Positions 1 through 64,000 of a stretch of DNA of 64,000 nucleotides are shown here, in pieces. A program made the translations under genes and the position numbers. Origin of the DNA: a phage; the sequence record PV730299.1; one strand, 5' to 3'. A model generated the notes under the pieces. The model did not search any database and was not told where the DNA came from. It saw only the letters and a list, made by a program, of their open reading frames with translations. Position 1 is the first letter of the stretch; the number at the start of each line of letters is the position of its first letter.

Positions 1-1821
1 AAGCTGCGCCTGCTCCAGCTGATGTTCGTCCTTGCTTACCGCACCAAGTCCAACTATGAGGACGGCCTGGGTACTGTGGCTCCGTGGCTGGCCATGTGCT
101 ACTATCGCCTGTACGAGAAGGGGATAGTACCTAAGATCCAGCGTGTATACGATGGTCCGACCGACTTTGAGGGTGCATACGTCATGGATGTGACACCAGG
201 AATCTACTTCTGGGTCTTCTCGGAAGATTTGAACTCCCTGTATCCTCACATCATTCAGCAGTACAACCTCGGTCCAGAGACTATCGTTGGCGACAAACAC
301 CAGCGCCGCGAGATTATTGAGGCTATGTGTGAAGAGCTGGCTGCTCAGATGAATAACATGGCAACGCCGATGCACAAACGTCGGTTGATGAAAGCCCTTC
401 ACGACAAGCTGTTGCGTGCGGTTGATGAACGCCTGCAGGTTGTTGATGAGTTGGTTGCCCTGGGTGAGTTCCACTTTGAAACCCTGCGCCGCTACAACGT
501 GTCGTTCACACCGAACGTTCAATTCTTCAGCAACGAGAAGATGTCGTTCCTGTCTGAAATCATGCGCGGTATCTACAGCGACCGTAAAGTAGAGAAGGCC
601 AAGGGGCTGAAGTACGAGCAGTGGGCTGGTTGGTGTAAAGAGATGTCGAAGGGCGACTTCCATCTTGAGTCTGCCATGAAGTCTCGCTACTATGACCCAG
701 AGTGGTATGAAGAGCACAAGAACATTGATCTTGATGCCCTGACCGAAGTGATGAAGAAGTGGGAAGACCTGGGCGTCGCTCAAGATACCCTTCAACAAGG
801 TCTGAAGATCTTGATGAACGCAGGTTATGGCGCGATCTCAAACGTCTGGTTCAAAGAGTACTTCAACCTCAACATTGCCGAAGCCATCACCACATCCGGT
901 CAGCTGATCAACAAGTGGAACAAGCGTTACACCGATGATTATCTGAACAAGCTGTGTGGTACAACAGGCCAGGACTTCGTCATCGCAGGGGATACCGACT
1001 CCAACTACATCTGCATTGAGCGTCTTGTCAAGCATTTGTGGCCTGATGTTACTGACCATCATGCTATGGTTGATAATATCGACCAATGGATCAAAGACAA
1101 CTACCAGCCGAAGACCAATGAGTGGGCACAGCTTCTGTGTAACACCATGAACGGATTTGAACAGCGCATGGTGTGGGAGCGTGAGGTCATTGCGTCAGCC
1201 GCTGTCTGGCGAGCCAAGAAGATGTATGCCATGGCCGTGTACGACAGTGAGGGTATCAAGTACGAGAAGCCGAAGATCAAGTTCAAAGGTCTGGAAGCCC
1301 GCAAGTCCACCACACCGGAATGGTGTCGTGAGCGTCTTGTCAAGTGCTATGAGAAGATCCTACTCGGCACCGAAGAGGAAGTGCAGACGCTCATCTCCCA
1401 GTACAAAGAGGAGTATATGAAACTCTCTGTAGACGATATCGCCAAGGCGTCAGGTGTGTCCGACATAGAGAAGTGTGTGGCTGCTGACGGATCGTTTATA
1501 TCTGGTGCTCATTTTGCTGCCAAGGCGTGTGTGGGCTACAACCGTCTGGTTGAGAAGAACGAAGATCTGGGTCTACCGATGATCGAGTCGGGTGATAAGG
1601 TACAGATGGTGTTGTTGAAGCCGGGCAACCCGTTTGGGCAGAACTACTTTGCATATCCTGAGTTCTTCCCCGAGGAGCTTGGTCTGGGCAAATGGGTGGA
1701 TTATCAGGCGGCCTTTGAGAAGTCCTTCATTGATCCGATTCAGTCTATCCTCGACGTGGTCGGCTGGTCACACAAGCGCCGTGTGAACCTTCTTGCCATG
1801 ATGCAAAAGAAGAAAGGTTGA
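1..1821 (+). CDS. 43: DNA polymerase, family B (T4 gp43-like), C-terminal part; 5' end lies upstream of the window
   Basis: Frame is open from base 1. Motif B-like KILMNAGYG and motif C VIAGDTDS seen in the translation; overall shape matches the palm/thumb region of T4-type polymerases. Confidence 0.88.
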   Translation, partial: KLRLLQLMFVLAYRTKSNYEDGLGTVAPWLAMCYYRLYEKGIVPKIQRVYDGPTDFEGAYVMDVTPGIYFWVFSEDLNSLYPHIIQQYNLGPETIVGDKHQRREIIEAMCEELAAQMNNMATPMHKRRLMKALHDKLLRAVDERLQVVDELVALGEFHFETLRRYNVSFTPNVQFFSNEKMSFLSEIMRGIYSDRKVEKAKGLKYEQWAGWCKEMSKGDFHLESAMKSRYYDPEWYEEHKNIDLDALTEVMKKWEDLGVAQDTLQQGLKILMNAGYGAISNVWFKEYFNLNIAEAITTSGQLINKWNKRYTDDYLNKLCGTTGQDFVIAGDTDSNYICIERLVKHLWPDVTDHHAMVDNIDQWIKDNYQPKTNEWAQLLCNTMNGFEQRMVWEREVIASAAVWRAKKMYAMAVYDSEGIKYEKPKIKFKGLEARKSTTPEWCRERLVKCYEKILLGTEEEVQTLISQYKEEYMKLSVDDIAKASGVSDIEKCVAADGSFISGAHFAAKACVGYNRLVEKNEDLGLPMIESGDKVQMVLLKPGNPFGQNYFAYPEFFPEELGLGKWVDYQAAFEKSFIDPIQSILDVVGWSHKRRVNLLAMMQKKKG

Positions 1822-1833
1822 TTCAATAAACCA

Positions 1834-1857
1834 AAGGGGGATATAATTCCCCCTGTT
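1834..1857 (+). terminator. stem-loop downstream of the polymerase gene (weak intrinsic terminator)
   Basis: AGGGGG / CCCCCT stem with AT-rich loop ATATAATT, preceded by TTCAATAAA; U-tract weak. Confidence 0.4.
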
Positions 1858-1883
1858 AACCCTTTGACAAACAGGTGATTGAA

Positions 1884-2225
1884 ATGAAACTCAATAAGAT
1901 TCTTCTGGTGTGCGCTCTGGCTTTCTCTACCACTGCGTGTTCCACCCTTCTGGACGTTGCTTCTACTGTAGACCTTGACGCGCCGACGTTCACCAATGAG
2001 CAGGCCGTGTCCAAGATGGAAGACACCATCAAGGCGCATGCAGCACTGGACAACACTACCCCAGGTCCGCTCCAAACTGTCTGCAACTATGACGATTCCA
2101 TCCAGGAAGACGAAACTTACCACTGCATCACCTACGTGAAGCAGGCCTCCGTCGTTCTGTATGCAGATTGTACCGAAGAACAGTGTGTTGCTACAGGCTA
2201 CGATAAAGTTGAGGAAGACAAATGA
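1884..2225 (+). CDS. putative lipoprotein / secreted small protein
   Basis: ATG at 1884 with AGGTGA 6 nt upstream (the track's 1875 start is GTG); N-terminal signal-like hydrophobic segment LLVCALAFSTTAC ending in Cys. Confidence 0.45.
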   Translation: MKLNKILLVCALAFSTTACSTLLDVASTVDLDAPTFTNEQAVSKMEDTIKAHAALDNTTPGPLQTVCNYDDSIQEDETYHCITYVKQASVVLYADCTEEQCVATGYDKVEEDK

Positions 2226-3001
2226 ACAACCTGGTTTGTATCTATGATATGAAATCAAAGGTCGGTGGCCTGTATCGCGTCCTCGTGGATGTTGACCTGA
2301 CGTTGGTCGACAGCCTCTCCCCTTGGGTGCAGTGGTTTAACGAAGAGAACATCGCCGCCGCTGCTATCGCTACGGGGGAACATAAGTCATACCAGTTCCA
2401 GCCGATTACCAAAGAGTGTTATATGTCCCATGCTGGCGACCTGGCTATTCTGATGCGTGAACGTGCGCATCCGGCGTGGCTATACCATGAAGTCCAATTG
2501 GGGATGCACAAACAACGTGTGCCAAGCGGTAACGATCCTATGGACTGGTGGCGTCGCCCTGACTTGTACGCCAAGATGAACCCACTTCCTGGTGCTTACG
2601 AGTTCCTGGTGAATCTGAAGAAGATTCTGCTCGAAGACTTTGACAATGTTGAATTCATCGCGGTGTCGAAGTGCGAGCCGGAACACGAGCGCAGCAAGCG
2701 TCAGTTTGTCTATGATAAGTTCCCTGGTATCTTCAACGGGTTTGTCAGCACCGACGAAAAGCATCTGCTGGCTGGCGATGTCCTGATTGATGACAATCCG
2801 AAGTATGTCGAGCCATGCGGTCTGAACAACATCTTTGTCATCTTTGTTCCTCAGGGCAATTATGAAAAACTGGATCTTTCGAATTCGGAAGACATGCTTT
2901 ATATTAAACCAGTAGAAGGCCAGAATCACTTCGACTTCCTGAACCGCAATATTGTTGAAGTGGTTAACCGCCTGATTAGTCATTATCAATACGTCCGATA
3001 G
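2222..3001 (+). CDS. HAD-superfamily phosphatase, 5'(3')-deoxyribonucleotidase-like
   Basis: HAD motif I-like VDVDLTLVD near the N-terminus and a C-terminal LIDDNP motif typical of the NT5C nucleotidase family; ATGA overlap with the upstream gene. Confidence 0.45.
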   Translation: MNNLVCIYDMKSKVGGLYRVLVDVDLTLVDSLSPWVQWFNEENIAAAAIATGEHKSYQFQPITKECYMSHAGDLAILMRERAHPAWLYHEVQLGMHKQRVPSGNDPMDWWRRPDLYAKMNPLPGAYEFLVNLKKILLEDFDNVEFIAVSKCEPEHERSKRQFVYDKFPGIFNGFVSTDEKHLLAGDVLIDDNPKYVEPCGLNNIFVIFVPQGNYEKLDLSNSEDMLYIKPVEGQNHFDFLNRNIVEVVNRLISHYQYVR

Positions 3002-3010
3002 GAGGACATC

Positions 3011-3316
3011 GTGCAAGAACAATCCAAGTTTGGGGAAACCCCAGACAAGCGTTCCGGTGATAGCGACATGGATAGCGTGATTAACCATGTGAACAACTTC
3101 ATTCGTCAGCAGGAGACTCCAACTCCTATCGGTGCAGCCAAGGCTCTTCATGATGTACTGGTGAAGATCGGCCAGCGCTCTGAAGCGGATGAAATCTTCT
3201 ATAACTTTGAAGACCAGTATAAAGTGAAGTTTGAAGAAAACGGTCGTCCGCAGGTTGCTGTGTTCTGGGCACCTTGGCTGGGCGGCGTGAGCTGGCGTAT
3301 TGAGGATGCTGTGTAA
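3011..3316 (+). CDS. hypothetical protein
   Basis: GTG start preceded by AGGAGG at 2999-3004; stop overlaps the next start (ATGCTG). Confidence 0.5.
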   Translation: MQEQSKFGETPDKRSGDSDMDSVINHVNNFIRQQETPTPIGAAKALHDVLVKIGQRSEADEIFYNFEDQYKVKFEENGRPQVAVFWAPWLGGVSWRIEDAV

Positions 3317-4002
3317 TGCTGTCGCTCTACCTGATCACGAATCTCGTCAATCATAAATTCTATATCGGTGTCACCTCAGAACCGGATAGGCGGTTGGCTG
3401 AGCATAAGTGTGGTCAGGGGAGCATTGCATTACAACGAGCGTTCAAGAAATACGGTGAAGACCAGTTCAAGTTTGAAGTTCTGTTCCGAGGGAAAGATTC
3501 GGTTATCCTTGAGATAGAGTCTGAACTGGTCTGCCAGGAGATCCTTGACTCTGGGTGGTGCTACAACATGGTCGTCGGGGGTGGGAAGCCTCCATTGGCC
3601 ACGCCAGAGTCATCCGCAAAGAGCGCCGCAACCCGCAAACGTTTGATCGCTGAAGGTAAGATTAAACCTCCACCAAGACTCACCCCTGAAGCACAAGCCA
3701 GAAAGGGTAAGATCATAAGCAAATTGATGTCAGAAGGGAAGATCCCCAAACCACCAAGACCTTCCTCTGAATCTCAAACGCGTGGAGGGGGAACTAGGAA
3801 GAGGCTGCATGCTCTTGGTCTGATAGACATTGGTCCTGGTCGCGATGAAAAGATTTACAAATGGCAGCACAAAGATGGTCGCATCGTTGAGTTAAGAAGA
3901 TGCGACATGGAACTTCAATATGGCCTCCCTTCCGGTAATATAACGAATCTCTTGAAAGGTAGGGCTAAAACATGTCTCGGTTGGAGAATATTAAATGGCT
4001 AA
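3316..4002 (+). CDS. GIY-YIG homing endonuclease
   Basis: N-terminal LYLITNLVNHKFYIGVT (GIY...YIG signature) followed by two basic repeats GKIKPPPRLTPEAQARKGK / GKIPKPPRPSSESQTRGGG resembling NUMOD-type DNA-binding repeats. Confidence 0.75.
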   Translation: MLSLYLITNLVNHKFYIGVTSEPDRRLAEHKCGQGSIALQRAFKKYGEDQFKFEVLFRGKDSVILEIESELVCQEILDSGWCYNMVVGGGKPPLATPESSAKSAATRKRLIAEGKIKPPPRLTPEAQARKGKIISKLMSEGKIPKPPRPSSESQTRGGGTRKRLHALGLIDIGPGRDEKIYKWQHKDGRIVELRRCDMELQYGLPSGNITNLLKGRAKTCLGWRILNG

Positions 4003-4912
4003 AATAATTGTAGTGAAAGGCACCTCGGCCACGGGCAAGGGTACGAGAGTGGTCCAGTTCATCGAATGGCTGCGCACTAAGCTGGAGCCTACCGAACTGA
4101 CCTACACCGTTGGTGACAAGACTCGCCCGTTTGGCCTGAAGTTCGGAGAGCTGAAGTTAATCTTCGTTGGGCAGTACACCGTGTCTAACAAATCCGGTCT
4201 GGCTTCCTGGACTTCAATGGATGCAATCCATGCTGCTACAGGCTCAGGCGATATTGCTCGTGATCTAATCAAGTGCTGGTTGGTTCAGGGATACACTCTG
4301 GTGTGTGAGGGCGAACCTCTCATGCTATCGGACAAATGGCGTCCTGAATGGATGTTCAAGAACTATCCGATTGAATCATTGGCGCTGCTGTACTTTGCGT
4401 ACCCCGACCGCTATCAGTACGATGCTCGTATCCGTGGTCGATCTGGTAAAGAAGCAGGGAACTCCGGCTGGTCGCGCAACGAATCTTACTACAAGGAGTT
4501 TGAGAAGTCGAAGGCCGAAATGCTGGCGCTGGGCTTCACTGTGGCTGTTGATGATTACAGCGGACAGGATATCCTGTATAAATCACCGGATGCCAACACC
4601 AAGGAGTTCACAACCAAACAGCAGTCTGAGTTGGCGGTACTACCGTTCGACGCCCCGCTGTGGGTTGTGGGTAATGCGATTTGTCATCAGATCCGCTCTG
4701 AACTGCGTGGTGTTGACATGCACACCAAAGACTTCTACGCCTACTGTGAAACCAATCCGATGACTCGTGAAATCGGCGGCCAGGATCCTTTGGCGCACAG
4801 AGTCCCTGAGAAGCCGCAGAAGGCATCCAAAACTAAAACCAAGGCGAGCGCCCAGCCAGAAGCACCGAAGGCAGCGTCGCGCTCTCTCCTTGACCTGATG
4901 AAGAAGGGGTGA
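3995..4912 (+). CDS. P-loop NTPase, kinase-like; function unassigned
   Basis: Walker A-like GTSATGKGT at residues 9-17 and a Walker B-like LVCEGE; 305 aa. No match recognised to T4 Pnk, Tk or gp1. Confidence 0.5.
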   Translation: MAKIIVVKGTSATGKGTRVVQFIEWLRTKLEPTELTYTVGDKTRPFGLKFGELKLIFVGQYTVSNKSGLASWTSMDAIHAATGSGDIARDLIKCWLVQGYTLVCEGEPLMLSDKWRPEWMFKNYPIESLALLYFAYPDRYQYDARIRGRSGKEAGNSGWSRNESYYKEFEKSKAEMLALGFTVAVDDYSGQDILYKSPDANTKEFTTKQQSELAVLPFDAPLWVVGNAICHQIRSELRGVDMHTKDFYAYCETNPMTREIGGQDPLAHRVPEKPQKASKTKTKASAQPEAPKAASRSLLDLMKKG

Positions 4913-5112
4913 TCATGAAACGGTTGTCTAATTATCTGTTGTTCATTGGTCTGGTTATGGCAGCCGTTTCAATGTGTACTGCCCTAGCCTATCATTTCAC
5001 CCCTCTGGACTTAACAACCTCAGAGAAGTTGAACGTGACTGTGATGTACTGTATTGGCGCGGTGATGTCTATCGGCGCTGCTGGTTACAAAATATTCAAG
5101 GAACCAAAATGA
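4909..5112 (+). CDS. small membrane protein
   Basis: Two hydrophobic helices (LLFIGLVMAAVSMC and MYCIGAVMSIGAAGY); ATGA overlaps with neighbours on both sides. Confidence 0.45.
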   Translation: MIMKRLSNYLLFIGLVMAAVSMCTALAYHFTPLDLTTSEKLNVTVMYCIGAVMSIGAAGYKIFKEPK

Positions 5113-5489
5113 AAATTCAAATCCCTCGCGATGCTGTGGCTGTTGCGATCGACTACACCGGAAACGCCAAGCACATTACTGCCGTGCGCCTGATTCCTGA
5201 AAAGAACTGCGTCATCCCTCAGTTCCAACTGAATGCCAATCCGTCGTCCAAAGACTTTGGCAAGTGGTTGCAGGCTGCTCCGTTCCGTACCCAGACGAAC
5301 GCTCAGATGTTCATCTCGAGTAAGACCCACACCGCAGCCCGTCTGTGGTTCGTGACCGCTGACCGTCGCTTTGTCGATATGTGGGAACGTCCGATGGGGT
5401 TCGTGAAGCCGGAAGATATTCAGCTGGCTCCTGAGCCTGAAGCTGTGGCTCCTGAAGAGGAAGCGAAAGATGAAAATCAAGCAGGTTGA
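5109..5489 (+). CDS. hypothetical protein
   Basis: In-frame ATG at 5109 overlapping the upstream stop (ATGA); the track's longer ORF from 4974 would overlap the upstream gene. Confidence 0.5.
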   Translation: MKIQIPRDAVAVAIDYTGNAKHITAVRLIPEKNCVIPQFQLNANPSSKDFGKWLQAAPFRTQTNAQMFISSKTHTAARLWFVTADRRFVDMWERPMGFVKPEDIQLAPEPEAVAPEEEAKDENQAG

Positions 5490-5655
5490 TTTTATCTTCA
5501 TGATGTTGATGTTCGTTATCTTTACGGTTTCGCTGGTCGGCGTCATGGTCACAGAAGGAGTGCAACAGCGCCCATTCTTGGTGATATGTCCTGTATCTAT
5601 CGCCACTTTCTTCTATCTGGCGTTCCGTGTTGAACTCGGGAGTAAAATCGGATGA
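5470..5655 (+). CDS. small membrane protein
   Basis: 61 aa with two predicted transmembrane segments; overlaps the downstream start by 4 nt. Confidence 0.4.
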   Translation: MKIKQVDFIFMMLMFVIFTVSLVGVMVTEGVQQRPFLVICPVSIATFFYLAFRVELGSKIG

Positions 5656-6887
5656 CACATCTGTCTAAAATGCCGCAGGGATATAAAGCCCCTGAAAAAT
5701 GGAAATACCCGATTGATCTGGCAATAGATTATCGTAAGCCAGAAAATCGCATGTACCTACTCAAGGCTTGGGTGGAGGCGCTGTCCTACACCGAAGAGCA
5801 CAACCAGCAGATGCGTCTGATGGACTATGCGATCGAAGTCACTGAAGGTATCAGCCTCGAACAGAAAGTCGAGCGCAAGATCTGGATGGCATTCCTGTGG
5901 GGTTGTTGCTATAACGCCGTCGGGCCGTGGACGATCTACAGTGAGTTCCCTGTACCACCCCAGTCCAAAGAAGGGATGCAGCGCTTCTCTGATTGGTATA
6001 ATCTGAACTTTGATCGCATGCGATTCGATACCGACTGTCGCTACCGCAAGTCCAAGATGATTCCGTGTGTTCAGTCCTATATTGACTGGCTGGCTGGCCG
6101 TACTCAATATGACGCTTTCCGTGGGATGTTGGTGTGCATCGATAAGACAGAACAATTCACCCAGCTGTGGGACACGGCGATGTCCTGGAAATACTTCGGT
6201 CGCCTGAGCGCCTGGAACTTCCTGGAAGCCCTGAACATGGTCTTCGGGAACGAATACACCATTGACGTCCCTGGCTTCATGCTGCGTGATCGTGATGGAA
6301 GCGAGTCCAACCGTAATGGCGCGGCGTTCTTGTCCAACCGTGACGATTGGGTGACTAAACACGGGAAGAAAAAGATCAACGGTTGTCCTATCACGGATGA
6401 AGAGTGTGACATCCTTGAGGCCGACCTTGAGCAGGCGTTCCAGGATTGTGTGGCTGAGTTCGGGCACCTGACGTTCATCAACCGCCTGAACTTTGAAACC
6501 TCCGGCGCTTGTTGGCTGAAGAAATTCTTCCGACTGAAGAATACCCGTTACATCGGGTGGGACGCAGAGCGTACCTGGGATGAGATAGACTACATGGAAC
6601 GCGTCTGGCCTGAATACTCCTGCGCAGAGCTCTGGGAAGCCCGTTCGCTCTGGCTGCCAGATACCCTGTTATGTGAAAAGGCTCCTGCAGGGCACGTTCC
6701 AGGCGTCCAGAAGTGGAAGATGCCTGTATTCTTTGAGACTGGTGTTCCTCTGCATATCTGGCACCTGCAAAAGGGTACGCGCTGGGAACCATCCGAGGTA
6801 TGTACGAACCTGAAGATGCCTGTGCGCAAGGTTGAGGACAAGTCGAAGTCCAGCAGCGTCAACCTCATGGCACTCTTGAAACGCTGA
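5652..6887 (+). CDS. hypothetical protein (411 aa), function unassigned
   Basis: Long uninterrupted ORF, translationally coupled to the upstream gene; no motif recognised. Confidence 0.65.
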   Translation: MTHLSKMPQGYKAPEKWKYPIDLAIDYRKPENRMYLLKAWVEALSYTEEHNQQMRLMDYAIEVTEGISLEQKVERKIWMAFLWGCCYNAVGPWTIYSEFPVPPQSKEGMQRFSDWYNLNFDRMRFDTDCRYRKSKMIPCVQSYIDWLAGRTQYDAFRGMLVCIDKTEQFTQLWDTAMSWKYFGRLSAWNFLEALNMVFGNEYTIDVPGFMLRDRDGSESNRNGAAFLSNRDDWVTKHGKKKINGCPITDEECDILEADLEQAFQDCVAEFGHLTFINRLNFETSGACWLKKFFRLKNTRYIGWDAERTWDEIDYMERVWPEYSCAELWEARSLWLPDTLLCEKAPAGHVPGVQKWKMPVFFETGVPLHIWHLQKGTRWEPSEVCTNLKMPVRKVEDKSKSSSVNLMALLKR

Positions 6888-6894
6888 TATAAAT

Positions 6895-6917
6895 ATCCTC
6901 GCCTATAAAGCGAGGAT
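6895..6917 (+). terminator. stem-loop after the 411-aa ORF
   Basis: ATCCTCGC / GCGAGGAT 8-bp stem with loop CTATAAA, followed by ATTATC; overlaps a TATAAATA motif at 6888-6895. Confidence 0.3.
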
Positions 6918-6923
6918 ATTATC

Positions 6924-7091
6924 ATGTTACAAGATCTGCTGGTTTATGCGCTTCCTGGCGCGGTTGTCGGCTTCATTGCTGGTGCTCTGGTCTTCCGTAA
7001 ACACGCGCAAGATGGTGAAGTGATTGTTCAGAAAGGCAAAGAGATTCTGGACCAGATCGAAGCCAAACTGGAAGAGCTGAAGAAAAAGTAA
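6924..7091 (+). CDS. small membrane protein (55 aa)
   Basis: Below the ORF-track size cut-off; ATG at 6924, single hydrophobic helix LVYALPGAVVGFIAGALVF, followed directly by a strong intrinsic terminator. Confidence 0.4.
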   Translation: MLQDLLVYALPGAVVGFIAGALVFRKHAQDGEVIVQKGKEILDQIEAKLEELKKK

Positions 7092-7117
7092 TCTGACTGG
7101 GGTTGCTTCCTTCAATA

Positions 7118-7158
7118 AAGGGGAATGGGTTATTATTAGCCCATTCCCCTTTCTTTTT
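7118..7158 (+). terminator. rho-independent terminator
   Basis: AAGGGGAATGGG / CCCATTCCCCTT stem, loop TTATTATTAG, then TCTTTTT; preceded by TTCAATAAA. Confidence 0.7.
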
Positions 7159-7259
7159 GCAAGAATATACATCATGGCAATGCAACGAATTGAAGATATG
7201 TCTCTACTCAACATGGAAGCGACTTTTGGCGCTTCCGTTATCGTCATGGGAGAATCCAA

Positions 7260-7478
7260 ATGATCAAGAACACCCGAACAATGAAGCGCGCAATCGCTCA
7301 CTGTGTCCATTCAGTGGCAACTATTATGTTCCGCCACCACATCACATTTGATGAAGCACTGGACCCACAGTACCATGAAGAGCGTTGGGATTTGTTGTTA
7401 AAGAACGGCGCCAATCCTGAGCATAAAGATCAACTCCTTGGTATGACCAAGGCGCAGCTCGTCGGTGAATCCAAATGA
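7260..7478 (+). CDS. hypothetical protein
   Basis: 72-aa ORF coupled by ATGA to the downstream membrane protein gene. Confidence 0.4.
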   Translation: MIKNTRTMKRAIAHCVHSVATIMFRHHITFDEALDPQYHEERWDLLLKNGANPEHKDQLLGMTKAQLVGESK

Positions 7479-8590
7479 TCTACCTCCTGTTTGGTGTGCC
7501 ATTGGTACTGGCTATCCTGTTTGTGACCTACCACCGCAAGACCCATGAGCCGAAAGAGACTCTGATAGCGACCGCGATTGTAGTGGTGCTATCCTGTCTG
7601 ATTCAGGCGGGGACTTATGCTGCGTTCTCCCTTGGTAGTTCAGGGGATGTTGAGATCCTGAACGGGTACGTCACTGCAAAGGAGCGGAATGAGGTGAGCT
7701 GTGAGCATTCATATGAATGCAACTGTTACTACACCACATCTTGTACAGGTTCAGGAAATAACCGATCTTGTACACAAACGCGTCATTGCAGCACATGCTA
7801 TGAGCATTCATATGACGTGGACTGGGATGTGTTGACGACTGTCGGTAATCTGACGATTGACCGCATTGATCGTCGCGGCCTTGGTCAGCCCCCGCGCTGG
7901 GCGCAGGTTCAGATCGGCGAACCCGCAGCCCGTGAGCATTCCTACATGAACTATGTGCTGGGTAACAAGGACTCTCTGTTCTCTCGCTCGGACCAGCAGT
8001 TTGCTGAGCGCTTCAAAGACAAGATTCCGAAGTATCCCGAAGTCTATGACTACTATCGCGTCACTCGTGTACTGAATGTGTCTGGTCTGGCGTTACCGAC
8101 CACATACTGGAACGACTATCTGAACAATACTCTGAAAACATTAGGCGCTTCACGTCAGGTCAATATCGTCTGGGTTGTGACTTCCGGTCAGCCAGTTGAA
8201 TACTTCCAGGGCTTGGTCTATGCTTGGGATGGTGGTAAAAAGAACGACGTTATCGTCGTGACCGACATCAACAAAGACCTGAAGATCAACTGGGGTAAGA
8301 GCACTTCGTTCGCTGATGGTATGCATAACCGTGAACTCCACTCTCGCAATGGCATGGCTCTCACAGGCCACGACATGGGTGTCGGTGTCATGGCTGATGT
8401 TGTCGCTAACATCACCAAAGGCTACAACCGCGTTGAGATGAAGGAAATGGAGTACCTGAAGTGGCGGGAACTCAAGACCTGGGAAGTTGTGATTGTTGTT
8501 CTGCTAGGCTGTCTACCGTTCACCGCAATTTTCATATTACAGCGAATGGAGTACAATGGTGGCCGTCGTCGTTATCCGTTTAATTTTTAA
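7475..8590 (+). CDS. Cys-rich membrane protein
   Basis: Two N-terminal and one C-terminal hydrophobic helices; Cys-rich segment CEHSYECNCYYTTSCTGSGNNRSCTQTRHCSTCYEHSY in the predicted external domain. Confidence 0.55.
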   Translation: MIYLLFGVPLVLAILFVTYHRKTHEPKETLIATAIVVVLSCLIQAGTYAAFSLGSSGDVEILNGYVTAKERNEVSCEHSYECNCYYTTSCTGSGNNRSCTQTRHCSTCYEHSYDVDWDVLTTVGNLTIDRIDRRGLGQPPRWAQVQIGEPAAREHSYMNYVLGNKDSLFSRSDQQFAERFKDKIPKYPEVYDYYRVTRVLNVSGLALPTTYWNDYLNNTLKTLGASRQVNIVWVVTSGQPVEYFQGLVYAWDGGKKNDVIVVTDINKDLKINWGKSTSFADGMHNRELHSRNGMALTGHDMGVGVMADVVANITKGYNRVEMKEMEYLKWRELKTWEVVIVVLLGCLPFTAIFILQRMEYNGGRRRYPFNF

Positions 8591-8608
8591 TCAAAAGAGG
8601 AAGTAAGA

Positions 8609-9178
8609 ATGTCTCAATCTAAGGGTATCGCAACAGGTTGGATAGTTGGTTTGGCTTTGCTGGGTATAATGATTCTCGGCATCGGTACAGTCATCAGCTA
8701 CTTCAACGACTTCAACCGCACTGAGCAGCAGGTCAAGAAGTTCAACAAAGACTCCGAGAACTACCTGAGCAACTACACGCTCAAAGTTCAGGAGACGGCG
8801 CAGATTCCTGACATGTATAAAGACGGCCTGAAGGAAGTGATCAAAGGCACGTTCGAAGGGCGTTATGGCGCTGATGGTTCCAAGGCCGTCATGCAGTGGA
8901 TCCAGGAGCAGAATATTCAGTTCGATTCCAGCCTGTACAAAGAGATCCAGGTGGTGATCAGTTCTGGGCGTGATGAATTCCGCATCAGCCAGACCAAGAA
9001 GCTGGATATCTGCACAATATACGAAACTAAGCTGGCTCAGTTCCCTGGTTCGTTGATTGCTGGCATGTTCGGCTACCCGCGTATCGACCTTGACAAGACC
9101 TGTCAGGTGGTGAGTGATACCCGTACCCAGGCCGCGTTCGACGCTGGTATTCAGAAACCGATTAACTTCAAAGGCTGA
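8609..9178 (+). CDS. LemA-family protein
   Basis: N-terminal transmembrane helix and the C-terminal signature FPGSLIAGMFGYPRI ... QKPINF characteristic of LemA proteins. Confidence 0.65.
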   Translation: MSQSKGIATGWIVGLALLGIMILGIGTVISYFNDFNRTEQQVKKFNKDSENYLSNYTLKVQETAQIPDMYKDGLKEVIKGTFEGRYGADGSKAVMQWIQEQNIQFDSSLYKEIQVVISSGRDEFRISQTKKLDICTIYETKLAQFPGSLIAGMFGYPRIDLDKTCQVVSDTRTQAAFDAGIQKPINFKG

Positions 9179-9182
9179 TGTC

Positions 9183-9596
9183 ATGAGCGTGAAACTCACT
9201 GAATCCCTGACACTGGACCAACAGCAGGCTTTGTTGGATGAGGTAGTGATCTCTGCTATCAAGCAAGGGATTATCAAAGACGACTTGTTGATTGACCGTC
9301 CCGAGATGATCCATCATCTGGTGGTGTGCCTGGGTGAGGCCAGCAACCCTCGCAAGAAGATCGTGCTGTTTACTGATGGTGTGATCCTTCCGAGCGGGAA
9401 ATGTGCGTTCTTGGATGTGGTTGAACATCCGAACACGAAAGGCAAAGAGGTCAAGACTTCTGTTCCGGTGACTCCATACACCGAGGGTGTTGACCATCTG
9501 TCTTGGTTTGAGACAATCAACACCATTTATGTGATGACACCGGACGGTAAACCAGTTCGGGATCTACGAGGCGGCAAAGTAGAATCTGAAGACTAA
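9183..9596 (+). CDS. hypothetical protein
   Basis: ATG at 9183 just after the LemA stop (the track's longer ORF from 9114 overlaps LemA); followed by an intrinsic terminator. Confidence 0.5.
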   Translation: MSVKLTESLTLDQQQALLDEVVISAIKQGIIKDDLLIDRPEMIHHLVVCLGEASNPRKKIVLFTDGVILPSGKCAFLDVVEHPNTKGKEVKTSVPVTPYTEGVDHLSWFETINTIYVMTPDGKPVRDLRGGKVESED

Positions 9597-9610
9597 TCGT
9601 TCTTCAATAA

Positions 9611-9646
9611 AAGGGGATAGGGTATTATTGCTCTATCCCTTTTTCG
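9611..9646 (+). terminator. rho-independent terminator
   Basis: GGGGATAGGG / CTCTATCCCT stem (two G-U pairs), loop TATTATTG, then TTTTT; preceded by TTCAATAAA. Confidence 0.65.
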
Positions 9647-9707
9647 TGGACAGGAACATGACAGACAAGCCAAGAAAGATGAAGAACAAACACCGGAGCA
9701 AACGCTG

Positions 9708-10163
9708 ATGACTACCAAACCAACTTATGAAGAACTGGCGCAGACCGTTCTGACCTTTGACAGCACCCTGAAGAATCTTTACAAGGTGCTGGGAAATAAC
9801 CCGACTTCAGAGTCAGGAGAAACAGTTAATCTTCTGTTACTGATGAACCCTCTGTGGGATATTGATGCCACTATTGCTGCCCTGAAAGATCCTGGGGCAC
9901 AGGAGCCGGAGCCAACCCCTGTATCCACTGGGATTCAGAAATACCTGGAGAACTTTGACGAGTACTCCTTCACAGATCTGCTCCTGCGTGATATGATCAA
10001 CACAGAACGCCGTCGCCAGGGGAAGAACTGTCCTGTGGTCCAGTCTGATGAAGAAATAGAGCAGAGTGTTCGGGAAGATCTGAACAGCACCTACTCGCCT
10101 ATCGATCTGGCTGTAATGATTGTTCAGGCGCTGTCCTACGCCGCCAAAGGAGAAACGAAATGA
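9708..10163 (+). CDS. hypothetical protein
   Basis: 151-aa ORF, acidic, ATGA-coupled to the downstream ORF. Confidence 0.5.
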   Translation: MTTKPTYEELAQTVLTFDSTLKNLYKVLGNNPTSESGETVNLLLLMNPLWDIDATIAALKDPGAQEPEPTPVSTGIQKYLENFDEYSFTDLLLRDMINTERRRQGKNCPVVQSDEEIEQSVREDLNSTYSPIDLAVMIVQALSYAAKGETK

Positions 10164-10363
10164 AGCCGAAGATGTCTTCAGTTGTTGTGGCTGCGGCTCT
10201 GGCGTTGTCAGAGAGCGTTCAGGTTGCCCAACACCGTGGTGATTTCTGGGATGAAAGTCGCTACGTCAACAGTGGTCCTGGAACCGCCGGACATGGTCGC
10301 CCGTCTGTAACCCGCAAGAAGAAGGCGAAGACCAATGGAAAGAACAAGCGCAAACGTAAGTGA
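10160..10363 (+). CDS. small secreted/basic protein
   Basis: Signal-like N-terminus SSVVVAAALALS and a Lys/Arg-rich C-terminal tail. Confidence 0.4.
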   Translation: MKPKMSSVVVAAALALSESVQVAQHRGDFWDESRYVNSGPGTAGHGRPSVTRKKKAKTNGKNKRKRK

Positions 10364-10504
10364 GGAGTGCCTGAAGGATCTTTCTACAGGCAATCCAAAG
10401 TTGGCCAGATCATGGGTGATGTTTGATGACCGACGAGATAATCTTCCTTCGAGCAGAGGTCGCTCGATTAAGTAAAACCGAACCCAAAAAGTAGAGGATA
10501 TGTT

Positions 10505-10852
10505 ATGAGTTCTATTGAACAGCTGATCACCCCACAGTATGTGTACTCCAACATTGTTGAGCACCTGCGCTCACAGTTGAACGTGGGAACCCTGAGCAGC
10601 ACTGACCTGAAAGATCTACAAATCGTTGAAGTCGAAGTGGCGGCCTTTGGTTCTCGCTATCACTTCAATGTGGAATACACGCGTGTAGAAGAGCAGCAGT
10701 CCTCTATCATCGCGCTGGCTACTCCAGTCAACCCACGCAAAGAGCCTGTGTCGGTCACTCGCACCATCATCGGCTATCTGGAAGAGAAGTTGGAACCTGG
10801 TGCCCAGCGCCCAACATTCGACTTCCAGGCGCGATTTGCCACCGAAGATTGA
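10505..10852 (+). CDS. hypothetical protein
   Basis: 115-aa ORF with GAGGA upstream; followed by the terminator at 10867-10891. Confidence 0.5.
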   Translation: MSSIEQLITPQYVYSNIVEHLRSQLNVGTLSSTDLKDLQIVEVEVAAFGSRYHFNVEYTRVEEQQSSIIALATPVNPRKEPVSVTRTIIGYLEEKLEPGAQRPTFDFQARFATED

Positions 10853-10866
10853 TCTGAACAAAGCCC

Positions 10867-10891
10867 TCAGTCGAGGGCTTTTTCAATTGAA
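10867..10891 (+). terminator. rho-independent terminator upstream of rIIA
   Basis: GCCCTC / GAGGGC stem, loop AGTC, then TTTTT. Confidence 0.7.
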
Positions 10892-10958
10892 GACACCCAC
10901 CGTATTATACCCACTCAACCAATATGTTCCCCTTTGACATTGATAGGATTTCTATACT

Positions 10959-13715
10959 ATGAAAATGCGCAAGTCCGAGCACTTTATCCGCTCGTCGTCT
11001 TCCATTCAGGGGCAGGCGTTCAACGTTAAAATGAACGATAAGATGTTTGAGACTCTGTTCTCATCATTGTATCGTTACAAAGAGGCTGCAGCCCTGCGCG
11101 AAACCGTCTGTAACGCCATCGACTCCCATGGCATGCGTGATCGTATGCACCGTGTGATGGCATCCCACTACGCGCCTCTCACTCCCCCTCCTGCCCGCCA
11201 CAGCAAATACCTTGCACCGAAGGGTAAGCAGGTTGTTGTGCATCTACCTGATGACTTTGAGCCATGGCTGGAAATCCGTGATTACGGCATCGGTCTGCCA
11301 CTTGAGAAGATCATTGGTGAGCCTATCCCAGCACAGGAAGATGAGGTGCTGCTGGAAGGCAACATGGTGGTCAAGGAAGATGAGATCCCTGACTCAGCTG
11401 AGGTCATCGGCGTGCCTGCGTTCTATAATGGTGGTCTAGTGTTCCGTCGCGAAGATGGTGAAATCATTCGTACGCCTGGGTTGTATACCACTCTCTTCCA
11501 CAGTACGAAGGAAGAAGATGATGATCAGATTGGGGCATTCGGTCTTGGCTCCAAATCACCATTTGCGGTATCGGATTCGTTCACTGTGGAAAGCCGCATG
11601 GACGGTAAACTCCATCGCTTCCTGATGTACCTGAATGCCAAGCGCATCCCGACTGTTGATCTGATCACCAAAGATCTTGAAACCCGTGATCCTAAGCCGG
11701 AAGACACCGATGAGTTCAACGGCATGACGGTGAAGATCCCGGTGAAGAACGCTCGCTTCTCCGCATTCTCCGATGAGCTGGTTCGCCTTGGTCGTGTTAT
11801 ACGCCCTGAACAACGTCCAATTGTTGAGAACGCTTCATACCGCTTCGGCTGGGAAGATATCAGTTATGAATTCAAGGTCAATAACACATACATCCAGCCG
11901 AAAGGCCAGGGGAACATCCATTATGCTGTAATGGGTGGCGTGTCGTACCCGATTGACCTGGACCAGCTGGACCCGGACACTGCTTCCATCATGAGCAAGT
12001 TTCCATCGTCCTATACGTTCTTCGAACTCGGCTCGCTGAACGTACCACCGTCGCGTGAAGACCTTTCATATGACGAATTCACGCGTGAGACGCTCTCTGA
12101 GGAGTTTAAGGGCACCGCCAATGCAATCTTGACAGAAAAGATGCGTGACCTGGAGCTGGCGTGTAAGCGTGGTCCTCTTGCCCTGTATATGGAGAAGGTA
12201 AAACTGAGTGAAATGTTCGGCAGTGGGTTCCGCAAGATGGTTGAAAAGGAATACCCGGCAGACAAGCGCTTTCATGATTCATATTACCGTTACCCGCTGC
12301 CTGTTGAGATCGACCGTGACTATGACCACACCGCGCCGTTCAATGAATTGTCATCGCCGTTCTCTATGGAGATCTTCTATGACTGGGGTGAGTCCAGTAA
12401 TTTGACCATTTCAGAAATCCAGAAGTGGATTGATCGCGGCCAGCATGTTACTGTGGTGATCGAAGATAGTGTTCGTGCTCGTAACCTGAAGATCAAGCAG
12501 CTGAAAGATACAGGGACGATAGTCATCGTGGCCAAGCCGAACACATCCTATGTCACCAAGCGCAACCAATCTAAGGACAACCCTGCGTTCAAGAATTCTC
12601 AGGCTCTCTATGATTTCTTTGAAACTTGGATTGGTAAAGAAGAAACGACGGTTGATTATCTGTGCTTCGCCGACAAGTTCGTCGATTGGCTGAGTGCGGT
12701 GTTGGAGCCTGCTGAAGTCAAGTTCATGAACGAACTGTCGTATGTCACGCCCCCGGTCACCAAAGACCCTGGCCTGTTTCCGTTCACGCGCAGCAACTTC
12801 GACATATACCAGTATGAAGAACTAACGGGCGACCAGATCTCAGATATCATCAACAAGGGCGAGCGCATCGTCTATATTGAGGTGTCTGGCCATGCGTGTA
12901 TCCATCAGGTGATGGACAGAACGTTGACGACTGCGGCGGCGCGGGGTATTCGTAAATCTCTGTATGAGCACGCAGTCAGTGTCGACGATGAAGGCAAGCC
13001 AGTGTACATCAGCGATATGTTGAACGTTCACAACCGAATCTTCTTGGCTCGTCGTAAATCCGTGCCAATGATGAAGAAGTTCCCAGAGGTCTTCATACCG
13101 ATCGATGAAATCCTGAAGATCATGTTGGAAAACGTGAAGCCTATGATGGAGCGCGATAGCGCCAGGCGCATACTGGAATCATACCGCCGCATGCGCCTTG
13201 GGGCGGATCGATTAAAATACGGGAGCCATCTGGTTCATCAGGCGTTTGGTGATGTTGAAGACGATCGTTATGGCAAATTGGTCAGCCGTTACAACAAGTT
13301 AATGAAAGTTGTGGACGATATCTTGGATGAGCAGACTGTACGTCATTACCAAAGCCTGGCGAAAGCCCCGGTTTCAATCAATGACAAGCGTCGATTTAGC
13401 CATTTCCAGGACACAATACATTCTCTTAACGTGAATTTGTACGCCAACGAGCGTGACGAAAAGATCTTCCGTTCAGAACATCAGATGCTACAGATCTTTG
13501 AATGCGCTTCGGATGTGTTGCGGTTTCATGGATTTACACCGTTTGATATATCGAGGACTCCGTCATTGAAAGCAAGGCGGGAAAACCGATTGACCATCGA
13601 GCGTCATCGTGTTGTCCGGTTCTTGAAAGAGAATTACAAACCAAGCGCCCTGAACCCGATTGAAAAATCTTCGGATTACTTGGACGTTATTTCAAATTCC
13701 ATTATCAGGGCATAA
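10959..13715 (+). CDS. rIIA: rIIA-like protein (GHKL-type ATPase fold, membrane-associated lysis-inhibition/exclusion protein)
   Basis: N-terminal FETLFSSLYRYKEAAALRETVCNAIDSHG and AFGLGSKSPFAVSDSFTV align from memory to T4 rIIA (FKILSSDLYTNK...MIDAH and GGFGLGSKSPFSYTDTF). Confidence 0.85.
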   Translation: MKMRKSEHFIRSSSSIQGQAFNVKMNDKMFETLFSSLYRYKEAAALRETVCNAIDSHGMRDRMHRVMASHYAPLTPPPARHSKYLAPKGKQVVVHLPDDFEPWLEIRDYGIGLPLEKIIGEPIPAQEDEVLLEGNMVVKEDEIPDSAEVIGVPAFYNGGLVFRREDGEIIRTPGLYTTLFHSTKEEDDDQIGAFGLGSKSPFAVSDSFTVESRMDGKLHRFLMYLNAKRIPTVDLITKDLETRDPKPEDTDEFNGMTVKIPVKNARFSAFSDELVRLGRVIRPEQRPIVENASYRFGWEDISYEFKVNNTYIQPKGQGNIHYAVMGGVSYPIDLDQLDPDTASIMSKFPSSYTFFELGSLNVPPSREDLSYDEFTRETLSEEFKGTANAILTEKMRDLELACKRGPLALYMEKVKLSEMFGSGFRKMVEKEYPADKRFHDSYYRYPLPVEIDRDYDHTAPFNELSSPFSMEIFYDWGESSNLTISEIQKWIDRGQHVTVVIEDSVRARNLKIKQLKDTGTIVIVAKPNTSYVTKRNQSKDNPAFKNSQALYDFFETWIGKEETTVDYLCFADKFVDWLSAVLEPAEVKFMNELSYVTPPVTKDPGLFPFTRSNFDIYQYEELTGDQISDIINKGERIVYIEVSGHACIHQVMDRTLTTAAARGIRKSLYEHAVSVDDEGKPVYISDMLNVHNRIFLARRKSVPMMKKFPEVFIPIDEILKIMLENVKPMMERDSARRILESYRRMRLGADRLKYGSHLVHQAFGDVEDDRYGKLVSRYNKLMKVVDDILDEQTVRHYQSLAKAPVSINDKRRFSHFQDTIHSLNVNLYANERDEKIFRSEHQMLQIFECASDVLRFHGFTPFDISRTPSLKARRENRLTIERHRVVRFLKENYKPSALNPIEKSSDYLDVISNSIIRA

Positions 13716-13746
13716 TAGTCCTGTTAACCAACGTGGGAACTACAAG

Positions 13747-15309
13747 ATGAACAAGATTGACGAAAAGATCCTGAAGTATTTGAAGGAAGGCAAAAGCCAG
13801 AGTGCAATTGCTACTCTGTTGGGCATACCCCGCTCGACTGTACAACGTGTTGCAGACACGGAACTCGGTGTCAACCCGTTATCGCTGAAATCTCTTACCA
13901 CTGAAGAGATTCAGCAGATTCAGATGAAGAGCAAGGCTGGTGAAAGCAACCGTGCCCTGGCTGAGTTCTTTGCTGTAAGCGCCAAGACGATCGCCCGTGC
14001 CCTGTTGGTCCGCATTACCGAGGAGGAAAACAAGGTAACTGTGATCTCTCCTATCAAGCCGGAAGAGCAGGAAGTATTCGAGGTCCAACCGGGCGGCACG
14101 GCCAAAGACAAAGATGGCACAGAATGGTATGTTGGGGCATATCTGCCGAACCACAACAAGTATCTGTGTCTCACTAACAACGGCAATTTCAAAGGGGCTT
14201 TCTTTGAAAAGTCTGAATTGACTCCTGTGGAAGGTGATAGTTGCGCTTTCGATGTTGAAGCTATCGGCGAGATGGCAGAAATTTCTGTGGCACTGTCAGA
14301 AGGTGCGGACAAAGTTCCGAGCAACGTTGAAATCAGCGTTGTGGTTGACGGGGAAACCTATCCTATCCGTGGATCCTTGGATGCCCGTCGCCGTGTTGGT
14401 TACTTTGATGGCATCCTCGGTCGCACCCTGCGTCTGGCTCTGTCTTCTGTAGAATTCGCCGTCGCTGTCAAAGACGTTGAAGAAGTGGCTGATGATAAGA
14501 AGACCAAGCAGGACTTCGGCGCGAAAGACCTGGACGTGTTCCTGAACGAACACCAGATCCTGATTCTTCCTGACAGCGTTGTTATCGCGATTGACGGCAA
14601 GCCGGAAACGATCACCACTTCACACCCGGCCTATGACCGCATCGTACAGGCGATCAAAGACAAAGACGTGAAGCTGGCATACTCGCTGATGCGCCCCCGT
14701 GAAGCCATCGCGAAGTACGCTGCTGGTCTGGTAGACGTGTCTGACAACCGTGTCCGCTGGTCTGGCCATGACATCACAGGCACATCCATCGCCAAGCGTG
14801 TACTGGCGCTGATGCTGAAGGGTGACTTCCACAACCTGGACCGCATGGCGAAGTTTATGGACAAAATGTTCCAGAACCCGTCAGCTTCTCTGGTTCAGTC
14901 TGGGCGCATCTATGAGTTCATGGCGTACTCTGACATCGAAATTGACGACGATGGTGACATCATCCTCTACAAATCGGTGCGCGGCAACTACATGGACAAG
15001 CACAGCAACACGATCAGCAACGCCCCAGGCACTATCGTGCGGATGGCTCGCTCATTCGTGAACGACAACAACTCTGAACTGTGTTCATACGGTTTGCACG
15101 TTTGCTCCCTGGCCTACCTGAAGGAGTGTTTCGGTTCTGTTGGCCAGCGCGTCGTTCGCTGTAAGCTGAACCCGCGTGATATCGTGTCGGTCACCGATGA
15201 TTTTGGTTCAAGCAAAATCCGCTGCTGTGAATACCTGGTGTTGGATGACTACACCGCTGAGTACAACCGCCAGCACAAGTCTATTGACGTGACAGGCCTG
15301 TACAAGTAA
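13747..15309 (+). CDS. rIIB: rIIB-like protein with N-terminal HTH extension
   Basis: C-terminal YKSVRGNYMDKHSNTISNAPGTIVRMARSFVNDNNSELCSYGLHVCSLAYLKECFGS..RVVRCKLNPRDIVSV matches T4 rIIB; the N-terminus has an HTH-like GIPRSTVQRV. Start set at ATG 13747 (track ORF from 13660 overlaps rIIA). Confidence 0.85.
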   Translation: MNKIDEKILKYLKEGKSQSAIATLLGIPRSTVQRVADTELGVNPLSLKSLTTEEIQQIQMKSKAGESNRALAEFFAVSAKTIARALLVRITEEENKVTVISPIKPEEQEVFEVQPGGTAKDKDGTEWYVGAYLPNHNKYLCLTNNGNFKGAFFEKSELTPVEGDSCAFDVEAIGEMAEISVALSEGADKVPSNVEISVVVDGETYPIRGSLDARRRVGYFDGILGRTLRLALSSVEFAVAVKDVEEVADDKKTKQDFGAKDLDVFLNEHQILILPDSVVIAIDGKPETITTSHPAYDRIVQAIKDKDVKLAYSLMRPREAIAKYAAGLVDVSDNRVRWSGHDITGTSIAKRVLALMLKGDFHNLDRMAKFMDKMFQNPSASLVQSGRIYEFMAYSDIEIDDDGDIILYKSVRGNYMDKHSNTISNAPGTIVRMARSFVNDNNSELCSYGLHVCSLAYLKECFGSVGQRVVRCKLNPRDIVSVTDDFGSSKIRCCEYLVLDDYTAEYNRQHKSIDVTGLYK

Positions 15310-15325
15310 CCAAACCCCATCCACC

Positions 15326-15348
15326 AAGGAGGCTCCGGCCTCCTTTTC
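15326..15348 (+). terminator. rho-independent terminator after rIIB
   Basis: AGGAGGC / GCCTCCT stem, tetraloop TCCG, then TTTT. Confidence 0.7.
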
Positions 15349-15534
15349 AGTTCGAAGGCGAGACCAGGGAATACTCCCACAAGAACTTTCCTCCCCGTGA
15401 AGTTCATGAACAACAGTTCGTGAAATTGTTCTGTCGCTGTGGTGGGTGTGATTTCACGGATGATGGTTACGCGATGCACGTATACTGCTGCAATTGCTGT
15501 GGTAAATACGTAACAGTCTATAGGAGAACCGAAC

Positions 15535-15960
15535 ATGGCGAAGAAACCTGAAGTCAAGAAAGTTGAAATTAAAACCGAAGCCCCAGTCGATGACATCCAG
15601 GCGAAGGAGGAAGGTGTGTTGCCTACCTACCTACAACGCGCCATCGATAACATCCCTCCAGGGGGAGACGGAGGCGTCGTCTACGCTGGCGGGTACGGTT
15701 GGGTGTGCGAATACCAAGACGGCACGAAGGAACTCCTCCAGGAGCTTCCAGGGCTGGCTGCGACCCTCAAGCGTTATGGTCGCGACAAGTTCGGCAAGCC
15801 GTTTGAAACCGGGGCTGTGATTGAAACTAACATCACAGTCGAGACTCTGAACCTGCTGGGTGAAGATGATCTCAAGTTGTTGGCTGCGCCGCTGGGTATC
15901 ACAGAAGAAGATCGCATTCAGCTGATTGCGAAGCTGATCGAAAAATTGCAGATTAAATAA
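15535..15960 (+). CDS. hypothetical protein
   Basis: 141-aa ORF with AGGAGA 7 nt upstream. Confidence 0.5.
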   Translation: MAKKPEVKKVEIKTEAPVDDIQAKEEGVLPTYLQRAIDNIPPGGDGGVVYAGGYGWVCEYQDGTKELLQELPGLAATLKRYGRDKFGKPFETGAVIETNITVETLNLLGEDDLKLLAAPLGITEEDRIQLIAKLIEKLQIK

Positions 15961-15990
15961 GCCGACGTACAACAGCTGAACTTATTCAAT

Positions 15991-16383
15991 ATGCCTATCG
16001 TTGACGAAAGCAACTTGATGGATTATGCACTGAGGCATTATATTGTAGATTCTGTCTCGTGGGATGAACTGCTGGTAGACATTCAGCGGATTTCGCTAAT
16101 TAATCAATCATTGAAGAGATTTGTCCCTGGTAAGAGTCCTCGGTTGATTCTCAATCAATTGATTACTGTCTTCAATACGTTCGAAACAGAGGCCGCTTGC
16201 CGTATGCTCGTTTTGAAGGTGGATAAGCCCCAGTTGCCACGCCTCAAGGCTGCTTTGTTGACATTAGGCGTATGGCGCGATGATTTATGTTCCGGTTCAT
16301 ACGAACCAGATAATGAGCTGATGATGGCTCTGAACAACGATTTGGATGAGTGGAGGAAACCATGCCAACGATCACTGTATTAG
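15991..16383 (+). CDS. hypothetical protein
   Basis: 130-aa ORF in the plus-strand gene train. Confidence 0.45.
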   Translation: MPIVDESNLMDYALRHYIVDSVSWDELLVDIQRISLINQSLKRFVPGKSPRLILNQLITVFNTFETEAACRMLVLKVDKPQLPRLKAALLTLGVWRDDLCSGSYEPDNELMMALNNDLDEWRKPCQRSLY

Positions 16384-17171
16384 TAGCACCGGAAGTTGTT
16401 CGCAACAAACCGGAAACTGAGCGTCTTCACACTGTAACAGGTACTGCTCGGGGTTGGGAAAAGACCAGTCTTAACCAAGACCCAGACGAGATCCTGACTG
16501 AGTGTAAAGGTCTGGATGCACTGCTGACCAAGAGCAATTTGCAGGCCGATGGCGTCACCAAAGTGGATCCAACCAAGCCCGTTGGCTTCCAGCTGTCTTA
16601 TGAAATCCACGACCCAAGCGCTGTGCTGACCACTGGCCTGACCATCACCCCTGAAACTGCTAATGGTGAAGTCGGTCAGGTTGTTGAACTGAAGGCGGTC
16701 GTCGCTCCGGAGAACGCGACCTACCAGGGTGTCAACTGGTACTCTGGCGATCTGACCAAAGCTGTGCACATCGGTGGTGGTAAATTCAAGCTGCTGGCGC
16801 CGGGTTCAGTGACTGTTTACGGTGTAACCATCGAAGGTGACCACACTGACTCTACCGTCATCACAGTGGCTGGCGCTCTGTCTCTGTCTACCGATCTGGC
16901 TGCTTCTCAGGATGTAACAACAGGTGAATCCGCAACCTTCACCATCGCTGCTACAGGCGGCACTACCCCATACACACATACTTGGTACTTCTCTGATGTC
17001 CCTGGTGGTGAAGGTGAGGTGATCGATGCTGGCACTAACCCCACTGCTGCAACTGCGAGCCTGGTTATCACTACAGTTGCTGCCGAAAACGAGGGTGAGT
17101 ACTGGTGTGTTGTTGAAGACGCTGACGGCCACTCTGTGACCTCTACTCGTTGCGAAATGGCTGCGGTCTAA
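16362..17171 (+). CDS. Ig-like domain-containing protein (possible virion surface/decoration protein)
   Basis: GGAGG 5 nt before ATG 16362; Big_2-like segment YQGVNWYSGD...FKLLAPGSVTVYG and an Ig-like segment ending EGEYWCVVEDADGHSVTS. Confidence 0.55.
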   Translation: MPTITVLVAPEVVRNKPETERLHTVTGTARGWEKTSLNQDPDEILTECKGLDALLTKSNLQADGVTKVDPTKPVGFQLSYEIHDPSAVLTTGLTITPETANGEVGQVVELKAVVAPENATYQGVNWYSGDLTKAVHIGGGKFKLLAPGSVTVYGVTIEGDHTDSTVITVAGALSLSTDLAASQDVTTGESATFTIAATGGTTPYTHTWYFSDVPGGEGEVIDAGTNPTAATASLVITTVAAENEGEYWCVVEDADGHSVTSTRCEMAAV

Positions 17172-17173
17172 TC

Positions 17174-17407
17174 ATGAAAGGCTTCCAGGACTTCCTTGAA
17201 GACTCAGTAGCCCCTGGAACCACGACCGCCGATGTGGGGAAACCCGAAGGCGGTATGGTGAAAGAGCCTGTCAAGAAGCCCAAGGATCTTGAGGAAGAAC
17301 AAGAGCAGACCTCCTTCCAAAAGATCTTTGGAAACATCTTCAAAGACCTCGACCTGAAGAATGCGCGAAAGTGGAACTTCAGGACAGGCAAATATGAAGA
17401 GGAATGA
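17174..17407 (+). CDS. hypothetical protein
   Basis: ATG 3 nt after the upstream stop; charged 77-aa product; terminator follows at 17436-17458. Confidence 0.4.
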   Translation: MKGFQDFLEDSVAPGTTTADVGKPEGGMVKEPVKKPKDLEEEQEQTSFQKIFGNIFKDLDLKNARKWNFRTGKYEEE

Positions 17408-17435
17408 GCCATGAACGCGATGATCATGGGTTAAC

Positions 17436-17458
17436 AAAAGAGGCTCCGGCCTCTTTTT
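17436..17458 (+). terminator. rho-independent terminator
   Basis: AGAGGC / GCCTCT stem with the same TCCG tetraloop as the rIIB terminator, then TTTTT. Confidence 0.7.
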
Positions 17459-17525
17459 CATTTCCAGCATTTGGTGTATAATGGACCCGTTCCCCATGAG
17501 CGGAACCTAACTGAGGATACACCAA

Positions 17526-18026
17526 ATGAAATCCATGGTCAAACGTAAAGTCGAAATCTCCCTGACTGCCCATATTGAAATGGTCCAACAACTTATCCTG
17601 GATGCGTATGAAATCCAGAAAGATCGCCAATCGAGGGGAGGTGTGACGGACCCCACCTGTCCTGGAAACATACTGTACTATCGCATGCTGCGCCAGACTG
17701 GGCACACCGCCGCGCTGAAGAAGATTCTGTCCTATGATTTCCAGACAGAGAACAACCTCAACATCATGGGTGTCTTCCATAGCGTTAGTGAACGCGATTC
17801 TTTCTTCCGCTCCCGAGCAGGCGCGGATGTATCATTACCCGATGTAGACAAGAAACAGCACACGACAACCATCTCCCATTACATGGGCACGGGCATCGAT
17901 AAAGCAAACATCATCGTGTTCTCTGATACGTTGCATGACCCCAAGCGCCTTGCATCTGCGCATGAAATGCTGCGGGAAGGCCGCAGCGCCCTCACTAATT
18001 TGACTTTAGTAGTGTTTCTGGGCTAG
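17526..18026 (+). CDS. hypothetical protein
   Basis: 166-aa ORF starting after a terminator/promoter-like region; GAGGA upstream. Confidence 0.5.
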   Translation: MKSMVKRKVEISLTAHIEMVQQLILDAYEIQKDRQSRGGVTDPTCPGNILYYRMLRQTGHTAALKKILSYDFQTENNLNIMGVFHSVSERDSFFRSRAGADVSLPDVDKKQHTTTISHYMGTGIDKANIIVFSDTLHDPKRLASAHEMLREGRSALTNLTLVVFLG

Positions 18027-18033
18027 ATAGTTA

Positions 18034-18056
18034 CAGGGGAGTTTCCTCCCCTATTT
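18034..18056 (+). terminator. stem-loop (weak terminator)
   Basis: GGGGAG / CTCCCC stem with loop TTTC; weak U-tract. Confidence 0.4.
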
Positions 18057-18075
18057 CCCTAACAGGAGGTGCGCA

Positions 18076-18273
18076 ATGTACAAGTTCAGAATTAACAGAG
18101 AACGTAATTCGTTCAAATTCGGTGTAATCGCTGGGGTGTGTTTGTTCCTGGCGCTCGAAAGCGTTATCGGCCTGCTTACAACACCACAAATGCAGGTGAC
18201 TCGTTACCTTCTTGCCATTATATTTTCTGTTGTCGGTTTACTCTGCTCCTATTTGGGGTGTGTGAAGAAATAA
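18076..18273 (+). CDS. small membrane protein
   Basis: 65 aa with two hydrophobic helices; AGGAGG 7 nt upstream. Confidence 0.45.
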   Translation: MYKFRINRERNSFKFGVIAGVCLFLALESVIGLLTTPQMQVTRYLLAIIFSVVGLLCSYLGCVKK

Positions 18274-18300
18274 ACTGGCTGCACACAGCAATACTTTGAT

Positions 18301-18804
18301 TTGAGAAACTACATCATGATGCTGTTAATGAGCGTTCCACAGAACAAGATGACCCCTGCAACAGAGGGTAAGAATCACTTCAACATCTACAGCCGGAGCC
18401 AGACGGAACTCGGGCGCTTCCTCTCGCATTTTACCCATCATCCAATGACTACCCATGAACATGGTGTGTTTAACTCCATGGAGGGGTACTGGTATTGGCT
18501 GAAGTATAGGGATGACAACCTGCGCCTGCTCGACGGTTATGAGGCCAAGCAATATGGACAGGGATTGGCGGCTTCCCGCGTCATTGTCCTGGATCCGTCT
18601 ACCGAAGAATTCAAGCGCGATATCCTATTTGCAACTAGCATGAAACTCCAGACAATGCCTGAACGTCTGAAGATCAGATTGGCTTACAGTCGCCTACCCC
18701 TGATCCATGCATATGTTCAGAACGGGAAATACAGTTTTCAAAACTCTATGGACTATATCATTGCCCACATTAATCGTCTCCGCATACAAGGAACTTTGAA
18801 ATGA
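18301..18804 (+). CDS. NADAR-domain protein (YbiA-like)
   Basis: FNIYSRS ... GRFLSHF ... SMEGYWYWLKY follows the NADAR/YbiA pattern (FYS .. G.FSNF .. SxEHYFQAxKF); size 167 aa fits the domain. Confidence 0.55.
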   Translation: MRNYIMMLLMSVPQNKMTPATEGKNHFNIYSRSQTELGRFLSHFTHHPMTTHEHGVFNSMEGYWYWLKYRDDNLRLLDGYEAKQYGQGLAASRVIVLDPSTEEFKRDILFATSMKLQTMPERLKIRLAYSRLPLIHAYVQNGKYSFQNSMDYIIAHINRLRIQGTLK

Positions 18805-19382
18805 AATTTCTACACACTATCGTCGACACTTCTTATGACTGCACTGCTCATACCCCAGACCGTTCGCCTGTGTTTGTTCTGAACAAACTAGGTGAAGAGA
18901 TCTGTGAACTGTCTGATGTGTTTCATGGCATAGTATCTTCCGAGCCGTTGAATGGCGAAGTTGCTGATGTCATTATCTCTGCTATTGACCTTCTGTACGT
19001 CATGGATTATGACGACGTCCAAATGCGCGGCTCTATGAACAAGGCCGAAATGATCGACTCTGTCATCAACCACATGGCGACAGTGAACGATATTTCTTCT
19101 AATCTGTTGGAAGAAGACTGGTTCCGTCTGATTGATCGTGATCCTCAAAAGCATCTGAATCTTATTCATCACTATCATGGCCGGATTATCCGATTGTGCA
19201 ACCAGCCTTATCGCAGTCAAGACAGATTGGATCATCTTGTCAATGACCTAATCAAGCATGTTGCGCGCATGGGGTGTGGGGAAGGGGCGATCCGTGGATC
19301 CTCTTTGATGGCCACTCGCATTAAAGTGGAGCACGCTATTGAACACAAGGTTGAAAAGTGGCGTAGCAAATTTGGTCTATAA
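18801..19382 (+). CDS. MazG-like nucleotide pyrophosphohydrolase (putative)
   Basis: Acidic helix motifs LGEEICELSDV and EVADVIISAIDL spaced as in the all-alpha NTP pyrophosphatase EExxE...ExxD signature. Confidence 0.4.
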   Translation: MKFLHTIVDTSYDCTAHTPDRSPVFVLNKLGEEICELSDVFHGIVSSEPLNGEVADVIISAIDLLYVMDYDDVQMRGSMNKAEMIDSVINHMATVNDISSNLLEEDWFRLIDRDPQKHLNLIHHYHGRIIRLCNQPYRSQDRLDHLVNDLIKHVARMGCGEGAIRGSSLMATRIKVEHAIEHKVEKWRSKFGL

Positions 19383-19431
19383 GCCGACCCCATACATAAT
19401 CTTGTGTGTTTACCATTGACGGGATAGGCCG

Positions 19432-21342
19432 ATGTCCAACAAAATTGATATTGAACGCAAGTACAAGAAGCTCACTCACGTTGAGCATATCCTACTCCGC
19501 CCAGAGCGTCATCTGGGCAGTATTCGTTCGTCTGTGGGGACGGTGTGGGTGTATGACCCAACTAAGGATAAAGTCATCTTCCGTGACAACTTTGAGTACT
19601 CCCCCGCGCTGATCAAACAGTTTGATGAAATTATCACCAACTGTGTTGACCACAGCAAGACCCCTGAGGGCAAATCCCTGACGGAAATCACCGTCACAGT
19701 TTCCCCGATGAACGGTCAAATCATCGTTGCTGACAACGGGGGTATCCCTGTGGTCAAGCATGGCGTCACCAACGAGTGGCTTCCTGAAATGTTGTTCGGC
19801 TCTCTATATGCGGGATCGAACTTCAACGACGAAGACGAAGAGTACAACAACCAGAAGTCCGGTGGTCAGAATGGCGAAGGGGCGTCCCTCGTCAACGTGT
19901 TCTCCAAATGGTTCCGCGTCACGACTAATGACGGCAAGAAGTCTTATACTCAGACGTTTGAAGACAACATGAGCAAGAAATCTAACCCAGTCATCAGCAA
20001 CGTGAACAGTCCTGGCACATCCATCGCCTGGATCCCTGACTATGCTCGTCTAGGCGTCAAAGGACTTGACCAGAACAACCTGCTGATGATCTATCGCCGC
20101 GCGTTTGAAGTGGCTGCGTGTAACCCGCGCCTGAAGATTGTTCTCAACGGGAAGCAAATCCGGATTGACCGCTTTGGCCACTTCGTTGATTACTTCCATG
20201 CTGGCTCGGCTGTTGACGAAACCGGGGATTGGTCTGTTGCTGTAGCCCCTTCATCCGGTACGTTCATGCACGCATCATACGTGAACTCTATTGCCACCCA
20301 CATCGGTGGTCCTCACGTTGATTATGTTGCCGACCAGATCGTGGCAGCGATTCGTCCCCAGCTGGTGAAGAAGTTCAAGACCGAACTGAAGCCAGCAATG
20401 ATCAAGAACCACATGTCCTTGTTCATCGCTGCCGACATCAACAACCCGCGCTTTGACAGCCAGACCAAGGAGCGCATGACCACTCCTGTCAGCCAGTTCG
20501 GTACGTCGTACAAGCCCAGTGATAAACTCATCCGCAAGGCGCTTGAGTTCGTTATGGCTGGTCTGAGCAAAGAACTGGCTTCCCTGCGCAATGAGCAGGA
20601 TGATGCTGAGTTTGAAAAGGCCAAGAAGGACATCAGCAAGCGGGATTATCGTGAGATTGAGAAGTATTACCCGGCGACCGCCCGTGGTGACCGCAGCGGA
20701 TGCTCCCTGTTGCTGACAGAGGGTGATAGTGCCTCCAATCCTATCCTGAACGCCCGCGACACCAAGAAGATCGGGTTGTTCCCGCTTCGTGGTAAGTTCA
20801 TCAACTGCCTGAACGCCCCGCGCTCAAAGGTGATGAACAATGAAGAGTTCAAGAACCTGTGTACGATCCATGGCGGCGCAGTGCCAGGCCAGCCCCTTGA
20901 TATCACCCGTTACCCACAGACTGTTGTGGCTACCGATGCGGACGATGACGGCATCCACATCCGTGGGTTGTTGATCACCCTGTATTGCACCTACTGGCCG
21001 GAGTACGTCCGTCAGGGCAGGCTGAAGCTCCTGCGCACCCCTTACATGCGTGTGTGGTGTGGTAAGGTGATGCATGAGTTCATGAACAACGCAGAGTATG
21101 AGGAGTTCCTGAAGACGCCTGATGCCAAGAAGATCACGAAGAAGAAATATCTGAAAGGTCTGGGTGGTAACAGCACTGAAGACTTCAAACGTATTCTAAA
21201 CAACCTGGATGCGTATACTACGACGGTCACGCTGGACGATGGTTATCAACAGTCACTGAAGAATGGCTTCGGTGATGAGGCCGCCGATTACCGCAAAACC
21301 TGGTTTAGCGATGTTTGCCTGTTTGAAACTGAGGATGAATAA
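19432..21342 (+). CDS. 39: DNA topoisomerase II large subunit (GyrB-like ATPase plus Toprim; T4 gp39/gp60 equivalent, unsplit)
   Basis: GHKL ATP-binding region (VADNGGIPV) and Toprim motif LLLTEGDSASNPI; 636 aa. Confidence 0.88.
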   Translation: MSNKIDIERKYKKLTHVEHILLRPERHLGSIRSSVGTVWVYDPTKDKVIFRDNFEYSPALIKQFDEIITNCVDHSKTPEGKSLTEITVTVSPMNGQIIVADNGGIPVVKHGVTNEWLPEMLFGSLYAGSNFNDEDEEYNNQKSGGQNGEGASLVNVFSKWFRVTTNDGKKSYTQTFEDNMSKKSNPVISNVNSPGTSIAWIPDYARLGVKGLDQNNLLMIYRRAFEVAACNPRLKIVLNGKQIRIDRFGHFVDYFHAGSAVDETGDWSVAVAPSSGTFMHASYVNSIATHIGGPHVDYVADQIVAAIRPQLVKKFKTELKPAMIKNHMSLFIAADINNPRFDSQTKERMTTPVSQFGTSYKPSDKLIRKALEFVMAGLSKELASLRNEQDDAEFEKAKKDISKRDYREIEKYYPATARGDRSGCSLLLTEGDSASNPILNARDTKKIGLFPLRGKFINCLNAPRSKVMNNEEFKNLCTIHGGAVPGQPLDITRYPQTVVATDADDDGIHIRGLLITLYCTYWPEYVRQGRLKLLRTPYMRVWCGKVMHEFMNNAEYEEFLKTPDAKKITKKKYLKGLGGNSTEDFKRILNNLDAYTTTVTLDDGYQQSLKNGFGDEAADYRKTWFSDVCLFETEDE

Positions 21343-21343
21343 G

Positions 21344-22675
21344 ATGGTTGCTAAGAGCATTACTGTAACGGACTTTGTCAACACTGACCATAAGCAGTTT
21401 TCTGTGGTCAACAGCATCCGTCAAATCCCTCAGCTGATTGACAGCCTCAAGCCAAGCCAGCGCAAGATCCTTTTCGCTGCTCTTGAGTACAACAAGGAGG
21501 AGATTGTTGACCGCCTTGGTATGTTCGCCGCCGCTCGCACCAACTACAAGTCTGGTGGGGAGAATATGAGCGGCACTATCGTGAACATGGCTCAGGGGTT
21601 CCCAGGCACGAACAACATCCCGTACTTTGACCGCGATGGCCAGTTTGGTTCTATCATGGGGCGTGATGCTTCATCTGCCCGATACATATCCGTCGCTGTA
21701 TCTGACGTTATCCGTAAGATCTTCCGCAAGGAGGATGAGGGTATCTTGGAATACAACTACCTTGGTGAAGAAAGGCTGGAGCCGAAGTTCTTTCTGCCCA
21801 TCCTACCCATGTTCCTGGTGAATGGGATCAATGGTATCGGCACCGGATATTCCACCGACACCCCGTGTCATTGCGTTAAGTCCGTGCTCAGTGCCCTGAG
21901 AGCGCTTCTCCGTGGCGAAGACCCGAAAGACTTAAAACCGTACTGGAACGGCTTCAAAGGAGAGACAGGCTATACTGAGGAAGGAAGAGCATACAGTCGC
22001 GGCATCTTCCGTCGCGTCAATGCCACGACCCTGCATATCACCGAAGTCCCAGTGGGTTGGTTCGCCAAAACCTATGAGACCAAGGTGTTGCTGCCTCTGT
22101 ACAAGGCAGGTATCCTCACCGAGTACGCCAACGACACGACGGAAGATGGCTGGGATATCACGGTTGTGTTTAAGCGCGGCGAACTCTCTAAGCTGAGTGA
22201 CGAGCAGGTTGAGCAGATGTTCAAGCTGTATTCAGCCACCAAGCCTGTTTGGACGGCATGGGATGAAGACGGTGTTATTCATCGTTATTCTGGTTGGCGG
22301 GACATGTTGCTGCCGTTCTTCAATTATCGCCTGTCACGGTACGAAGACCGTCGCCAGTATCTGTTGAAGGACATGGCAGACAGGATCCGCAAGCTGGGTG
22401 ACCGGGCGGTGTTCATTGAATGGGCGACGCGTGTTGATCTCCGCCAAAAGATTGACGTGCTGAAGTCTCTGTTCATGCAGGATTACCCGGACTTTGGTGG
22501 TGATCTTGACGAGTTGTTCAAGATGCCTCTGTCGTCTATTACTCTGGACGCCCGTGAGCGCCTACTGAAGCAGATTGAGAACCTTGAAGCACAGCACAAG
22601 GAATTAAGTAAGAAAGAGGATATCGATCTTTACACTGAAGACCTTGATGACCTTGAAAAGGCTCTTGGCCTATAA
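21344..22675 (+). CDS. 52: DNA topoisomerase II medium subunit (GyrA-like cleavage/religation subunit; T4 gp52 equivalent)
   Basis: ATG 21344 one nt after the upstream stop; 443 aa, same size class as T4 gp52; directly follows the ATPase subunit. Confidence 0.8.
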   Translation: MVAKSITVTDFVNTDHKQFSVVNSIRQIPQLIDSLKPSQRKILFAALEYNKEEIVDRLGMFAAARTNYKSGGENMSGTIVNMAQGFPGTNNIPYFDRDGQFGSIMGRDASSARYISVAVSDVIRKIFRKEDEGILEYNYLGEERLEPKFFLPILPMFLVNGINGIGTGYSTDTPCHCVKSVLSALRALLRGEDPKDLKPYWNGFKGETGYTEEGRAYSRGIFRRVNATTLHITEVPVGWFAKTYETKVLLPLYKAGILTEYANDTTEDGWDITVVFKRGELSKLSDEQVEQMFKLYSATKPVWTAWDEDGVIHRYSGWRDMLLPFFNYRLSRYEDRRQYLLKDMADRIRKLGDRAVFIEWATRVDLRQKIDVLKSLFMQDYPDFGGDLDELFKMPLSSITLDARERLLKQIENLEAQHKELSKKEDIDLYTEDLDDLEKALGL

Positions 22676-22680
22676 CATCG

Positions 22681-22698
22681 GAGGGGTTCGCCCCTCCT
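22681..22698 (+). other. GC-rich stem-loop after the topoisomerase gene, no U-tract
   Basis: GGAGGGG / CCCCTCC perfect 7-bp stem, loop TTCG; immediately precedes the RBS of the next gene. Confidence 0.3.
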
Positions 22699-22716
22699 CA
22701 CCTGGAGGGTTGCGCT

Positions 22717-23004
22717 ATGTTCTATCTCCGTTCTGCAGCACCTGTGGTATTCATCATTATCCTATTTGATTTCCTGGTTCCTCGCTTTATCAAAGAGGAG
22801 GTAGCGTTTGGTCTCTATGGTGAGACGGAAGACCCAGAGGTCGATGAATATTACCCAATGTGCGCCCTGAAAGATATCGAGGAAGGGGAAGATGTTTCAA
22901 TGGTCGGCACCATGCGTTCTTTCAACCTGTTCGGGATTGCACTCTTTCCGAAACTAGTTGGTGAACTGCGCCCCTACGTTCCTGAAGCCACTGTAGACGG
23001 TTGA
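22717..23004 (+). CDS. hypothetical membrane protein
   Basis: N-terminal hydrophobic helix AAPVVFIIILFDFLV; GGAGGG 6 nt upstream. Confidence 0.45.
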   Translation: MFYLRSAAPVVFIIILFDFLVPRFIKEEVAFGLYGETEDPEVDEYYPMCALKDIEEGEDVSMVGTMRSFNLFGIALFPKLVGELRPYVPEATVDG

Positions 23005-23039
23005 TCGTAACATAGCTTCTGAGTCCTAAACTTCTGCCT

Positions 23040-23318
23040 ATGGATGATTCCTTGTATTTTCATTGTCCTGGGTGTGGTATACTTCATCTATATCGCATTA
23101 AGGGCGAAGCCCAAGGTCCGATGTGGATGTGGAACAACAATGTTATTGAGCCTACGTTCACACCGAGCCTGCTGGTGAATGCAACCGATCCAGCATTATT
23201 TTGCCATCTGTTCCTGACCGACGGCAAAATACAATTCCTCGGCGACTGTTTCCATGATCTGAAGAACCAGACAGTGGATATGGTCGACATCTCTGAACCT
23301 GAAATTTGGATTGAATAG
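23040..23318 (+). CDS. hypothetical Cys/His-containing protein
   Basis: 92 aa with HCPGCG and CHLF...DCFHD motifs suggestive of metal binding. Confidence 0.45.
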   Translation: MDDSLYFHCPGCGILHLYRIKGEAQGPMWMWNNNVIEPTFTPSLLVNATDPALFCHLFLTDGKIQFLGDCFHDLKNQTVDMVDISEPEIWIE

Positions 23319-23321
23319 ATT

Positions 23322-23732
23322 ATGAAATTACTGGGATATTTTCGTGAACTCCCAACGGGCACTGAAGGCAAGTTGTTCTCACAGGTGAAGGGGGATGACA
23401 TCGGTGATACGATGATTCCATTGTACACTCGTGAACTTCCTGCCGAAGGTGCCTGGGAGCGCCGTGTGGTCGCTGCCGCCAACAAATATGGTGACGTGAT
23501 CGTCGTTGCTGACCGTCACCACAGCCGATTCATGAACAGCCAGCTCAAGATCCTGAAAGAAGCAGGCGTCATTAAATCCATCCATACCCGCGAACAGGGC
23601 TTCATCGACAACCAGGGCAACTTCCTCACTCGTGAAGAGGCGTGCATCGTAGCCCGTGAAGCTGGACAGATTAATCAGGTGCGCCTGAAGACAACCCCTT
23701 TCCGAGAACTCTTTTCCGAAGACCTCTATTGA
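23322..23732 (+). CDS. hypothetical protein
   Basis: 136-aa ORF; stop followed by the hairpin at 23739-23758. Confidence 0.5.
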   Translation: MKLLGYFRELPTGTEGKLFSQVKGDDIGDTMIPLYTRELPAEGAWERRVVAAANKYGDVIVVADRHHSRFMNSQLKILKEAGVIKSIHTREQGFIDNQGNFLTREEACIVAREAGQINQVRLKTTPFRELFSEDLY

Positions 23733-23738
23733 AGAAAA

Positions 23739-23758
23739 AGGCGGTATTATTACCGCCT
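23739..23758. terminator. hairpin with flanking A-run and weak T-run (possible bidirectional terminator)
   Basis: AGGCGGTA / TACCGCCT stem, loop TTAT; A-run upstream on the plus strand gives a T-run in the reverse orientation. Confidence 0.35.
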
Positions 23759-23782
23759 CGACCCCTTGTTTGGTAACATCAA

Positions 23783-24025
23783 ATGAGCCCAGAATTTGAA
23801 AATCTGTTCGAGCGATGCTTCGAACCAGGTTCTGTGTCCGGTTACATGGACCGCCTTTGCACTGCCATTGTAATACGCCTTGCTGCCAAGGGTATCGTTG
23901 TCAACACCATTATCCGCAATGGGAACAACTTTATCATGCAGATGACTGATTATCACCGCCGCACAGGCATCATCCAGGTGTCATGTGTTGACAACAGCAT
24001 TATTGAATGGAGACAGTACGCATGA
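23783..24025 (+). CDS. hypothetical protein
   Basis: 80-aa ORF whose stop overlaps the macrodomain start (ATGA), supporting expression; competes with an antisense ORF that I rejected. Confidence 0.4.
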   Translation: MSPEFENLFERCFEPGSVSGYMDRLCTAIVIRLAAKGIVVNTIIRNGNNFIMQMTDYHRRTGIIQVSCVDNSIIEWRQYA

Positions 24026-24621
24026 CAACCTATGTAATCAATGGCGGCGATTTACTGAAAGCCGCCTGTAGTTTCAATCTGATCGACATCTTTGCCCACG
24101 GTGCCAACTGTTGGTCTACCATGGGCGCGGGCATTGCTCTGCACATCGGTAACAACTTCCCAGCCCTGCGTGAAGTCGATGCGAACGACCCTCGTGGTCC
24201 AGAGCAACGCCTGGGTGGTATGTCCTATGCATTTGACCACAGCAAGGGCGTTTGGGGCGCGAACCTCTACACTCAGTTTTATCCAGGTCCGAACGCTCGA
24301 ATGCCGTCAGTCATCAGTTCTGTTCAGACCCTGTTTGAGCAGGTGCATGAAATTGTGGAAGCAACTAAAGACGAAACTGTCTATGTCGGCCTGCCTGCTG
24401 TCGGCTGTGGCATTGGTGGCCTGAACCTCTACAGTGTAGTGCGCCATATCAATCGAATCTCTGAAAGCGTGTATGAAGAGACCCGCCGTCGTGTCGTCCC
24501 AGTCTTCTATATCAGGGAAGGAGACGGGTTCGATGATGATCTGATGGAACTTTCTCATCTGGACACAGAAAGTATCATGATTGTCGAAGATGAGCAAGAA
24601 ATCATCGACGAGGAGGCGTAA
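24022..24621 (+). CDS. macrodomain-like protein (ADP-ribose binding/hydrolysing fold)
   Basis: AHGANCWSTMGAGIALHI resembles the macrodomain NAAN..L.GGGGV.GAIH block; GLPAVGCGIGGL resembles the second Gly-rich block. GGAG 10 nt before ATG 24022. Confidence 0.55.
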   Translation: MTTYVINGGDLLKAACSFNLIDIFAHGANCWSTMGAGIALHIGNNFPALREVDANDPRGPEQRLGGMSYAFDHSKGVWGANLYTQFYPGPNARMPSVISSVQTLFEQVHEIVEATKDETVYVGLPAVGCGIGGLNLYSVVRHINRISESVYEETRRRVVPVFYIREGDGFDDDLMELSHLDTESIMIVEDEQEIIDEEA

Positions 24622-25254
24622 ATGTACAAGTCTAATTTCCTTGCAGTTGCCGACAGCGAAACCCTGGGTCGCTGGGATGATGCAGTCATGTTGTCCTGGG
24701 CGCACACCATCGCTGACCTGACCAAGCGTTATACTCTTCAGCAGCTGGTTGAGGAGCGCACGACGTTCATTAAGCTGAATGTCAAAGAGCAGCTCGAACT
24801 TGGTCGCGTGAAGGACGCTGGGACAGTTGAATGGTGGCTGGGGGCGGGTAAACGTAACCCGTGTGATGCGGCTCGCGCCGTCAGTCTGTACCCGACTGAG
24901 CAGGACATCTCTATCTTCCAATTGGCCGATGAAATCCGCAAGGGTTGTCATCGTCTTGGGGTAGACCCGCGCTCGGTTGACTGGTGTGACCGTAACTTGT
25001 TCGATCTGCGCAAGGCTCAGCACATCATTGAGGTGACGTGTAAGCAGGACTCCAACGAGCCTTGGGATTACCACCACACCTTCGACATCGTGAGTTGGCT
25101 GAAGGGTGTTGGACAGCAGGATCGGTATGCTGGCATCAAGGCGTGGGAACTGGAAGGTATGGTCTATCACGACCCTCGTTATGACGCTGCGCTTGACTGG
25201 CTGCGTATTCAGAAGACCATGGAAGATCTGATGGGGCTGGAGGTTGTGGGATGA
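24622..25254 (+). CDS. DEDDh 3'-5' exonuclease (DnaQ-like; T4 DexA-like)
   Basis: Exo I-like LAVADSETLG near the N-terminus and Exo III-like YHDPRYDAALD (H-x4-D) near the C-terminus. Confidence 0.55.
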   Translation: MYKSNFLAVADSETLGRWDDAVMLSWAHTIADLTKRYTLQQLVEERTTFIKLNVKEQLELGRVKDAGTVEWWLGAGKRNPCDAARAVSLYPTEQDISIFQLADEIRKGCHRLGVDPRSVDWCDRNLFDLRKAQHIIEVTCKQDSNEPWDYHHTFDIVSWLKGVGQQDRYAGIKAWELEGMVYHDPRYDAALDWLRIQKTMEDLMGLEVVG

Positions 25255-25553
25255 TTGTATTCACTGTCATCGGTGTGATCGTAACAGCTGGGGTGTTCGC
25301 AGCCATATTGGGCTACCTGTACTTCATGTTCCTTCATCCGTTATTTCAGGCGTTCAGTCTCACGAATTGGTGCTTGGCCTGCCTAAAGGCCGACGGCGGC
25401 GTGAACACGGCCTCTCTTCCTTACTGGCGGCTGGTGGCGCATTACTACTCGGTCGGTGGCTGGCCTGGGGAAAGGACATGGAACTCTATCGGTGAGTGGT
25501 ATGGAATAGGTCGATGGCGTATATTCCCTGATGAAGACGATCAAGCCCCGTGA
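25251..25553 (+). CDS. membrane protein
   Basis: Two hydrophobic helices; the stop codon lies in the loop of the terminator hairpin at 25543-25565. Confidence 0.45.
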   Translation: MIVFTVIGVIVTAGVFAAILGYLYFMFLHPLFQAFSLTNWCLACLKADGGVNTASLPYWRLVAHYYSVGGWPGERTWNSIGEWYGIGRWRIFPDEDDQAP

Positions 25554-25565
25554 GGGGCTTTTCTA
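25543..25565 (+). terminator. rho-independent terminator
   Basis: AAGCCCC / GGGGCTT stem, loop GTGA, then TTTTC; overlaps the stop codon of the 25251-25553 gene. Confidence 0.65.
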
Positions 25566-25617
25566 TATCCGGGATAGAGTATCATTGGTTTCACCAACGA
25601 ATCCTCGGGAAACTGTT

Positions 25618-25830
25618 ATGACTACAGAAAGAAGTTACAGAAAGAACTTCAATATCGAAGGGATTGAGTTCTACCACCATTACGCCCAGGACACCCATGG
25701 CACTGTATGCAACACATATATGCTTGACGGTCACCCTGTAAGTTCCGATGAGTTCTATCGTGTTTTGCGCGAGTCTACAGAAGAATCCCTGTCTTACATT
25801 ATCAATGCCAACGGATTGATTAAACCATGA
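25618..25830 (+). CDS. hypothetical protein
   Basis: ATG 25618 downstream of the terminator; the track's longer ORF from 25531 would span the terminator hairpin. Confidence 0.4.
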   Translation: MTTERSYRKNFNIEGIEFYHHYAQDTHGTVCNTYMLDGHPVSSDEFYRVLRESTEESLSYIINANGLIKP

Positions 25831-26516
25831 TCAACGTATCAATAAACGACCGTGATTTCGTTCGCGATGTTATGACAAACAACAAAGACCCTCTTGCGTA
25901 CAACGGGGAGAAGGTTACTCTGTTCTGGTCAGGCGGCGTGGACAGCACGTACATGCTATTCTGGCTGTTGGCTCACGGGTACGAAGTTCACACGATCTAC
26001 TGCGAACTGGAGAACAACTCCTTCAAGGTGAAGCGTGAGAACTGGGCGCGCAAGAAGATCAGGGAGTGGGTGACCACCAATTCACCGAGGTTGAACACTC
26101 ATTGGCATCACAGGGAAACCCCGATCAGCAAAATGAGCATCCAGTCTGGTGGGTTCCGGCCTTGTCTGGCTCAAGCCCCTGTATGGTTAGTGAACACTCA
26201 ATTCGTGGGCGGCCATTTTGATCGAGGACTGCCAAGAACTTATGTGATGGCATACGTCAACGGAGACGACGCTCTCCACTGGATTCCAGCCTTCAACAAG
26301 ATCGTGGAGGGTTATAACATGTTGGCCAAAGACGGACATGAGATCACCGTTCTCTTCCCTCTCGCCAGCATGAAGAAGACATGGTTCTACGAAGCCCTGA
26401 AACCGATCTATGGCCTGATGACCTGGTGTGAATATCCCGTTCTGAAAAAGAACTGTGATTGCCCCGCTTGTGTCCGCCACCGTCATGAACTTTCCGTGTT
26501 TGAGGGGAAACAATGA
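25827..26516 (+). CDS. queC: QueC-like PP-loop ATPase (7-cyano-7-deazaguanine synthase family)
   Basis: PP-loop LFWSGGVDSTYML followed by GYEVH as in QueC; QueC-like PL..K.TW block; C-terminal tetra-Cys cluster TWCEY...CDCPACVRH. Confidence 0.7.
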   Translation: MINVSINDRDFVRDVMTNNKDPLAYNGEKVTLFWSGGVDSTYMLFWLLAHGYEVHTIYCELENNSFKVKRENWARKKIREWVTTNSPRLNTHWHHRETPISKMSIQSGGFRPCLAQAPVWLVNTQFVGGHFDRGLPRTYVMAYVNGDDALHWIPAFNKIVEGYNMLAKDGHEITVLFPLASMKKTWFYEALKPIYGLMTWCEYPVLKKNCDCPACVRHRHELSVFEGKQ

Positions 26517-26854
26517 AACCGTCTGTTGTGGTGAACGACATCACGAGATTGATAAACCTTGTCAAAGATGTGTTTCCACAACAGGTGGATGTCGAGTACG
26601 TGGGGAAGAACGGGAAGTGTTACCAGGTCGCTCTGTTGTTGAAGCACGTGTACCCTCAAGCAGAGATCCATTACAGTCAGATTGAAGGTCATGTGTATAC
26701 TCTGATTGATGGGCATTACTACGACATCGAAGGTATCCACTTCAGTGTCCCACCGGATACGTGTTTGCTCGAACACAACAGAGGCCATAAACCACATCGC
26801 TGGCATAAAGGGTTTGTGAACGTACCGATTTTAGAATGGTTGAGGAGACCATAA
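26513..26854 (+). CDS. hypothetical protein
   Basis: 113-aa ORF coupled on both sides (ATGA, TAATG) between the QueC-like gene and the phosphoesterase gene; His-rich. Confidence 0.5.
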
Positions 26855-27414
26855 TGGCGGGAATTGTGAAGTATCTGGGAGACACCCACCTCGGACACAA
26901 GAAGGTCTTCAAGCCCCGTGGGTTCGATACCCAAGAAGCGCATGATGCTGCAGTTATCGACAGTATCTTTCAGGGGCTGAAGTCCCGAGATGTCCTTGAA
27001 CTGGCTGGGGACATCTGCTTCATCGGGGCTGAGGGGGTCATTCGCCTGATGCGCGAGGGTGCCAAGCGGAATATTGATGAGTTCAAGCGCCGCCCGGTTC
27101 CCGATGACTGGCGACCGAACTTTATCATCAGGGTGGCGCAAGGCAACCATGACAGCTTCAAGATGTTGATGAAGCTGTATCAAGAGGGATGGATTAGCTC
27201 CTTTGGTGCGATGTATGAGCGTGATACTCCGGTTGGTCGTGTGCTGACCACTCACGTTCCTTATCAATTAGACCGCTGGGCGTATAATATCCATGGTCAT
27301 CTTCACAGTGAAATGCGTGAAGAGCGCGAATACCTGAACTGTAGTTGGGAACAATTCAAGCGCCCTGTAACCCTGTCTGAGTTGTTATACACCAATCTGG
27401 GGATTGAAATATGA
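26854..27414 (+). CDS. metallophosphoesterase (calcineurin-like)
   Basis: Motifs GDTHLGH, GDICFIG, GNHDS and IHGHLH in the canonical order for calcineurin-like phosphoesterases. Confidence 0.6.
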
Positions 27415-27611
27415 AAATTTATTTTTCTGGACAAAAAGTGCCTTATAAAGTGCAGAAGGTCACAATCACAGGCTACCGGAAAGGGGATCCATATCTGCGC
27501 TTCTCCTCTCCATGTATCTTGAAGCAAACTAAAACGGGTTATTATATCAGGCCGATTGTGTTGATTATTGGTGTGCTTTCCGTTTTAGCTCTGAAAGGAG
27601 TATTGTCATGA
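27411..27611 (+). CDS. small membrane protein
   Basis: 66 aa with a C-terminal hydrophobic helix; overlaps both neighbours. Confidence 0.4.
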
Positions 27612-27946
27612 AAAAGCCGCGTATTACAGGACACCAACTCTTGGTTCTCTACGGGATAGAGAACTTTGAGAAAGGTCATTACCGTTATGGTGAATGGTAC
27701 TTGCATCCCAAATCCTGGACCAATGACAAGGGCAACACCGTCTGGACGTTCCAGGTATGCCCGAACACTGGTGGTTTCACCTCCGTCAAAGGCGACCCAT
27801 GGGACACCCGCACAGGGGCTTCCCTGCTCGCCAAGGGGTTGATCGAACCAGCTGGCTCAATGGTTCATGACGGTTCTTACGTGAACTGGCCGAACACTGA
27901 GGTGACGTTCTATCGCCTGACCGAACTCGGTAAATCTTATCTCTGA
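27608..27946 (+). CDS. hypothetical protein
   Basis: 112-aa ORF followed by tandem hairpins/terminator at 27943-27998. Confidence 0.5.
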   Translation: MKKPRITGHQLLVLYGIENFEKGHYRYGEWYLHPKSWTNDKGNTVWTFQVCPNTGGFTSVKGDPWDTRTGASLLAKGLIEPAGSMVHDGSYVNWPNTEVTFYRLTELGKSYL

Positions 27947-27972
27947 ATAAAGATTCAGCGGTTATTGAAGAA

Positions 27973-27998
27973 GGGGGAGTATATACTTCCCTTCGTTT
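27973..27998 (+). terminator. rho-independent terminator (second of two tandem hairpins)
   Basis: GGGAGTA / TACTTCC stem then TTCGTTT; preceded by the short hairpin CTGAAT-AAAG-ATTCAG at 27943-27958. Confidence 0.55.
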
Positions 27999-28015
27999 AT
28001 TAAGAGGAACCGGAA

Positions 28016-28330
28016 ATGACCCCATTAAAAGAAATGTATGAGCGTCTGGCTGAACTACAGGCGAAGGAAAAGCGCTTCTCAGAAGAAGAGTCTGAAATTG
28101 CCGAGCTGAACAACCTGATCGCCACTCGTGAGAAGTACCTGCAGCGCTACATTAATCACCCGCCGCGCATGGTAGACCGCGTCAGCACTATCATGGACCT
28201 GGATGAAGTTACTCCTGGCAAAGAAATCATTGTCAGGGAAGTCCACCAGATGGTCGCCATGGGTCAGATCTTTGGTCGTGCAGACCAAGACGACATGATC
28301 TTCCTCCTTGAAAAGAAACTGGTGATGTGA
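28016..28330 (+). CDS. hypothetical protein
   Basis: AGAGGA upstream; coiled-coil-like N-terminus. Confidence 0.5.
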   Translation: MTPLKEMYERLAELQAKEKRFSEEESEIAELNNLIATREKYLQRYINHPPRMVDRVSTIMDLDEVTPGKEIIVREVHQMVAMGQIFGRADQDDMIFLLEKKLVM

Positions 28331-28836
28331 TGGCTATCAAACCCCGTATGTTATTTGCGCATATGCGCTCGGCTCATGCATACGCTCTGTCCAGCTATGC
28401 CCAGCGCCTGAAGGTCGGCTGTGTTATCGTTGACCCGCGTGTTGACCAGCCCCTGTCTATCGGTTGGAACGGGACTGCTCCTGGCGCTCCTAATGTCTGT
28501 GAGAAGGAAGTAGACGGTCAACTGGTATCGGTGGGTGTTATCCACGCCGAGGAGAATGCTCTGAGCAAACTCCCCCAGCACACCGAAGACTGTTGTGGTC
28601 TGGTGATGTTTGTCACTCATAGTCCATGCCCAGAGTGCACCCGTCGTATTATCGACAGTGGCAAGATCGCTAAAGTGTTCTATGACCGACCATATCGTAT
28701 CATAGACGGCATTATTGAAATGCTGGCTGCTGGGATTGAAGTATATCGCATGGTCGATCAGATTGTTGTAGTCCAGCATTCTGTGAAGAACGGCGAACTG
28801 GTATCCACCCCTGTTTTAGTGAACCCTGACAAATAA
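28330..28836 (+). CDS. cd: dCMP deaminase (CMP/dCMP deaminase zinc-binding family)
   Basis: Zinc-binding motifs HAEENAL (H-A-E) and SPCPECTRRI (PC..C); ATG 28330 overlaps the upstream stop. Confidence 0.8.
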   Translation: MAIKPRMLFAHMRSAHAYALSSYAQRLKVGCVIVDPRVDQPLSIGWNGTAPGAPNVCEKEVDGQLVSVGVIHAEENALSKLPQHTEDCCGLVMFVTHSPCPECTRRIIDSGKIAKVFYDRPYRIIDGIIEMLAAGIEVYRMVDQIVVVQHSVKNGELVSTPVLVNPDK

Positions 28837-28846
28837 GGAATTTATC

Positions 28847-29254
28847 ATGCGTTATGTAGATCGTATGCTCGGCAAAGACGAGCACGTTATTGCCTTCACC
28901 CGCCCGACTTGGTGGAGCGGTTTTTGGATTTACGTTCTGGTTATTTTAACGTTTATCCCAACATTTGGATTCAGCTTGTTATTTCTGATACCAACAATTT
29001 TAAATGTATTGACAACTGAATTCGCTGTGACTAACAAGCGTGTCATCGTCAAACGTGGTTTCATCCGTCGTGATGCTGATGAGTTGCGCATCGGTAAGGT
29101 GGAAACAGTGAAGGTTGATCAGTCCATCACAGGCCGCATCTTGGGCTTCTCAACAATCAGCGTGATCGGTACGGGCGGCACCCGCCTGCTGGCCAAGGGT
29201 TGTGCTGGTGGTAATGCGTTCCGTCAGAAGATCTACGATCACCTAGAAGACTGA
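28847..29254 (+). CDS. membrane protein with bacterial PH-like domain (YdbS/YdbT-like)
   Basis: Two N-terminal transmembrane helices followed by a soluble domain resembling bPH_2 proteins. Confidence 0.45.
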   Translation: MRYVDRMLGKDEHVIAFTRPTWWSGFWIYVLVILTFIPTFGFSLLFLIPTILNVLTTEFAVTNKRVIVKRGFIRRDADELRIGKVETVKVDQSITGRILGFSTISVIGTGGTRLLAKGCAGGNAFRQKIYDHLED

Positions 29255-29256
29255 TC

Positions 29257-29469
29257 ATGATCATTTCAGGTTACACCATCGATCTTTATTGTGAATGCTC
29301 AGATTGCAAGGCATGCAGTTGGGCTTGGGAAGAGCATCACCCCAAGTGCGGGTTCAAACAATACACTGGTGAGACTTGGGGTGAGTGTGTCAAACAGGCG
29401 CGAGCAGACGGCTGGCAAATTGGGCGCGACAGGCATACCTGTTACGCCCCTGGCCACAAGAGAAGTTAA
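29257..29469 (+). CDS. small Cys-rich protein
   Basis: 70 aa with CECSDCKAC ... HHPKCG ... HTCYAPGH; possible zinc-binding. Confidence 0.4.
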   Translation: MIISGYTIDLYCECSDCKACSWAWEEHHPKCGFKQYTGETWGECVKQARADGWQIGRDRHTCYAPGHKRS

Positions 29470-30080
29470 GGTAAGAGCAGTCCATCATCCCGCTCCGTTG
29501 GGGCGGGTTTAATCTCCTTCCGCATCTGTTCCTTCAGCACCCTGACACGCTCAGCATGGCGACGGTCTTGCATCTCCATATCCCGTTTCTTTTTCGACTT
29601 CAACTCAAACTGTTTACGAACATCCGGATCTTCACCCGGAACAAGATGCTCTTCGGTCCATATAATGAACTTCCAGTTCTTCTTGGCACACAGTTCGCGG
29701 GTGGCCTCCCACTTGGCAGAGTTGACCAACCAGGTTCGCATCGCATTGTTGAATGTCGACTCCTTCATGTTCGGAGTCTTCTTCGGCTGCTTGATCTGGT
29801 CTTTGGGCTTGATCTCAATGAGGGTGACCTGTAGTTCCTCTTGCCCTTCACGGCGCGTCCAGACCTTGAGGTCCATGAAGTAACGATGGGTGCGCCCGTC
29901 GACTGGGGAAATGTAAGGGATTACGGTCTCCTCACTAGACCACTTCACTATCGCGGAGTTCATATCACAGAACTTGAAAGCCACCAACTCCAACGAAGAG
30001 CGGAAGATGATGTTATTCACATTCCCCTGATACTTCTTGGGATTAACTGGGGTGTACTTCCCCTGAAGATAGTTGCTCAT
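29466..30080 (-). CDS. head completion protein (T4 gp4-like), putative
   Basis: Isolated minus-strand gene divergent from the structural block, as for T4 gene 4 versus 53; the N-terminus resembles gp4-family proteins as I remember them. Confidence 0.4.
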   Translation of the reverse strand: MSNYLQGKYTPVNPKKYQGNVNNIIFRSSLELVAFKFCDMNSAIVKWSSEETVIPYISPVDGRTHRYFMDLKVWTRREGQEELQVTLIEIKPKDQIKQPKKTPNMKESTFNNAMRTWLVNSAKWEATRELCAKKNWKFIIWTEEHLVPGEDPDVRKQFELKSKKKRDMEMQDRRHAERVRVLKEQMRKEIKPAPTERDDGLLLP

Positions 30081-30130
30081 AATCTAGTCCTAAATAGCCA
30101 TAACACTCTATCTATTTAAGGGCTGAGACC

Positions 30131-31099
30131 ATGGCCGACTTCAAGAAGACAATCGATAAGATCAAGGTTCTGAACACGAAGGGATTGTCCCAGGCTCAGA
30201 AGCAATTGTCTTATCCCCTGGACGTCACTGGGGGTAAGACATTAGGACACTATGTCCTATTCAACATCAACCGTATCTCCGGTTCATCTTATGGCAACAC
30301 GGCTACTCAGACTATCGAGAACCCAATACAGAACCCTCTGGGGAATACTCCTGTGGTCTATGGGTCCAAGTCTGGTTCCATCACCAAATATGCATGGGCG
30401 CGTCACGTTCGTTCAAACGAGTCTATCGTACTTTGTATGCCCGAGTCCATTACAACCAACTATGGCGTTGGCTGGAATGGTAGTGAGCTGGGGTTGGCTG
30501 GTATGGGGGCACAGTTCCTTTCCCGCGCCGCCCAAGACATGACTCAATTTAAACTGGGTGATGCGCTCAACGTCGGGAAGGAGATGGGGCGATTCGCTGC
30601 CACCAAGGCTATCCAATCTGCGTCGGAGGCTATTCCATTCCTGCCGAGCATTAACGCCCATGACACCCTTGAGTTGTTCACAGGCACCATGACCAACCCA
30701 TATGTGGAGATGATCTTCCAGGGTGTTCGCAACCGTGAGATTCCATTTACATTCAAATTCACGCCGCGATCTCAGAAGGAAGCCAAGATGGTCCGTGAGA
30801 TCATCCGCATGTTCAAGATGCACATGTACCCAGAGTACAAGTACAACAAGAATTCCAGCGCGTTTTACTTGCATCCTTCAACATTCGACATTACGTTCAT
30901 GGTCAATGGGGAGCGTAACCAGTGGCTGCACCGCATCTCCACTTGTGTACTTTCCAACATGTTCGTCAACGAGACGCCGGACAGTTCATACGCGGTTCAC
31001 AAAGATGATGGTATCGTGTCCACGCAGGTTGACATGACCTTCATCGAACTGGAGCCTCTACACAAAGGGCGCTTTGAAACCGAAGGCGATAGCTTCTAA
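30131..31099 (+). CDS. virion structural protein (baseplate/tail), putative
   Basis: First gene of the plus-strand block that ends with the tape-measure-like gene; no diagnostic motif. Confidence 0.45.
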   Translation: MADFKKTIDKIKVLNTKGLSQAQKQLSYPLDVTGGKTLGHYVLFNINRISGSSYGNTATQTIENPIQNPLGNTPVVYGSKSGSITKYAWARHVRSNESIVLCMPESITTNYGVGWNGSELGLAGMGAQFLSRAAQDMTQFKLGDALNVGKEMGRFAATKAIQSASEAIPFLPSINAHDTLELFTGTMTNPYVEMIFQGVRNREIPFTFKFTPRSQKEAKMVREIIRMFKMHMYPEYKYNKNSSAFYLHPSTFDITFMVNGERNQWLHRISTCVLSNMFVNETPDSSYAVHKDDGIVSTQVDMTFIELEPLHKGRFETEGDSF

Positions 31100-31110
31100 G
31101 AGAGGATGCC

Positions 31111-31665
31111 ATGAAATATTTTGAGAAGTTTCCACTTGTTTGGCATCAATTGCAAGATGTCCAAGAGAATGATCAGGTGCTGTTACAGAATTTAACGCGC
31201 CGGGTGATGATCTTACAGAAAATTAAGGACATCGAAGGGCTTCTCCTGCCGTATACGATCCAAGATGGGGAAACCCCAAGGTCTTTCGCAGAACGCGTTT
31301 ACGGATCCTTCGAGTTGTTTTGGATACCTTGTCTGATAAACGGCATCATGGACATCAATAAGGACTGGCCGAAACCGGAACGCCGTATTGTTGAAGAACT
31401 GACTGCAGATTACGGCATCGATGGTATGTGGGATACAGCCTATTATGTCGACCAGTTCAACAATGTGACCGACGCCCGTGCTATCAAATTTGCATATAAC
31501 CTAGACCTAGATGAGCCGTCCATAATTGCTAACTATGGTCTGACGGCAGTTTCATACCATGATGATGCAATCAGTAAGAATGAAGCCAAACGGAACATCC
31601 AAGTACTCGACCCAGATTATGTGTCTTCGTTTGTCAATCAGCTGGAGCAGGAGTTGGCGAAATGA
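31111..31665 (+). CDS. virion structural protein, putative
   Basis: 184 aa, coupled into the structural block; GAGAGGA upstream. Confidence 0.45.
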   Translation: MKYFEKFPLVWHQLQDVQENDQVLLQNLTRRVMILQKIKDIEGLLLPYTIQDGETPRSFAERVYGSFELFWIPCLINGIMDINKDWPKPERRIVEELTADYGIDGMWDTAYYVDQFNNVTDARAIKFAYNLDLDEPSIIANYGLTAVSYHDDAISKNEAKRNIQVLDPDYVSSFVNQLEQELAK

Positions 31666-33050
31666 TCGAAAACAGAGAGACCCAAGACGGTATTGTAACA
31701 CCGTCAACAACATTTGACCTGAAGTATATGGCGATACTCCCTCATACACCCCAGGGCGGATCACCAACGCCATATGACCTGACGGCGTTGTTTGAGGAGT
31801 TCAACGTCTTCCAGGATCTGGGTCTTGAAGGGAAGTCATCTCCATCACTTACAGCCAATGTCTTGATAAAAGAAGGGTGGGACATTCTTGACACAATGCC
31901 TATCTTGGGTGGTGAAGAAGTTGTGGTGTCATTCAAGAGTCCGGCGGCCTCGGAATATACCACTCTCTCCCTGCGCGTAGCGCGTGTTGGGCGCGTAGCT
32001 GATGAGTCCAACAGCTCGTCCAAGAAAGCATTCTGGTTGCACATGGTGACCACCGATGCCTATAAGGACAGCATGATCCGATGCTCCCTCGGTCTTGACG
32101 GTTCGTACTCTGACATGGCAAAGACAATCTTCAATCAGTTGGAGTCGCGCACCAAGTTCGAAGACATCGACCCGTCGTATGGAATTCAAGAGCGGTTCGC
32201 CACCCCGCTCTGGCCTGTGCTGCGATCTATTGATTATATGGCGAGCCGTTCTTATGACGAATTGTTCATGCCATTCGTGTTCTATGAAGACTTCAATGGC
32301 TATCACTTCAAGAGCCTGACGACGTTGTTCAACCAGGGTAGCCAGTCATTGACAGCAGAAGAGAAGCAGGAACTAGCTCAGCAGAACAAGTTGTTCCGTG
32401 ATCCTCAGGACGCGCCGCTCATGCAGGATAACAACTTCAATTCTGAGCGCTTTATGCGCACGATCATCAAGGCAGAGAAGAAGCTGGCGCGTGACCAGTT
32501 CATGGCAAACTACCGCGATGTCCTGGCGGTGAACGAGCGCGTCTACGACTTTGAGACCAAGACAGTCACCCCAACACAGCGCATCTATACTGAGTGGTTT
32601 GCAGAGACGGCTCACCTTGATCCGTTCCCGATGTTCTCAGATGAATTCAATCGTCAGAACGTCCGTTACATTGAAGCCCAGCCGGATGGAGCGGAGCAGA
32701 TTGATTATGCTCGTCGTGTTATCAACTTCAGTCTTGCCAGCACTGTGATGCGCGTGTTGCTCGTTGGTGATAACCGCCTGAACGTCGGTCAGGTGTTCTA
32801 CGTCGAAGACCAGTCCAACCGTCCTAAGAAGAACGAAAACCTGGCAGAGTTAAGTAAGCTATCGACAGGCCACTATATCGTGACCAAAGTGCGTCACAAG
32901 ATTTCCCGCCTGACCAAAGATTATCAGTGCATCGCTGAGATTGCCAAGGACAGTTTGCTGGAGCAGGTGCTTCCACCTCAGACCAATCAGACAACTGCTT
33001 CCACCACTACTCCTCAGGCGATTGAGAAAGGCCAAGCACAGAAGGTTTAA
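31662..33050 (+). CDS. virion structural protein (baseplate hub candidate), putative
   Basis: 462 aa, ATGA-coupled, immediately upstream of the tape-measure-like gene. Confidence 0.45.
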   Translation: MIENRETQDGIVTPSTTFDLKYMAILPHTPQGGSPTPYDLTALFEEFNVFQDLGLEGKSSPSLTANVLIKEGWDILDTMPILGGEEVVVSFKSPAASEYTTLSLRVARVGRVADESNSSSKKAFWLHMVTTDAYKDSMIRCSLGLDGSYSDMAKTIFNQLESRTKFEDIDPSYGIQERFATPLWPVLRSIDYMASRSYDELFMPFVFYEDFNGYHFKSLTTLFNQGSQSLTAEEKQELAQQNKLFRDPQDAPLMQDNNFNSERFMRTIIKAEKKLARDQFMANYRDVLAVNERVYDFETKTVTPTQRIYTEWFAETAHLDPFPMFSDEFNRQNVRYIEAQPDGAEQIDYARRVINFSLASTVMRVLLVGDNRLNVGQVFYVEDQSNRPKKNENLAELSKLSTGHYIVTKVRHKISRLTKDYQCIAEIAKDSLLEQVLPPQTNQTTASTTTPQAIEKGQAQKV

Positions 33051-33061
33051 CGAGGTGACCC

Positions 33062-35008
33062 ATGGCACAGGAAGCAACGAACAATGATGTTGTCAAAGTT
33101 CTAGACAAGATCAAGGCGGAGATGATGCAGCGCAAACAACTCCGCGCTCAGAATGAAACCAACAGACAGCTTGACCGGATGAACAAGAATCTGGCCAAGC
33201 TGGAATCTGCCACTAAACAGGGCACCAAGGCCGAGTCCAAGCCATTTGAAATCCGTATCCCGACAGTCAATGAGATCGTCATGGGATTCGCTCGCATGTC
33301 TCCGATCTTCACCCGCGACTTCAGCGTATGGATGAAGGATACTGTCGATGTGGGTAACGAAGGCAATCGGGAACTGGAGAATATCGCAGGCAAGATTGAC
33401 CGCCTCGGTGAGATCACCCGCATGCCAACAGATGACACGTCCCTGGAGTATCTTAACCTGATCTCAGACCAGCTGAAGTCTGCCAATGATGACACCCTCA
33501 AGCGCATGGACGAGCAGAGTGTGTCTCTGGTCCGCGTGGGATCATTCTTGAACATGATCGACGGAGTGATGATCGAGGTTCGTGACGATGTTGCTGAACT
33601 GAAAAAGAACTCCGATGACACCCTTACTCGCTTGTCTAGCATTGAAAACAAGATTGGACGCACGGGCGGTCATATCGTTGGAGTGTTGACACGCATCTTT
33701 GATGAAGACCAGAAGTGGCGTGAGAAGGACGAGATGCGCCGTGGGGAAACCGACAAAGAAACGGGTGGTCATCCTCAGGCGGGTTCTGTTATACCCAAAG
33801 ACGATGACCAGAAAGACGATTCCTCCGGTATCGGGGCTGCTGTGGCGGCCATGCTTGGCCTGAATGCACTGAAGGGCTTCTTGCTCAAGCCGTTCAAGAT
33901 CATCGGTGGTGTTGTCGGGACTTTCCTCGGCATGTTTTCCAAGCTGGGAGAAGGTATCACCAAACTTCTGGGTCCATTTGGGAAGGTGTTTAAGTTCCTG
34001 AAAGTCGGCCCACTGGCTCTCCTGTCTATGATCTGGGACTTCGGTAAAGGCTTCATTGATGCGAAGGAGATCCTGGGTAAAGGTGCTGTCACGATAGTTG
34101 ACCGAGTACGGGCGGGGATATCAGAACTGGTTGGTGGATTTGGTGATCTATTTGACTGGGTGTCCAAGATCTTTGGCTTTGATACCGAGGCGGGTGAAAC
34201 CCTGCGCAAATACACCCTCATGATCACTGAGGCTCCCTCTCGTTGGCTGAATGGTATTATCGACTGGATTAGCAACGACTTGTTTGCAGGGATCGGGAGA
34301 GACACGTCTCTTACGGATATCCCTGGCAAGTTAGCAGACAACCTACAGTCCGAGTTGATAAAGCTGGTAGACTGGATCACAGGGGGTATCAGTAGTGTGA
34401 TCGACGAGGGCATGGGTGTGGCCAACAAGGTCATTGACGATATCAAGAAGGGATTTGCCGAAAATGTGAAGAAACCTTTCTTCAACATGCTGAACACAAT
34501 CACCAATGCGATGTTCGATATCGTTGACAAGTTCGTCAGCATCATCCCTGACGCTCTGGGTGGACAGGCTGCGAAGCAGAAGATGGATGAGGCTCGCCAG
34601 TCTATGCTGATTGACACTGATGAGAATCCATCTCCTAATGTGACAGAGACCCAGCAGCCACAGACGCCAGCACAACCGAACATCGATCCACAAACGCTGA
34701 CTCCAATACCTTCTGGTGCGTCTTCGGATGACAAGAATATGACTAATGACCGCACCTCTCAGCTGAAAGCTGCGTATGGTTCTATCGGGGGTGGTACTCT
34801 GGGCGGGGCGATGCCATCACAAGGGAGGGCGCTGTCTAATATTGAACAAGTACAAGGCGGCTATTCACCGCCTCCAGCCAGCGTCGTGATGCCAGTACAG
34901 CAGAATGTGGATGCTTCTAAGAGGATCAACACGACCAATAACTTCAACAGCTCATATCTTGAGCCTGAGAACAAAACAGATAATTCCCGCATCCTGTGGG
35001 AATGGTAA
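33062..35008 (+). CDS. tail tape-measure / tail-length determinator-like protein (T4 gp29-like)
   Basis: Coiled-coil-rich N-terminal half, central Gly-rich hydrophobic segment (GIGAAVAAMLGLNALKGFLL ... GGVVGTFLGMF) and a low-complexity C-terminus. Confidence 0.5.
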   Translation: MAQEATNNDVVKVLDKIKAEMMQRKQLRAQNETNRQLDRMNKNLAKLESATKQGTKAESKPFEIRIPTVNEIVMGFARMSPIFTRDFSVWMKDTVDVGNEGNRELENIAGKIDRLGEITRMPTDDTSLEYLNLISDQLKSANDDTLKRMDEQSVSLVRVGSFLNMIDGVMIEVRDDVAELKKNSDDTLTRLSSIENKIGRTGGHIVGVLTRIFDEDQKWREKDEMRRGETDKETGGHPQAGSVIPKDDDQKDDSSGIGAAVAAMLGLNALKGFLLKPFKIIGGVVGTFLGMFSKLGEGITKLLGPFGKVFKFLKVGPLALLSMIWDFGKGFIDAKEILGKGAVTIVDRVRAGISELVGGFGDLFDWVSKIFGFDTEAGETLRKYTLMITEAPSRWLNGIIDWISNDLFAGIGRDTSLTDIPGKLADNLQSELIKLVDWITGGISSVIDEGMGVANKVIDDIKKGFAENVKKPFFNMLNTITNAMFDIVDKFVSIIPDALGGQAAKQKMDEARQSMLIDTDENPSPNVTETQQPQTPAQPNIDPQTLTPIPSGASSDDKNMTNDRTSQLKAAYGSIGGGTLGGAMPSQGRALSNIEQVQGGYSPPPASVVMPVQQNVDASKRINTTNNFNSSYLEPENKTDNSRILWEW

Positions 35009-35668
35009 TCAGATTCCGTGGGCTTGTATTAGCTCACGGAGTCTCTGTTTTGAATATGTGGTATCCTCATCCGGAACCACAGCATTCGTCTTCCTGAGCA
35101 AGAACGCCTCTGAGTTCCAGTAGATGTCATCACGCAGAATCGTATCGTATAGATGAATGAACCCAACGATCTTGTTCAGACCGACAAGGAACCAAATCGG
35201 GAACTTCTTGATGATGATGTCTGTCAGCAACGGTGGATGGCCTGTACCCGTCCCCTTGATGTACTCAATGAAGGTGCAGTTGCGCTCCCTTATGGCAGGG
35301 ATCATCTCCCGCTCGAACTCCTCAAGGAAGTTATATGTGAAGTTCTCGTACAGCTTACGGTATTCATCATAATTGGCCTGAGCCTGGCGTGTAAGCAATG
35401 TCGTCACCCAGGTCTTGGGTGATTTGATGAAGTTGGCAATGATGTAGTTCTCTACCACTTCACCCTGTGTTGACTCGAACCGACGGGCAAGGCGAGCAAA
35501 CTGTTTGCACACGGCCTCCTTCGCCAAGAACGTCTCGAACTTGTAATTCATAGGTCCATACAAGCTGTAATCGAAGTCCTTAGTGGTGAAGTGCAGCTTG
35601 ATCGCCATGAAGACACAGTAAACGTTGAACGCCCGCTCGAACTCCATCTTCTGCCACTCTGTTAGCAT
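35009..35668 (-). CDS. hypothetical protein (219 aa)
   Basis: Convergent with the tape-measure gene; a weak resemblance to T4 gp59 helicase loader was considered but is not secure. Confidence 0.5.
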   Translation of the reverse strand: MLTEWQKMEFERAFNVYCVFMAIKLHFTTKDFDYSLYGPMNYKFETFLAKEAVCKQFARLARRFESTQGEVVENYIIANFIKSPKTWVTTLLTRQAQANYDEYRKLYENFTYNFLEEFEREMIPAIRERNCTFIEYIKGTGTGHPPLLTDIIIKKFPIWFLVGLNKIVGFIHLYDTILRDDIYWNSEAFLLRKTNAVVPDEDTTYSKQRLRELIQAHGI

Positions 35669-35916
35669 TTGCGTTCCTCTTCTTTAATAAATTGCAATAA
35701 CTCTTCCATCAGCCCTTTCTTCTTGATGAACTGTAACACTAGGATGAAGCGACGGAAGGAGCGGGGGACAACACGATAACCCTTCGCCCAGTAGTTCACA
35801 ACATTAGAACAATCCAATAAACGAGCCAGCCCAGATTGTGACACCCCGAGGCTCAGTAGAACCTTGTACATGTACTTCTTGTCATTTACCGGAAGTTCTT
35901 TCATTCTTAAACTCAT
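35662..35916 (-). CDS. HTH DNA-binding protein (XRE-like)
   Basis: LGVSQSGLARLLDCSNVVNYWAKG matches the helix-turn-helix pattern of XRE/Cro-type regulators. Confidence 0.5.
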   Translation of the reverse strand: MSLRMKELPVNDKKYMYKVLLSLGVSQSGLARLLDCSNVVNYWAKGYRVVPRSFRRFILVLQFIKKKGLMEELLQFIKEEERKC

Positions 35917-36139
35917 GATACTTGTCCGCTAATGTCTTGTAATATTTGTTAGGATTATACTCCTGTTTGGAATAGTGAAGAGTAAGGGAAGCACTCAGAC
36001 CTAGGATAATCACGACAACGAGCGCCTTGTGGTTATTGATCTCGGGAATAGCTATCCACACCAGCAACAACACAAGCGAGCTGATAATCAAGGACAGTAA
36101 GAACGTTAATGCAATCACCAATGCGAATAGCTCGTCCAT
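35882..36139 (-). CDS. small membrane protein
   Basis: 85 aa with two hydrophobic helices. Confidence 0.4.
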   Translation of the reverse strand: MDELFALVIALTFLLSLIISSLVLLLVWIAIPEINNHKALVVVIILGLSASLTLHYSKQEYNPNKYYKTLADKYHEFKNERTSGK

Positions 36140-36143
36140 CAGA

Positions 36144-36365
36144 TCACACCTCTTTGTGTTTCTTCATCTTGCGGACAGTGCCCACAAACCCAAGATCCTT
36201 CCCGCAATGGGTGCAGATAGCATGGCAAGCATGGTTCTCACGATAGGTGCTGTGTTTGCAGCGCCATTGCTTGAACGCCGAACGGGCAACTAGGATCACG
36301 GCGATCAAGAAGACGATACCGGATATCTGAAGTTCAACCAAGAACTTCGCCCACCAGAAACTCAT
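36144..36365 (-). CDS. small membrane protein with C-terminal Cys/His cluster
   Basis: Start set at the second ATG to avoid overlap with the ligase; one transmembrane helix then CKHSTYRENHACHAICTHCGKD. Confidence 0.4.
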   Translation of the reverse strand: MSFWWAKFLVELQISGIVFLIAVILVARSAFKQWRCKHSTYRENHACHAICTHCGKDLGFVGTVRKMKKHKEV

Positions 36366-36369
36366 ATAC

Positions 36370-37800
36370 TCACCCATTACTCTTCTCCAACAGGAATGCG
36401 ATGTTTTCGATGTACGCTTTCTGTATCGCATAGACTTCATCCAGTGTGTTGGCCACTTTCTTGTCAATGCGGACTTCTACAAGGCGAGGCAGGAACAAAG
36501 ACTTCATCGCATCATCTGTCTTATCCTGTACGCCATTGGAGAGCACTGCGGCGATCTTGCCAATGTAGTCGCCCTGGTTCTCCCACATATGGCGTCTCAG
36601 CTCATCTGAGATCCCTGATACGCCAACAACAAGCAGGCTGTCGGAAGTTTTACAAATCAGTGAGCCAAAAGTCTTGGCGTGTTTACCCTTCTTGTCAGCC
36701 TCGTTGAAGCCCACGATTTCAAGGTCACACTCAACCTCCATCTTCAGCTTCAGACCTTCAGAAGAAGTCCCATCTTCCCAAGGCATGTCGGCGGCCTTAC
36801 ATATCGTGCCTTCTTCTTTGCGAGCCAGCGCGTCTTTGAAGTGGTCGACGGCTTCGGCAAATGAGTGAACAACGCGGGTTTCTTGAACCTGAACCAGACC
36901 GTCGTCTTCATCAAACAGTTGCTGGATAATATCGAAGCGGCGCTCATACGGGATATCCACGCGCTGGGCGTTGAACCAGTTGTCGTACGGGATAACATCC
37001 CACACCCGGTAGATCACCCGATAACGATCTTCCAGGGGTTCTCCTGTCTGAATCACGCTGTTGAGTTTACCGTTACCGACAGCACGAGGCAGGATGGTAT
37101 TCGACTTGAGGTCAACAACGAGAAGTTCACCATGGAACACACTCTCACCAATCCCCGCATCGTAGATCAGGTCTTTGAACACCAGTGAAAGGTTATCAAC
37201 CGAACCACCTGCGATAAGGGAACCGGAGCGAGAGCGAATCTCAGGCTCTTTATTGTACCGACATATGATGTTGGCGAACATACCGTCTGACTTCAGCTGG
37301 CTGTAGACGCCGCGCTTGAAGTCCATCTTCTTCAGCAGGTCAATCGTCATGTTGTCGTAACGATGATACGGAAGAATGTTGATCAGGCGTCCAGTGCCTC
37401 CGGCGGCGTTGAATGCAGCGTTGATGCCCTTCTCAGCGATACCCGCCTTGATATCACGGTCTAGGATCATCTGAATGAGTTCGTGGTATTGGGGATCCAT
37501 CTTCAGGGCGACAGAGGCCAACAGGGCATCAGCCTTTTGGCCACCGACAAGACGCTGCGCCATCTGGTCGAGGACGTCATAGACTTCGCTGATGTCATCA
37601 GTCTTCTCACGGACGAGCATGCGAGGATACGCGCTGAGCTTCAACTCAGTCCGATAGAACGACGTCATTGGGTCATAGACATACTGCAGGAAGTCTGCCA
37701 AGTCTGGGTTGTTCTTGAATGCTTCGGTCAGCACGGCTTTCTTCGCATTGCTGCCTTTGGTTTCGCGAAGTCGGTGGACTATTTCAAGGATAGGGATCAT
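36370..37800 (-). CDS. 30: ATP-dependent DNA ligase (T4 gp30-like)
   Basis: Adenylation-site KxDG motif in QLKSDGMF; 476 aa, similar length and N-terminal organisation to T4 DNA ligase. Confidence 0.8.
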   Translation of the reverse strand: MIPILEIVHRLRETKGSNAKKAVLTEAFKNNPDLADFLQYVYDPMTSFYRTELKLSAYPRMLVREKTDDISEVYDVLDQMAQRLVGGQKADALLASVALKMDPQYHELIQMILDRDIKAGIAEKGINAAFNAAGGTGRLINILPYHRYDNMTIDLLKKMDFKRGVYSQLKSDGMFANIICRYNKEPEIRSRSGSLIAGGSVDNLSLVFKDLIYDAGIGESVFHGELLVVDLKSNTILPRAVGNGKLNSVIQTGEPLEDRYRVIYRVWDVIPYDNWFNAQRVDIPYERRFDIIQQLFDEDDGLVQVQETRVVHSFAEAVDHFKDALARKEEGTICKAADMPWEDGTSSEGLKLKMEVECDLEIVGFNEADKKGKHAKTFGSLICKTSDSLLVVGVSGISDELRRHMWENQGDYIGKIAAVLSNGVQDKTDDAMKSLFLPRLVEVRIDKKVANTLDEVYAIQKAYIENIAFLLEKSNG

Positions 37801-37807
37801 GTGGTGC

Positions 37808-37844
37808 CTCCAGGGTTATATGTGCTGCTATTATAACCCTGGAG
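37808..37844 (-). promoter_or_regulatory. 13-bp perfect stem-loop sequestering the DNA ligase Shine-Dalgarno
   Basis: CTCCAGGGTTATA / TATAACCCTGGAG with an 11-nt loop; the minus-strand GGAG 8 nt before the ligase ATG lies inside the stem. Confidence 0.4.
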
Positions 37845-37923
37845 ACTTCAATATATTATCAGGGAACGAATCTCAGCACTCAGCGACGGTATACAGAACA
37901 ACCAGTTGATAAACTTTATCATG

Positions 37924-38139
37924 TCACTTCCTCATCAGTGAGAGCAGATTGACCGTAGCCGGGCGCGCATCAGGGGCGTAGAAGACGTCCTGAGAGTGCC
38001 TCTTACAGCACGGGCAATCCTTCGTGGCGATTACACAGGGAGCCTTGTCCACGGCAAATCCAGCGGCTTCGGCTTCCTTCACAGTGGTGAATGGCATGTA
38101 GGCACTTGTGCCCTGCCCTCCGCATGAACATTCCATCAA
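37924..38139 (-). CDS. small Cys-rich protein
   Basis: 71 aa with CSCGG ... CPCC. Confidence 0.4.
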   Translation of the reverse strand: MMECSCGGQGTSAYMPFTTVKEAEAAGFAVDKAPCVIATKDCPCCKRHSQDVFYAPDARPATVNLLSLMRK

Positions 38140-38248
38140 CGTTTCCTCTTAAAGGGGATGACCAGGGCTATGATGAGAAGCATAGCTGTAATCATCCCAC
38201 ATGCTATCAGACCAAAGGCGAACGACTTCAGAACAAACTCAATCAAAT

Positions 38249-39475
38249 TCATAATTTCCTCAATTTGGCTCTAGTGACCTGAGTTTGTTTAACGCCGTTG
38301 TACTCAGTCAGTTCTTTGACACGACCACGGATGATCATATCGCCCTGCAAGAACTCTGTATCCATATAAGAGGTCTTCCAGGTAATTGTATTGCCTTCTG
38401 CTGTTTTGAAAGTAAACAGGTAACTATCACCATATTCATTGGAGAAGAGAAAGGTGCGCTTGTCGAACCTGACTTGCACTTCCAGCATTTCACCGACTTC
38501 ACCCACCCATTTGTTCTCCACCTTGCGGTCAGTACGAGGACGATGGATGTAATCGTAATACTTCTTGGCACCCCAGCGGACTGTGTTGTTATCCTTGATG
38601 AGGTGATAGCCGGGTTCACACATGCGTTTCAGGCGAACATTGAACTCATTAGATTCAGACAGCGCACTGATGAAAAGCTTCATATGGTACATTTCCGACT
38701 CGGCATCTTCACGGTATTCGTGTGCCTTGTTTACGAAATACTCTTCATCGGAACCTGCTTTTGGTTTCTGGTGAGACCGGACATAGCCCAGTACTTTGTC
38801 AAACAGTTCAGACTTGATATCCACGCCTGCCAGCATCACCTGGAAGCATGCGCGCAGGTAACTGTGGGTGTCGACGAAGTGCTCATTTTGGACGCGATAT
38901 ATACCCTCTGGGTCGTCCTCGTCTGGCATGAAGAACTCTTGGATTTCCAGATAGTAAGACATAATCGCGTCAAGGGACTTCTGATGAGGCACATAATGAT
39001 GCATACAGGTGCTACCAATCAGCATCTGGGTATGCGTTTCCTCATTTTCAATCACATACGTGTTCTTGCGACGGATGGCTAGATTGCAATGCTGACACCA
39101 AGAGACGTTCTCTGTCTCGAAGCGACGGATGAAGTCAGGATTGATGTTGTCGGACAGGCGGTTAAGAATAACCTTTGGATATTCGTGATTGAACTGACCG
39201 ATGATCTTCCAGCCACCATAAGAGATGGGGCGGTCAATGCCTTCGCCTTCGAGAGTAACAGGTTTCCACCAGTGAGTAAGGATCCCACCAGTGAAGTCGC
39301 GGGTGTGGGTTTTGAAGGGTTCACCATAAGTCACAGTCGGAAACGGAACACCCAACCTTTCGGCAGTGCGCTCGAGCTTCTTCAGTCGCTCAACTACCAA
39401 CCCTTCATTGTCGATCGGAATATTGAATGTTTTGACGTTCATTTCCAGCCTCATGATGTAGTTGTAACTCTTCAA
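38249..39475 (-). CDS. hypothetical protein (408 aa) with C-terminal OB-fold-like segment
   Basis: Long ORF in the replication cluster; no Toprim or N-terminal zinc-ribbon primase signature recognised. Confidence 0.55.
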   Translation of the reverse strand: MKSYNYIMRLEMNVKTFNIPIDNEGLVVERLKKLERTAERLGVPFPTVTYGEPFKTHTRDFTGGILTHWWKPVTLEGEGIDRPISYGGWKIIGQFNHEYPKVILNRLSDNINPDFIRRFETENVSWCQHCNLAIRRKNTYVIENEETHTQMLIGSTCMHHYVPHQKSLDAIMSYYLEIQEFFMPDEDDPEGIYRVQNEHFVDTHSYLRACFQVMLAGVDIKSELFDKVLGYVRSHQKPKAGSDEEYFVNKAHEYREDAESEMYHMKLFISALSESNEFNVRLKRMCEPGYHLIKDNNTVRWGAKKYYDYIHRPRTDRKVENKWVGEVGEMLEVQVRFDKRTFLFSNEYGDSYLFTFKTAEGNTITWKTSYMDTEFLQGDMIIRGRVKELTEYNGVKQTQVTRAKLRKL

Positions 39476-39568
39476 TACAGATTAAATATTAGGCGATTAT
39501 TTCTTGAAAGTAAAGTTATTGAAGTAAAAAGCCCAGTACTTGACTGGGCTTCTTGGTGTTCGATTGAC

Positions 39569-39883
39569 TTATTCGCCACTGACATTCGGGTCTCGATCGG
39601 GCTTGGCGTTCGGGAATAAAGACTCGTATAAGTCTTGATATTTCTCGCTCGTTTCGATCGTCTTATGGTAAGTTCCATTGGCGCGGTCGGATACAACCTT
39701 GCGCAAGTCGCTGGCCTTGATACCCGTGTCTTTCGCCAGCTCGGCCAGAGTCTCAGTAATGAAAGTCTGTTCCGACTTGATGCGGACCTGGGCGGCACGA
39801 CAGTTTTCAATTGCACCTATCAGCTTGCGACGGGATTCAGGATCAGATGGTAGTACATAAAAACCGATTTGTTCTACAGACAT
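39569..39883 (-). CDS. hypothetical protein
   Basis: 104-aa ORF in the minus-strand train. Confidence 0.45.
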   Translation of the reverse strand: MSVEQIGFYVLPSDPESRRKLIGAIENCRAAQVRIKSEQTFITETLAELAKDTGIKASDLRKVVSDRANGTYHKTIETSEKYQDLYESLFPNAKPDRDPNVSGE

Positions 39884-39898
39884 TTGGTGTTCCTCTTG

Positions 39899-40234
39899 TT
39901 AAGATCTCATACCTCGTGGGATCAGATTAGTCCCGCAACGGCGTAAAAAGAAGTTTACGATTGAGTGATACTGGAACTTCGGGATGATCTCTACACCATC
40001 TTCCGTCGTATACCATTCCACTGTGTTGGTGCGCACTGGAAGGGGAAATGACGGCAGATCCAGCTGTACGAGTTCACCCTCTTGGCATATCATACCAATT
40101 CCATATTCCTCCCAGATTTTACGATTGTTGAAGAACTCCAGAGTCTGCTCCGGACTCAGCTCAATCGCTTGTTTGGTGTGGCACACCTGTTTGGCGGCCT
40201 GCACCAGGCCAGCCATAAAATCATTGTGTGACAT
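39899..40234 (-). CDS. hypothetical protein
   Basis: 111-aa ORF in the minus-strand train. Confidence 0.45.
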   Translation of the reverse strand: MSHNDFMAGLVQAAKQVCHTKQAIELSPEQTLEFFNNRKIWEEYGIGMICQEGELVQLDLPSFPLPVRTNTVEWYTTEDGVEIIPKFQYHSIVNFFLRRCGTNLIPRGMRS

Positions 40235-40298
40235 GATGTGCTCCTAGTTTACATTCAGATCATAGAATTATACCCTATGACCCGCTTTATTGAATTGC

Positions 40299-41723
40299 CT
40301 AGAATTTCCAATTATTGACTGTTTGGGCTTTCTGCTCATCGCTGGCAGTAGCCCCGGACTTGTTGAGGTCATGTTTGATGTGTACGTTTTCGACATATTT
40401 GGCCTCAGCCTCAGTCAGGTCCTTCTTAACTTCATTCCAGTCCAGGTCAAACAGGATCTGTTTGTCTTGGTCCATACCAAACAGGAATGATTTCAGCTTC
40501 TGCTTGTTGGCATAACGGTTCTTGAGTATTGAGGCTCGGGCTTTCTTGACCGCCGCCAGTTCGTCAGGAGCATAGAATGCCATGATGAAGTCGGCCACCT
40601 TCGGAATACCGATAGCATCTGCCAAATCACTGATTCCACCATCAGTGCTATTCTGATTCTCACGATTGAACTGCATACCAGTCCATACAGGGACATCAAA
40701 CTCAAATCCCAGCGCACGAAACTCACGAGCCACAGACGTGTAATAGACGTTCGTGTTCTGCATCAGGTGGGCAGGCAGGCGCGAGGAAGCAGCTTCGCCA
40801 AGATAGTCAATAACGATAACATCAGGAGCACGACCAGTTGCCTGGATGTACTCAAGGATATCGCGGCGGAATAAACCTGTGTGTCCAGTACCGGAAGGAT
40901 ATTCCTTGATGACGATATCACCCTTGGGCGCACCATCTTGGCGACTGCGGAGCTTCTCTATCGTTGCAATATACTCGTGCCTTGTGAGTTTCTCTAAAGA
41001 CTCAAAGTCGCGTCGCATGATACGGGCATCAAGACGGTGTCGCCAGACGTTCTCGGCCACTTCGAGGGTGAAGACAAAGACGTTCAGCCCCTGCTCCGAG
41101 TACCCTGCGGTCAGGTCAATCAGCGTTGTGGTCTTACCTGCGTTGATCGCACCTGTTACGATGTTCAGTGTCTTCTTACCAACGCCACCACGTGTCGCCT
41201 TATTGAAGATCTCAACTGCGAACGGGATCTTGGCCTCGTTGGAGTTCATGTGGTCATACTGCTCTGCCGCCATCTCCCAATAGATGTGACCGAGGTATGA
41301 ATCAAACCGGATCGCCAGGGCTTCCTGCAACATGGTCGGGATGTTGTTCATCTCGTCCTTGCGCTTCTCGTCACCGTAGATGTTAACGGCGGTCTTGATT
41401 GCGTTGTGTACGGCCTTTTGCCGTGCCCAAGCCTCGGTTTCCTTCGCCAGCCACTCTTCATTGAAGGTGTTGTCGTTGATGTTCTCCAGGGCAGATACCG
41501 CCTGGTCAAACACATATTCGTTCAGCTTTGTCCGTTCAAGAATTATAGATAGTGCTTCGACAGACGGGCGGGCATTGTACTCTGAGGTATAACTGTCAAT
41601 CAGACCAAAGATGACCTTTTCGCCTTCGTTGTCAAAATAATCGGCTTTCAGGTACGGCAGGATCTTTCTTTGGTAATCTTCATTGTAAATCAACTGTGAA
41701 AGCACGACAGATTCGAGTAACAT
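40299..41723 (-). CDS. 41: replicative DNA helicase, DnaB family (T4 gp41-like)
   Basis: Walker A TGAINAGKTT in the C-terminal RecA-like domain; 474 aa as for T4 gp41; sits downstream of uvsX as in T4. Confidence 0.85.
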   Translation of the reverse strand: MLLESVVLSQLIYNEDYQRKILPYLKADYFDNEGEKVIFGLIDSYTSEYNARPSVEALSIILERTKLNEYVFDQAVSALENINDNTFNEEWLAKETEAWARQKAVHNAIKTAVNIYGDEKRKDEMNNIPTMLQEALAIRFDSYLGHIYWEMAAEQYDHMNSNEAKIPFAVEIFNKATRGGVGKKTLNIVTGAINAGKTTTLIDLTAGYSEQGLNVFVFTLEVAENVWRHRLDARIMRRDFESLEKLTRHEYIATIEKLRSRQDGAPKGDIVIKEYPSGTGHTGLFRRDILEYIQATGRAPDVIVIDYLGEAASSRLPAHLMQNTNVYYTSVAREFRALGFEFDVPVWTGMQFNRENQNSTDGGISDLADAIGIPKVADFIMAFYAPDELAAVKKARASILKNRYANKQKLKSFLFGMDQDKQILFDLDWNEVKKDLTEAEAKYVENVHIKHDLNKSGATASDEQKAQTVNNWKF

Positions 41724-41729
41724 TGGCCA

Positions 41730-42059
41730 CTACCCCACCAAAAATTTATTATATTCCTGAGCATTACGCTGCATGATGTCTACAAGGATATCCCCTGACA
41801 CCTCAGTGAACAAGTCATTTTCTTTCAAATTCACAAACATCAGACGCAATGGTTTCTTCAATATATCAGTCACGAAAGACAGGCGGGGTTCGCCGTCCAC
41901 TTCGTTGATGGCCACCTTGCCGAACCGGAATTGAACACCACGGAATTTGCCAGAAGTGATCTTGATGATCGCCAGCTGATCAGCACCAGGGTCGATGATT
42001 GTGTAGTTATTGGGGGAGTCTCCTCCCCCTCCACTGTTATTCGCTTGTGTTGATAACAT
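41730..42059 (-). CDS. hypothetical protein (occupies the T4 gene-40 position)
   Basis: Start set at the internal ATG with GGAG about 8 nt upstream to limit overlap with uvsX; contains a Gly run SGGGGDSP. Confidence 0.4.
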   Translation of the reverse strand: MLSTQANNSGGGGDSPNNYTIIDPGADQLAIIKITSGKFRGVQFRFGKVAINEVDGEPRLSFVTDILKKPLRLMFVNLKENDLFTEVSGDILVDIMQRNAQEYNKFLVG

Positions 42060-43122
42060 GGTCCATTTGCTCCAGCATGTTAGCAGGCATAACAGTACCG
42101 TTAGAAACACCGAACATTTTCTTCACGTCATCGGCGAAGTTGACATTCTCCAGCAGCGGATACCAGAAATCATCACCCATCTGACGCTTCTGATATTTCT
42201 TTTCCTTCTCAGGATCGAAACCACCCTTGGCTGTACGCACATACCAGCCGGAAGACGGCATATCAACATAACCCAGAGCACGAGCGATCTCAAGCAGGCC
42301 GCTCCAGCGATCAATACCACCGTTGTACAGTACCGTCACAGGGAGCTTGGCTTTCTCTTTGACATGGCGACCTTTCATGATGCTTATGTTGAAGTTCCAG
42401 CCCAGCAGATCTTTGTCTTCCTTCACCTGAGAACGGGTGATAAACCAGATCAAGTTGGAGGATAAGAAGCCCTGTTTGCCACCTTTGATGTTAGGCTCGG
42501 CATATTGGTTGCCGATCTCATCGTAATAAGAGTTGATCCAAACACACACGAGATTTTTGCTGTTGATTTCGGGAGTCATGACACGCCAGAAGCTGTTAAG
42601 GGCACGGGCGCGGGTCATGTCCTGAGTGTCGTTCCCTTTGATCGCATCTTCAACTTCCTTGGTGGAGGGAAGTTGGCTGATAGAGTCGATGAAGATTATA
42701 ACATGGTCGCCTTTCTTGACTTCCTGTAGGATCTGCAGCAAGCGGATCTTGGTCTGTTCAACGTTGTCGATCGGTACGTACAGGACGCGGTCCATGTCAA
42801 TGCCCATAGAGGTCCAGTAATCGGCGTTGGCACCCTTTTCTGAGTCCGCAAAGACGCAGATAGCATCAGGGAACTTGTCCATGTACGCCTTGACGTCTAC
42901 CAGACCGAACATCGTTTTGAAGGTACGGGAATCACCCACCATCATCTTGATACCGGAGATCAGACCGCCGTCAATACGCCCAGACCATGCGATATCGATC
43001 AGGGGAATACCAGTAGAACAGATGATAGACGGTTCCAGAGCGTCGGATTTGGACAGCACTGAAGCCTGGTCATCGTGTTTCTTAGCAACCTTCAGCATGC
43101 GGTCCATTAATGAACTGGCCAT
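42037..43122 (-). CDS. uvsX: UvsX recombinase (RecA/Rad51 family)
   Basis: IPLIDIAWSGRIDGGLISGIKMMVGDSRTFKTMFGLVDVKAYMDKFPDAICVFADSE aligns from memory to T4 UvsX (IPMMNIALSGEITGG...GPSKSFKSNFGL...YPDAVCLFYDSE). Confidence 0.85.
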   Translation of the reverse strand: MASSLMDRMLKVAKKHDDQASVLSKSDALEPSIICSTGIPLIDIAWSGRIDGGLISGIKMMVGDSRTFKTMFGLVDVKAYMDKFPDAICVFADSEKGANADYWTSMGIDMDRVLYVPIDNVEQTKIRLLQILQEVKKGDHVIIFIDSISQLPSTKEVEDAIKGNDTQDMTRARALNSFWRVMTPEINSKNLVCVWINSYYDEIGNQYAEPNIKGGKQGFLSSNLIWFITRSQVKEDKDLLGWNFNISIMKGRHVKEKAKLPVTVLYNGGIDRWSGLLEIARALGYVDMPSSGWYVRTAKGGFDPEKEKKYQKRQMGDDFWYPLLENVNFADDVKKMFGVSNGTVMPANMLEQMDHVINTSE

Positions 43123-43649
43123 TTCACTTCCTCTTTATTGTTGATCGTCGTTAATAATTCTACACCCATAACCTTCTGGGACAAAATGTTAACCGCCTCT
43201 TGGATGCTCTTCAGGGACATTGTCTCAACAAGCGACGATGCGTCATTATGCCGGTCGGTTAGGTACATATTGCGCAGATTGTTGTAGTTCGTGCGGTTGA
43301 TGCACGCAGTGTTCAGTGCTATATTCAGGATATACATCATCTGTTCAATGGTTACATCCTTTGGCATAGCGTGGATGTAATAGATCGAGCCTTCAAAATA
43401 GACGTCTACCAGTTCATCTGGTATCTTGATGCCACCACCGGCATACTCTTCGATCATCCTGAACAGAGACTCTGGTTGCTCGCTGGCGATTTTATGCGTA
43501 ACAGTCGCCGAAAGACCGTCGCCCGGTTTAACAGGCCTGTTGTATTCAGTAAGGAATACATTATGTCCGCCGCCGATGATGTGCTCGGCGAATTTGGAAG
43601 ATGCCTGAGCAGCGTTCTCCGCATGGTATGAAACGACGACTGTAAACAT
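43107..43649 (-). CDS. hypothetical protein
   Basis: 180-aa ORF coupled to uvsX and the upstream gene. Confidence 0.45.
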   Translation of the reverse strand: MFTVVVSYHAENAAQASSKFAEHIIGGGHNVFLTEYNRPVKPGDGLSATVTHKIASEQPESLFRMIEEYAGGGIKIPDELVDVYFEGSIYYIHAMPKDVTIEQMMYILNIALNTACINRTNYNNLRNMYLTDRHNDASSLVETMSLKSIQEAVNILSQKVMGVELLTTINNKEEVKWPVH

Positions 43650-44203
43650 TAGAACTCCAGGGTCAGAGGGGTTTCTGCGGACTTATCGTAATCCGCGCCA
43701 CCAGCAGCACGCAGGCGATTGCGATCGTTCTTGCGTTTGTGTGCCAGTATGTAAGTCTCGATGTCGATCTCCATATAAGAACACGCAGACGACAGGAAGA
43801 ACATGAGAGTCTCAACGCAAGGATCGTTCATGAATTGCCCAAGGCGGTACGTAACATTGCGATGCCCTACAACACCCAAAGCAGATGGGGTGAATTCGCG
43901 ATTACTAAGGACTTCAAATTCTTCTTCGATCTCACCTTTGGTGCGGTCCACAAGGATGAAGCACAACATGAAGTGTACCACGTCCACCAGTTCATAAACT
44001 GCGTTCGTATGGTCAAACCCGATGTCGTTGCCATAGACCTTCCAGTCACGGGTGGTTTCATCAAGGAACTCTGCCCACTCACGATAGATAGAGTTGATGA
44101 CTGCGTTCTGACTCCATACATTCTTCCACTCTTCCCCAAAGTAGGCCACGTTAGTGGCCTTTTGGAGTTCGAGCAGGCTTTTGATATGCCCTGCTGTGAT
44201 CAT
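43649..44203 (-). CDS. all-alpha NTP pyrophosphatase (dUTPase/dCTPase-like), putative
   Basis: Acidic helical motifs WAEFLDETTRDW and YELVDVVHF; sits within the nucleotide-metabolism cluster. Confidence 0.35.
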   Translation of the reverse strand: MITAGHIKSLLELQKATNVAYFGEEWKNVWSQNAVINSIYREWAEFLDETTRDWKVYGNDIGFDHTNAVYELVDVVHFMLCFILVDRTKGEIEEEFEVLSNREFTPSALGVVGHRNVTYRLGQFMNDPCVETLMFFLSSACSYMEIDIETYILAHKRKNDRNRLRAAGGADYDKSAETPLTLEF

Positions 44204-44769
44204 TTACGTTCTCCGTAGAATTTAACGAACGGCTCCCAACCATCAAATGGATTGAGGAATTCGTAGTCCACTTTCATTTGGTCAATGAAAGCCTCTATAT
44301 CGTCCTCTATGATACCAGCACGGTCGGCCTTTGAAATACGGGTGATAGGACATTTCGTACTCAGCGCCCATTCATATTCCTGAGGGGTACGCAGATCGCT
44401 CACGATATAATGGACGTGGGGGTTCTGCTCTACCAGAGGAAGCTGGAAGCGCTTGAAGAATGCCAGGAACAGATCGGGTTGTACGTAACGCAAGCCCGTA
44501 TCGCTGCCTAGATGAAGCCAGATCTGCCGTGGAGTTAAGCCCTTGGGGTTATCAGGGTGCACGTAAGGAACGTCCTTCACGGCATCCTCTACCTCCGCTG
44601 GGAGCCATGGGTAGATGTAGTTGGCTACACGGCGCAGTTCATCCGAGAACGAAAGGCGCTGGATGTCCATATCACCCTGTAAGTGGTGATAACTGATCAG
44701 GGACTCCAAACAGAAGTCCTTACCGGAGCGCTTGCGCCCCGTAAAGAATTCAAGATTTGGATACATCAT
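44200..44769 (-). CDS. 1: deoxynucleoside monophosphate kinase (T4 gp1-like)
   Basis: N-terminal P-loop FTGRKRSGKDF resembling the T4 gp1 GVKRSGKDT loop; 189 aa. Confidence 0.6.
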   Translation of the reverse strand: MMYPNLEFFTGRKRSGKDFCLESLISYHHLQGDMDIQRLSFSDELRRVANYIYPWLPAEVEDAVKDVPYVHPDNPKGLTPRQIWLHLGSDTGLRYVQPDLFLAFFKRFQLPLVEQNPHVHYIVSDLRTPQEYEWALSTKCPITRISKADRAGIIEDDIEAFIDQMKVDYEFLNPFDGWEPFVKFYGERK

Positions 44770-45812
44770 ACTACACCTTCCAGGAACTTAGGATCAATGA
44801 TCTTGCGGTCAACCGGGGAATGGGTGAGCGCGGTGTTCAAGCCATGATCCTGAATCAGGTCCAGGTTAATGAGCTTTTCGTTCAGTTTGCAGTGCAGACA
44901 GTACGCCATCTGTACAATCAGGCCGCGATCCGCATCGTATTCCTTCAGGTGAGCAACCACAGTTTCCCACGGGCTACCGATATCACAGTGATGAAGCACA
45001 CCAGTGAACAGATTGCGGATATGGTTCTGGTTGGTCACGTTCGTGAAGTGAATCATGGAGTTGATGAACCCAGCTTCTACTTTGGTGTCCTTCGTGATCT
45101 TGCCCAGCTGCTTCTGGCTGACTTCATTGTTGTAGTAATGAAGATTGTTAGAGAATAGCTTGTACTGACCGACATCAACACCCAGCACCCGAGCAATCAC
45201 TTCCTGAAGAATAGAGAACTCAATGAAGTTAATTGAACTCATCCCCCACAGAACATCCTGTGAGCGATTGATGACCGTCAGGTTCAGACGACCTTCAACG
45301 ATGGCGAATAACAGAGCCAGGTTACACACCATGTCCTTGGTCTTCGCTTCGCCGCTCTCGCTGAACTTCGCCAGACCAGCATCCGAATCTAGAGCCGGGT
45401 CATAGATGGTGAGGTACGCCTGGCGAGTGTTTGGGTTCTTACGCAGGCGGTTGATAACGCTATCCAGCTGGTCATGGGCGTACAGACGCGGACCATAAGC
45501 AGCTCGCCATGTTACCCCATCATCCGAAAAGTTAGCAGCGCGAGGCAATACGCGTGACAGGAACTTTATGTCGTTGCGGCCTGACAACACCCAGAAGGTC
45601 TCGCCGATGGCAGCGATAGCCGATGAGTTGCGACCTTCAACGGAGAGCCAGCGGTCACGGATGTCGGCGACGGTTATGGTCACGCCATCAAGGAAGCGGG
45701 TGCTATCAGTATTGATTTCAGCATTACCAGGATCAGATTCGATCCCGAATTCACGGATAGCCAAGACAGCCTGCTTCAGCATGTCATTGTTGTTAATTGC
45801 TTTGATTTCCAT
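44766..45812 (-). CDS. thymidylate synthase family enzyme (ThyA or dUMP hydroxymethylase-type; not a dCMP hydroxymethylase)
   Basis: Catalytic block VCNLALLFAIVEGRLNLTVINRSQDVLWGMSSINFIEF aligns to the ThyA C...QFYV...YQRSxDVFLGLPFN region, with Asn (not Asp) at the pyrimidine-specificity position; HYYNN as in ThyA H.Y.N; 348 aa with a C-terminal extension. Confidence 0.75.
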   Translation of the reverse strand: MEIKAINNNDMLKQAVLAIREFGIESDPGNAEINTDSTRFLDGVTITVADIRDRWLSVEGRNSSAIAAIGETFWVLSGRNDIKFLSRVLPRAANFSDDGVTWRAAYGPRLYAHDQLDSVINRLRKNPNTRQAYLTIYDPALDSDAGLAKFSESGEAKTKDMVCNLALLFAIVEGRLNLTVINRSQDVLWGMSSINFIEFSILQEVIARVLGVDVGQYKLFSNNLHYYNNEVSQKQLGKITKDTKVEAGFINSMIHFTNVTNQNHIRNLFTGVLHHCDIGSPWETVVAHLKEYDADRGLIVQMAYCLHCKLNEKLINLDLIQDHGLNTALTHSPVDRKIIDPKFLEGVV

Positions 45813-46471
45813 CAGATACTCCCAAAATCACGACAGAGGAATGCCATCACAGCCTGGTCTACTGTTAGGCCGTGAGACTTCATCATACCCGCAGCCACCG
45901 TAGGGAACAAGCCTTTATGTCGTTGACGATGGTCATGAACTCTCTCCCACTTCTCGACCACCAGACTTTCATTGAAGTCCACACCACCGTTACGTGATTT
46001 AACGCGGGAGATACACGTTTCAAGGGGAGTGTCCATAAAGAGCACAACCAATTCACGTGGTGGGCGTGTCAGACGGGGGATCCAAGAACTCAATAATGTG
46101 GATGGAATGATACCTTCGAAAATCACATCATATTTCAAGTATTCTGGTTGGTCAGCAATAGACAACGCGAACAACATCTGCTCAGTGTCCTTCAGGGAAT
46201 CAACCCCCTTGGACTTCGACTTGTCATATTTACCGATACAGACCACGTTGAACGAAGGACAGACAGTCAGCATGACCTTGCCGTTATGGGTCACGACATA
46301 CGCCTGAGGATCCCTCTCCGCCAGCTGAGACGGCACAGTGGATTTACCGCTACCATTGGAGCCTTTGACGTAGTAGATTTGCCCTCGTGCTGGGTAGATC
46401 CCCTTTACGACGGGTGGTTTAAAGAATGTGTGGACGGGGCGCTTCATCAGCCCCTTCAGGGAGTAGGACAT
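45812..46471 (-). CDS. P-loop kinase, function unassigned
   Basis: Walker A GSNGSGKST; 219 aa; translationally coupled (shared base) to the thymidylate-synthase-family gene. Confidence 0.55.
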   Translation of the reverse strand: MSYSLKGLMKRPVHTFFKPPVVKGIYPARGQIYYVKGSNGSGKSTVPSQLAERDPQAYVVTHNGKVMLTVCPSFNVVCIGKYDKSKSKGVDSLKDTEQMLFALSIADQPEYLKYDVIFEGIIPSTLLSSWIPRLTRPPRELVVLFMDTPLETCISRVKSRNGGVDFNESLVVEKWERVHDHRQRHKGLFPTVAAGMMKSHGLTVDQAVMAFLCRDFGSI

Positions 46472-46546
46472 AAACTGCTCCGATAAACAAAAGGAGCTGC
46501 TATTATAGCAGCCCCTTCATCTATTGAACAGTTTCTGAACTTAAAT

Positions 46547-47383
46547 TTACACAGCTTTCGCTTCAGCCAGAGCCTGTGGAAGCCATTCATTGATCGCCTT
46601 AACCAGAGACTCAGCATCAGACTCTTTGATCTTCTGACGTTTGGTGAAGGACTTGCCGTTCACGTACAGACTGAAGCCCCAGCCACCGGAAACGATAGGC
46701 GCAACGTCGACATACGTATTGGTGCGGGCGTGAAGGTTTTCAGGGTTAGCCAGTTCGGTGACCGGGAACTGGAACCAACGCATGTCTGGGTTCACGTAGC
46801 TCAGGAACACGCCGGGGACAACACCAGATTCAATCGCCGCCAAGACCGGACCGTGATTAGAAGCGCGAGCCAAGTCAACCATTTCCTCACGTTTGGTGTG
46901 ACGGCGTTTACGCTCTACCAGCGCTGCCTGCGGGGTCAGGGTCTTACCCTTCGATGCTTCTTTCAGCATAGAAGACGCCAAGGAACCGATTTTCGCGTCG
47001 GACGGCTGATTGCCTTCTTCCAGCGCCGCGTTGACTGCATCTTCAACCGCGTCTACCGGGGCGTCGGACACTGGGGCTTCACATGCATCGGCAGAGATCA
47101 GTGCTTCAACATCAACGGTTTCAGCGACTTTCAGGGATACTTCAGCTTGGGCTTGCTCTTGGGCTTGCGCCAGAGCCTGCTGAGTTTCTTCCTTCTCTTC
47201 GGCGCTCAGACCTTCAATCAGTTCGAAGCCGTTGGCAGCCTGAAGAACACCTTCAACCATACGGCGTAGGGTAACGTTTCCGATGATCAGACCTGCTTCT
47301 TTGATTTCAGCCTGGATAGCCGCAACGTCTTTGCCTTCAATTTCAATTTTGGTTCCAGAATCCACATGAAGAATATATGACAT
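46547..47383 (-). CDS. hypothetical protein with acidic low-complexity linker
   Basis: 278 aa; central Glu/Ala/Gln-rich segment; candidate sigma70-type promoter upstream. Confidence 0.55.
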   Translation of the reverse strand: MSYILHVDSGTKIEIEGKDVAAIQAEIKEAGLIIGNVTLRRMVEGVLQAANGFELIEGLSAEEKEETQQALAQAQEQAQAEVSLKVAETVDVEALISADACEAPVSDAPVDAVEDAVNAALEEGNQPSDAKIGSLASSMLKEASKGKTLTPQAALVERKRRHTKREEMVDLARASNHGPVLAAIESGVVPGVFLSYVNPDMRWFQFPVTELANPENLHARTNTYVDVAPIVSGGWGFSLYVNGKSFTKRQKIKESDAESLVKAINEWLPQALAEAKAV

Positions 47384-47450
47384 AATAAAAACCCTTTCGT
47401 TATTAAGACCGTATCCGCGGCATATTGTTGTTCTGACTGTGTAGTGAGAA

Positions 47451-47480
47451 CATAATATACTGCATTTTCATAGATGTAAA
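47451..47480 (-). promoter_or_regulatory. sigma70-like promoter candidate for the 46547-47383 gene
   Basis: On the minus strand: TTTACA, 18-nt spacer, TATTAT (or TATATT with 16 nt), about 68 nt upstream of the start codon. Confidence 0.3.
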
Positions 47481-47572
47481 CTACTTTTTATTGAAAAGAA
47501 AGTTAACACCTTAGTGTTATAAGGTGCGCGACCAAGCGGAGCGCGAACTTGCGTGAATATTAACTTTCTACG

Positions 47573-47854
47573 TCAATATAGAAAAACCATTTCCGGCGGC
47601 CAACAATTTGTTAGCTCGACTTTTGCGAACCGTGGTTGGCAGTACGCATCAACCGACTCATCAAACAGACAGTGTTCTACATTTGCAATCATCAGATCAT
47701 CATCCACCACTTCAACAGAATGGACAATGATCTTGTGGTCATACGTCAGGCAACCGTCTAAATGCATGTTGTCGGCGCGGAGGTGTTGCATGATGAAATA
47801 CTCTATGATCGACTCAAGGACAGTCGTCAGCTTCAGATAACGTTTCATACACAC
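47573..47854 (-). CDS. hypothetical protein
   Basis: 93-aa ORF between two larger minus-strand genes. Confidence 0.4.
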   Translation of the reverse strand: MCMKRYLKLTTVLESIIEYFIMQHLRADNMHLDGCLTYDHKIIVHSVEVVDDDLMIANVEHCLFDESVDAYCQPRFAKVELTNCWPPEMVFLY

Positions 47855-47868
47855 CTCTCACAGTGGAG

Positions 47869-48618
47869 TTATTTGGACAAGTAGAAGTTTGGAACTTCAG
47901 GGAAATACTCTGGTGGATATTCCCCTAGAACATCCTGTTTCACCTTCCCTTCGATATCTTCGCGGATACGACGAATCACTTCTTCCTGTTGTTCTGCTGC
48001 CATCACTTCTTCCATGGCTGAGTACAAGTTTTCTAGAATGACACCTACGTAGTTGTGGATGGCACGACAGGAGTTCTGATCATACTCCATATCCGGATGA
48101 ATCGCCAGGTCGACCTGATCACGCCCTACCAGCAGATGCCCAGACACCAGATTTATCGGGTATTTGAATACTTCACTAGATTTGACAGCAACTCCGTCGG
48201 CTTGCTTCAGCAGGAATTCGGTTTCAGAGAAGCGTTCAAGCAGTTCCGATGGGAATACCATATCGAGATTCTGACGCTTGCGACCAAAGAAGTACAGACA
48301 ATGCGCCAGTTTCAGGCATGCATCGGTGGCCATCTTCATGTGTGCTTTAGCGTGTTCATAACCAGCGATCACATCACGGACATAATCGTACAGGTCGGAA
48401 TGACCAAAACGGATGTCCTCTTCGAAGCGGATTGCTGTTTCACTGTCCGGTTTCACACCCAGAACATCGAAAATATTTTGTTCACGAACTGATCTTCCGT
48501 TTCGATCGAAACCCAGAACGCAACCGACTTCGAATCCACTCTTTTCAAAATTTGGGAGTTTCATATCAAGGCGAGCTGGGGTAAACTCTAACCCGAACAT
48601 ACGATAAATTTGTGACAT
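47869..48618 (-). CDS. hypothetical protein
   Basis: 249-aa ORF in the minus-strand train. Confidence 0.55.
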   Translation of the reverse strand: MSQIYRMFGLEFTPARLDMKLPNFEKSGFEVGCVLGFDRNGRSVREQNIFDVLGVKPDSETAIRFEEDIRFGHSDLYDYVRDVIAGYEHAKAHMKMATDACLKLAHCLYFFGRKRQNLDMVFPSELLERFSETEFLLKQADGVAVKSSEVFKYPINLVSGHLLVGRDQVDLAIHPDMEYDQNSCRAIHNYVGVILENLYSAMEEVMAAEQQEEVIRRIREDIEGKVKQDVLGEYPPEYFPEVPNFYLSK

Positions 48619-48680
48619 GTTATAGCCTCATCATTTAGGATTACCTGTTCACGAATTATCCCTCGGAACGGGTTATAGAA

Positions 48681-49385
48681 CTATTTCTTCTTATGCATAC
48701 GACGTGCATCTTTCCACACAGACATCTGGCTCTGTTTCTGGAAGCGGGCAGTGCGCATGAAGAGAACGATCTCCCAGTACTGTGGCTCAATCTCGTAAAG
48801 CTGTGAACGGAACTGATCGGCGCGGTACAGCTTCACACAGTGATTGTACAGCGGATGGTTGGCGAAGCGCTTCAGGGCTTCCCAGGTGAGCTTCAGACGC
48901 GTCTTTGAGCGGTATGCCCGTTCGTTACGCAACTTGATCAGATCCTCAAACACCAACAGCCTGAGCTTCGGTGGCAGGTAGTGCATGTTGAGCCCCCAGA
49001 GGTATGTCACACCCTTCTCTCCAAAGGTGATACCATCACCCTTGACAAAGTTGAAGAAGAACACCAGAGGGTACATATCCCAGTAGGGTAGTTCATTCTT
49101 CGTCAGAGCATCATATTTGAAATAGAACATACGCCCGACTATATACCGCACACCTTGTACCGGACGTTTGTGATCAGCAAACGCCTGTTTCATATGGTTG
49201 GGGCTCAGGTTGGCGTCCTTAGACACACGCTCCATGAACCACACATGCGAACGGCGGATGTTACGCTTCGCCTCTGGACCGAAGTGTTGACGGTACTTGC
49301 GGATGTAACGCTTGACCAGCTCGGGGGCGTCCATCTCGGCCGGAAACAGCAACGGATCTTCTTCGCCAGCTGCATTCTTTGCCAT
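48681..49385 (-). CDS. hypothetical protein (basic, 234 aa)
   Basis: Divergent from the plus-strand gene at 49439; basic termini. Confidence 0.55.
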   Translation of the reverse strand: MAKNAAGEEDPLLFPAEMDAPELVKRYIRKYRQHFGPEAKRNIRRSHVWFMERVSKDANLSPNHMKQAFADHKRPVQGVRYIVGRMFYFKYDALTKNELPYWDMYPLVFFFNFVKGDGITFGEKGVTYLWGLNMHYLPPKLRLLVFEDLIKLRNERAYRSKTRLKLTWEALKRFANHPLYNHCVKLYRADQFRSQLYEIEPQYWEIVLFMRTARFQKQSQMSVWKDARRMHKKK

Positions 49386-49396
49386 TTGTCAACTCC

Positions 49397-49404
49397 TATA
49401 AATA
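49397..49404 (+). promoter_or_regulatory. T4-type late promoter-like motif TATAAATA
   Basis: Exact TATAAATA 35 nt upstream of the GTG start of the structural gene at 49439, in a divergent intergenic region. Confidence 0.35.
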
Positions 49405-49438
49405 ATAACAGTTATTTTATTTAAGTGGAGTCCTCACC

Positions 49439-50383
49439 GTGGAAGACTATCGCAATTTTATCACACAGATATTACAGCGGGGCTTGTCGCGCAAGAACCG
49501 CTTCAGAGTGACCATCCCTCTACCACCAGGGATCTTTGACTCCAATGCCACTCTGGCTAATGACGGAAAGGCGTACAGAACCAATTCATCTTTTGGTGAC
49601 TTGTTTAAGCAGTCAGCCCGTATTGTAAACGCTTTCTTTGGAGGGACAAACCAGACGTCCCGTTCCCTTCAGATGATGTGTATGGTTGCCTCATTGCCAG
49701 GGGTTGGTATCGACACCACTCCAATGACAAACAACGGTAATCACATCAAGATGCCGAACAACAAGTCCAACGTCGACCTCGACTTGTCATTCTTATTAGC
49801 CAATGACTATTATGAGAAGTCTGTGATGGACAAGTGGAAGAGTCTGATCTTTGATCCACACACCACCAAAATGGGATATTACGAAGACTTCGTGACTGAC
49901 ATATGCATTGAACAGCTTGACACCGAAGATCAAGTGGTCCACCGCGTCTACATCGTCGAGGCTCACCCAATAAATTTCAGTTCTATTGAGCTGGATAAAG
50001 GCGCCACAGACCAGTTCAACCAATACAACATTTCTTTCTCTTACAATAAAGTGCTTTCGGAGACAGAATATGAAACACGCAGCCTTTCCAGCGATTTTCT
50101 TCCTCTCGGCATTGCTGACGCTCTTACCAGTGGTGACTGGGAAACTGCGGCCTCAAAAGCTGGACAGCTTTATCGCAAGGTGAAAGAAGGGAACTTCACA
50201 GGAGAGGCTCTCCTGGCTTACAAACAGCTTGACCAACTTGTAAACAACCTGGCTGGGATAAGCATACAGGACTTCGAGCGCATCTCGGTAGGTATCTCTC
50301 GTGACATCATGGGTAACGATAACCTGACGGCGGCGGAGAAGACAAGCCTGTTGGGAATATTACAAGACGTGATGGGGAAATAA
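49439..50383 (+). CDS. virion structural protein, putative (late gene)
   Basis: GTG start with GGAG 9 nt upstream; TATAAATA motif 35 nt upstream; followed by a bidirectional terminator. Confidence 0.5.
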   Translation: MEDYRNFITQILQRGLSRKNRFRVTIPLPPGIFDSNATLANDGKAYRTNSSFGDLFKQSARIVNAFFGGTNQTSRSLQMMCMVASLPGVGIDTTPMTNNGNHIKMPNNKSNVDLDLSFLLANDYYEKSVMDKWKSLIFDPHTTKMGYYEDFVTDICIEQLDTEDQVVHRVYIVEAHPINFSSIELDKGATDQFNQYNISFSYNKVLSETEYETRSLSSDFLPLGIADALTSGDWETAASKAGQLYRKVKEGNFTGEALLAYKQLDQLVNNLAGISIQDFERISVGISRDIMGNDNLTAAEKTSLLGILQDVMGK

Positions 50384-50386
50384 AAA

Positions 50387-50404
50387 AGCCATCCGAAGAT
50401 GGCT
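50387..50404. terminator. bidirectional terminator between convergent genes (structural gene and gp32)
   Basis: AGCCATC / GATGGCT stem, loop CGAA; A-run upstream and T-rich sequence downstream serve both strands. Confidence 0.6.
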
Positions 50405-50410
50405 TGTTGA

Positions 50411-51421
50411 TCAGTTAGACTTGAGATACCGCTCGAATTCGTCAATGGAAGCCGTGTTTCTGGCATTCGGTTGAGCCTGAGCCTGCGACGGCGCGGCCTG
50501 TTGCTGTTTCAGGCTGTCTTGAGCAGTTGGCTGATGTGTAGTCTGGGTGCTAGGAGCATGAGCCATCGTGGCTGCACCACCTTCAACCAGAGGCTGGTCA
50601 TCAGGGATTGCCAAAACTTTGCGCAGGCGCTTTTCCAGGGAGTCGTAGTCTTTGAAGTTAGCCGGATTGAAGAATTCAAACAGGCTGTGCTCGCGAGACC
50701 AGACGTCTTCCATATACGCTTCGTCATCACTCAGCGGGGCAGGGTTCTCCCACACCACCTTACTGAAGTTTGCCACCAGACCTTCCCAGTTCCCAAACTT
50801 CTTCTGCTCGCCAAAGAGCTTCAGGTTCAGGTTGGCACCTTCCCACAGATCGAACGGATCGAATTTAGGGTCGGTTGGGAACTTAGGATTCTGCGCCTGA
50901 TCCAGGATTTTCTTGATGGCGTTACCAAATTCCAGCAGGAAGACCTTGCCGTTGTTTTCCGGTACGTTGACATCTTTGATCACCAGGATGTTAGCGTAGT
51001 ATTTGGTGTCGGGTAGACGTTTCTTCAGGATGTCCTTCAGCTTTTCGTCGTTCGTTTCTTTCTGCTGCGCCCACAGCGGACGGTCATGGTCGCGCACCGG
51101 ATCGTCGTTGCCGAACGTCTGAGGTGAGTTCTCAATGTACCAACCACCAGGTCCCTGGAACTGATGCTTCATGATCATGGCACAAGGGGTGAGGATCTGA
51201 TCTTTATCGATCGTTCCTTCTTCCTGTGCCTTGAGGTCTACCAGCGGGACTGGCAGGAAGCGGATGATGTTCTCGGAGATACCATCTTTGTTCCAAGTCC
51301 ATTTCCAGATGCGAGGATCCTTCTGGAAACCGGACTTCTGGCCTTGCTGTGCAAGACGCGCCTGCATTGCTTCAGTTTGCTGACCACGGGACGCTTTCAG
51401 ACGATCGAATAAATTACCCAT
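50411..51421 (-). CDS. 32: single-stranded DNA-binding protein (T4 gp32-like)
   Basis: IRFLPVP, GWYIENSPQTFGNDDPV, KYYANILVIKDVNVPENNGKVF and FDLWEGANLNLKL align to T4 gp32 core blocks; Gln/Ala-rich C-terminal tail. Confidence 0.85.
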   Translation of the reverse strand: MGNLFDRLKASRGQQTEAMQARLAQQGQKSGFQKDPRIWKWTWNKDGISENIIRFLPVPLVDLKAQEEGTIDKDQILTPCAMIMKHQFQGPGGWYIENSPQTFGNDDPVRDHDRPLWAQQKETNDEKLKDILKKRLPDTKYYANILVIKDVNVPENNGKVFLLEFGNAIKKILDQAQNPKFPTDPKFDPFDLWEGANLNLKLFGEQKKFGNWEGLVANFSKVVWENPAPLSDDEAYMEDVWSREHSLFEFFNPANFKDYDSLEKRLRKVLAIPDDQPLVEGGAATMAHAPSTQTTHQPTAQDSLKQQQAAPSQAQAQPNARNTASIDEFERYLKSN

Positions 51422-51520
51422 TTCTTAATTTCCTCTGTTTCCGCCCCTCAGGGCTATTCTGTTACATGTATTTTCAGTTTGCTACAAAGCGGGGTAATTA
51501 TACCCCGATCTTACATTGAA

Positions 51521-51760
51521 TTAACCTTTAAGCACTTGATTTGCTGGGTCAATTTCAATAATGTCGAACACGTCCGAAAACGTCTTCTTACCTTCGTCGT
51601 GCGTGTGATACTCAACGACATATGAGCGACCATCAGGGGTAACGTAACGAATACGATCCGTCTGGTCAGCATTCTCGTTCAGGCTACCCACACGCCAGCG
51701 CATTGCGCCAGGAAGAAACTCGGCAGCTTTCATTGCGCTGTAAATTGATTCTTTGCTCAT
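51521..51760 (-). CDS. hypothetical protein
   Basis: 79-aa ORF. Confidence 0.4.
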   Translation of the reverse strand: MSKESIYSAMKAAEFLPGAMRWRVGSLNENADQTDRIRYVTPDGRSYVVEYHTHDEGKKTFSDVFDIIEIDPANQVLKG

Positions 51761-51767
51761 AATAGAC

Positions 51768-52013
51768 CTACACTAATTTCTTGGACTTTAGCGCGTCTTT
51801 GATCAGGCGCGCATCGGAGCACTCAGCTGTCAGTCGTGACAACAATGGTGCTGTAATCATCTTTTTGACTTTGGTCTCGTCTATGTCGTTCTCTTCACAG
51901 ACAGCTGCCAGAGTCTCAAGGATACTATCCTTGGTTTGGGCGGCGCGTAGTAGGACGATTTCAGAAAATAATTCTGGTGTCATCACAAGCGCTGGCTGTT
52001 TTTCGTCAGACAT
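51768..52013 (-). CDS. hypothetical protein
   Basis: 81-aa ORF. Confidence 0.4.
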   Translation of the reverse strand: MSDEKQPALVMTPELFSEIVLLRAAQTKDSILETLAAVCEENDIDETKVKKMITAPLLSRLTAECSDARLIKDALKSKKLV

Positions 52014-52251
52014 CGATTGTGTTCCCCTTACCCGAACCCTTCTTTATCGTACGCAAGACGTCCTTGAAGCCGTCTGGAGCTGATTGTGGTCCCTTCACCC
52101 CAGAGACAATCTTGGGAGCACCCACGACCATTTTAATCTCCCCTCCGCACTCAGTGCAGGGGTTGGATTCAGGCTCATGGCGATCTGCAATAGATTTACG
52201 CAGTATCATCGCGTTACCACAGCCCTTGCATTGATAATCATACAGCGGCAT
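52006..52251 (-). CDS. FmdB-family zinc-ribbon protein
   Basis: N-terminal MPLYDYQCKGCG ... CTECGG matches the FmdB MPxYxYxCxxCG...CxxCG pattern. Confidence 0.5.
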   Translation of the reverse strand: MPLYDYQCKGCGNAMILRKSIADRHEPESNPCTECGGEIKMVVGAPKIVSGVKGPQSAPDGFKDVLRTIKKGSGKGNTIDV

Positions 52252-52552
52252 GGAACACCCCCACGGTTGTCAGTACGAAACGTACCATAATGATAACCAG
52301 CAACATCACTGTAGAAAACACTACACGCTTGATCATTTTATCGCGCATGTGGATGAACTGATATGAGAGGATAGCCTCGGCCTGTTGATCGGCACGAACG
52401 TTCGTGTCACGATGTGGGGATAGTGTGTAGAAGTTGATCTGGTACACATACGCATGAACCAGAGTGAAGAACGACTTCACCCAGACCAAGACAACCACTA
52501 ACAACAAAGCGAACGTCAGGAAGTTCGCCAACAACCAATAATCGACCATCAT
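52238..52552 (-). CDS. membrane protein
   Basis: 104 aa with three hydrophobic helices. Confidence 0.45.
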   Translation of the reverse strand: MMVDYWLLANFLTFALLLVVVLVWVKSFFTLVHAYVYQINFYTLSPHRDTNVRADQQAEAILSYQFIHMRDKMIKRVVFSTVMLLVIIMVRFVLTTVGVFHAAV

Positions 52553-53139
52553 ATACCTCTGTTGAAGTCTGGATTATTCTCAATGAAGTAAGAGCCACAA
52601 GCCATTATCGCAAACGAATCCACGAGGTCATCGATTGGCTTAGGATCCTTAACTTCCAACATATCCATTATACCGCGCATGCTAACATTGAACAGTGACT
52701 CGAAGTGAGCGATCATGGCGTGTTTATCCGCGTTGCCCTTGTCGGTGAACATCTTCTTCACATGGGATGGCGTCACGATCTGGAAGTCAAAATTGTTACG
52801 GCGCAGGGCTTGCTTCAACAGTGAGGTATTCTCTGCGGTCTGGCATATGTTGTTGGAGTTCTTAGAGTTGCCCATAGCATACCCTTCAAGAGTGATCACA
52901 TCCGGCTTCTCAGTCAACAGGACAGCCTCAGCCCATTTACAAATGTTATAGAAGCGTTCTTCTGGGGTCTCCCACTTCGGTTGCTTCATGATAAGGATAT
53001 TCTGACGAATCTGAGTGCAGTACTTCTCCACAGTATAATATGCGTAGAAGCGCAGATGATCAAAATCAAGAGGGTCTTTGTCATCCCAGAAGCACAGGGA
53101 TGGACAGCCATAGGAGTAGTCGATTCCGCAATATTTCAT
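52549..53139 (-). CDS. RuvC-like Holliday junction resolvase (RNase H fold), putative
   Basis: N-terminal CGIDYSYG and C-terminal DDLVDSFAIMACG resemble the RuvC first and last catalytic motifs. Confidence 0.45.
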   Translation of the reverse strand: MKYCGIDYSYGCPSLCFWDDKDPLDFDHLRFYAYYTVEKYCTQIRQNILIMKQPKWETPEERFYNICKWAEAVLLTEKPDVITLEGYAMGNSKNSNNICQTAENTSLLKQALRRNNFDFQIVTPSHVKKMFTDKGNADKHAMIAHFESLFNVSMRGIMDMLEVKDPKPIDDLVDSFAIMACGSYFIENNPDFNRGI

Positions 53140-53140
53140 G

Positions 53141-53183
53141 TAAATAGCCCATAACGAAGTTTCATTGGTGTATGGGCTATTTA
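53141..53183 (-). promoter_or_regulatory. 13-bp perfect inverted repeat filling an intergenic gap
   Basis: TAAATAGCCCATA and TATGGGCTATTTA separated by 17 nt, between the stop at 53191 and the start at 53139 of two minus-strand genes. Confidence 0.35.
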
Positions 53184-53190
53184 CGCCGGG

Positions 53191-53682
53191 TTAACGGGTG
53201 ATGATTTTGCTATCAGGCAGGATCAGACCAGGGTGGTCCAGGTTCTTCTGCATCTGTTGGATACTCTGCAGGATCACGGTAGTGTCGATGTGGCGTTTCA
53301 CTTTGCGCGCTTCATCACCGTAGGAGATCTGCCCCTGAGGATCGATGTAGTGGGCTGTCACAACCTGCAGATCATAACCACACTTGATCAGGTACTTGGC
53401 AATGTTGCTAACTTCGAGAGACAGGGACTCACCGTCCACACCGATGTTGGCTGAGTAGACGATTACGCCATTTTCTACTGCTTTTGGTTCAAACAAAACC
53501 ATACCAGCGATCGTCTGGATCAAAGGAACTCCCTCGGTATCGAAAGCCACCTGATCGAACGCACCGATGAACTCATCCGGCACTTTACCTTCGGCATCAG
53601 AAACTGTGTGTTTCATAAGGTCCAGGACGTGTTGTTGTACTTCCTCAATCGGAGCACGTTCAACGGGTTTTTCGTTTTGCAT
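53191..53682 (-). CDS. hypothetical protein
   Basis: Start set at ATG 53682 with GGAG 7 nt upstream; the track's 53793 start would overlap the upstream gene by 134 nt. Confidence 0.45.
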   Translation of the reverse strand: MQNEKPVERAPIEEVQQHVLDLMKHTVSDAEGKVPDEFIGAFDQVAFDTEGVPLIQTIAGMVLFEPKAVENGVIVYSANIGVDGESLSLEVSNIAKYLIKCGYDLQVVTAHYIDPQGQISYGDEARKVKRHIDTTVILQSIQQMQKNLDHPGLILPDSKIITR

Positions 53683-54190
53683 TACTTTTCTCCAGTTCAT
53701 AATCGCGCTCCACAACGTATTGGTAGACACGCATCTTAATATAGTCAGCACTGCCTGCTGAAGACAGTACCATCCATCCACTACTAAGGGCATTCATCTT
53801 ATATTGACCAACACCCTCTTGAAAATAACTTTTAATCTGTTCCAGCTTTCGCCCACGATGATAATACGAGATGAGTTCGCCGATGACAATACAATCTGGA
53901 TAATGCTTTTCCAATGTATTGATGTTGCGGTGAACATATACGGGTAGAACTTCTTCATCGTCGATAGGGCTGTAGTATGGGTCTACGATGACCACTTGTA
54001 GACCATAACGCAGCAGGTCTTTGACACCCAGCCGACAGAACTTATAATCTTCGTGTTTCATTGCCACATGGAGGATATTCTCTTTCTTGGCATAATCGGT
54101 CAGGAAGATAAAGAAGTCTGTGTTGGGATCGGGATATTGTATAGACAGTTCTTTGCCTATTTCACTAAAACAAAATCCGCGCATTTTCAT
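53660..54190 (-). CDS. hypothetical protein
   Basis: 176-aa ORF, first gene of the minus-strand group. Confidence 0.5.
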   Translation of the reverse strand: MKMRGFCFSEIGKELSIQYPDPNTDFFIFLTDYAKKENILHVAMKHEDYKFCRLGVKDLLRYGLQVVIVDPYYSPIDDEEVLPVYVHRNINTLEKHYPDCIVIGELISYYHRGRKLEQIKSYFQEGVGQYKMNALSSGWMVLSSAGSADYIKMRVYQYVVERDYELEKSNAKRKTR

Positions 54191-54233
54191 TCCTCGTTAT
54201 AATTACTCTTACAATATACCGTGGAGATACATT

Positions 54234-55040
54234 ATGAATTTACCATCATTGCCCAGAACAGAAAAGACATATAAAAGCGACTTTTGGCCTACTGTGATCA
54301 AATATCGCGCCTTTACTGCGGGGCAACAAACTTTATTACTTCAGGTGTCAGATCCGCAAACGCCGATTGAAGAACGCGCGGCCATGATGGAGAGTCTCTT
54401 TAGCGAGTGTGTAAATGCAGGCGCACCTTTCAGTAAACTGCCAATCGGCGTTGTTGAGGAAGTGTTCATCCGCATGCGCATGATCTCCATCGGTGAATTG
54501 ATGAAGATTCGTTATAAGTGCAATAATCAGATTGAAGAAACGATCGATCTGGGAGATGGTCAAGAAAAGCACCAGATGGTTCCCTGTGAGCAGGAACTGA
54601 CTCTACCTATCCCGTTGAACAATGTCAAATGCATTGCTCAGGACGGCTTCCGGGAAACATTTGACCTGCCAGGTGGATATCACCTCAAGATGCGCCAACC
54701 TTCCTTCTCGGACGCTACGGCACTGTCTGATGCTGCAAGTGTTGAGATGATGCTGGCCACCTTTATCGACTGTCTGTACGATGATGACGGTCAGGTGTGG
54801 AAGGTTGAGAATCCTGAAGAAATCGGAATCACTCCAGAAGAGGCTACTGAGCGCCGCCGTGTGAAAGAAGCGTTTGTTGAGTGGGTGAAGGATAACATCG
54901 AATCAGATGTTATTGACAGCATTACGAAGAACTTCTTCCACAAAATACCGCGCATCCACTACAAGAGTTCGATCAAGTGTCCGAAATGTGGTAAGGAGCA
55001 CAAAATCGAATTCAATAGTATTAATGAAATTTTCATTTAA
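54234..55040 (+). CDS. hypothetical protein with C-terminal zinc ribbon (possible baseplate-associated)
   Basis: GGAG 7 nt before ATG 54234; C-terminal CPKCGKEH; lies upstream of the gp5-like gene. Confidence 0.5.
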   Translation: MNLPSLPRTEKTYKSDFWPTVIKYRAFTAGQQTLLLQVSDPQTPIEERAAMMESLFSECVNAGAPFSKLPIGVVEEVFIRMRMISIGELMKIRYKCNNQIEETIDLGDGQEKHQMVPCEQELTLPIPLNNVKCIAQDGFRETFDLPGGYHLKMRQPSFSDATALSDAASVEMMLATFIDCLYDDDGQVWKVENPEEIGITPEEATERRRVKEAFVEWVKDNIESDVIDSITKNFFHKIPRIHYKSSIKCPKCGKEHKIEFNSINEIFI

Positions 55041-55189
55041 TGTTTGAAACTGATTTATTATCCTACTTCGTGATGTGTGATGAATTGAAGTTACACGGCT
55101 ATAGCATATTTGAAATCAACGAGTCGATGCCATGGCATCTTGACTTGTTAACCGAAGCCCTCAAGGTCAGGTTGTCTAAGAAACAGTAA
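55040..55189 (+). CDS. small ORF (49 aa), putative
   Basis: TAATG overlap with the upstream gene; the stop is followed immediately by the strong terminator at 55189-55212. Confidence 0.3.
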   Translation: MFETDLLSYFVMCDELKLHGYSIFEINESMPWHLDLLTEALKVRLSKKQ

Positions 55190-55212
55190 TCCCGCTTCGG
55201 CGGGATTTTTAT
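55189..55212 (+). terminator. rho-independent terminator
   Basis: ATCCCGC / GCGGGAT stem, tetraloop TTCG, then TTTTATT. Confidence 0.75.
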
Positions 55213-55256
55213 TGGCTTAACTGCAAAATAGGTTAACACGCGTTCTCTTTACCTAA

Positions 55257-55268
55257 AATTGTTATAAT
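55257..55268 (+). promoter_or_regulatory. extended -10 promoter-like element (TGtTATAAT)
   Basis: ATTGTTATAATG in the 340-nt non-coding region upstream of the gp5-like gene; no convincing -35. Confidence 0.25.
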
Positions 55269-55510
55269 GGGCTTGTTCCCGAGTCATTTGTTGGTGTTTG
55301 TCTGTTTTGAATCAGATTGTCAGTAAAATACCATTTTTCAAGGAGTGTTCTGGGGTGTACAGTTATTGCCTCGCCCTTATGCCTCCATGGCATTGGAATG
55401 GTGCTGCCCGCATAGGGCGGTTTGATGAGCGAAGCGAATAGGATCGAATAAAACAAATAAAATGAACGGAAGCAGAGCTTCCTATAGTATATAAGGCAAA
55501 ATCAGCTGCG

Positions 55511-55518
55511 CATAAATA
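55511..55518 (+). promoter_or_regulatory. late promoter-like motif CATAAATA (one mismatch)
   Basis: 35 nt upstream of the gp5-like start at 55553, the same spacing as the motif at 49397. Confidence 0.25.
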
Positions 55519-55552
55519 CCTTCAAATCCTTGTTTGACAACCGGAACTCAAT

Positions 55553-57163
55553 ATGTTAGACAATATGAGATGGTTTTACGGCACCGTTGAAGATGTCAAC
55601 GATCCAGACCAAAACGGGCGCGTCGCCGTCCGCATATATGGCGTACACACCGACGATCCCGTCCTCCTGCCTACAGACAAACTCCCATGGGCGAAGGTAC
55701 TGATGCCTGCTTCTAACGCCTCCTCTGCTGGTTTAGGTTGGTCTCCAACGGGTATCATTCCTGGTACTGAGGTTATGGGGTTCGCCCTTGACGAAGCATA
55801 CCAGAATTTACGCATCACCTGGACTTGGACTGGTTCAAGCCCTACTGATGGCGCCGACACAAACCCGCTGGCTCTCGGGCAGGTCGTTCAATCTGTAGAA
55901 CGTCAGGCGTACAACGCTGTCACTGACGTTCCTGTGAAACAAGAAGACGAACCACAACCAGATCCACAACCACCTGTTGGTGGGTATGATCCAGAGAAGT
56001 GGATGACAATCGCTCGTGGCGAATTGGGTATCAAGGAGTACGCCGGAAAGTTCAATAACAACCCGCGCATTATAGAATATCACAAGACAACCTCCCTTGG
56101 TGCTTCTGAAGATGAAGTGTCGTGGTGTGCGGCGTTCGTGGGTTGGGTTATGATACAGGCTGGATACACGTCTACACGCTCCGCTCTTGCCCGATCTTAC
56201 CTTACATGGGGCACTGCACTGTCAGCACCACAATATGGCGCTATCGTAGTCTTCCGGCGTGGTAACAACCCTACATTTGGACACGTAGCGTTTGTGCAGA
56301 AGTTCGATGCAAACTATGTCTGGTGTATTGGTGGCAACCAATCCGATTCAGTGAAGGTCAGTCGTTTCAGACGTTCTTCGGTCTTGGGATATCGTTGGCC
56401 TGGTCCTGCTAACACAGCCACAGCCGCGCCTGCGCAGCAGAATGGTAAATGGTCAGAACCTATCCCAGATCGTACTCCAAAGGAACAACCGACTCCGGCT
56501 CCTACTGGGCGAGTACAGGATATTGACAACACTGGAGAAACCATGGTTCCGGCTGCGGGTGGCTCTAAATACCCGTACAATAACGTCATGGTGTCCCGAG
56601 CTGGGCATATTATGGAAGTGGATGACACCCCTGGTGGTGAACGTCTTCATTGGATGCATAAGTCTGGGTCTTACAAGCAAATGTTGCCGGATGGTGATGT
56701 GGTCAACAAGTCCGTCAAAGACCACTATGACCTGACGATGTTCAACAAGCGTTATTATGTCGGCGGGGACCACAACCTGACGGTCAAAGGAACTGAAGTT
56801 CAGCGCAAGACAGGTGAGGTCTATCATTTGCATTCCAACAATTACTCCAACGTGGTTGCGGGCACAGCGCTGATGAAATTCAGTGACCTAGCCGAGTTTC
56901 AAGCGCAGAATATTCTGCGCATTATCTGCGAGACTCTGGAGGTCGGTGGGACATTGAAGGTTCCTAAGATTCTAACGACTGAGATCATCGCTGACAAACT
57001 GACTGTCGCTCAGACGATCAATGGTAACATCATATATGCCGAAGGTGCTGGTCGCGCTTCTTCTCTGTCAGGTGCAACCCCTGCATCCCCTACGGGTCCG
57101 GGTGAGATTGACATCAAGGCAGAATTAAAAGACAATGGTGGTAATTTCGGCACCAAAGAGTAA
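55553..57163 (+). CDS. 5: baseplate hub / cell-puncturing protein (gp5-like) with central CHAP peptidase domain
   Basis: N-terminal OB-like segment WFYGTVEDVNDPDQNGRVAVRIYGVHTDD ... LPWA; central Cys/His pair (SWCAAFVGW ... GHVAFV) typical of CHAP amidase/peptidase; C-terminal repeat-like region. Confidence 0.65.
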   Translation: MLDNMRWFYGTVEDVNDPDQNGRVAVRIYGVHTDDPVLLPTDKLPWAKVLMPASNASSAGLGWSPTGIIPGTEVMGFALDEAYQNLRITWTWTGSSPTDGADTNPLALGQVVQSVERQAYNAVTDVPVKQEDEPQPDPQPPVGGYDPEKWMTIARGELGIKEYAGKFNNNPRIIEYHKTTSLGASEDEVSWCAAFVGWVMIQAGYTSTRSALARSYLTWGTALSAPQYGAIVVFRRGNNPTFGHVAFVQKFDANYVWCIGGNQSDSVKVSRFRRSSVLGYRWPGPANTATAAPAQQNGKWSEPIPDRTPKEQPTPAPTGRVQDIDNTGETMVPAAGGSKYPYNNVMVSRAGHIMEVDDTPGGERLHWMHKSGSYKQMLPDGDVVNKSVKDHYDLTMFNKRYYVGGDHNLTVKGTEVQRKTGEVYHLHSNNYSNVVAGTALMKFSDLAEFQAQNILRIICETLEVGGTLKVPKILTTEIIADKLTVAQTINGNIIYAEGAGRASSLSGATPASPTGPGEIDIKAELKDNGGNFGTKE

Positions 57164-57236
57164 GTTGGTATAAGTTTAGTGGCAGAGGGACAGCACGTCT
57201 CTCTGCTCCTTATAGGCATCCTGAGAGGATCGCGAA

Positions 57237-57617
57237 ATGAAAGAGTATAAAGATGTCGATCTGAAGTTCGGCATGCATCCGGTGACCAAAGACGTCACTA
57301 TGAAATCAGGTGTGTATGCTGTCTTACAATCCGTGCGGAATATCGTCATGTCTTCAGTCGGGGACTGGCCCACTTATCCTGGGATCGGCGCGGGGCTTTA
57401 TGGGCTGTTGGGTGAAAACACGACACCGACTATCCAGGTAGATGTGAAGAACAAAGTAGAGGACGCTATCGCCCTGTATGAACCCAGAGCAGAGGTAGAA
57501 GAAGTCACGGTGAGTCTGTCAGAGGATTACCATTCTCTGGGCGTGACCATCACATTCTATGTGGTCAACAATCCAGATCCAATAACAGACACCGTGTGGT
57601 TGAAAAGGACGAATTAG
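57237..57617 (+). CDS. 25: baseplate wedge protein (gp25/GPW family)
   Basis: 126 aa; blocks DAIALYEPRAEVEEV and ITFYVVNNPDPITDTV align to T4 gp25 (RNYEPRIDKL ... SVIDNPDDIE). Confidence 0.8.
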   Translation: MKEYKDVDLKFGMHPVTKDVTMKSGVYAVLQSVRNIVMSSVGDWPTYPGIGAGLYGLLGENTTPTIQVDVKNKVEDAIALYEPRAEVEEVTVSLSEDYHSLGVTITFYVVNNPDPITDTVWLKRTN

Positions 57618-57964
57618 AATTTCGTCCTGAATGCCGGAGCCACGACTAACATGAAGTGGCTCAATAACCTGAACATCTCTTTACCGTTGAATTGGTAGAG
57701 GATAATCATCGGCCTGACGTCAACCACTGATCCCTCCAGCTTCTTGTTCAACACAAATCTGGAACCCACACTGACCTGTCCGCGCTCTTCGTCTCCTGGT
57801 TTGTCGTAGACCACGCAACTGGTGGCATAACCGATTTGAGATCCATCCTCAGACCGCAAGGGCAGCATATGCCCTTCAGACATCAGATGATGCAGGTTCT
57901 GGTATAAACCTTTGTCTGGTATGGGGACTGCCAGCTGCATTCTCAACTCTTTGTAATCTTGCAT
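57614..57964 (-). CDS. hypothetical protein
   Basis: 116-aa ORF convergent with gp25. Confidence 0.45.
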   Translation of the reverse strand: MQDYKELRMQLAVPIPDKGLYQNLHHLMSEGHMLPLRSEDGSQIGYATSCVVYDKPGDEERGQVSVGSRFVLNKKLEGSVVDVRPMIILYQFNGKEMFRLLSHFMLVVAPAFRTKF

Positions 57965-57969
57965 GAGGA

Positions 57970-58431
57970 CTACTCCGCCAGGGTGATCACAACCATATTT
58001 AAGACTGTGTCGATAGCTCGGCCTGTTTCCTCTTCATGGAGGGTTTCGGCTCGGAGGTGCACGTCGGTGATGAAATTGTCGATGTGCATTGAAGTCAGAT
58101 ACGGGCGGTGTTGACTGACCGGGCGGTTGACCAGAACATAATTGCGCAATGTGTTGAAGTCCTGATGAGAGCACCCCGTTGTATCGATACGAAGGAAGCG
58201 TTCGTTGTGACTTGTCTTCAACTCAGTCACCTTGCCAAGGTAGACCAGAGGTCCATTGCGACCGATACGGAACATGACATCAACAACAGACTTGAAGATT
58301 TCGCGTTCAATCAGTGCGGTGGGTGACCAGCAGATCTCTTCTTTGTCGTCGGCGTACAGGGTGTCGATCACCAGAGGGAGTTGAATGTAACCGAAGTTGT
58401 GCAGTGGGTTGGTGAGTACTTTGTTTGTCAT
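57970..58431 (-). CDS. hypothetical protein
   Basis: 153-aa ORF downstream of the nrd operon terminator. Confidence 0.45.
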   Translation of the reverse strand: MTNKVLTNPLHNFGYIQLPLVIDTLYADDKEEICWSPTALIEREIFKSVVDVMFRIGRNGPLVYLGKVTELKTSHNERFLRIDTTGCSHQDFNTLRNYVLVNRPVSQHRPYLTSMHIDNFITDVHLRAETLHEEETGRAIDTVLNMVVITLAE

Positions 58432-58510
58432 GATATAGTTCCTGCTTTTAATTTGTGGCGAATGCCAATGAATTACTGGGAAGTATAAGCGCAGGGATTA
58501 TAGAAGTAAA

Positions 58511-58527
58511 GCCCCTCAATGAGGGGC
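58511..58527 (-). terminator. terminator after the nrdA-nrdB-nrdH operon
   Basis: GCCCCTC / GAGGGGC stem; on the minus strand it is followed by TTTACTTCT. Confidence 0.55.
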
Positions 58528-58536
58528 TTCGGCTTG

Positions 58537-58761
58537 TCAGCGTTTAAGGCTGGCGGCGAGTCCATTAACGTCGGTCACGGTCTGGTCAGCGAGGACGATT
58601 ACAGGCATCGACACGCGCGGCTTACCCGTCAACTGCTGAAGTTCTTCCAGCCGGTAATCTTTGTCCAGCTTGAGGATCTTGTGTTCCAGCCCTTTCATTT
58701 TGCACAGATTTTCGGCTGTTACACACTGAGCGCAACCTTGTTTGGAATAGATCGTAATCAT
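58537..58761 (-). CDS. glutaredoxin/NrdH-like redoxin
   Basis: 74 aa with CxxC active site GCAQC near the N-terminus; directly downstream of nrdB. Confidence 0.7.
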   Translation of the reverse strand: MITIYSKQGCAQCVTAENLCKMKGLEHKILKLDKDYRLEELQQLTGKPRVSMPVIVLADQTVTDVNGLAASLKR

Positions 58762-58770
58762 TTCTCACCT

Positions 58771-59874
58771 TTAAGCGAATTTGAGGCCATCGGATACCGA
58801 ACCAGTCAGTACACCCATCAGATAATCAGGAGCTTCCGCTTCCTGCAACGCGTACTGCATTGCCTTATTATCTAGCCAGTCATTAATCCATGGGACTGGG
58901 TTCTCCTTGCGAGGTTCACCGGGATATGGATGCCCGATAGCGCCCATCCGGTGGGTTGCCAGCCAGTCTACCATCTGATGAAGGATCTTGGCGTTCAGCC
59001 CCAGGATGGAACCGTCTTTGAATAGGTAGTTCGCCCACTCCTTCTCCTGATGGACCACGTCCAAGAACATCTGGGTCATCTCACCACGCAGTTCCTCACG
59101 GATGATTGCAAAGTCGGGGTCCATACCAGGCAGGCGGTTTAGCAGCGTCTGGGTCAGGATCAGGTGATCCTGCTCATCACGGGCGATCTGTCGAATGATT
59201 TTGGCATTGCCTTCCATCTTCTTCTGAAACTGTGTGAATGCCCAAGAGCATGCAAAGGACACGTAGAAGCGGATGCCTTCCAGTGTGTTGGCAGCAAACA
59301 GAGCACGCCAGAATGCGCGTTTGGCATTCATCAGATCTTCTCGGGTGAAGATGCGTCCGGCCATACGCATGCCACTGTACTGTACCATGTCATCGTAGTA
59401 CACACTGATCTGGTGAGCACAGTCCACGATCTCCACAACATCCAGTACGTGGTCAAACACGATACCTGGATCGTTCACAGTATTGCGCAAAATGTGGGTG
59501 TACGATAAAGAGTGAATGGCTTCCTGGCGCGTCCATTCAAGGACAGCAAACTGCATTTCAGGGGTAGACGCCCATGGACCAAACGCCTCGAACGGAGCCG
59601 CACCCTGGATAGAGTCCAGCATGGTCTGGCGCTTCAGGTTGCTGAAGTAGACATGTTTCTCTGCTTCGTTCAGAGTAGCGAAGTCTGCCTTGTCCTTGGT
59701 GATGTCCACCTCTTCAGGACGCCAGAACTGACTGAGACCTTTCTCATACCACTTCTGTACGAATGGCCAGGCCACGACATCGTAACGCTGGATGCTCACT
59801 GGGTCACCGAAGAACGGTAGACCAGTGTTGTCCGAGCTTGGGTCGAATACGGAGAATTGTTTCTGTTCGCTCAT
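58771..59874 (-). CDS. nrdB: ribonucleotide reductase class Ia beta subunit
   Basis: Di-iron ligand motifs EAIHS, EGIRFYVSF and DEQDHL in the expected order; 367 aa. Confidence 0.85.
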   Translation of the reverse strand: MSEQKQFSVFDPSSDNTGLPFFGDPVSIQRYDVVAWPFVQKWYEKGLSQFWRPEEVDITKDKADFATLNEAEKHVYFSNLKRQTMLDSIQGAAPFEAFGPWASTPEMQFAVLEWTRQEAIHSLSYTHILRNTVNDPGIVFDHVLDVVEIVDCAHQISVYYDDMVQYSGMRMAGRIFTREDLMNAKRAFWRALFAANTLEGIRFYVSFACSWAFTQFQKKMEGNAKIIRQIARDEQDHLILTQTLLNRLPGMDPDFAIIREELRGEMTQMFLDVVHQEKEWANYLFKDGSILGLNAKILHQMVDWLATHRMGAIGHPYPGEPRKENPVPWINDWLDNKAMQYALQEAEAPDYLMGVLTGSVSDGLKFA

Positions 59875-59944
59875 GTTTCTTTCCTGATTAATAAGGGGTG
59901 ATCTCTCACCCCTGATGATATAACGGTAGTAGGTTTAGACCAAT

Positions 59945-62227
59945 TTATACAACACAGCTATCGCACTGAGTTTCCTCGGCCTGCTTCAGCTCTTCGTCTT
60001 CCTTGGCGTCCTTGTTTGTGTTGTAATACAGAGTCTTGCCACCCCACATATAGAACGACAGGATATCCTGCATCATCTTGGCGCGAGGGATCTTGCTGTC
60101 AGGGTACTTCTCTGGGTCATACCACGTGTTGGTACTGATGGACTGGTCAACCCAGCGCTGGATGACAGCAGCGGTCTTCAGGTACTCAATACAGTCCAGA
60201 TCCCACTTGAGGTCATACATCGGTCCAAGGGTCTCAACGTCCGGGACGACCTGCTTATAAGTGCCGTCCTTGCTACCCTTGATGCTCACCAAGCCCTTCG
60301 GTGGCTCAATGCCGTTCGTTGCGTTGAGGACCTGTGAGGAGCTTTCGGTAGGGGCTACTGCCAGCAGGGTGGCGTTGCGGATACCATAGGTCTTCAGATT
60401 ATCCTTCAACCCATCCCAATCCAGCCCGTATGCCATCCCTTCTGGCTTCTTGCCATTTGGTAGGATATCAAGTGGAAGCGGCTGAAGGTCGGCGGTGACC
60501 TGCCCATTATTGTGGATGGTTCCGCGTTTACACGCCCCGAACTTCATAGCCAGACGGTTGGACGCCTTGACCAGATAGAAGTGCAGGTGTGCCATCCACG
60601 CATCCAGCATTTCAAGACCAGCTGGTGAGCCATAGCCCGTGAAGTTCTTGGCCAGGAAGTGAGCCACGTTCACGATACCAACACCCAGAGGACGATAGTC
60701 TTCAACAGCCTTGCGAGCCTGAATCGCTGGATAGTCCTGATATTCCAACAGCATGTCCAGCGCAGACACCAACACGAACGCCACGTCTTCCATTTCGGTC
60801 GGGTCTTCGAATGCTGTCAGGTTGAAGGAAGCCAGGGTGCACAGAGCCACGCGCCCGTTTTCATCGTTGTACTGCTCAAACTCACGGGTCGGCAGGGCGA
60901 TTTCTAAACAAAGATTTGAAGAATAAATCGTGTCTAGGTTGAATGGACTGTATTCATTCATGTGATCGACAAACGCGATGTAGATGCGGCCTGTGTCTGA
61001 ACGCTGGTCTAACAGCATCTGGAACACCTCTTCTGCCTGCAACTTTTTAGCACGAACCAAACCAGCATCAGCGGCCTTGATCATGTTCTCATACAGAGTA
61101 CGGAACTTGTCAACGTCAGCGAAGTATGCTTCATACATTTCGCGGTTGTCTTTCGGGTCGAACAGATACAGAGGCTGCTTGGCAACCAGGCGCTCAAACA
61201 TCACGCGGTTGATCTGAATGCCATAGTCGATACGGCGTTCGCGGTTTTCTTCAGTACCACGGTTGTTCTTCAGAACAACGACGTCATCGAACTGGTAATG
61301 CCACAGAGGGATGTACGCTGTTGCTGCACCACCACGAATGCCGCCCTGAGAGCACGATTTGAGTGCCCCAGTGAGATACTTGATGAACGGGATCAGGCCT
61401 GTGTGAACCATCTCTCCGCCGCGAATAGGACTACCAATCCCACGGATTGCCCCGACGTCGAAGCCGATACCCGCACGTTTGGACACATAGTCAACGATGG
61501 TCTTGGCTGTTGCGTTGATAGAGTTCAGGGTGTCATCAGTCTTGATTAACACGCAGGAACTAAACTGACGAGTAGGAGTACGAACACCTGCCATAATCGG
61601 GGTGGGAAGACTGAACTTGCCTGTGCTGGCATATTCATAGAACTTTTTCACCATCTCCAGGCGGCTGTCTTTGTCCCAGTTAGAGAACAACGCCATGGCG
61701 ATGCCCATGTACATGACCTGAGGGGTTTCGTAGAAGATCTTGCTGTCTTTCTTGGAACGGTCGCGCAACAGGTACTTCTCAGTCAGCTGACCCATGGCCG
61801 CCCACGTGAAGTTCTTATCGCGTTTGTGATTGATGACATCGTTCAGCTCGTTGAACTCTTCGGTCGTGTAGAGATCAAGGAACTCACGATCATACACGCG
61901 CTGTTTGATGTTCTTGACGAAGATGTCCAGCAGGTGAGGCGGCTTGTACTGACCGTAGACAGCCTTGCGCAGATCATACGACTTCAGACGAGCAGCCACA
62001 TACTGGTAATTGGGTTTGTCTACAGAGATCAGTGAAGCCGCAGCCTGGATGAGGATATCCTGAATGCGATCTGTTCTCATGTTGTCGGTGAACTGAATCT
62101 TCGATGCAGCGATCACCTCTGACATTGACACACCAGACAGGCCATCACAGGCGCGGTCTACGACTGCGTGTAGTTTCTCAATATCAAATGGGACAGAAGA
62201 TCCGTCACGTTTTATAACGTTAATCAT
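59945..62227 (-). CDS. nrdA: ribonucleotide reductase class Ia alpha subunit
   Basis: N-terminal ATP-cone (VIKRDGSSVPFDIEKL), 760 aa, C-terminal CDSCVV Cys pair; RBS and candidate -10 upstream. Confidence 0.9.
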   Translation of the reverse strand: MINVIKRDGSSVPFDIEKLHAVVDRACDGLSGVSMSEVIAASKIQFTDNMRTDRIQDILIQAAASLISVDKPNYQYVAARLKSYDLRKAVYGQYKPPHLLDIFVKNIKQRVYDREFLDLYTTEEFNELNDVINHKRDKNFTWAAMGQLTEKYLLRDRSKKDSKIFYETPQVMYMGIAMALFSNWDKDSRLEMVKKFYEYASTGKFSLPTPIMAGVRTPTRQFSSCVLIKTDDTLNSINATAKTIVDYVSKRAGIGFDVGAIRGIGSPIRGGEMVHTGLIPFIKYLTGALKSCSQGGIRGGAATAYIPLWHYQFDDVVVLKNNRGTEENRERRIDYGIQINRVMFERLVAKQPLYLFDPKDNREMYEAYFADVDKFRTLYENMIKAADAGLVRAKKLQAEEVFQMLLDQRSDTGRIYIAFVDHMNEYSPFNLDTIYSSNLCLEIALPTREFEQYNDENGRVALCTLASFNLTAFEDPTEMEDVAFVLVSALDMLLEYQDYPAIQARKAVEDYRPLGVGIVNVAHFLAKNFTGYGSPAGLEMLDAWMAHLHFYLVKASNRLAMKFGACKRGTIHNNGQVTADLQPLPLDILPNGKKPEGMAYGLDWDGLKDNLKTYGIRNATLLAVAPTESSSQVLNATNGIEPPKGLVSIKGSKDGTYKQVVPDVETLGPMYDLKWDLDCIEYLKTAAVIQRWVDQSISTNTWYDPEKYPDSKIPRAKMMQDILSFYMWGGKTLYYNTNKDAKEDEELKQAEETQCDSCVV

Positions 62228-62258
62228 GGTGTTCCTCGGGTTTGTTTACGCAGGTTTT

Positions 62259-62264
62259 ATTATA
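62259..62264 (-). promoter_or_regulatory. candidate -10 element (TATAAT) upstream of nrdA
   Basis: TATAAT on the minus strand about 32 nt upstream of the nrdA ATG with an intervening CGAGGAA RBS; -35 is poor. Confidence 0.25.
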
Positions 62265-62310
62265 CGCCACCCTCGTAGATTGAAGGCGGCGGGGAGGGTT
62301 GGCGAGTTAC

Positions 62311-63153
62311 TTAAATGTCGTACAGATCGTTGACTTCCAGCATCAGGCGGGTGAAGTCGCCGCGCCCGTTGCGGTCAGACTTGTCGAACTCGATGATACT
62401 GAACGGCTGAACCCATTCAGGGTACTCATCACCGACGCCAACACCATCGATCTTCAGGGTTCCGGCCTCCAGCTTGGCGTTGAAGTCGCGGAAGGAACTG
62501 ACGTACTTTTCAAGGGCGCTGTCGCGCAGGCGCTTGTTGGACTGTTTGATGTCACCGTTGACAAAGATGTAAGTCGAGTCAGATGCGCGGGTCAGTAGGT
62601 TCTTCAGCTGCTCCATATCACATTCCTGCGCTTCTTCAATGATCAGGAAGGTGTCGTCAAAGGTCATCCCCTTGATGGTCTCCAGATCCTGGATCTCAAT
62701 GATCCGCTTCTCCCACAGATAGTTGAAGAAACCGTCGCTACCTGTGTCAGTCTTCAGCACCTTCTTCAGCGTCTGAATCAGGGGCATCAGATATGGCATC
62801 AGCTTTTCGTATGTGTCGCCAGGGCGGAAGCCTGCAGTCTGGCCTGTTGGCAGCGGAGAGCGCGTGATGACGATCTTACTGACCACTTTATCGATCAGGA
62901 GCTTGGCGGCGGCTGAGGCACCGCAGTACGATTTACCTGTACCGGCAGGACCGATTGCGATAGTGAGGTTTTCTTCAAGAGCAGATTGATATGCGAGGTT
63001 CTGATTCTCTGAGAGGCCATTGAACGGAGCGATTCTGAAGTCACCTTTAGAGAACTTCATCCAGTCATCTTCTTTCTGAATTGTCTCTTTCTTACGTGCT
63101 GACTTGGTCTTGCCCGCTGGCTTCTTACTTACAACTTTGGTGGCAGATTGCAT
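62311..63153 (-). CDS. phoH: PhoH-like ATPase
   Basis: Walker A IAIGPAGTGKSY and overall PhoH-family layout; 280 aa. Confidence 0.85.
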   Translation of the reverse strand: MQSATKVVSKKPAGKTKSARKKETIQKEDDWMKFSKGDFRIAPFNGLSENQNLAYQSALEENLTIAIGPAGTGKSYCGASAAAKLLIDKVVSKIVITRSPLPTGQTAGFRPGDTYEKLMPYLMPLIQTLKKVLKTDTGSDGFFNYLWEKRIIEIQDLETIKGMTFDDTFLIIEEAQECDMEQLKNLLTRASDSTYIFVNGDIKQSNKRLRDSALEKYVSSFRDFNAKLEAGTLKIDGVGVGDEYPEWVQPFSIIEFDKSDRNGRGDFTRLMLEVNDLYDI

Positions 63154-63255
63154 GGGAACCTTCCTATATCTCAGGGTGTCATCACCTCTAATTAAGGTGA
63201 CAACCCCAGCATACCTGAGGATTGGATAAAGAAAAGGCCGTTTCCGGCCTTTGAG

Positions 63256-64000
63256 TTAACTGAAACTCTTGTATGCTGCTGCGAGCTTCTTGTCGTACTG
63301 GTTCTTGGCATACGCCGGACCATTATAGCGCCGTGCAAATTCAGACCAGTTCTTGTCCTTCAGAGCCTGCCAGAGCTTGGCGTCAGCCTTGATGAACTTC
63401 ACGAATGCCATCAAATGAGCACGTTCTCCTGTCAGGAAGTCGTTGAACATCTCCTTGGCGTTGGCATATCCACAGACCTGGCAGTTGAATCCCATGATCT
63501 GGAAGAGACCGTAAGAGGCGCTCTCGTACGCACAATCCTCATCGATGTTGATGGCCGCATGAAGTCGATCCAACTCCGCGTCGCCTCCCGTGTACCCGCC
63601 TGCAGAAGGGTTGACCAACGTCGGGTACATATGTCCCATGGCATTCGCCCGAGCCTGTCCGAACTTCGCCATCAACTTCTTATACATGATGTGGCGCTCA
63701 AATAATGTCTTGATCTTACCTGACTTGGTGAAGCCCGTGCCGCGCGACTCAACCTGATTCACCGCCTTGACAGAGGCAAGGTCAACACCCAGATCGTTAG
63801 CAGCATCAATCAGGTCTGACTCAGTTAGATGATCCTGATGGGCGTCTCCAGCGTTGCGAATAGCATAGGAGGTCTTTGGACCCACGATACCATCAATGAC
63901 AAGCCCCGCACCCGCCTGAACAGTCTTGACGGCGTTCTCTGTTGCCTTGCCAAAGATACCATCAGCGACGAGGGTGAAGCCGATTTTGTTGAGGCTATCC
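63256..64000 (-). CDS. endolysin: N-terminal peptidoglycan-binding domain plus muramidase/lytic-transglycosylase-like catalytic domain; 5' end beyond window
   Basis: The frame stays open to the window edge; upstream of the GTG reported by the track it encodes DGIFGKATENAVKTVQAGAGLVIDGIVGP (PG_binding_1 signature). Catalytic-domain motifs ESRG, YGLFQIMG and YNGPAY. Confidence 0.7.
   Translation of the reverse strand, partial: DSLNKIGFTLVADGIFGKATENAVKTVQAGAGLVIDGIVGPKTSYAIRNAGDAHQDHLTESDLIDAANDLGVDLASVKAVNQVESRGTGFTKSGKIKTLFERHIMYKKLMAKFGQARANAMGHMYPTLVNPSAGGYTGGDAELDRLHAAINIDEDCAYESASYGLFQIMGFNCQVCGYANAKEMFNDFLTGERAHLMAFVKFIKADAKLWQALKDKNWSEFARRYNGPAYAKNQYDKKLAAAYKSFS

Follow-up and report, generated by a model that had tools for sequence, protein, structure and literature searches.

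The main finding of this study is that two overlapping genes in the 64,000-nucleotide stretch of phage DNA analyzed here (sequence record PV730299.1, hereafter the window) very probably encode the entry steps of a pathway for thymidine hypermodification of the ViI type. The window comes from an Agtrevirus-like member of the Ackermannviridae (subfamily Aglimvirinae) and is 98.7% identical to Escherichia phage LHE287. The pairing of a dUMP hydroxymethylase with a 5-hydroxymethyl-dU (5-hmdU) DNA kinase (5-HMUDK) in ViI-like phages is already known, having been published in 2018 and 2021, and the value of our analysis for the window is corrective rather than novel. In the public records of near-identical phages, the labels given to the two products are "thymidylate synthase," "terminase small subunit," and "hypothetical protein," with a shortened form without the P-loop entered as "putative kinase." Their sequences call for the names dUMP hydroxymethylase and 5-hmdU DNA kinase instead.

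Gene layout at the locus

The block formed by the kinase and the thymidylate synthase (TS) homologue is 98.7% identical to that of Escherichia phage LHE287 and ~91% identical to that of Shigella phage Ag3, and it is common to 270 phage records, which indicates conservation beyond chance. As originally predicted, the two open reading frames, both on the minus strand (Table 1), overlap by one base: their junction reads ATC TGATG GAA, so that the TGA stop of the kinase and the ATG start of the TS homologue have base 45812 in common. They open a run of overlapping, translationally coupled genes, in which ATGA overlaps join the stop of the hydroxymethylase gene to the start of the dNMP kinase gene and the latter to the dUTPase-like gene, which is itself translationally coupled to the ACT-like gene through TAATG. 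The position of the TS homologue beside 5-HMUDK is not constant among more distant homologues. In Ralstonia phage RP13 and in one metagenomic contig, the TS homologue adjoins a DNA polymerase, a dCTP deaminase, a YfbR-like nucleotidase, and an AAA_28 kinase, so the adjacency is a feature of the lineage and not a rule.

Table 1. Predicted features in the window considered for the proposed hypermodification module
Feature	Coordinates	Strand	Evidence
5-hmdU DNA kinase (5-HMUDK), ViI gp67 orthologue, 219 aa	45812..46471	-	PF18748, E 4e-109
dUMP hydroxymethylase, TS fold with MilA-like C-terminal helical domain, 348 aa	44766..45812	-	PF00303, alignments, AF2, Foldseek
Key residues of the hydroxymethylase: Glu71, Tyr106, Arg130, Asp160, Cys163, Arg183, Ser184, Asp186, Asn195, His225, Tyr227			
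dNMP kinase (T4 gp1-like)	44200..44769	-	phrog_139, E 1e-47; 91% identity to ViI dnk
All-alpha dimeric dUTPase/MazG-like NTP pyrophosphohydrolase	43649..44203	-	PF08761 dUTPase_2, E 6e-9; phrog_173, E 3e-40
Phage ACT-like domain protein	43107..43649	-	PF24021 ACT_phage, E 1e-78
Terminator-like hairpin	46490..46518	-	Scan; alignment with ViI and ZQ1
dCMP deaminase	28327..28836	+	PF00383, E 4e-16; 64% identity to ViI dCMP deaminase
Second 5-hmdU DNA kinase (HMUD2), ViI gp243 orthologue	3995..4912	+	PF18747, E 8.5e-158; 84% identity
Amino acid:DNA transferase (aGPT-Pplase clade 2), ViI gp247 orthologue	5652..6887	+	PF18724 ADDT, E 6.5e-60
NT5C-type 5'-deoxypyrimidine nucleotidase	2222..3001	+	PF06941 NT5C, E 1.6e-8

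Directly upstream of the kinase start lies a hairpin whose stem has 13 pairs and whose loop contains TATAAT; a T-run and a GGAG Shine-Dalgarno sequence come after it. In an alignment with ViI and ZQ1, ~50 nt at this hairpin are identical between the window phage and ViI, and a search of the whole window found no further copies. A scan for sigma-70 promoters between positions 42000 and 47600 returned sites no more numerous than in shuffled sequence, and no promoter was therefore assigned.

The P-loop kinase

The kinase had been described as unassigned in the original prediction, which proved incorrect: a dedicated Pfam family exists. PF18748 (HMUDK_HMUD1) covers residues 14-208 of the protein, which correspond to profile positions 1-195 of 196, i.e., its full length, with a score of 363 bits for a gathering cut-off of 27. 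The protein is 89% identical over 219 aa to gp67 of phage ViI (YP_004327432), with an intact Walker A motif (GSNGSGKST, residues 37-45) that is identical in the two proteins. This motif is present only with the 219-aa start; the record of phage ZQ1 annotates a 174-aa start. Since in vitro assays of ViI gp67, as of gp243, showed phosphorylation of 5-hmdU in DNA (PMC8989533), orthology points to the 219-aa protein being a 5-hmdU DNA kinase. It is distinct, as had been proposed, from the dNMP kinase, which is encoded by a separate T4 gp1-like gene. Lee 2018 lists a close relative of the window phage, PhiSboM-AG3, as well as SKML-39, among 5-HMUDK phages and reports that 5-HMUDK co-occurs with a dUMP hydroxymethyltransferase (PMC5889632). 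The genomic context expected of a 5-HMUDK is found here as well, with an adjacent TS homologue, an ADDT (PF18724) transferase elsewhere in the window, and an HMUDK_hel (PF18723) protein in LHE287. Sequence comparison with solved structures returned only marginal P-loop matches (best E 0.009), which leaves the kinase without a structural homologue by sequence, and neither of the two kinases nor the transferase is covered by an NCBIfam model.

The thymidylate synthase homologue

The 348-aa protein matches PF00303 in its core only (residues 67-235, profile positions 54-219 of 266; E 5e-17), and the ~110 residues that follow, which make it longer than ThyA as originally noted, are without TS counterpart. 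The ThyA catalytic Cys block and specificity Asn seen previously are both confirmed by alignment. Cys163 is the catalytic residue, aligned to Cys146 of E. coli ThyA, while Asn195 at the specificity position is aligned to Asn177 of E. coli ThyA and to Asp179 of the T4 dCMP hydroxymethylase, which supports a uracil nucleotide, and not dCMP, as the probable substrate. None of Asp160, Cys163, and Asn195 varies among 41 homologues, and Glu71 and Tyr106, the equivalents of Glu58 and Tyr94, are likewise invariant. With E. coli ThyA the protein shares the fold, covalent catalysis, and equivalents of Glu58, Tyr94, Arg126, Cys146, Arg166, Ser167, Asp169, Asn177, His207, and Tyr209. However, Leu143 is replaced by Asp160 and Arg127 by Gln, there is no Trp in segment 86-100 that could be equivalent to Trp80/Trp83, the phosphate-binding Arg21 has no clear counterpart in the alignment, and the C-terminal tail that seals the folate site is missing, with a MilA-matching helical domain (residues 262-336) in its place. 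In ThyA, Leu143, Trp80/Trp83, and the tail make up a hydrophobic shield for hydride transfer; the window protein lacks it and falls outside the bona fide ThyA cluster. It scored below the cut-off of every NCBIfam ThyA model (best 63.7 bits for a cut-off of 327), TIGR03284 scored 44 for a cut-off of 108, and blastp placed SPO1 gp29 (120 bits, 35% identity over 204 aa) closer than E. coli ThyA (58 bits, 22%).

The published signature of hydroxymethylation is an acidic residue, three positions ahead of the catalytic Cys, that activates water (PMC6400193). Asp160 occupies this Cys-3 position (KDMVC), and Asp is also found there in SPO1 gp29 (KDRPC), ZC01, T4 gp42 (Asp145), and MilA. The second half of the T4 signature, Ser/Thr-x-Tyr (Ser94-x-Tyr96 in gp42), is absent from the TS homologue, which has Ala104-Ala105-Tyr106. 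It is also absent from SPO1 gp29, a bona fide dUMP hydroxymethylase from a Bacillus phage (Ala-Pro-Tyr), and from ZC01 (Gly-Ala-Tyr), so the motif looks specific to dCMP hydroxymethylases. SPO1 gp29 further resembles the window protein in having a TS fold with the Cys, Glu, Tyr, and Asn residues, an FSDDG motif, and a Pfam TS match that stops at the same place (about residue 231) and is followed by a long C-terminal extension. The main differences are that gp29 has 383 aa, that the C-terminal domains are hardly alignable in sequence, and that in SPO1, which has no 5-HMUDK, 5-hmdU is the final base. T4 gp42 likewise replaces hydride transfer by hydration and lacks the ThyA C-terminal tail, but it is only 16% identical, has the cytosine-specific Asp179, and consists of 246 aa without a C-terminal domain.

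Structure prediction points in the same direction. The AF2 model of the 348-aa protein (pLDDT 93.8) matched TS-fold structures with a Foldseek probability of 1.00. Its top match was MilA, the CMP 5-hydroxymethylase of Streptomyces (PDB 5jnh, 5b6d), over the full length (351 columns, TM 0.71), including the C-terminal helical domain that is missing in ThyA and T4 gp42, whereas ThyA structures matched in the core only (TM 0.50-0.57). MilA was also the best sequence match (E 1e-18). It differs in substrate. Its specificity residue is an Asp, and ribose is served by Lys133/Ala176; the phage counterparts are Asn195, Arg130, and Ser184, of which the last two correspond to the deoxynucleotide-preferring K133R/A176S state of MilA. 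Among long homologues (470-590 aa), Pfam detects the TS core only, with no fusion to a known domain. On the strength of sequence and predicted structure, we read the TS homologue as a dUMP hydroxymethylase and not as ThyA, although we infer the activity of the Ackermannviridae enzyme, as the ViI literature does.

Proposed pathway and alternative readings

The closest known system is that of Salmonella phage ViI (Kuttervirus), in which gp67 and Vi01_060c belong to the 5-(2-aminoethoxy)methyl-dU (5-NeOmdU) pathway (PMC5889632, PMC8989533). Gene order and the one-base stop/start overlap are the same in the two phages, with the dNMP kinase, dUTPase-like, and ACT genes downstream in both, and orthologues of gp243, gp247, gp226, and gp160 are 84-92% identical. 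ViI differs in subfamily (Cvivirinae versus Aglimvirinae) and in host, and its TS homologue is 77% identical to ours, the C-terminal ~110 residues being the most diverged. By homology, the window or near-identical genomes also contain the remaining ViI pathway genes. The window transferase is 88% identical over 411 aa to ViI gp247, for which serine transfer was shown in vitro, as was decarboxylation for gp226 (PMC8989533). The gene for the PLP decarboxylase lies outside the window, and its LHE287 orthologue is 92% identical to gp226; LHE287 also has a gp160 orthologue (87%). The dUTPase-like gene and the dCMP deaminase that had been proposed to feed the pathway are both there. The former, whose product is 61% identical to Vi01_058c of ViI, is a candidate dUTPase, possibly also a dTTPase, supplying dUMP, which the dCMP deaminase would supply as well. 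Membership of the ACT-like protein in the pathway is uncertain. The NT5C nucleotidase possibly takes part in dTMPase-like pool editing, the encoding of a dTMPase having been described for hmU phages (PMC8989533). A 2026 study rebuilt a thymine hypermodification in E. coli with this same set of genes: dUMP HMase, dTTPase/dUTPase, dCMP deaminase, 5-HMUDK, and Pplase2 (PMC13458397).

In the pathway that we propose, the steps before replication follow from homology. The dCMP deaminase and the dUTPase-like enzyme would raise dUMP, and Cys163 of the TS-fold enzyme would then attack C6 of dUMP, which would receive a one-carbon unit from methylene-tetrahydrofolate. Instead of hydride reduction, water activated by Asp160 would be added to the exocyclic methylene, giving 5-hydroxymethyl-dUMP and tetrahydrofolate. 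The dNMP kinase is predicted to convert 5-hmdUMP into 5-hmdUDP and, with the host NDP kinase, to lead to 5-hmdUTP, which the phage DNA polymerase would incorporate. For the steps after replication, the ViI orthologues are active in vitro. The 219-aa kinase would use ATP to phosphorylate 5-hmdU in DNA to 5-phosphomethyl-dU, a reaction that the second kinase would also carry out, the transferase would allow the serine side-chain oxygen to displace the phosphate, and the PLP enzyme would decarboxylate the serine adduct to 5-(2-aminoethoxy)methyl-dU.

Could the public annotations be correct after all, i.e., could the 348-aa protein be a thymidylate synthase making dTMP and the P-loop protein a conventional nucleotide kinase or a small terminase subunit? 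The labels recur across GenBank/RefSeq relatives and in PHROG 3676 and PHROG 800, the 348-aa protein does match PF00303, and canonical thymidine is the majority in ViI DNA. We nevertheless consider this highly improbable and already largely refuted through the published assay of gp67, a demonstrated 5-hmdU-in-DNA phosphorylator (PMC8989533) to which the kinase is so similar; the kinase is thus no ordinary nucleotide kinase, and ViI has a separate small terminase beside its large terminase. For the 348-aa protein, every ThyA equivalog model fell far under its cut-off, the exchange of Leu143 for Asp and the loss of the Trp80/Trp83 equivalent and of the C-terminal tail do not fit ThyA, and the best structural match is MilA. 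That match in turn raises the question of whether the TS-fold enzyme might hydroxymethylate dCMP, like T4 gp42, or a ribonucleotide, like MilA, so that the module would yield a modified cytosine or a nucleoside metabolite, since the CMP hydroxymethylase tops the PDB matches in both sequence and structure. To this we give almost no credence: the specificity residue is a clade-invariant Asn195, where T4 gp42 and MilA have Asp, Arg130 and Ser184 match the state that favors deoxynucleotides, the nearest characterized sequence is the dUMP hydroxymethylase SPO1 gp29, and the modified base of relatives is a thymidine derivative (PMC5889632). The pairing of a TS-homologue dUMP hydroxymethylase with a 5-hmdU DNA kinase put forward in the original prediction is upheld by the PF18748 match, the similarity to gp67, and the Asp160/Asn195 residues.

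A different question is whether the first two steps are as proposed but the final base in Agtrevirus differs from that of ViI, for example, O-serinyl-thymidine or a conjugate of another amino acid. The published nucleoside analyses that we found cover ViI, CBA120, CBA6, and 1.255.O (PMC5889632) and no Agtrevirus, making the modified base of the window lineage a prediction, and few residue changes in Pplase2 can switch its ligand (PMC13458397). This is quite unlikely, however, considering the identity of the transferase and of the PLP decarboxylase to the ViI enzymes, the 301-Da nucleoside that is common to ViI-like phages as far apart as 1.255.O (PMC5889632), and the family-wide conservation of the modification genes according to a review. 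In ViI, ~40% of thymidines are replaced by 5-NeOmdU and ~60% are unmodified (PMC5889632). The MilA-like C-terminal helical domain, together with the Ala-Ala-Tyr that replaces Ser-x-Tyr, prompts the speculation, which we regard as very unlikely, that the enzyme might partition its methylene intermediate between hydration and reduction, yielding both 5-hmdUMP and dTMP, or that this domain might dock the coupled kinases for channelling. If true, partitioning or channelling could help explain why just ~40% of thymidines are hypermodified.

As for the gene pair as the entry to a ViI-type pathway, its significance lies in what the ViI base and module confer: DNA that is resistant to many restriction enzymes. 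Such resistance matters for Ackermannviridae phages that are candidates for phage therapy and for the handling of their DNA in the laboratory.

Setting of the gene pair

The pair of genes analysed here, encoding a P-loop kinase and a homologue of thymidylate synthase (TS), lies in the T4-like replication region of these phages, surrounded by gp41 helicase, UvsX, gp32 and gp2. The 3-kb gene block, carried by 270 phage records, shows 98.7% identity with Escherichia phage LHE287, 98.6% with vB_EcoM-ZQ1 (Ackermannviridae, Aglimvirinae) and ~91% with both Shigella phage Ag3 and Salmonella phage SKML-39. Both ORFs lie on the minus strand precisely where the original prediction placed them, and the one-base overlap that it noted is present: at the junction, ATC TGATG GAA, base 45812 belongs both to the TGA stop of the kinase and to the ATG that starts the TS homologue. 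The overlaps of the TS homologue with the dNMP kinase gene, and of the latter with the dUTPase-like gene, both read ATGA, while TAATG joins the dUTPase-like gene to an ACT-like gene that overlaps uvsX by 16 nt. Between the kinase start (46471) and the stop of the upstream gene (46547), ~50 nt (TTCAATAGATGAAGGGGCTGCTATAATAGCAGCTCCTTTTGTTTAT) are 100% identical to Salmonella phage ViI, versus 77-89% protein identity for the flanking genes. This stretch occurs once in the window. In it, a 13-pair hairpin with TATAAT in its loop precedes a T-run and a GGAG ribosome-binding site; the element may act as a terminator, as a processing site or as a promoter-stem-loop cassette.

Coordinates of pathway genes and neighbouring features in the window. 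The first two rows are from the ORF list; genes with a ViI identity were located by tblastn with ViI proteins.
Feature	Position	Strand	Length	Identity to ViI	Pfam
Kinase	45812..46471	-	219 aa		
TS homologue	44766..45812	-	348 aa		
gp243 (second kinase)	3995-4912			84%	PF18747
gp247 (serine:DNA transferase)	5652-6887			88%	PF18724
dCMP deaminase	28327-28836			64%	PF00383
dNMP kinase	44200-44769			91%	none above cut-off
dUTPase-like	43649-44203			61%	PF08761
NT5C-type protein	2222-3001	+	259 aa		PF06941 (E 1.6e-8)
GIY-YIG ORF	3316-4002	+	228 aa		PF01541 (E 6e-8)
ACT-like protein	43107-43649	-			PF24021 (E 1e-78)
Conserved intergenic stretch	46476-46528	-			

The TS homologue as a predicted dUMP hydroxymethylase

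By blastp, the TS homologue scores 120 bits (35% identity) with SPO1 gp29, a classical dUMP hydroxymethylase, versus 58 bits (22%) with E. coli ThyA, and all seven NCBIfam ThyA equivalog models fall far under their cut-offs (best 63.7 versus 327). Its closest phage relatives outside Ackermannviridae (33-39% identity) are in YuA-group Pseudomonas phages and Ralstonia phage phiRSL1, with those of ZC01 and phiRSL1 annotated as deoxyuridylate hydroxymethyltransferase. The Pfam TS match is confined to the core (residues 67-235, profile positions 54-219 of 266). We aligned the protein with its ViI orthologue, Pseudomonas phage ZC01 (M6/PaMx11-type), SPO1 gp29, T4 gp42 and E. coli ThyA (sequence identical to PDB 1aob_A); the original prediction had called for the comparison with SPO1 and ThyA. 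The residues for covalent catalysis are complete (Glu71, Tyr106, Arg130, Cys163, Arg183, Ser184, Asp186, His225 and Tyr227), and the anticipated Asn at the pyrimidine-specificity position is Asn195, equivalent to E. coli Asn177; the T4 gp42 residue at this site, Asp179, specifies cytosine. Three positions ahead of the nucleophilic Cys lies Asp160 (KDMVC), an Asp shared with SPO1 gp29 (KDRPC), ZC01 (KDFPC), T4 gp42 (SDFMC) and the CMP hydroxymethylase MilA (IDVAC), whereas E. coli ThyA has Leu143 (LAPC). An alignment of 41 database homologues shows no variation at Asp160, Cys163 or Asn195. In T4 gp42, this Asp activates the substrate water, D145N being inactive, and it has been proposed as a signature dividing hydroxymethylases from TS (Park et al., PMC6400193). 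The segment equivalent to ThyA Trp80/Trp83 has no tryptophan but holds the motif FSDDG, found also in SPO1 gp29 and ZC01, and the ThyA C-terminal tail is absent. Nor is the second half of the T4 signature, Ser/Thr-x-Tyr, retained; since it is also missing in SPO1 gp29, we regard this motif as probably specific to dCMP hydroxymethylases.

A confident AlphaFold2 model (41-sequence alignment, pLDDT 93.8, pTM 0.93) places a helical domain, residues ~262-336, in the predicted C-terminal extension beyond ThyA. Foldseek against the PDB ranks MilA first over 351 columns (TM 0.71, E 5e-20), whereas ThyA structures cover only the core (TM 0.50-0.57), so that the extension is not an unknown appendage but the extra domain of long hydroxymethylases. 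The preference of MilA for CMP stems from Lys133 and Ala176 and is shifted to dCMP in a K133R/A176S double mutant (PMC6400193). The TS homologue has Arg130 and Ser184 at these positions, consistent with a deoxynucleotide substrate. From sequence and model, we infer that it makes 5-hmdUMP; the literature consulted on the pathway contained no enzyme assay of an Ackermannviridae TS homologue.

Many metagenomic relatives, including P0047, P0053, P0065 and P0072, are 470-590 aa long, and Pfam sees only their N-terminal TS core, to ~residue 230, which leaves some 250-350 C-terminal residues without domain assignment. On metagenomic contig SRR18147687_7126 (locus L012, 5348-9645), a distant 385-aa homologue sits in a different module with dCTP deaminase, a YfbR-like 5'-deoxynucleotidase, an AAA_28 kinase and a 398-aa unknown protein; the gene set, which borders a helicase and an intein-containing DNA polymerase A, resembles a further nucleotide-pool module of the hmdU type.

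The kinase and the remaining pathway

The prediction that the P-loop protein is a 5-hmdU DNA kinase (5-HMUDK) was borne out by profile search. The protein, with Walker A GSNGSGKST at residues 37-45, matches PF18748 ('5-hmdU DNA kinase') over nearly the entire profile (363 bits, E 4e-109) and is 89% identical, gap-free, to ViI YP_004327432, 'gp67' in the literature, whose gene has the same position and likewise overlaps the start of the ViI TS homologue by one base. ViI gp67 uses ATP to phosphorylate 5-hmdU in DNA, yielding 5-phosphomethyl-dU, an activity shared by gp243, M6 gp54, PhiW-14 gp37 and SP10 gp186 (Lee et al., PMC8989533). ViI-like phages encoding 5-HMUDK include PhiSboM-AG3 and SKML-39, and the enzyme co-occurs with a TS-superfamily dUMP hydroxymethyltransferase (Lee 2018, PMC5889632); given this co-occurrence and the orthology to gp67, the predicted pairing is the published one. 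The family is labelled 'terminase small subunit' in RefSeq (including ViI Vi01_061c) and PHROG 800, a label that is in error; in ViI, the small terminase is a distinct gene next to that of the large one. In the ZQ1 record (MW650886, locus L001, 21813-22337), the kinase CDS begins at the GTG of Val46 (174 aa), so that the P-loop is lost from the annotated protein.

The dNMP kinase is, as anticipated, encoded separately just downstream, and the expected dUTPase-like and dCMP deaminase genes are also in the window. Two further ViI proteins, the PLP decarboxylase gp226 and gp160, have counterparts in LHE287 (92% and 87% identity, respectively) whose genes fall outside the window. Sequence and structure suggest that the dUTPase-like enzyme and dCMP deaminase would supply dUMP to the TS homologue, that the dNMP kinase would act on the resulting 5-hmdUMP, and that this Agtrevirus-like phage would end with the same base as ViI, 5-(2-aminoethoxy)methyl-dU (5-NeOmdU). 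With the ViI orthologues, the kinase step, serine transfer and decarboxylation to 5-NeOmdU have all been shown in vitro (PMC8989533), and in virion DNA of ViI, CBA120, CBA6 and 1.255.O, ~40% of T is replaced, the remaining 60% of thymidines being unmodified (PMC5889632). In a 2026 study, dUMP HMase, dTTPase/dUTPase, dCMP deaminase, 5-HMUDK and Pplase2, the same functions as here, were combined in E. coli to reconstitute a related thymine hypermodification (PMC13458397). The modification genes are conserved throughout Ackermannviridae (review, PMC11721090).

Several neighbouring genes merit mention. Between DNA polymerase and the second kinase, a gene called 'hypothetical' in relatives encodes an NT5C-type 5'-deoxypyrimidine nucleotidase domain and could edit the nucleotide pool in the manner of the dTMPase described for hmU phages. 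Directly upstream of the second kinase, and overlapping its start, is a GIY-YIG homing-endonuclease-like ORF; the otherwise 98.7% identical LHE287 has no gene at this position. The phage ACT-like domain protein, whose gene is coupled in translation to those of nucleotide metabolism, may regulate the module by sensing small molecules. Outside the window, the closest relative, LHE287 (locus L007, 25391-27906), carries NAMPT and ribose-phosphate pyrophosphokinase genes, the variable NAD+-salvage pair of Agtrevirus phages (review, PMC11721090).

Implications

The gene pair is confirmed and its interpretation as a thymidine hypermodification module is supported, none of the outcomes that the original prediction had named as counting against it having been found. 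The system is already known: it was described in 2018 and 2021, has dedicated Pfam families and was reported in phages some of which are closely related to the present one. What the present analysis contributes is a correction of annotation and a residue-level case for the hydroxymethylase assignment.

Follow-up and report, generated by a model that had tools for sequence, protein, structure and literature searches.

The window analyzed here, a 64,000-nucleotide stretch of phage DNA (sequence record PV730299.1), contains an open reading frame at positions 55553-57163 on the plus strand that is predicted to encode a gp5-type baseplate central spike, or hub, protein of 536 aa (536 codons from ATG to stop; PHROG 430, E = 2.3e-154). 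Its limits coincide exactly with the gene span given in a preliminary description of this DNA. The gene sits among genes for baseplate hub and wedge proteins: on its 5' side lies a gp26-like baseplate hub subunit (54231-55040, plus strand; Pfam T4_baseplate, E = 1e-46; PHROG 150, 'baseplate hub') followed by a conserved ORF of 49 aa (55040-55189), and on its 3' side a gp25-like baseplate wedge subunit (57237-57617, plus strand; Pfam GPW_gp25, E = 3.1e-8; PHROG 261 and 43). The same gp26-gp5-gp25 order is found in phages Ag3, CBA120, LIMEstone1, phiMAM1 and KN2-1. Over the 12 kb surrounding the spike gene, the window shares 98-99% identity with Enterobacter phage fGh-Ecl02 and the Escherichia phages A221, PC3, RPN242 and AV101, and 93% with Shigella phage Ag3, a member of the genus Agtrevirus (family Ackermannviridae, subfamily Aglimvirinae). 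By these sequence matches, we assign the source to an Agtrevirus-like (Vi1-like) phage of the Ackermannviridae, a myovirus.

Further baseplate genes lie elsewhere in the window, comprising a gp54-like gene (49439-50383) and a second cluster (30131-35008) that encodes gp48-like and gp53-like proteins, a 462-aa 'tail protein' and a 648-aa protein. The 462-aa protein (31662-33050, plus strand; PHROG 350, 'tail protein', E = 1.2e-98) is a candidate gp27-like hub subunit and the presumed partner of the spike. It has no match by sequence in Pfam or the PDB; its gene follows those for gp48 and gp53 and precedes that for the tape-measure protein. The virion proteome of LIMEstone1, which has the same gene order, includes ORF26, 'baseplate hub subunit (T4 gp27)', at 52.6 kDa and the tape-measure protein at 71 kDa. 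Judged by size and gene order only, the 462-aa protein would be the counterpart of ORF26 and gp27-like.

Next, we compared the spike protein with its relatives. It is 99.6% identical to the annotated gp5 genes of Agtrevirus-like phages, 96.8% identical to gp5 of Ag3 and 93% identical to gp5 of LIMEstone1. The alignment with gp5 of CBA120 runs gap-free over 535 aa at 85% identity, so that residue numbering is the same in both proteins. Full-length identity and synteny place the protein in the Ackermannviridae gp5 orthologous group, which includes those of ViI, CBA120, Ag3 and LIMEstone1, and matches in 280 phage records span 80% or more of its length. Two orthologues have been found in virions: LIMEstone1 ORF61 was confirmed as a virion protein by mass spectrometry (2 unique peptides), and the ViI orthologue was detected by virion proteomics, as noted by Kutter et al. 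(2011; PMC3184105). One family member carries the NCBI name 'TIGR02594 family protein', while the database label 'tail lysozyme' for the spike protein is chemically wrong, as the domain analysis below makes clear.

The protein is laid out in the order OB domain, enzyme, needle known from T4 gp5 (1K28, 1PDL, 5IV5), with which it also shares a baseplate hub gene neighborhood. The N-terminal OB-fold domain (aa 1-96; 55553-55840, plus strand, as for all segments that follow), presumably the docking module for the gp27-like hub, matches Pfam Gp5_OB over aa 39-96 (E = 1.9e-12; 48.1 bits against a cut-off of 25), with β-strands predicted between aa 6 and 92. In addition, aa 3-93 align with T4 gp5 residues 6-101 in 1K28 and 1PDL (domain E = 8.9e-15), bearing out the OB-like signature of gp5/gpV hub proteins that had been noticed at this N-terminus. 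A Pro/Glu-rich linker (aa 97-147; 55841-55993) is predicted to be disordered (pLDDT <50 over aa 94-143 in the full-length model) and leads into the enzyme domain, a TIGR02594/CHAP-type papain-like cysteine peptidase (aa 148-285; 55994-56407) located where T4 gp5 has its lysozyme. A second, Pro-rich linker (aa 286-336; 56408-56560), likewise predicted to be disordered (pLDDT <50 over aa 290-343), occupies a position that we take to correspond, by analogy, to the T4 linker holding the gp5*/gp5C maturation cleavage site.

The gp5C-like needle region (aa 337-486; 56561-57010), presumably a triple-stranded β-helix, is recognized through aa 338-430, which align with T4 gp5 residues 385-475 (1K28, 1PDL; domain E = 2.6e-13) and with residues 385-464 of the related central spike 9F4A (6.5e-14). 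Homology to the T4 needle is thus limited to the first ~90 residues of the region, which diverges after ~aa 430 and is shorter than that of T4. In the monomer model, pLDDT is 63-80 over aa 350-460 and almost no strands are assigned past aa 386. The C-terminal tail (aa 487-536; 57011-57160) is predicted to be disordered (pLDDT <50) and has a mean identity of 70% within the family. The full-length AlphaFold monomer scored poorly (pLDDT 61.6), which is unsurprising for an intertwined trimer, and was used for boundaries and disorder only; it delineates the OB domain at aa 6-92, a linker at aa 94-143, the enzyme at aa 148-285, a linker at aa 290-343, the needle from aa 343 to ~465 and the tail at aa 487-536.

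Alignment with the T4 gp5 structures 1K28 and 1PDL yielded two separate stretches only, with nothing in the spike aligning to the T4 lysozyme domain. No lysozyme family was matched in Pfam at E values up to 1, and no glycosidase was found among the fold matches of the central domain. Instead, this segment matches Pfam CHAP over aa 187-262 (E = 6e-11; 43.1 bits against a cut-off of 26) and, end to end, NCBIfam TIGR02594 over aa 150-282 (profile positions 2-132 of 132; E = 1.1e-37; 129.3 bits against 70.55), whereas Pfam NLPC_P60 gave no match to the spike. The two motifs SWCAAFVGW and GHVAFV map to aa 190-198, including Cys192, and aa 243-248, including His244, respectively. The preliminary description had proposed a Cys/His pair in a CHAP-like context in place of a lysozyme, and hence a solution different from that of T4. 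Both proposals hold at the level of domain searches, which place a cysteine peptidase at the T4 lysozyme position and return no lysozyme family in Pfam and no glycosidase in the fold comparison.

We then aligned 113 homologous domains gathered by protein search. Cys192, His244, Asn262, Gln263 and Glu162 are invariant in all of them. The predicted nucleophile Cys192 (codon 56126-56128, plus strand) is at the N-terminal end of helix 191-202, the predicted general base His244 (56282-56284, plus strand) at the start of strand 243-251, and Asn262 of the GGNQ motif, predicted to complete the triad as a third, polar residue (56336-56338, plus strand), directly after strand 255-261. For aa 140-300, an AlphaFold model based on 46 homologues was confident (mean pLDDT 87.4; pTM 0.84) and has a papain-like α+β fold, with the cysteine at a helix N-terminus and the histidine on a β-strand as in papain-like peptidases. 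From the DSSP register of this model, Asn262 should face His244 across the hairpin.

Profile comparisons with individual enzymes were consistent with the Cys/His assignment and divided over the third residue. In an hhalign comparison of the trimmed domain profile with MepS, Cys192 and His244 fell on the catalytic Cys and His and the third residue was left unaligned; the match to the LysK CHAP domain was local, spanning 33 columns with a doubtful register at the third residue. The two alignments disagree on the register of Asn262, and both used reference sequences checked by published residue numbers only. A PDB profile search with the family alignment returned mainly GH108 and PG_binding_3 domains from fusion partners and gave no information on individual residues of the peptidase. 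No close solved structure was found, the best PDB sequence match of the domain alone having E = 0.16 and structural identity being at most 23%. CHAP and NlpC/P60 belong to one superfamily, for which the two kinds of evidence point to different branches: the sequence is CHAP-like (Pfam CHAP; His-to-Asn spacing of 18), and the fold lies nearer NlpC/P60, so that they do not reveal which bond is cut. The domain is most precisely labeled TIGR02594.

In a comparison of 22 full-length family members, conservation peaks in the enzyme domain (mean identity 84%, free of indels); mean identity is 76% for the gp5C-like part, 71% for the OB domain and 59% for aa 431-486. Free-standing homologues are 45-57% identical and carry PG_binding_1, LysM or GH108 lysozyme domains as fusion partners, and TIGR02594 domains are also found in effectors of type VI secretion systems (T6SS) that are predicted to degrade peptidoglycan. 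Together with the presence of a separate endolysin, a PF11860 N-acetylmuramidase encoded at 63256-63885, the conservation, fusions and T6SS occurrence support an active peptidoglycan peptidase borne by the virion, its activity being a prediction.

One alternative is that the central domain has lost catalysis and serves structurally or in peptidoglycan binding, kept only as a spacer or anchor in the spike. The transglycosylase activity of T7 gp16 is needed under some growth conditions only, showing that in laboratory culture a virion lysin can be dispensed with. Degenerate domains normally lose their catalytic residues, however, whereas Cys, His and Asn are invariant in 113/113 domains here and the enzyme domain is the best conserved, indel-free part of the protein; we consider a dead module highly improbable. 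Degeneration of the central domain itself was ruled out on the invariance of the catalytic residues.

Even less probable, to the point of being barely credible, is that the protein is a mis-annotated endolysin or a secreted toxin rather than a virion spike. Some smaller phages do carry the TIGR02594 domain in genes annotated as endolysins, and it also occurs in T6SS effectors. Against this stand the homology of the OB domain and gp5C region to T4 gp5, the location of the gene between gp26 and gp25, the recovery of the orthologue from LIMEstone1 virions and the distinct muramidase endolysin. The spike gene as the endolysin of this phage was ruled out, a separate muramidase being encoded.

Taken together, the gene at 55553-57163 very likely encodes a central baseplate spike built on the T4 gp5 plan, in which a TIGR02594-type papain-like cysteine peptidase (Cys192-His244-Asn262) replaces the GH24 lysozyme. 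This explanation draws on the domain architecture, the fold, the invariance of the catalytic residues, the strongly conserved enzyme domain and the location among baseplate genes established here, and on the virion presence reported in papers on the orthologues; from these we infer catalytic activity, the bond cleaved, trimerization and the time and place of action. In such a spike, the N-terminal OB domain would dock onto the gp27-like hub and be followed by a flexible linker, the enzyme, a second linker and the C-terminal gp5C-like needle. Upon sheath contraction, the needle would be driven through the outer membrane, bringing three enzyme domains into the periplasm, where they would hydrolyze amide bonds in the peptide moiety of peptidoglycan locally. 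The resulting hole in the murein would let the tail tube pass.

As for the bond, our rough estimate slightly favors γ-D-Glu-meso-DAP within the stem peptide (D,L-endopeptidase activity), because most of the top structural neighbors of the domain cut there, inside the stem peptide; Kutter et al. (2011; PMC3184105) likewise assumed γ-D-Glu-mDAP cleavage. The same spike with the same active cysteine hydrolase could instead cut another bond, either the D-Ala-mDAP cross-link (D,D-endopeptidase activity), as the preliminary description had it, or that between MurNAc and L-Ala, some CHAP domains being N-acetylmuramoyl-L-alanine amidases. We regard this as possible and clearly the less likely outcome; by rough estimate, a minor share of the probability is divided between cross-link cleavage and amidase activity, with the remainder going to something else. 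Cross-link cleavage is accordingly a possible specificity, yet not the best-supported one.

The architecture has been known for this protein family since 2011, and the general principle is known as well. Kutter et al. (2011, Virol J 8:430; PMC3184105), in their section 'Baseplate Lysozyme', reported that in CBA120 gp5 a TIGR02594/CHAP domain spanning aa 150-282 replaces the lysozyme, with regions resembling T4 gp5 on either side (aa 3-109 and 334-437). The domain boundaries in CBA120 gp5 are the same as those obtained independently for the window spike, as is the synteny; the gp5 proteins of the kuttervirus phages CBA120 and ViI differ from it by sequence divergence at the species or genus level only, and the architecture is identical. 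In T4, by comparison, the GH24 lysozyme of gp5 cuts the glycan strand, whereas the cysteine peptidase of the window spike should cut the peptide part, and the T4 tail lysozyme is a paralogue of the T4 endolysin, whereas the endolysin of the window phage is an unrelated PF11860 muramidase.

Among cellular enzymes, the NlpC/P60 endopeptidases (MEROPS C40) Acd24020 of C. difficile (7CFL), LytE and CwlO of B. subtilis, SagA of E. faecium and MepS of E. coli share 10-23% identity with the domain. They are cellular autolysins, unlike the virion-borne spike, and the third catalytic residue differs as well, being an Asn at +18 from the His in the spike compared with a His at +12 in MepS-type enzymes. 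Cysteine-peptidase lysins at the hub or tip of a tail have been solved for diffocin (CD1368 Hub-Hydrolase, 8V3W), Staphylococcus phage 812/K (CHAP hub, 9EUF and 9EUM) and Andhra (gp10, 8EJ5). These act on Gram-positive targets from other carrier scaffolds and are not gp5 orthologues, and the staphylococcal hub and tip lysins are canonical C51 CHAP domains.

The TIGR02594 domain itself, at 33-43% identity, occurs in 540 phage records. Elsewhere it is found in the genes annotated as gp5 in Vibrio phage ICP1 and in myoviruses of Rhizobium/Agrobacterium, in endolysin-like genes from Pseudomonas phages, and in Stenotrophomonas T6SS effectors that combine LysM with TIGR02594 and are predicted peptidoglycan degraders; the carriers and delivery routes differ from those of the window spike. 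In the literature searched, TIGR02594 domains and the Ackermannviridae spike are mentioned at the level of annotation only, and we found neither a biochemical or structural study of them nor a biochemical characterization of any TIGR02594 protein. A 2017 review describes most virion-associated lysins as glycosidases and lists phi6 P5 alone, among the virion lysins of phages with Gram-negative hosts, as having demonstrated endopeptidase activity. A 2024 review of the Ackermannviridae mentions neither gp5 nor lysozyme nor peptidoglycan.

These comparisons portray the gp5 spike as a modular carrier with exchangeable enzymatic cargo. The gp5-OB proteins found carry a TIGR02594/CHAP domain, an NlpC/P60 domain or no recognizable enzyme domain, and a protein sharing the C-terminal Pfam family of T4 gp5 carries a GH46 domain. 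Such modularity bears on how phages breach cell walls and on the mining of virion-associated lysins for antibacterials that act on Gram-negative bacteria. There is a small chance that the spike enzyme does something undocumented for tailed phages of Gram-negative hosts, through either an unusual bond specificity or an adaptive exchange of lysozyme for peptidase. Were the exchange indeed adaptive, entry would no longer be affected by the lysozyme inhibitors that Enterobacteriaceae keep in the periplasm (Ivy, MliC/PliC), nor by Spackle-type superinfection exclusion aimed at the gp5 lysozyme.

The region upstream of the spike gene shows conservation of its own. Between a terminator at 55188-55207 and the gp5 ATG lies an ORF-free leader of ~340 nt, blocks of which are conserved across Ackermannviridae genera. 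It also has a hairpin at 55468-55482 that shows a compensatory change; among the six sequences compared, the covariation term was unfavorable, leaving a weak case for a putative RNA structure. An Rfam scan of the leader returned nothing near any gathering score. Within the leader, 34 nt upstream of the gp5 ATG, the element CATAAATA (55511-55518, plus strand) resembles a T4 late promoter and is invariant in six Ackermannviridae genera, and the equivalent site in LIMEstone1 is annotated 'putative late promoter'.

Proteins that share the gp5 OB domain with the spike protein of the window phage differ in the cargo that they carry. The varied-cargo set, drawn from other phages and metagenomes (P0024, P0025, P0026, P0028-P0033, P0037 and P0057), includes some proteins of 319-333 aa in which the OB domain is joined to a TIGR02594/CHAP domain without a needle, as well as several in which it is found without a recognisable enzyme domain. 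In P0026, the OB domain is combined with NlpC/P60, as confirmed by a separate domain check, and P0057 carries a GH46 domain together with PF21277, which we take to be the family of the T4 gp5 C-terminal domain. The same TIGR02594 domain is also present in a gp5-like protein of approximately 1130 aa from Pseudomonas phage Cygsa01. Taken as a group, these proteins indicate that the spike has a cassette-exchange position.

The gp5 orthologues P0014-P0020, P0022 and P0023, from Serratia phage 3M, Erwinia phage phiEa2809 and relatives, measure 605-617 aa because of an additional 70-80 aa at the C-terminus, which the window protein lacks (compare window 57161-57236). This extension consists of a Ser/Ala-rich low-complexity stretch with a short hydrophobic segment at its end, and may represent an alternative spike tip. 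Pfam gave no match to the extension, which is also not PAAR-like.

The endolysin candidate of the window phage, encoded at 63256-63885 on the minus strand, is an N-acetylmuramidase of family PF11860 (E = 2.8e-59). Since the spike enzyme is a predicted peptidase and the candidate endolysin a predicted muramidase, the enzymes for entry and exit are unrelated in this phage, in contrast to T4, where the gp5 lysozyme and gpe are paralogues. For phage CBA120, no lysis enzyme had as yet been identified (Kutter et al. 2011, PMC3184105).

The gp5 gene is preceded by a leader without ORFs (55211-55552, plus strand), which extends for approximately 340 nt from a strong terminator (55188-55207) to the gp5 ATG, an unusual length in so compact a genome. 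Comparison of six sequences revealed several blocks that are kept between Ackermannviridae genera. The plus-strand elements of the leader are a promoter-like TTACCTnAAATTGnTATAAT near 55250-55268, a conserved block of approximately 60 nt with TTATGCCTCCATGGCATTGGAATGG at about 55343-55405, the hairpin GGAAGCAGAGCTTCC at 55468-55482, in which Klebsiella phage KN2-1 has a compensatory A-U to U-A change, and CATAAATA at 55511-55518, invariant among the sequences compared. RNAalifold found double changes at 20 pairs, yet the covariation term was unfavourable, with only six sequences in the alignment, and an Rfam scan of the leader returned no match. Possible readings of this region are a small RNA or a 5' leader with a regulatory role.

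The terminator follows a conserved 49-aa ORF (55040-55189, plus strand) that lies directly 3' of the gp26-like gene and belongs to PHROG 9633, of unknown function (E = 2.9e-39); the syntenic small gene of Cygsa01 is labelled "putative baseplate hub assembly catalyst" (gp51-like). In the gp26-like baseplate ORF itself, the Pfam match lies beyond Met38, which favours ATG 54231 over GTG 54120 as the start. Just 5' of this gene, within the divergent ORF 53660-54190 (minus strand), lies a perfect sigma-70 consensus promoter (54021-54048, plus strand; 12/12, TTGACA, 16 nt, TATAAT). Such a promoter is unexpected ahead of a presumed late structural gene, and the LIMEstone1 annotation places a late promoter at the equivalent position.

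As longest-ORF calls, the adjacent minus-strand ORFs 53191-53793 and 53660-54190 overlap by 134 nt, whereas their annotated counterparts in Shigella phage Ag3 use later start codons, reducing the overlap to approximately 23 nt; the real starts are probably internal. Ag3 further differs in having a small ORF between nrdB and nrdA (Ag3 locus L001, 11323-11616; window 59875-59944) and a putative homing endonuclease after phoH (L001, 14946-15608; window 63154-63255). Both are absent from the window, where phoH is followed directly by the muramidase gene.

Follow-up and report, generated by a model that had tools for sequence, protein, structure and literature searches.

The window, the whole 64,000-nt stretch of the phage sequence record PV730299.1 that was analysed, ends within a minus-strand reading frame that closes at a TAA codon (63256–63258) and is open over 247 sense codons, as far as the window edge (translation of 63256–63999). 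This fragment very probably constitutes the 3' 745 nt of a 795-nt Agtrevirus endolysin gene, the product of which would be a soluble enzyme with a PG_binding_1 and a PF11860 domain (Table 1). In the ORF listing the gene appears as a 209-aa frame with a GTG start (63256..63885, minus strand). The original prediction, made from the sequence of the window, had proposed that the frame runs on 5' of this GTG, and no stop codon occurs over the 247 codons up to the window edge. The three motifs that it had named as signs of a catalytic domain were all present in the translation, ESRG at 63739–63750, YGLFQIMG at 63490–63513, and YNGPAY at 63310–63327. Downstream on the same strand, the neighbors of the endolysin are a PhoH-like ATPase (62311–63153) and the large subunit of a class Ia ribonucleotide reductase (59945–62227).

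Table 1. Positions of the endolysin gene fragment, its domains, selected codons, and the adjoining terminator in the window
Feature	Position	Strand	Details
Endolysin CDS fragment	63256..64000	−	Last base of codon 17, codons 18–264, and the TAA stop
PG_binding_1 (PF01471), N-terminally cut	63862..63993	−	Fragment residues 3–46, full-length residues 20–63
Interdomain linker	63781..63861	−	Full-length residues 64–90; Pfam domain limits
Muramidase PF11860 (formerly DUF3380) catalytic domain	63262..63780	−	Full-length residues 91–263; Pfam and PDB matches
GTG of the ORF listing, internal Val56 codon within the PG-binding domain	63883..63885	−	
Glu101 codon GAG (in VNQVESRGT), predicted catalytic general acid	63748..63750	−	Sequence; PMC5674055
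Glu118 codon GAG (in KTLFERHIM), predicted second catalytic glutamate	63697..63699	−	Sequence; PMC8972805
Ser179 codon TCT (in YESASYGLF)	63514..63516	−	Sequence; PMC13084259 (secondary citation)
Intrinsic terminator	63223..63252	−	8-bp stem AAAGGCCG/CGGCCTTT, GAAA loop, T-rich tail TCTTTATCCA

Using megablast against phage genomes, the window was identified as part of the genome of an Agtrevirus phage of enterobacteria (Ackermannviridae, Aglimvirinae), with a DNA identity of 98.9% over 62000–64000 to Salmonella phage vB_CECAV_050 and Escherichia phages PC3 and PH4, about 98.7% over 40000–64000 to YX22, RPN242, and A221, and about 92–93% to Shigella phage Ag3, MK-13, and Dickeya Limestonevirus phages. 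Over the part present in the window, the endolysin of vB_CECAV_050 (XIF73221.1) is identical at 246 of 247 amino acids and 740 of 745 nucleotides, the sole amino acid difference being Asn147 in the window versus Ser in XIF73221.1, and the order of nrdA, phoH, and the endolysin is the same in both genomes, as is the terminator. Equivalents of this endolysin occur in Escherichia phages PC3, PH4, A221, YX22, and AV101.

Several differences from vB_CECAV_050 (98% identical) were observed elsewhere in the window. Two of its homing-endonuclease genes, one between a MazG-like gene and the topoisomerase II large subunit and the other beside the helicase loader, are absent from the window (~19375–19459 and ~35647–35666; also ~37859–37897), an absence that is the usual mosaicism of mobile endonucleases, and a further ~600-nt stretch of vB_CECAV_050 with a hypothetical gene is absent as well. 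Conversely, the window possesses an extra ~900-nt segment (25610–26513) that just 23 phage records contain, annotated there as ‘QueC-like’ or ‘alpha hydrolase’; an ORF of 229 aa (25827–26516, plus strand) has a weak match to a PP-loop ATPase/QueC N-terminal profile (Pfam E = 1.4e-6). No tRNA genes were found in the window (1–64000), and the five-tRNA cluster of a relative is located elsewhere in its genome.

The position of the missing start was assessed in five relatives with 90–99% nucleotide identity (vB_CECAV_050, YX22, AV101, MK-13, and XF4). In all five, the endolysin CDS is 795 nt in length (264 aa) with an ATG start and an identical set of first 17 residues (MAILKLGNRGTEVKALQ), a GGAGG Shine-Dalgarno sequence lies 8–9 nt 5' of the ATG, and the ATG sits 50 nt past the equivalent of the window edge. 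Alignment to these relatives placed window position 64000 at the third base of the Gln17 codon, and the window therefore misses exactly 50 nt (16 codons and 2 nt). The comparison supports the proposal that the true start lies past position 64000 and that the listed length is too short (209 aa, compared to 264 aa in the relatives). An in-frame stop just beyond the edge, raised in the original prediction as the contrary outcome, occurs in none of the five relatives, the nearest in-frame stop 5' of the ATG being 12–17 codons away in each. By extension from these relatives, the endolysin of this genome would carry the same first 17 residues behind an intact start. It is unlikely that the start is disrupted in this genome, given that the ATG, the Shine-Dalgarno sequence, and MAILKLGNRGTEVKALQ are kept in 5/5 relatives.

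The listed GTG was interpreted as the internal Val56 codon because full-length relatives are 264 aa, the PG_binding_1 domain is complete in a full-length relative, and the frame is open upstream. Translation from this GTG (63885), as the sole product or as an isoform, would yield an enzyme of 209 aa that lacks a functional binding domain; the codon is present, the mechanical ORF call starts there, and some endolysins of Gram-positive phages do have internal starts. Such a product is nonetheless extremely improbable, as a significant PG_binding_1 match spans the GTG in a frame that is open upstream, the sequence before the GTG has no Shine-Dalgarno, the position is occupied by Ala in the homologue LysT84, and all of the relatives annotate the 264-aa form with a strong Shine-Dalgarno sequence. 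The 209-aa call was thus corrected, as an artefact of the ORF listing, to a 264-aa protein with its first 17 residues outside the window.

Both domains were detected above the Pfam gathering cut-offs (22.3 bits for PF11860 and 23 bits for PG_binding_1), with the Muramidase family PF11860 at fragment residues 74–246 (E = 4.6e-59, 200 bits; profile positions 2–174 of 175) and PG_binding_1 at fragment residues 3–46 (E = 1.9e-10, 41.2 bits; profile positions 12–56 of 57), E-values at which the domain signal is not attributable to chance. The PG_binding_1 match begins at profile position 12, as would be predicted for a window edge that cuts the N-terminus. A domain search on the full-length protein, which had been suggested as a check, was possible with a 99.6%-identical relative, in which PG_binding_1 extends over profile positions 1–56 of 57 (54.5 bits). 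Amongst the PHROGs, the fragment falls in the endolysin family phrog_1224 (E = 1.2e-125). The reconstructed 264-aa protein is basic (~28.7 kDa, pI ~8.8). A Kyte-Doolittle scan, together with the non-hydrophobic N-terminus of the relatives (MAILKLGNRGTEVKALQ), revealed no signal peptide, signal-arrest-release (SAR) sequence, or transmembrane segment; the absence of a membrane segment follows from a mean of only 1.06 for the most hydrophobic 19 residues.

Searches of the PDB sequences returned 7RUM (E = 1.6e-152, residues 1–263), 5NM7 (E = 7.8e-63), and, for the catalytic domain only, 7Q4S and 7Q4T (E = 8e-57). These structures belong to LysT84, the endolysin of the E. coli O157:H7 phage FTBEc1 (7RUM; PMC13084259), AP3gp15 of Burkholderia phage AP3 (5NM7; PMC5674055), and Pae87 of Pseudomonas phage JG004 (7Q4S and 7Q4T; PMC8972805). 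Members of the PF11860 family share a lysozyme-like fold, and their active site is unusual (PMC5674055, PMC8972805, PMC13084259), and a linker between the two domains has been described for LysT84 and AP3gp15 (PMC13084259). The general-acid glutamate of PF11860, located within VNQVESRGT in the window protein, aligns with the corresponding glutamate of 7RUM, 5NM7, and 7Q4S. Glu101, which is part of the ESRG motif, Glu118, and Ser179 are all conserved in the window protein. In AP3gp15, Glu101 is essential, with 99.4% of the activity gone in the Glu101Ala variant (PMC5674055); Glu101 of AP3gp15 and LysT84 corresponds to Glu29 of Pae87, at the end of the central helix. A second invariant glutamate is also required, as determined for Glu46 of Pae87 (E46A), the equivalent of Glu118, with LysT84 also cited, and an inverting mechanism after closure of the cleft has been proposed for the PF11860 enzymes (PMC8972805). 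For Ser179, a critical role in LysT84 is reported at second hand (PMC13084259, citing Love et al. 2022).

The original prediction had described a PG_binding_1 domain joined to a catalytic domain of either muramidase or lytic-transglycosylase type. The pairing of PG_binding_1 with a lysozyme-like domain was borne out, but the transglycosylase option was not, as the domain is PF11860 and the SLT-type lytic transglycosylase profile (PF01464) had no Pfam match at E ≤ 0.01 in either the fragment or the full-length relative. There are grounds on which a lytic transglycosylase could be considered, in that the PF11860 structure resembles the lambda lytic transglycosylase, with a glutamate-centered active site in both (PMC5674055), and that the lytic transglycosylase gp144 of phiKZ has the same N-terminal peptidoglycan-binding module. 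However, gp144 (PDB 3BKH) matches residues 1–60 only, which is the binding module, the products of AP3gp15 and of Gp110 of Salmonella phage 10 were determined to result from lysozyme-type cleavage (PMC5674055), and the second catalytic glutamate is kept, which fits hydrolysis (PMC8972805); lytic transglycosylase activity is therefore very unlikely. The missing SLT match, the restriction of the gp144 match to the binding module, and the biochemistry of the family support a predicted PF11860 N-acetylmuramidase rather than an SLT-type lytic transglycosylase, and it is by analogy with that biochemistry that the specificity of the window endolysin would be for muramidase-type cleavage.

The intrinsic terminator starts 4 nt 3' of the endolysin stop codon, with its stem and loop at 63252–63233, has a predicted folding energy of −13.3 kcal/mol (z = −4.2 compared to shuffled sequences), and has a stem that is invariant in the 5 relatives. 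Outside of the window, the relatives share a conserved 60-nt block 5' of the ATG, in which CTTTAAATACC agrees with the T4 late promoter TATAAATA at 7 of 8 positions. Two copies of the T4-type late promoter itself lie in the window against 0.63 expected, which was judged not to be an enrichment, and no second copy of the conserved upstream block CACTTTAAATACC was detected at up to 2 mismatches. A scan of 62200–64000 detected no sigma-70 promoter-like site. Given this lack of enrichment of related motifs in the window, and the location of the conserved block outside of it, no promoter is claimed for the endolysin. The motif TAAATACC, considered in the same late-promoter search, also occurs twice in the window (0.71 expected; likewise judged not enriched), with one copy at 55513–55520, about 33 nt 5' of a gene for a gp5-like baseplate hub. 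The stretch that separates the endolysin terminator from the phoH start codon contains an imperfect inverted repeat (63175–63207; 13-nt arms, 77% complementary) centered on a TAATTA palindrome. This repeat is kept in the relatives, where none of the observed changes is compensatory, and could serve as an operator-like or promoter-region element.

With respect to lysis partners, the genome annotation of the near-identical relative (PQ306799.1) contains no holin at all and, besides the endolysin, a single lysis gene, for an Rz-like spanin (74218–74544), about 20 kb from the endolysin. A holin appears to be lacking from the annotation of this phage group; in T4, the endolysin gene is likewise apart from the holin gene. 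Three small genes 5' of the endolysin in the relatives were considered as holins or spanins and rejected, with no Pfam match and PHROGs families of unknown function. The region just 5' of the endolysin is variable among the relatives, with two small genes (phrog_25746 and phrog_3594) in YX22, MK-13, and XF4 that are replaced in vB_CECAV_050 and AV101 by a 184–185-nt spacer with a GGGGAG/CTCCCC hairpin.

The setting of the gene, surrounded by genes for replication and nucleotide metabolism (nrdA, phoH, and primase) rather than in a lysis cassette, and with no adjacent holin, would also suit a virion-associated lysin that acts during entry rather than an endolysin for release. A role in entry is nevertheless highly improbable: the window enzyme is small and soluble, with two domains, the distant spanin indicates that lysis genes are dispersed in the genome, and the homologues are named endolysins, namely LysT84 (PMC8972805, PMC13084259), El1 (PMC13084259), and AP3gp15 (PMC5674055). 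Further, the entry role is already provided for in the window by the gp5-like baseplate hub (55553–57163, plus strand), which has Gp5_OB and CHAP domains and is a second, virion-borne peptidoglycan hydrolase, presumably for entry.

For the endolysin as a release enzyme, a mode of action may be proposed from the domain architecture and from the characterized members of the family. The helical N-terminal PG_binding_1 domain would dock the enzyme on murein, tied by the short linker to the C-terminal lysozyme-like PF11860 domain, which would hydrolyse the MurNAc-GlcNAc β-1,4 bond with Glu101 as the general acid and Glu118 as the proposed general base, Ser179 also being required. Canonical endolysins without a signal or membrane segment build up in the cytoplasm and gain access to the murein after holin triggering. 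As the window endolysin has no signal or membrane-anchor segment, its release is probably holin-dependent; the predicted timing is accumulation in the cytoplasm, access to the wall only once a holin opens the inner membrane, and completion of lysis by spanins. The Agtrevirus enzyme could, by analogy with the closely related El1, cross the outer membrane of intact Gram-negative cells unaided by means of an amphipathic terminal helix, as a naturally outer-membrane-active lysin; alternatively, because no holin is annotated in the genomes of the Agtrevirus relatives, a non-canonical holin could be envisaged as releasing the enzyme. These ideas, neither of which is particular to this window, are regarded as unlikely.

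The endolysin gene is already known, in that near-identical annotated genes have been deposited and that the protein is 85% identical to an enzyme that has been crystallised and mutagenised. Its identification places the gene in a structurally and biochemically characterized endolysin subfamily, the enzymes of which are of applied interest as anti-Gram-negative lysins, and to which the window copy adds one conservative substitution. Among the characterized enzymes, LysT84 shares 209 of 246 residues with the window fragment (85.0% identity) and has the same length, the same PG_binding_1/Muramidase architecture, and the same Glu101, Glu118, and Ser179; the about 15% of residues that differ are mainly in the linker and surface helices. 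Its source phage, FTBEc1, differs from the Agtrevirus relatives of the window, and El1 of phage Sa157lw is near-identical to LysT84 (PMC13084259). AP3gp15, for which muramidase activity was demonstrated (PMC5674055), has the two-domain layout and catalytic Glu101 of the window enzyme, though its sequence is far less similar and its phage and host are unrelated. Pae87 has the PF11860 catalytic domain in common with the window enzyme, with both glutamates needed by mutagenesis (PMC8972805), but is monomodular and without PG_binding_1. The phiKZ gp144 is, as for the window enzyme, a Gram-negative phage endolysin with an N-terminal PG_binding_1 module, while its catalytic part is a lytic transglycosylase of the SLT type, with no sequence match to the catalytic domain of the window enzyme.
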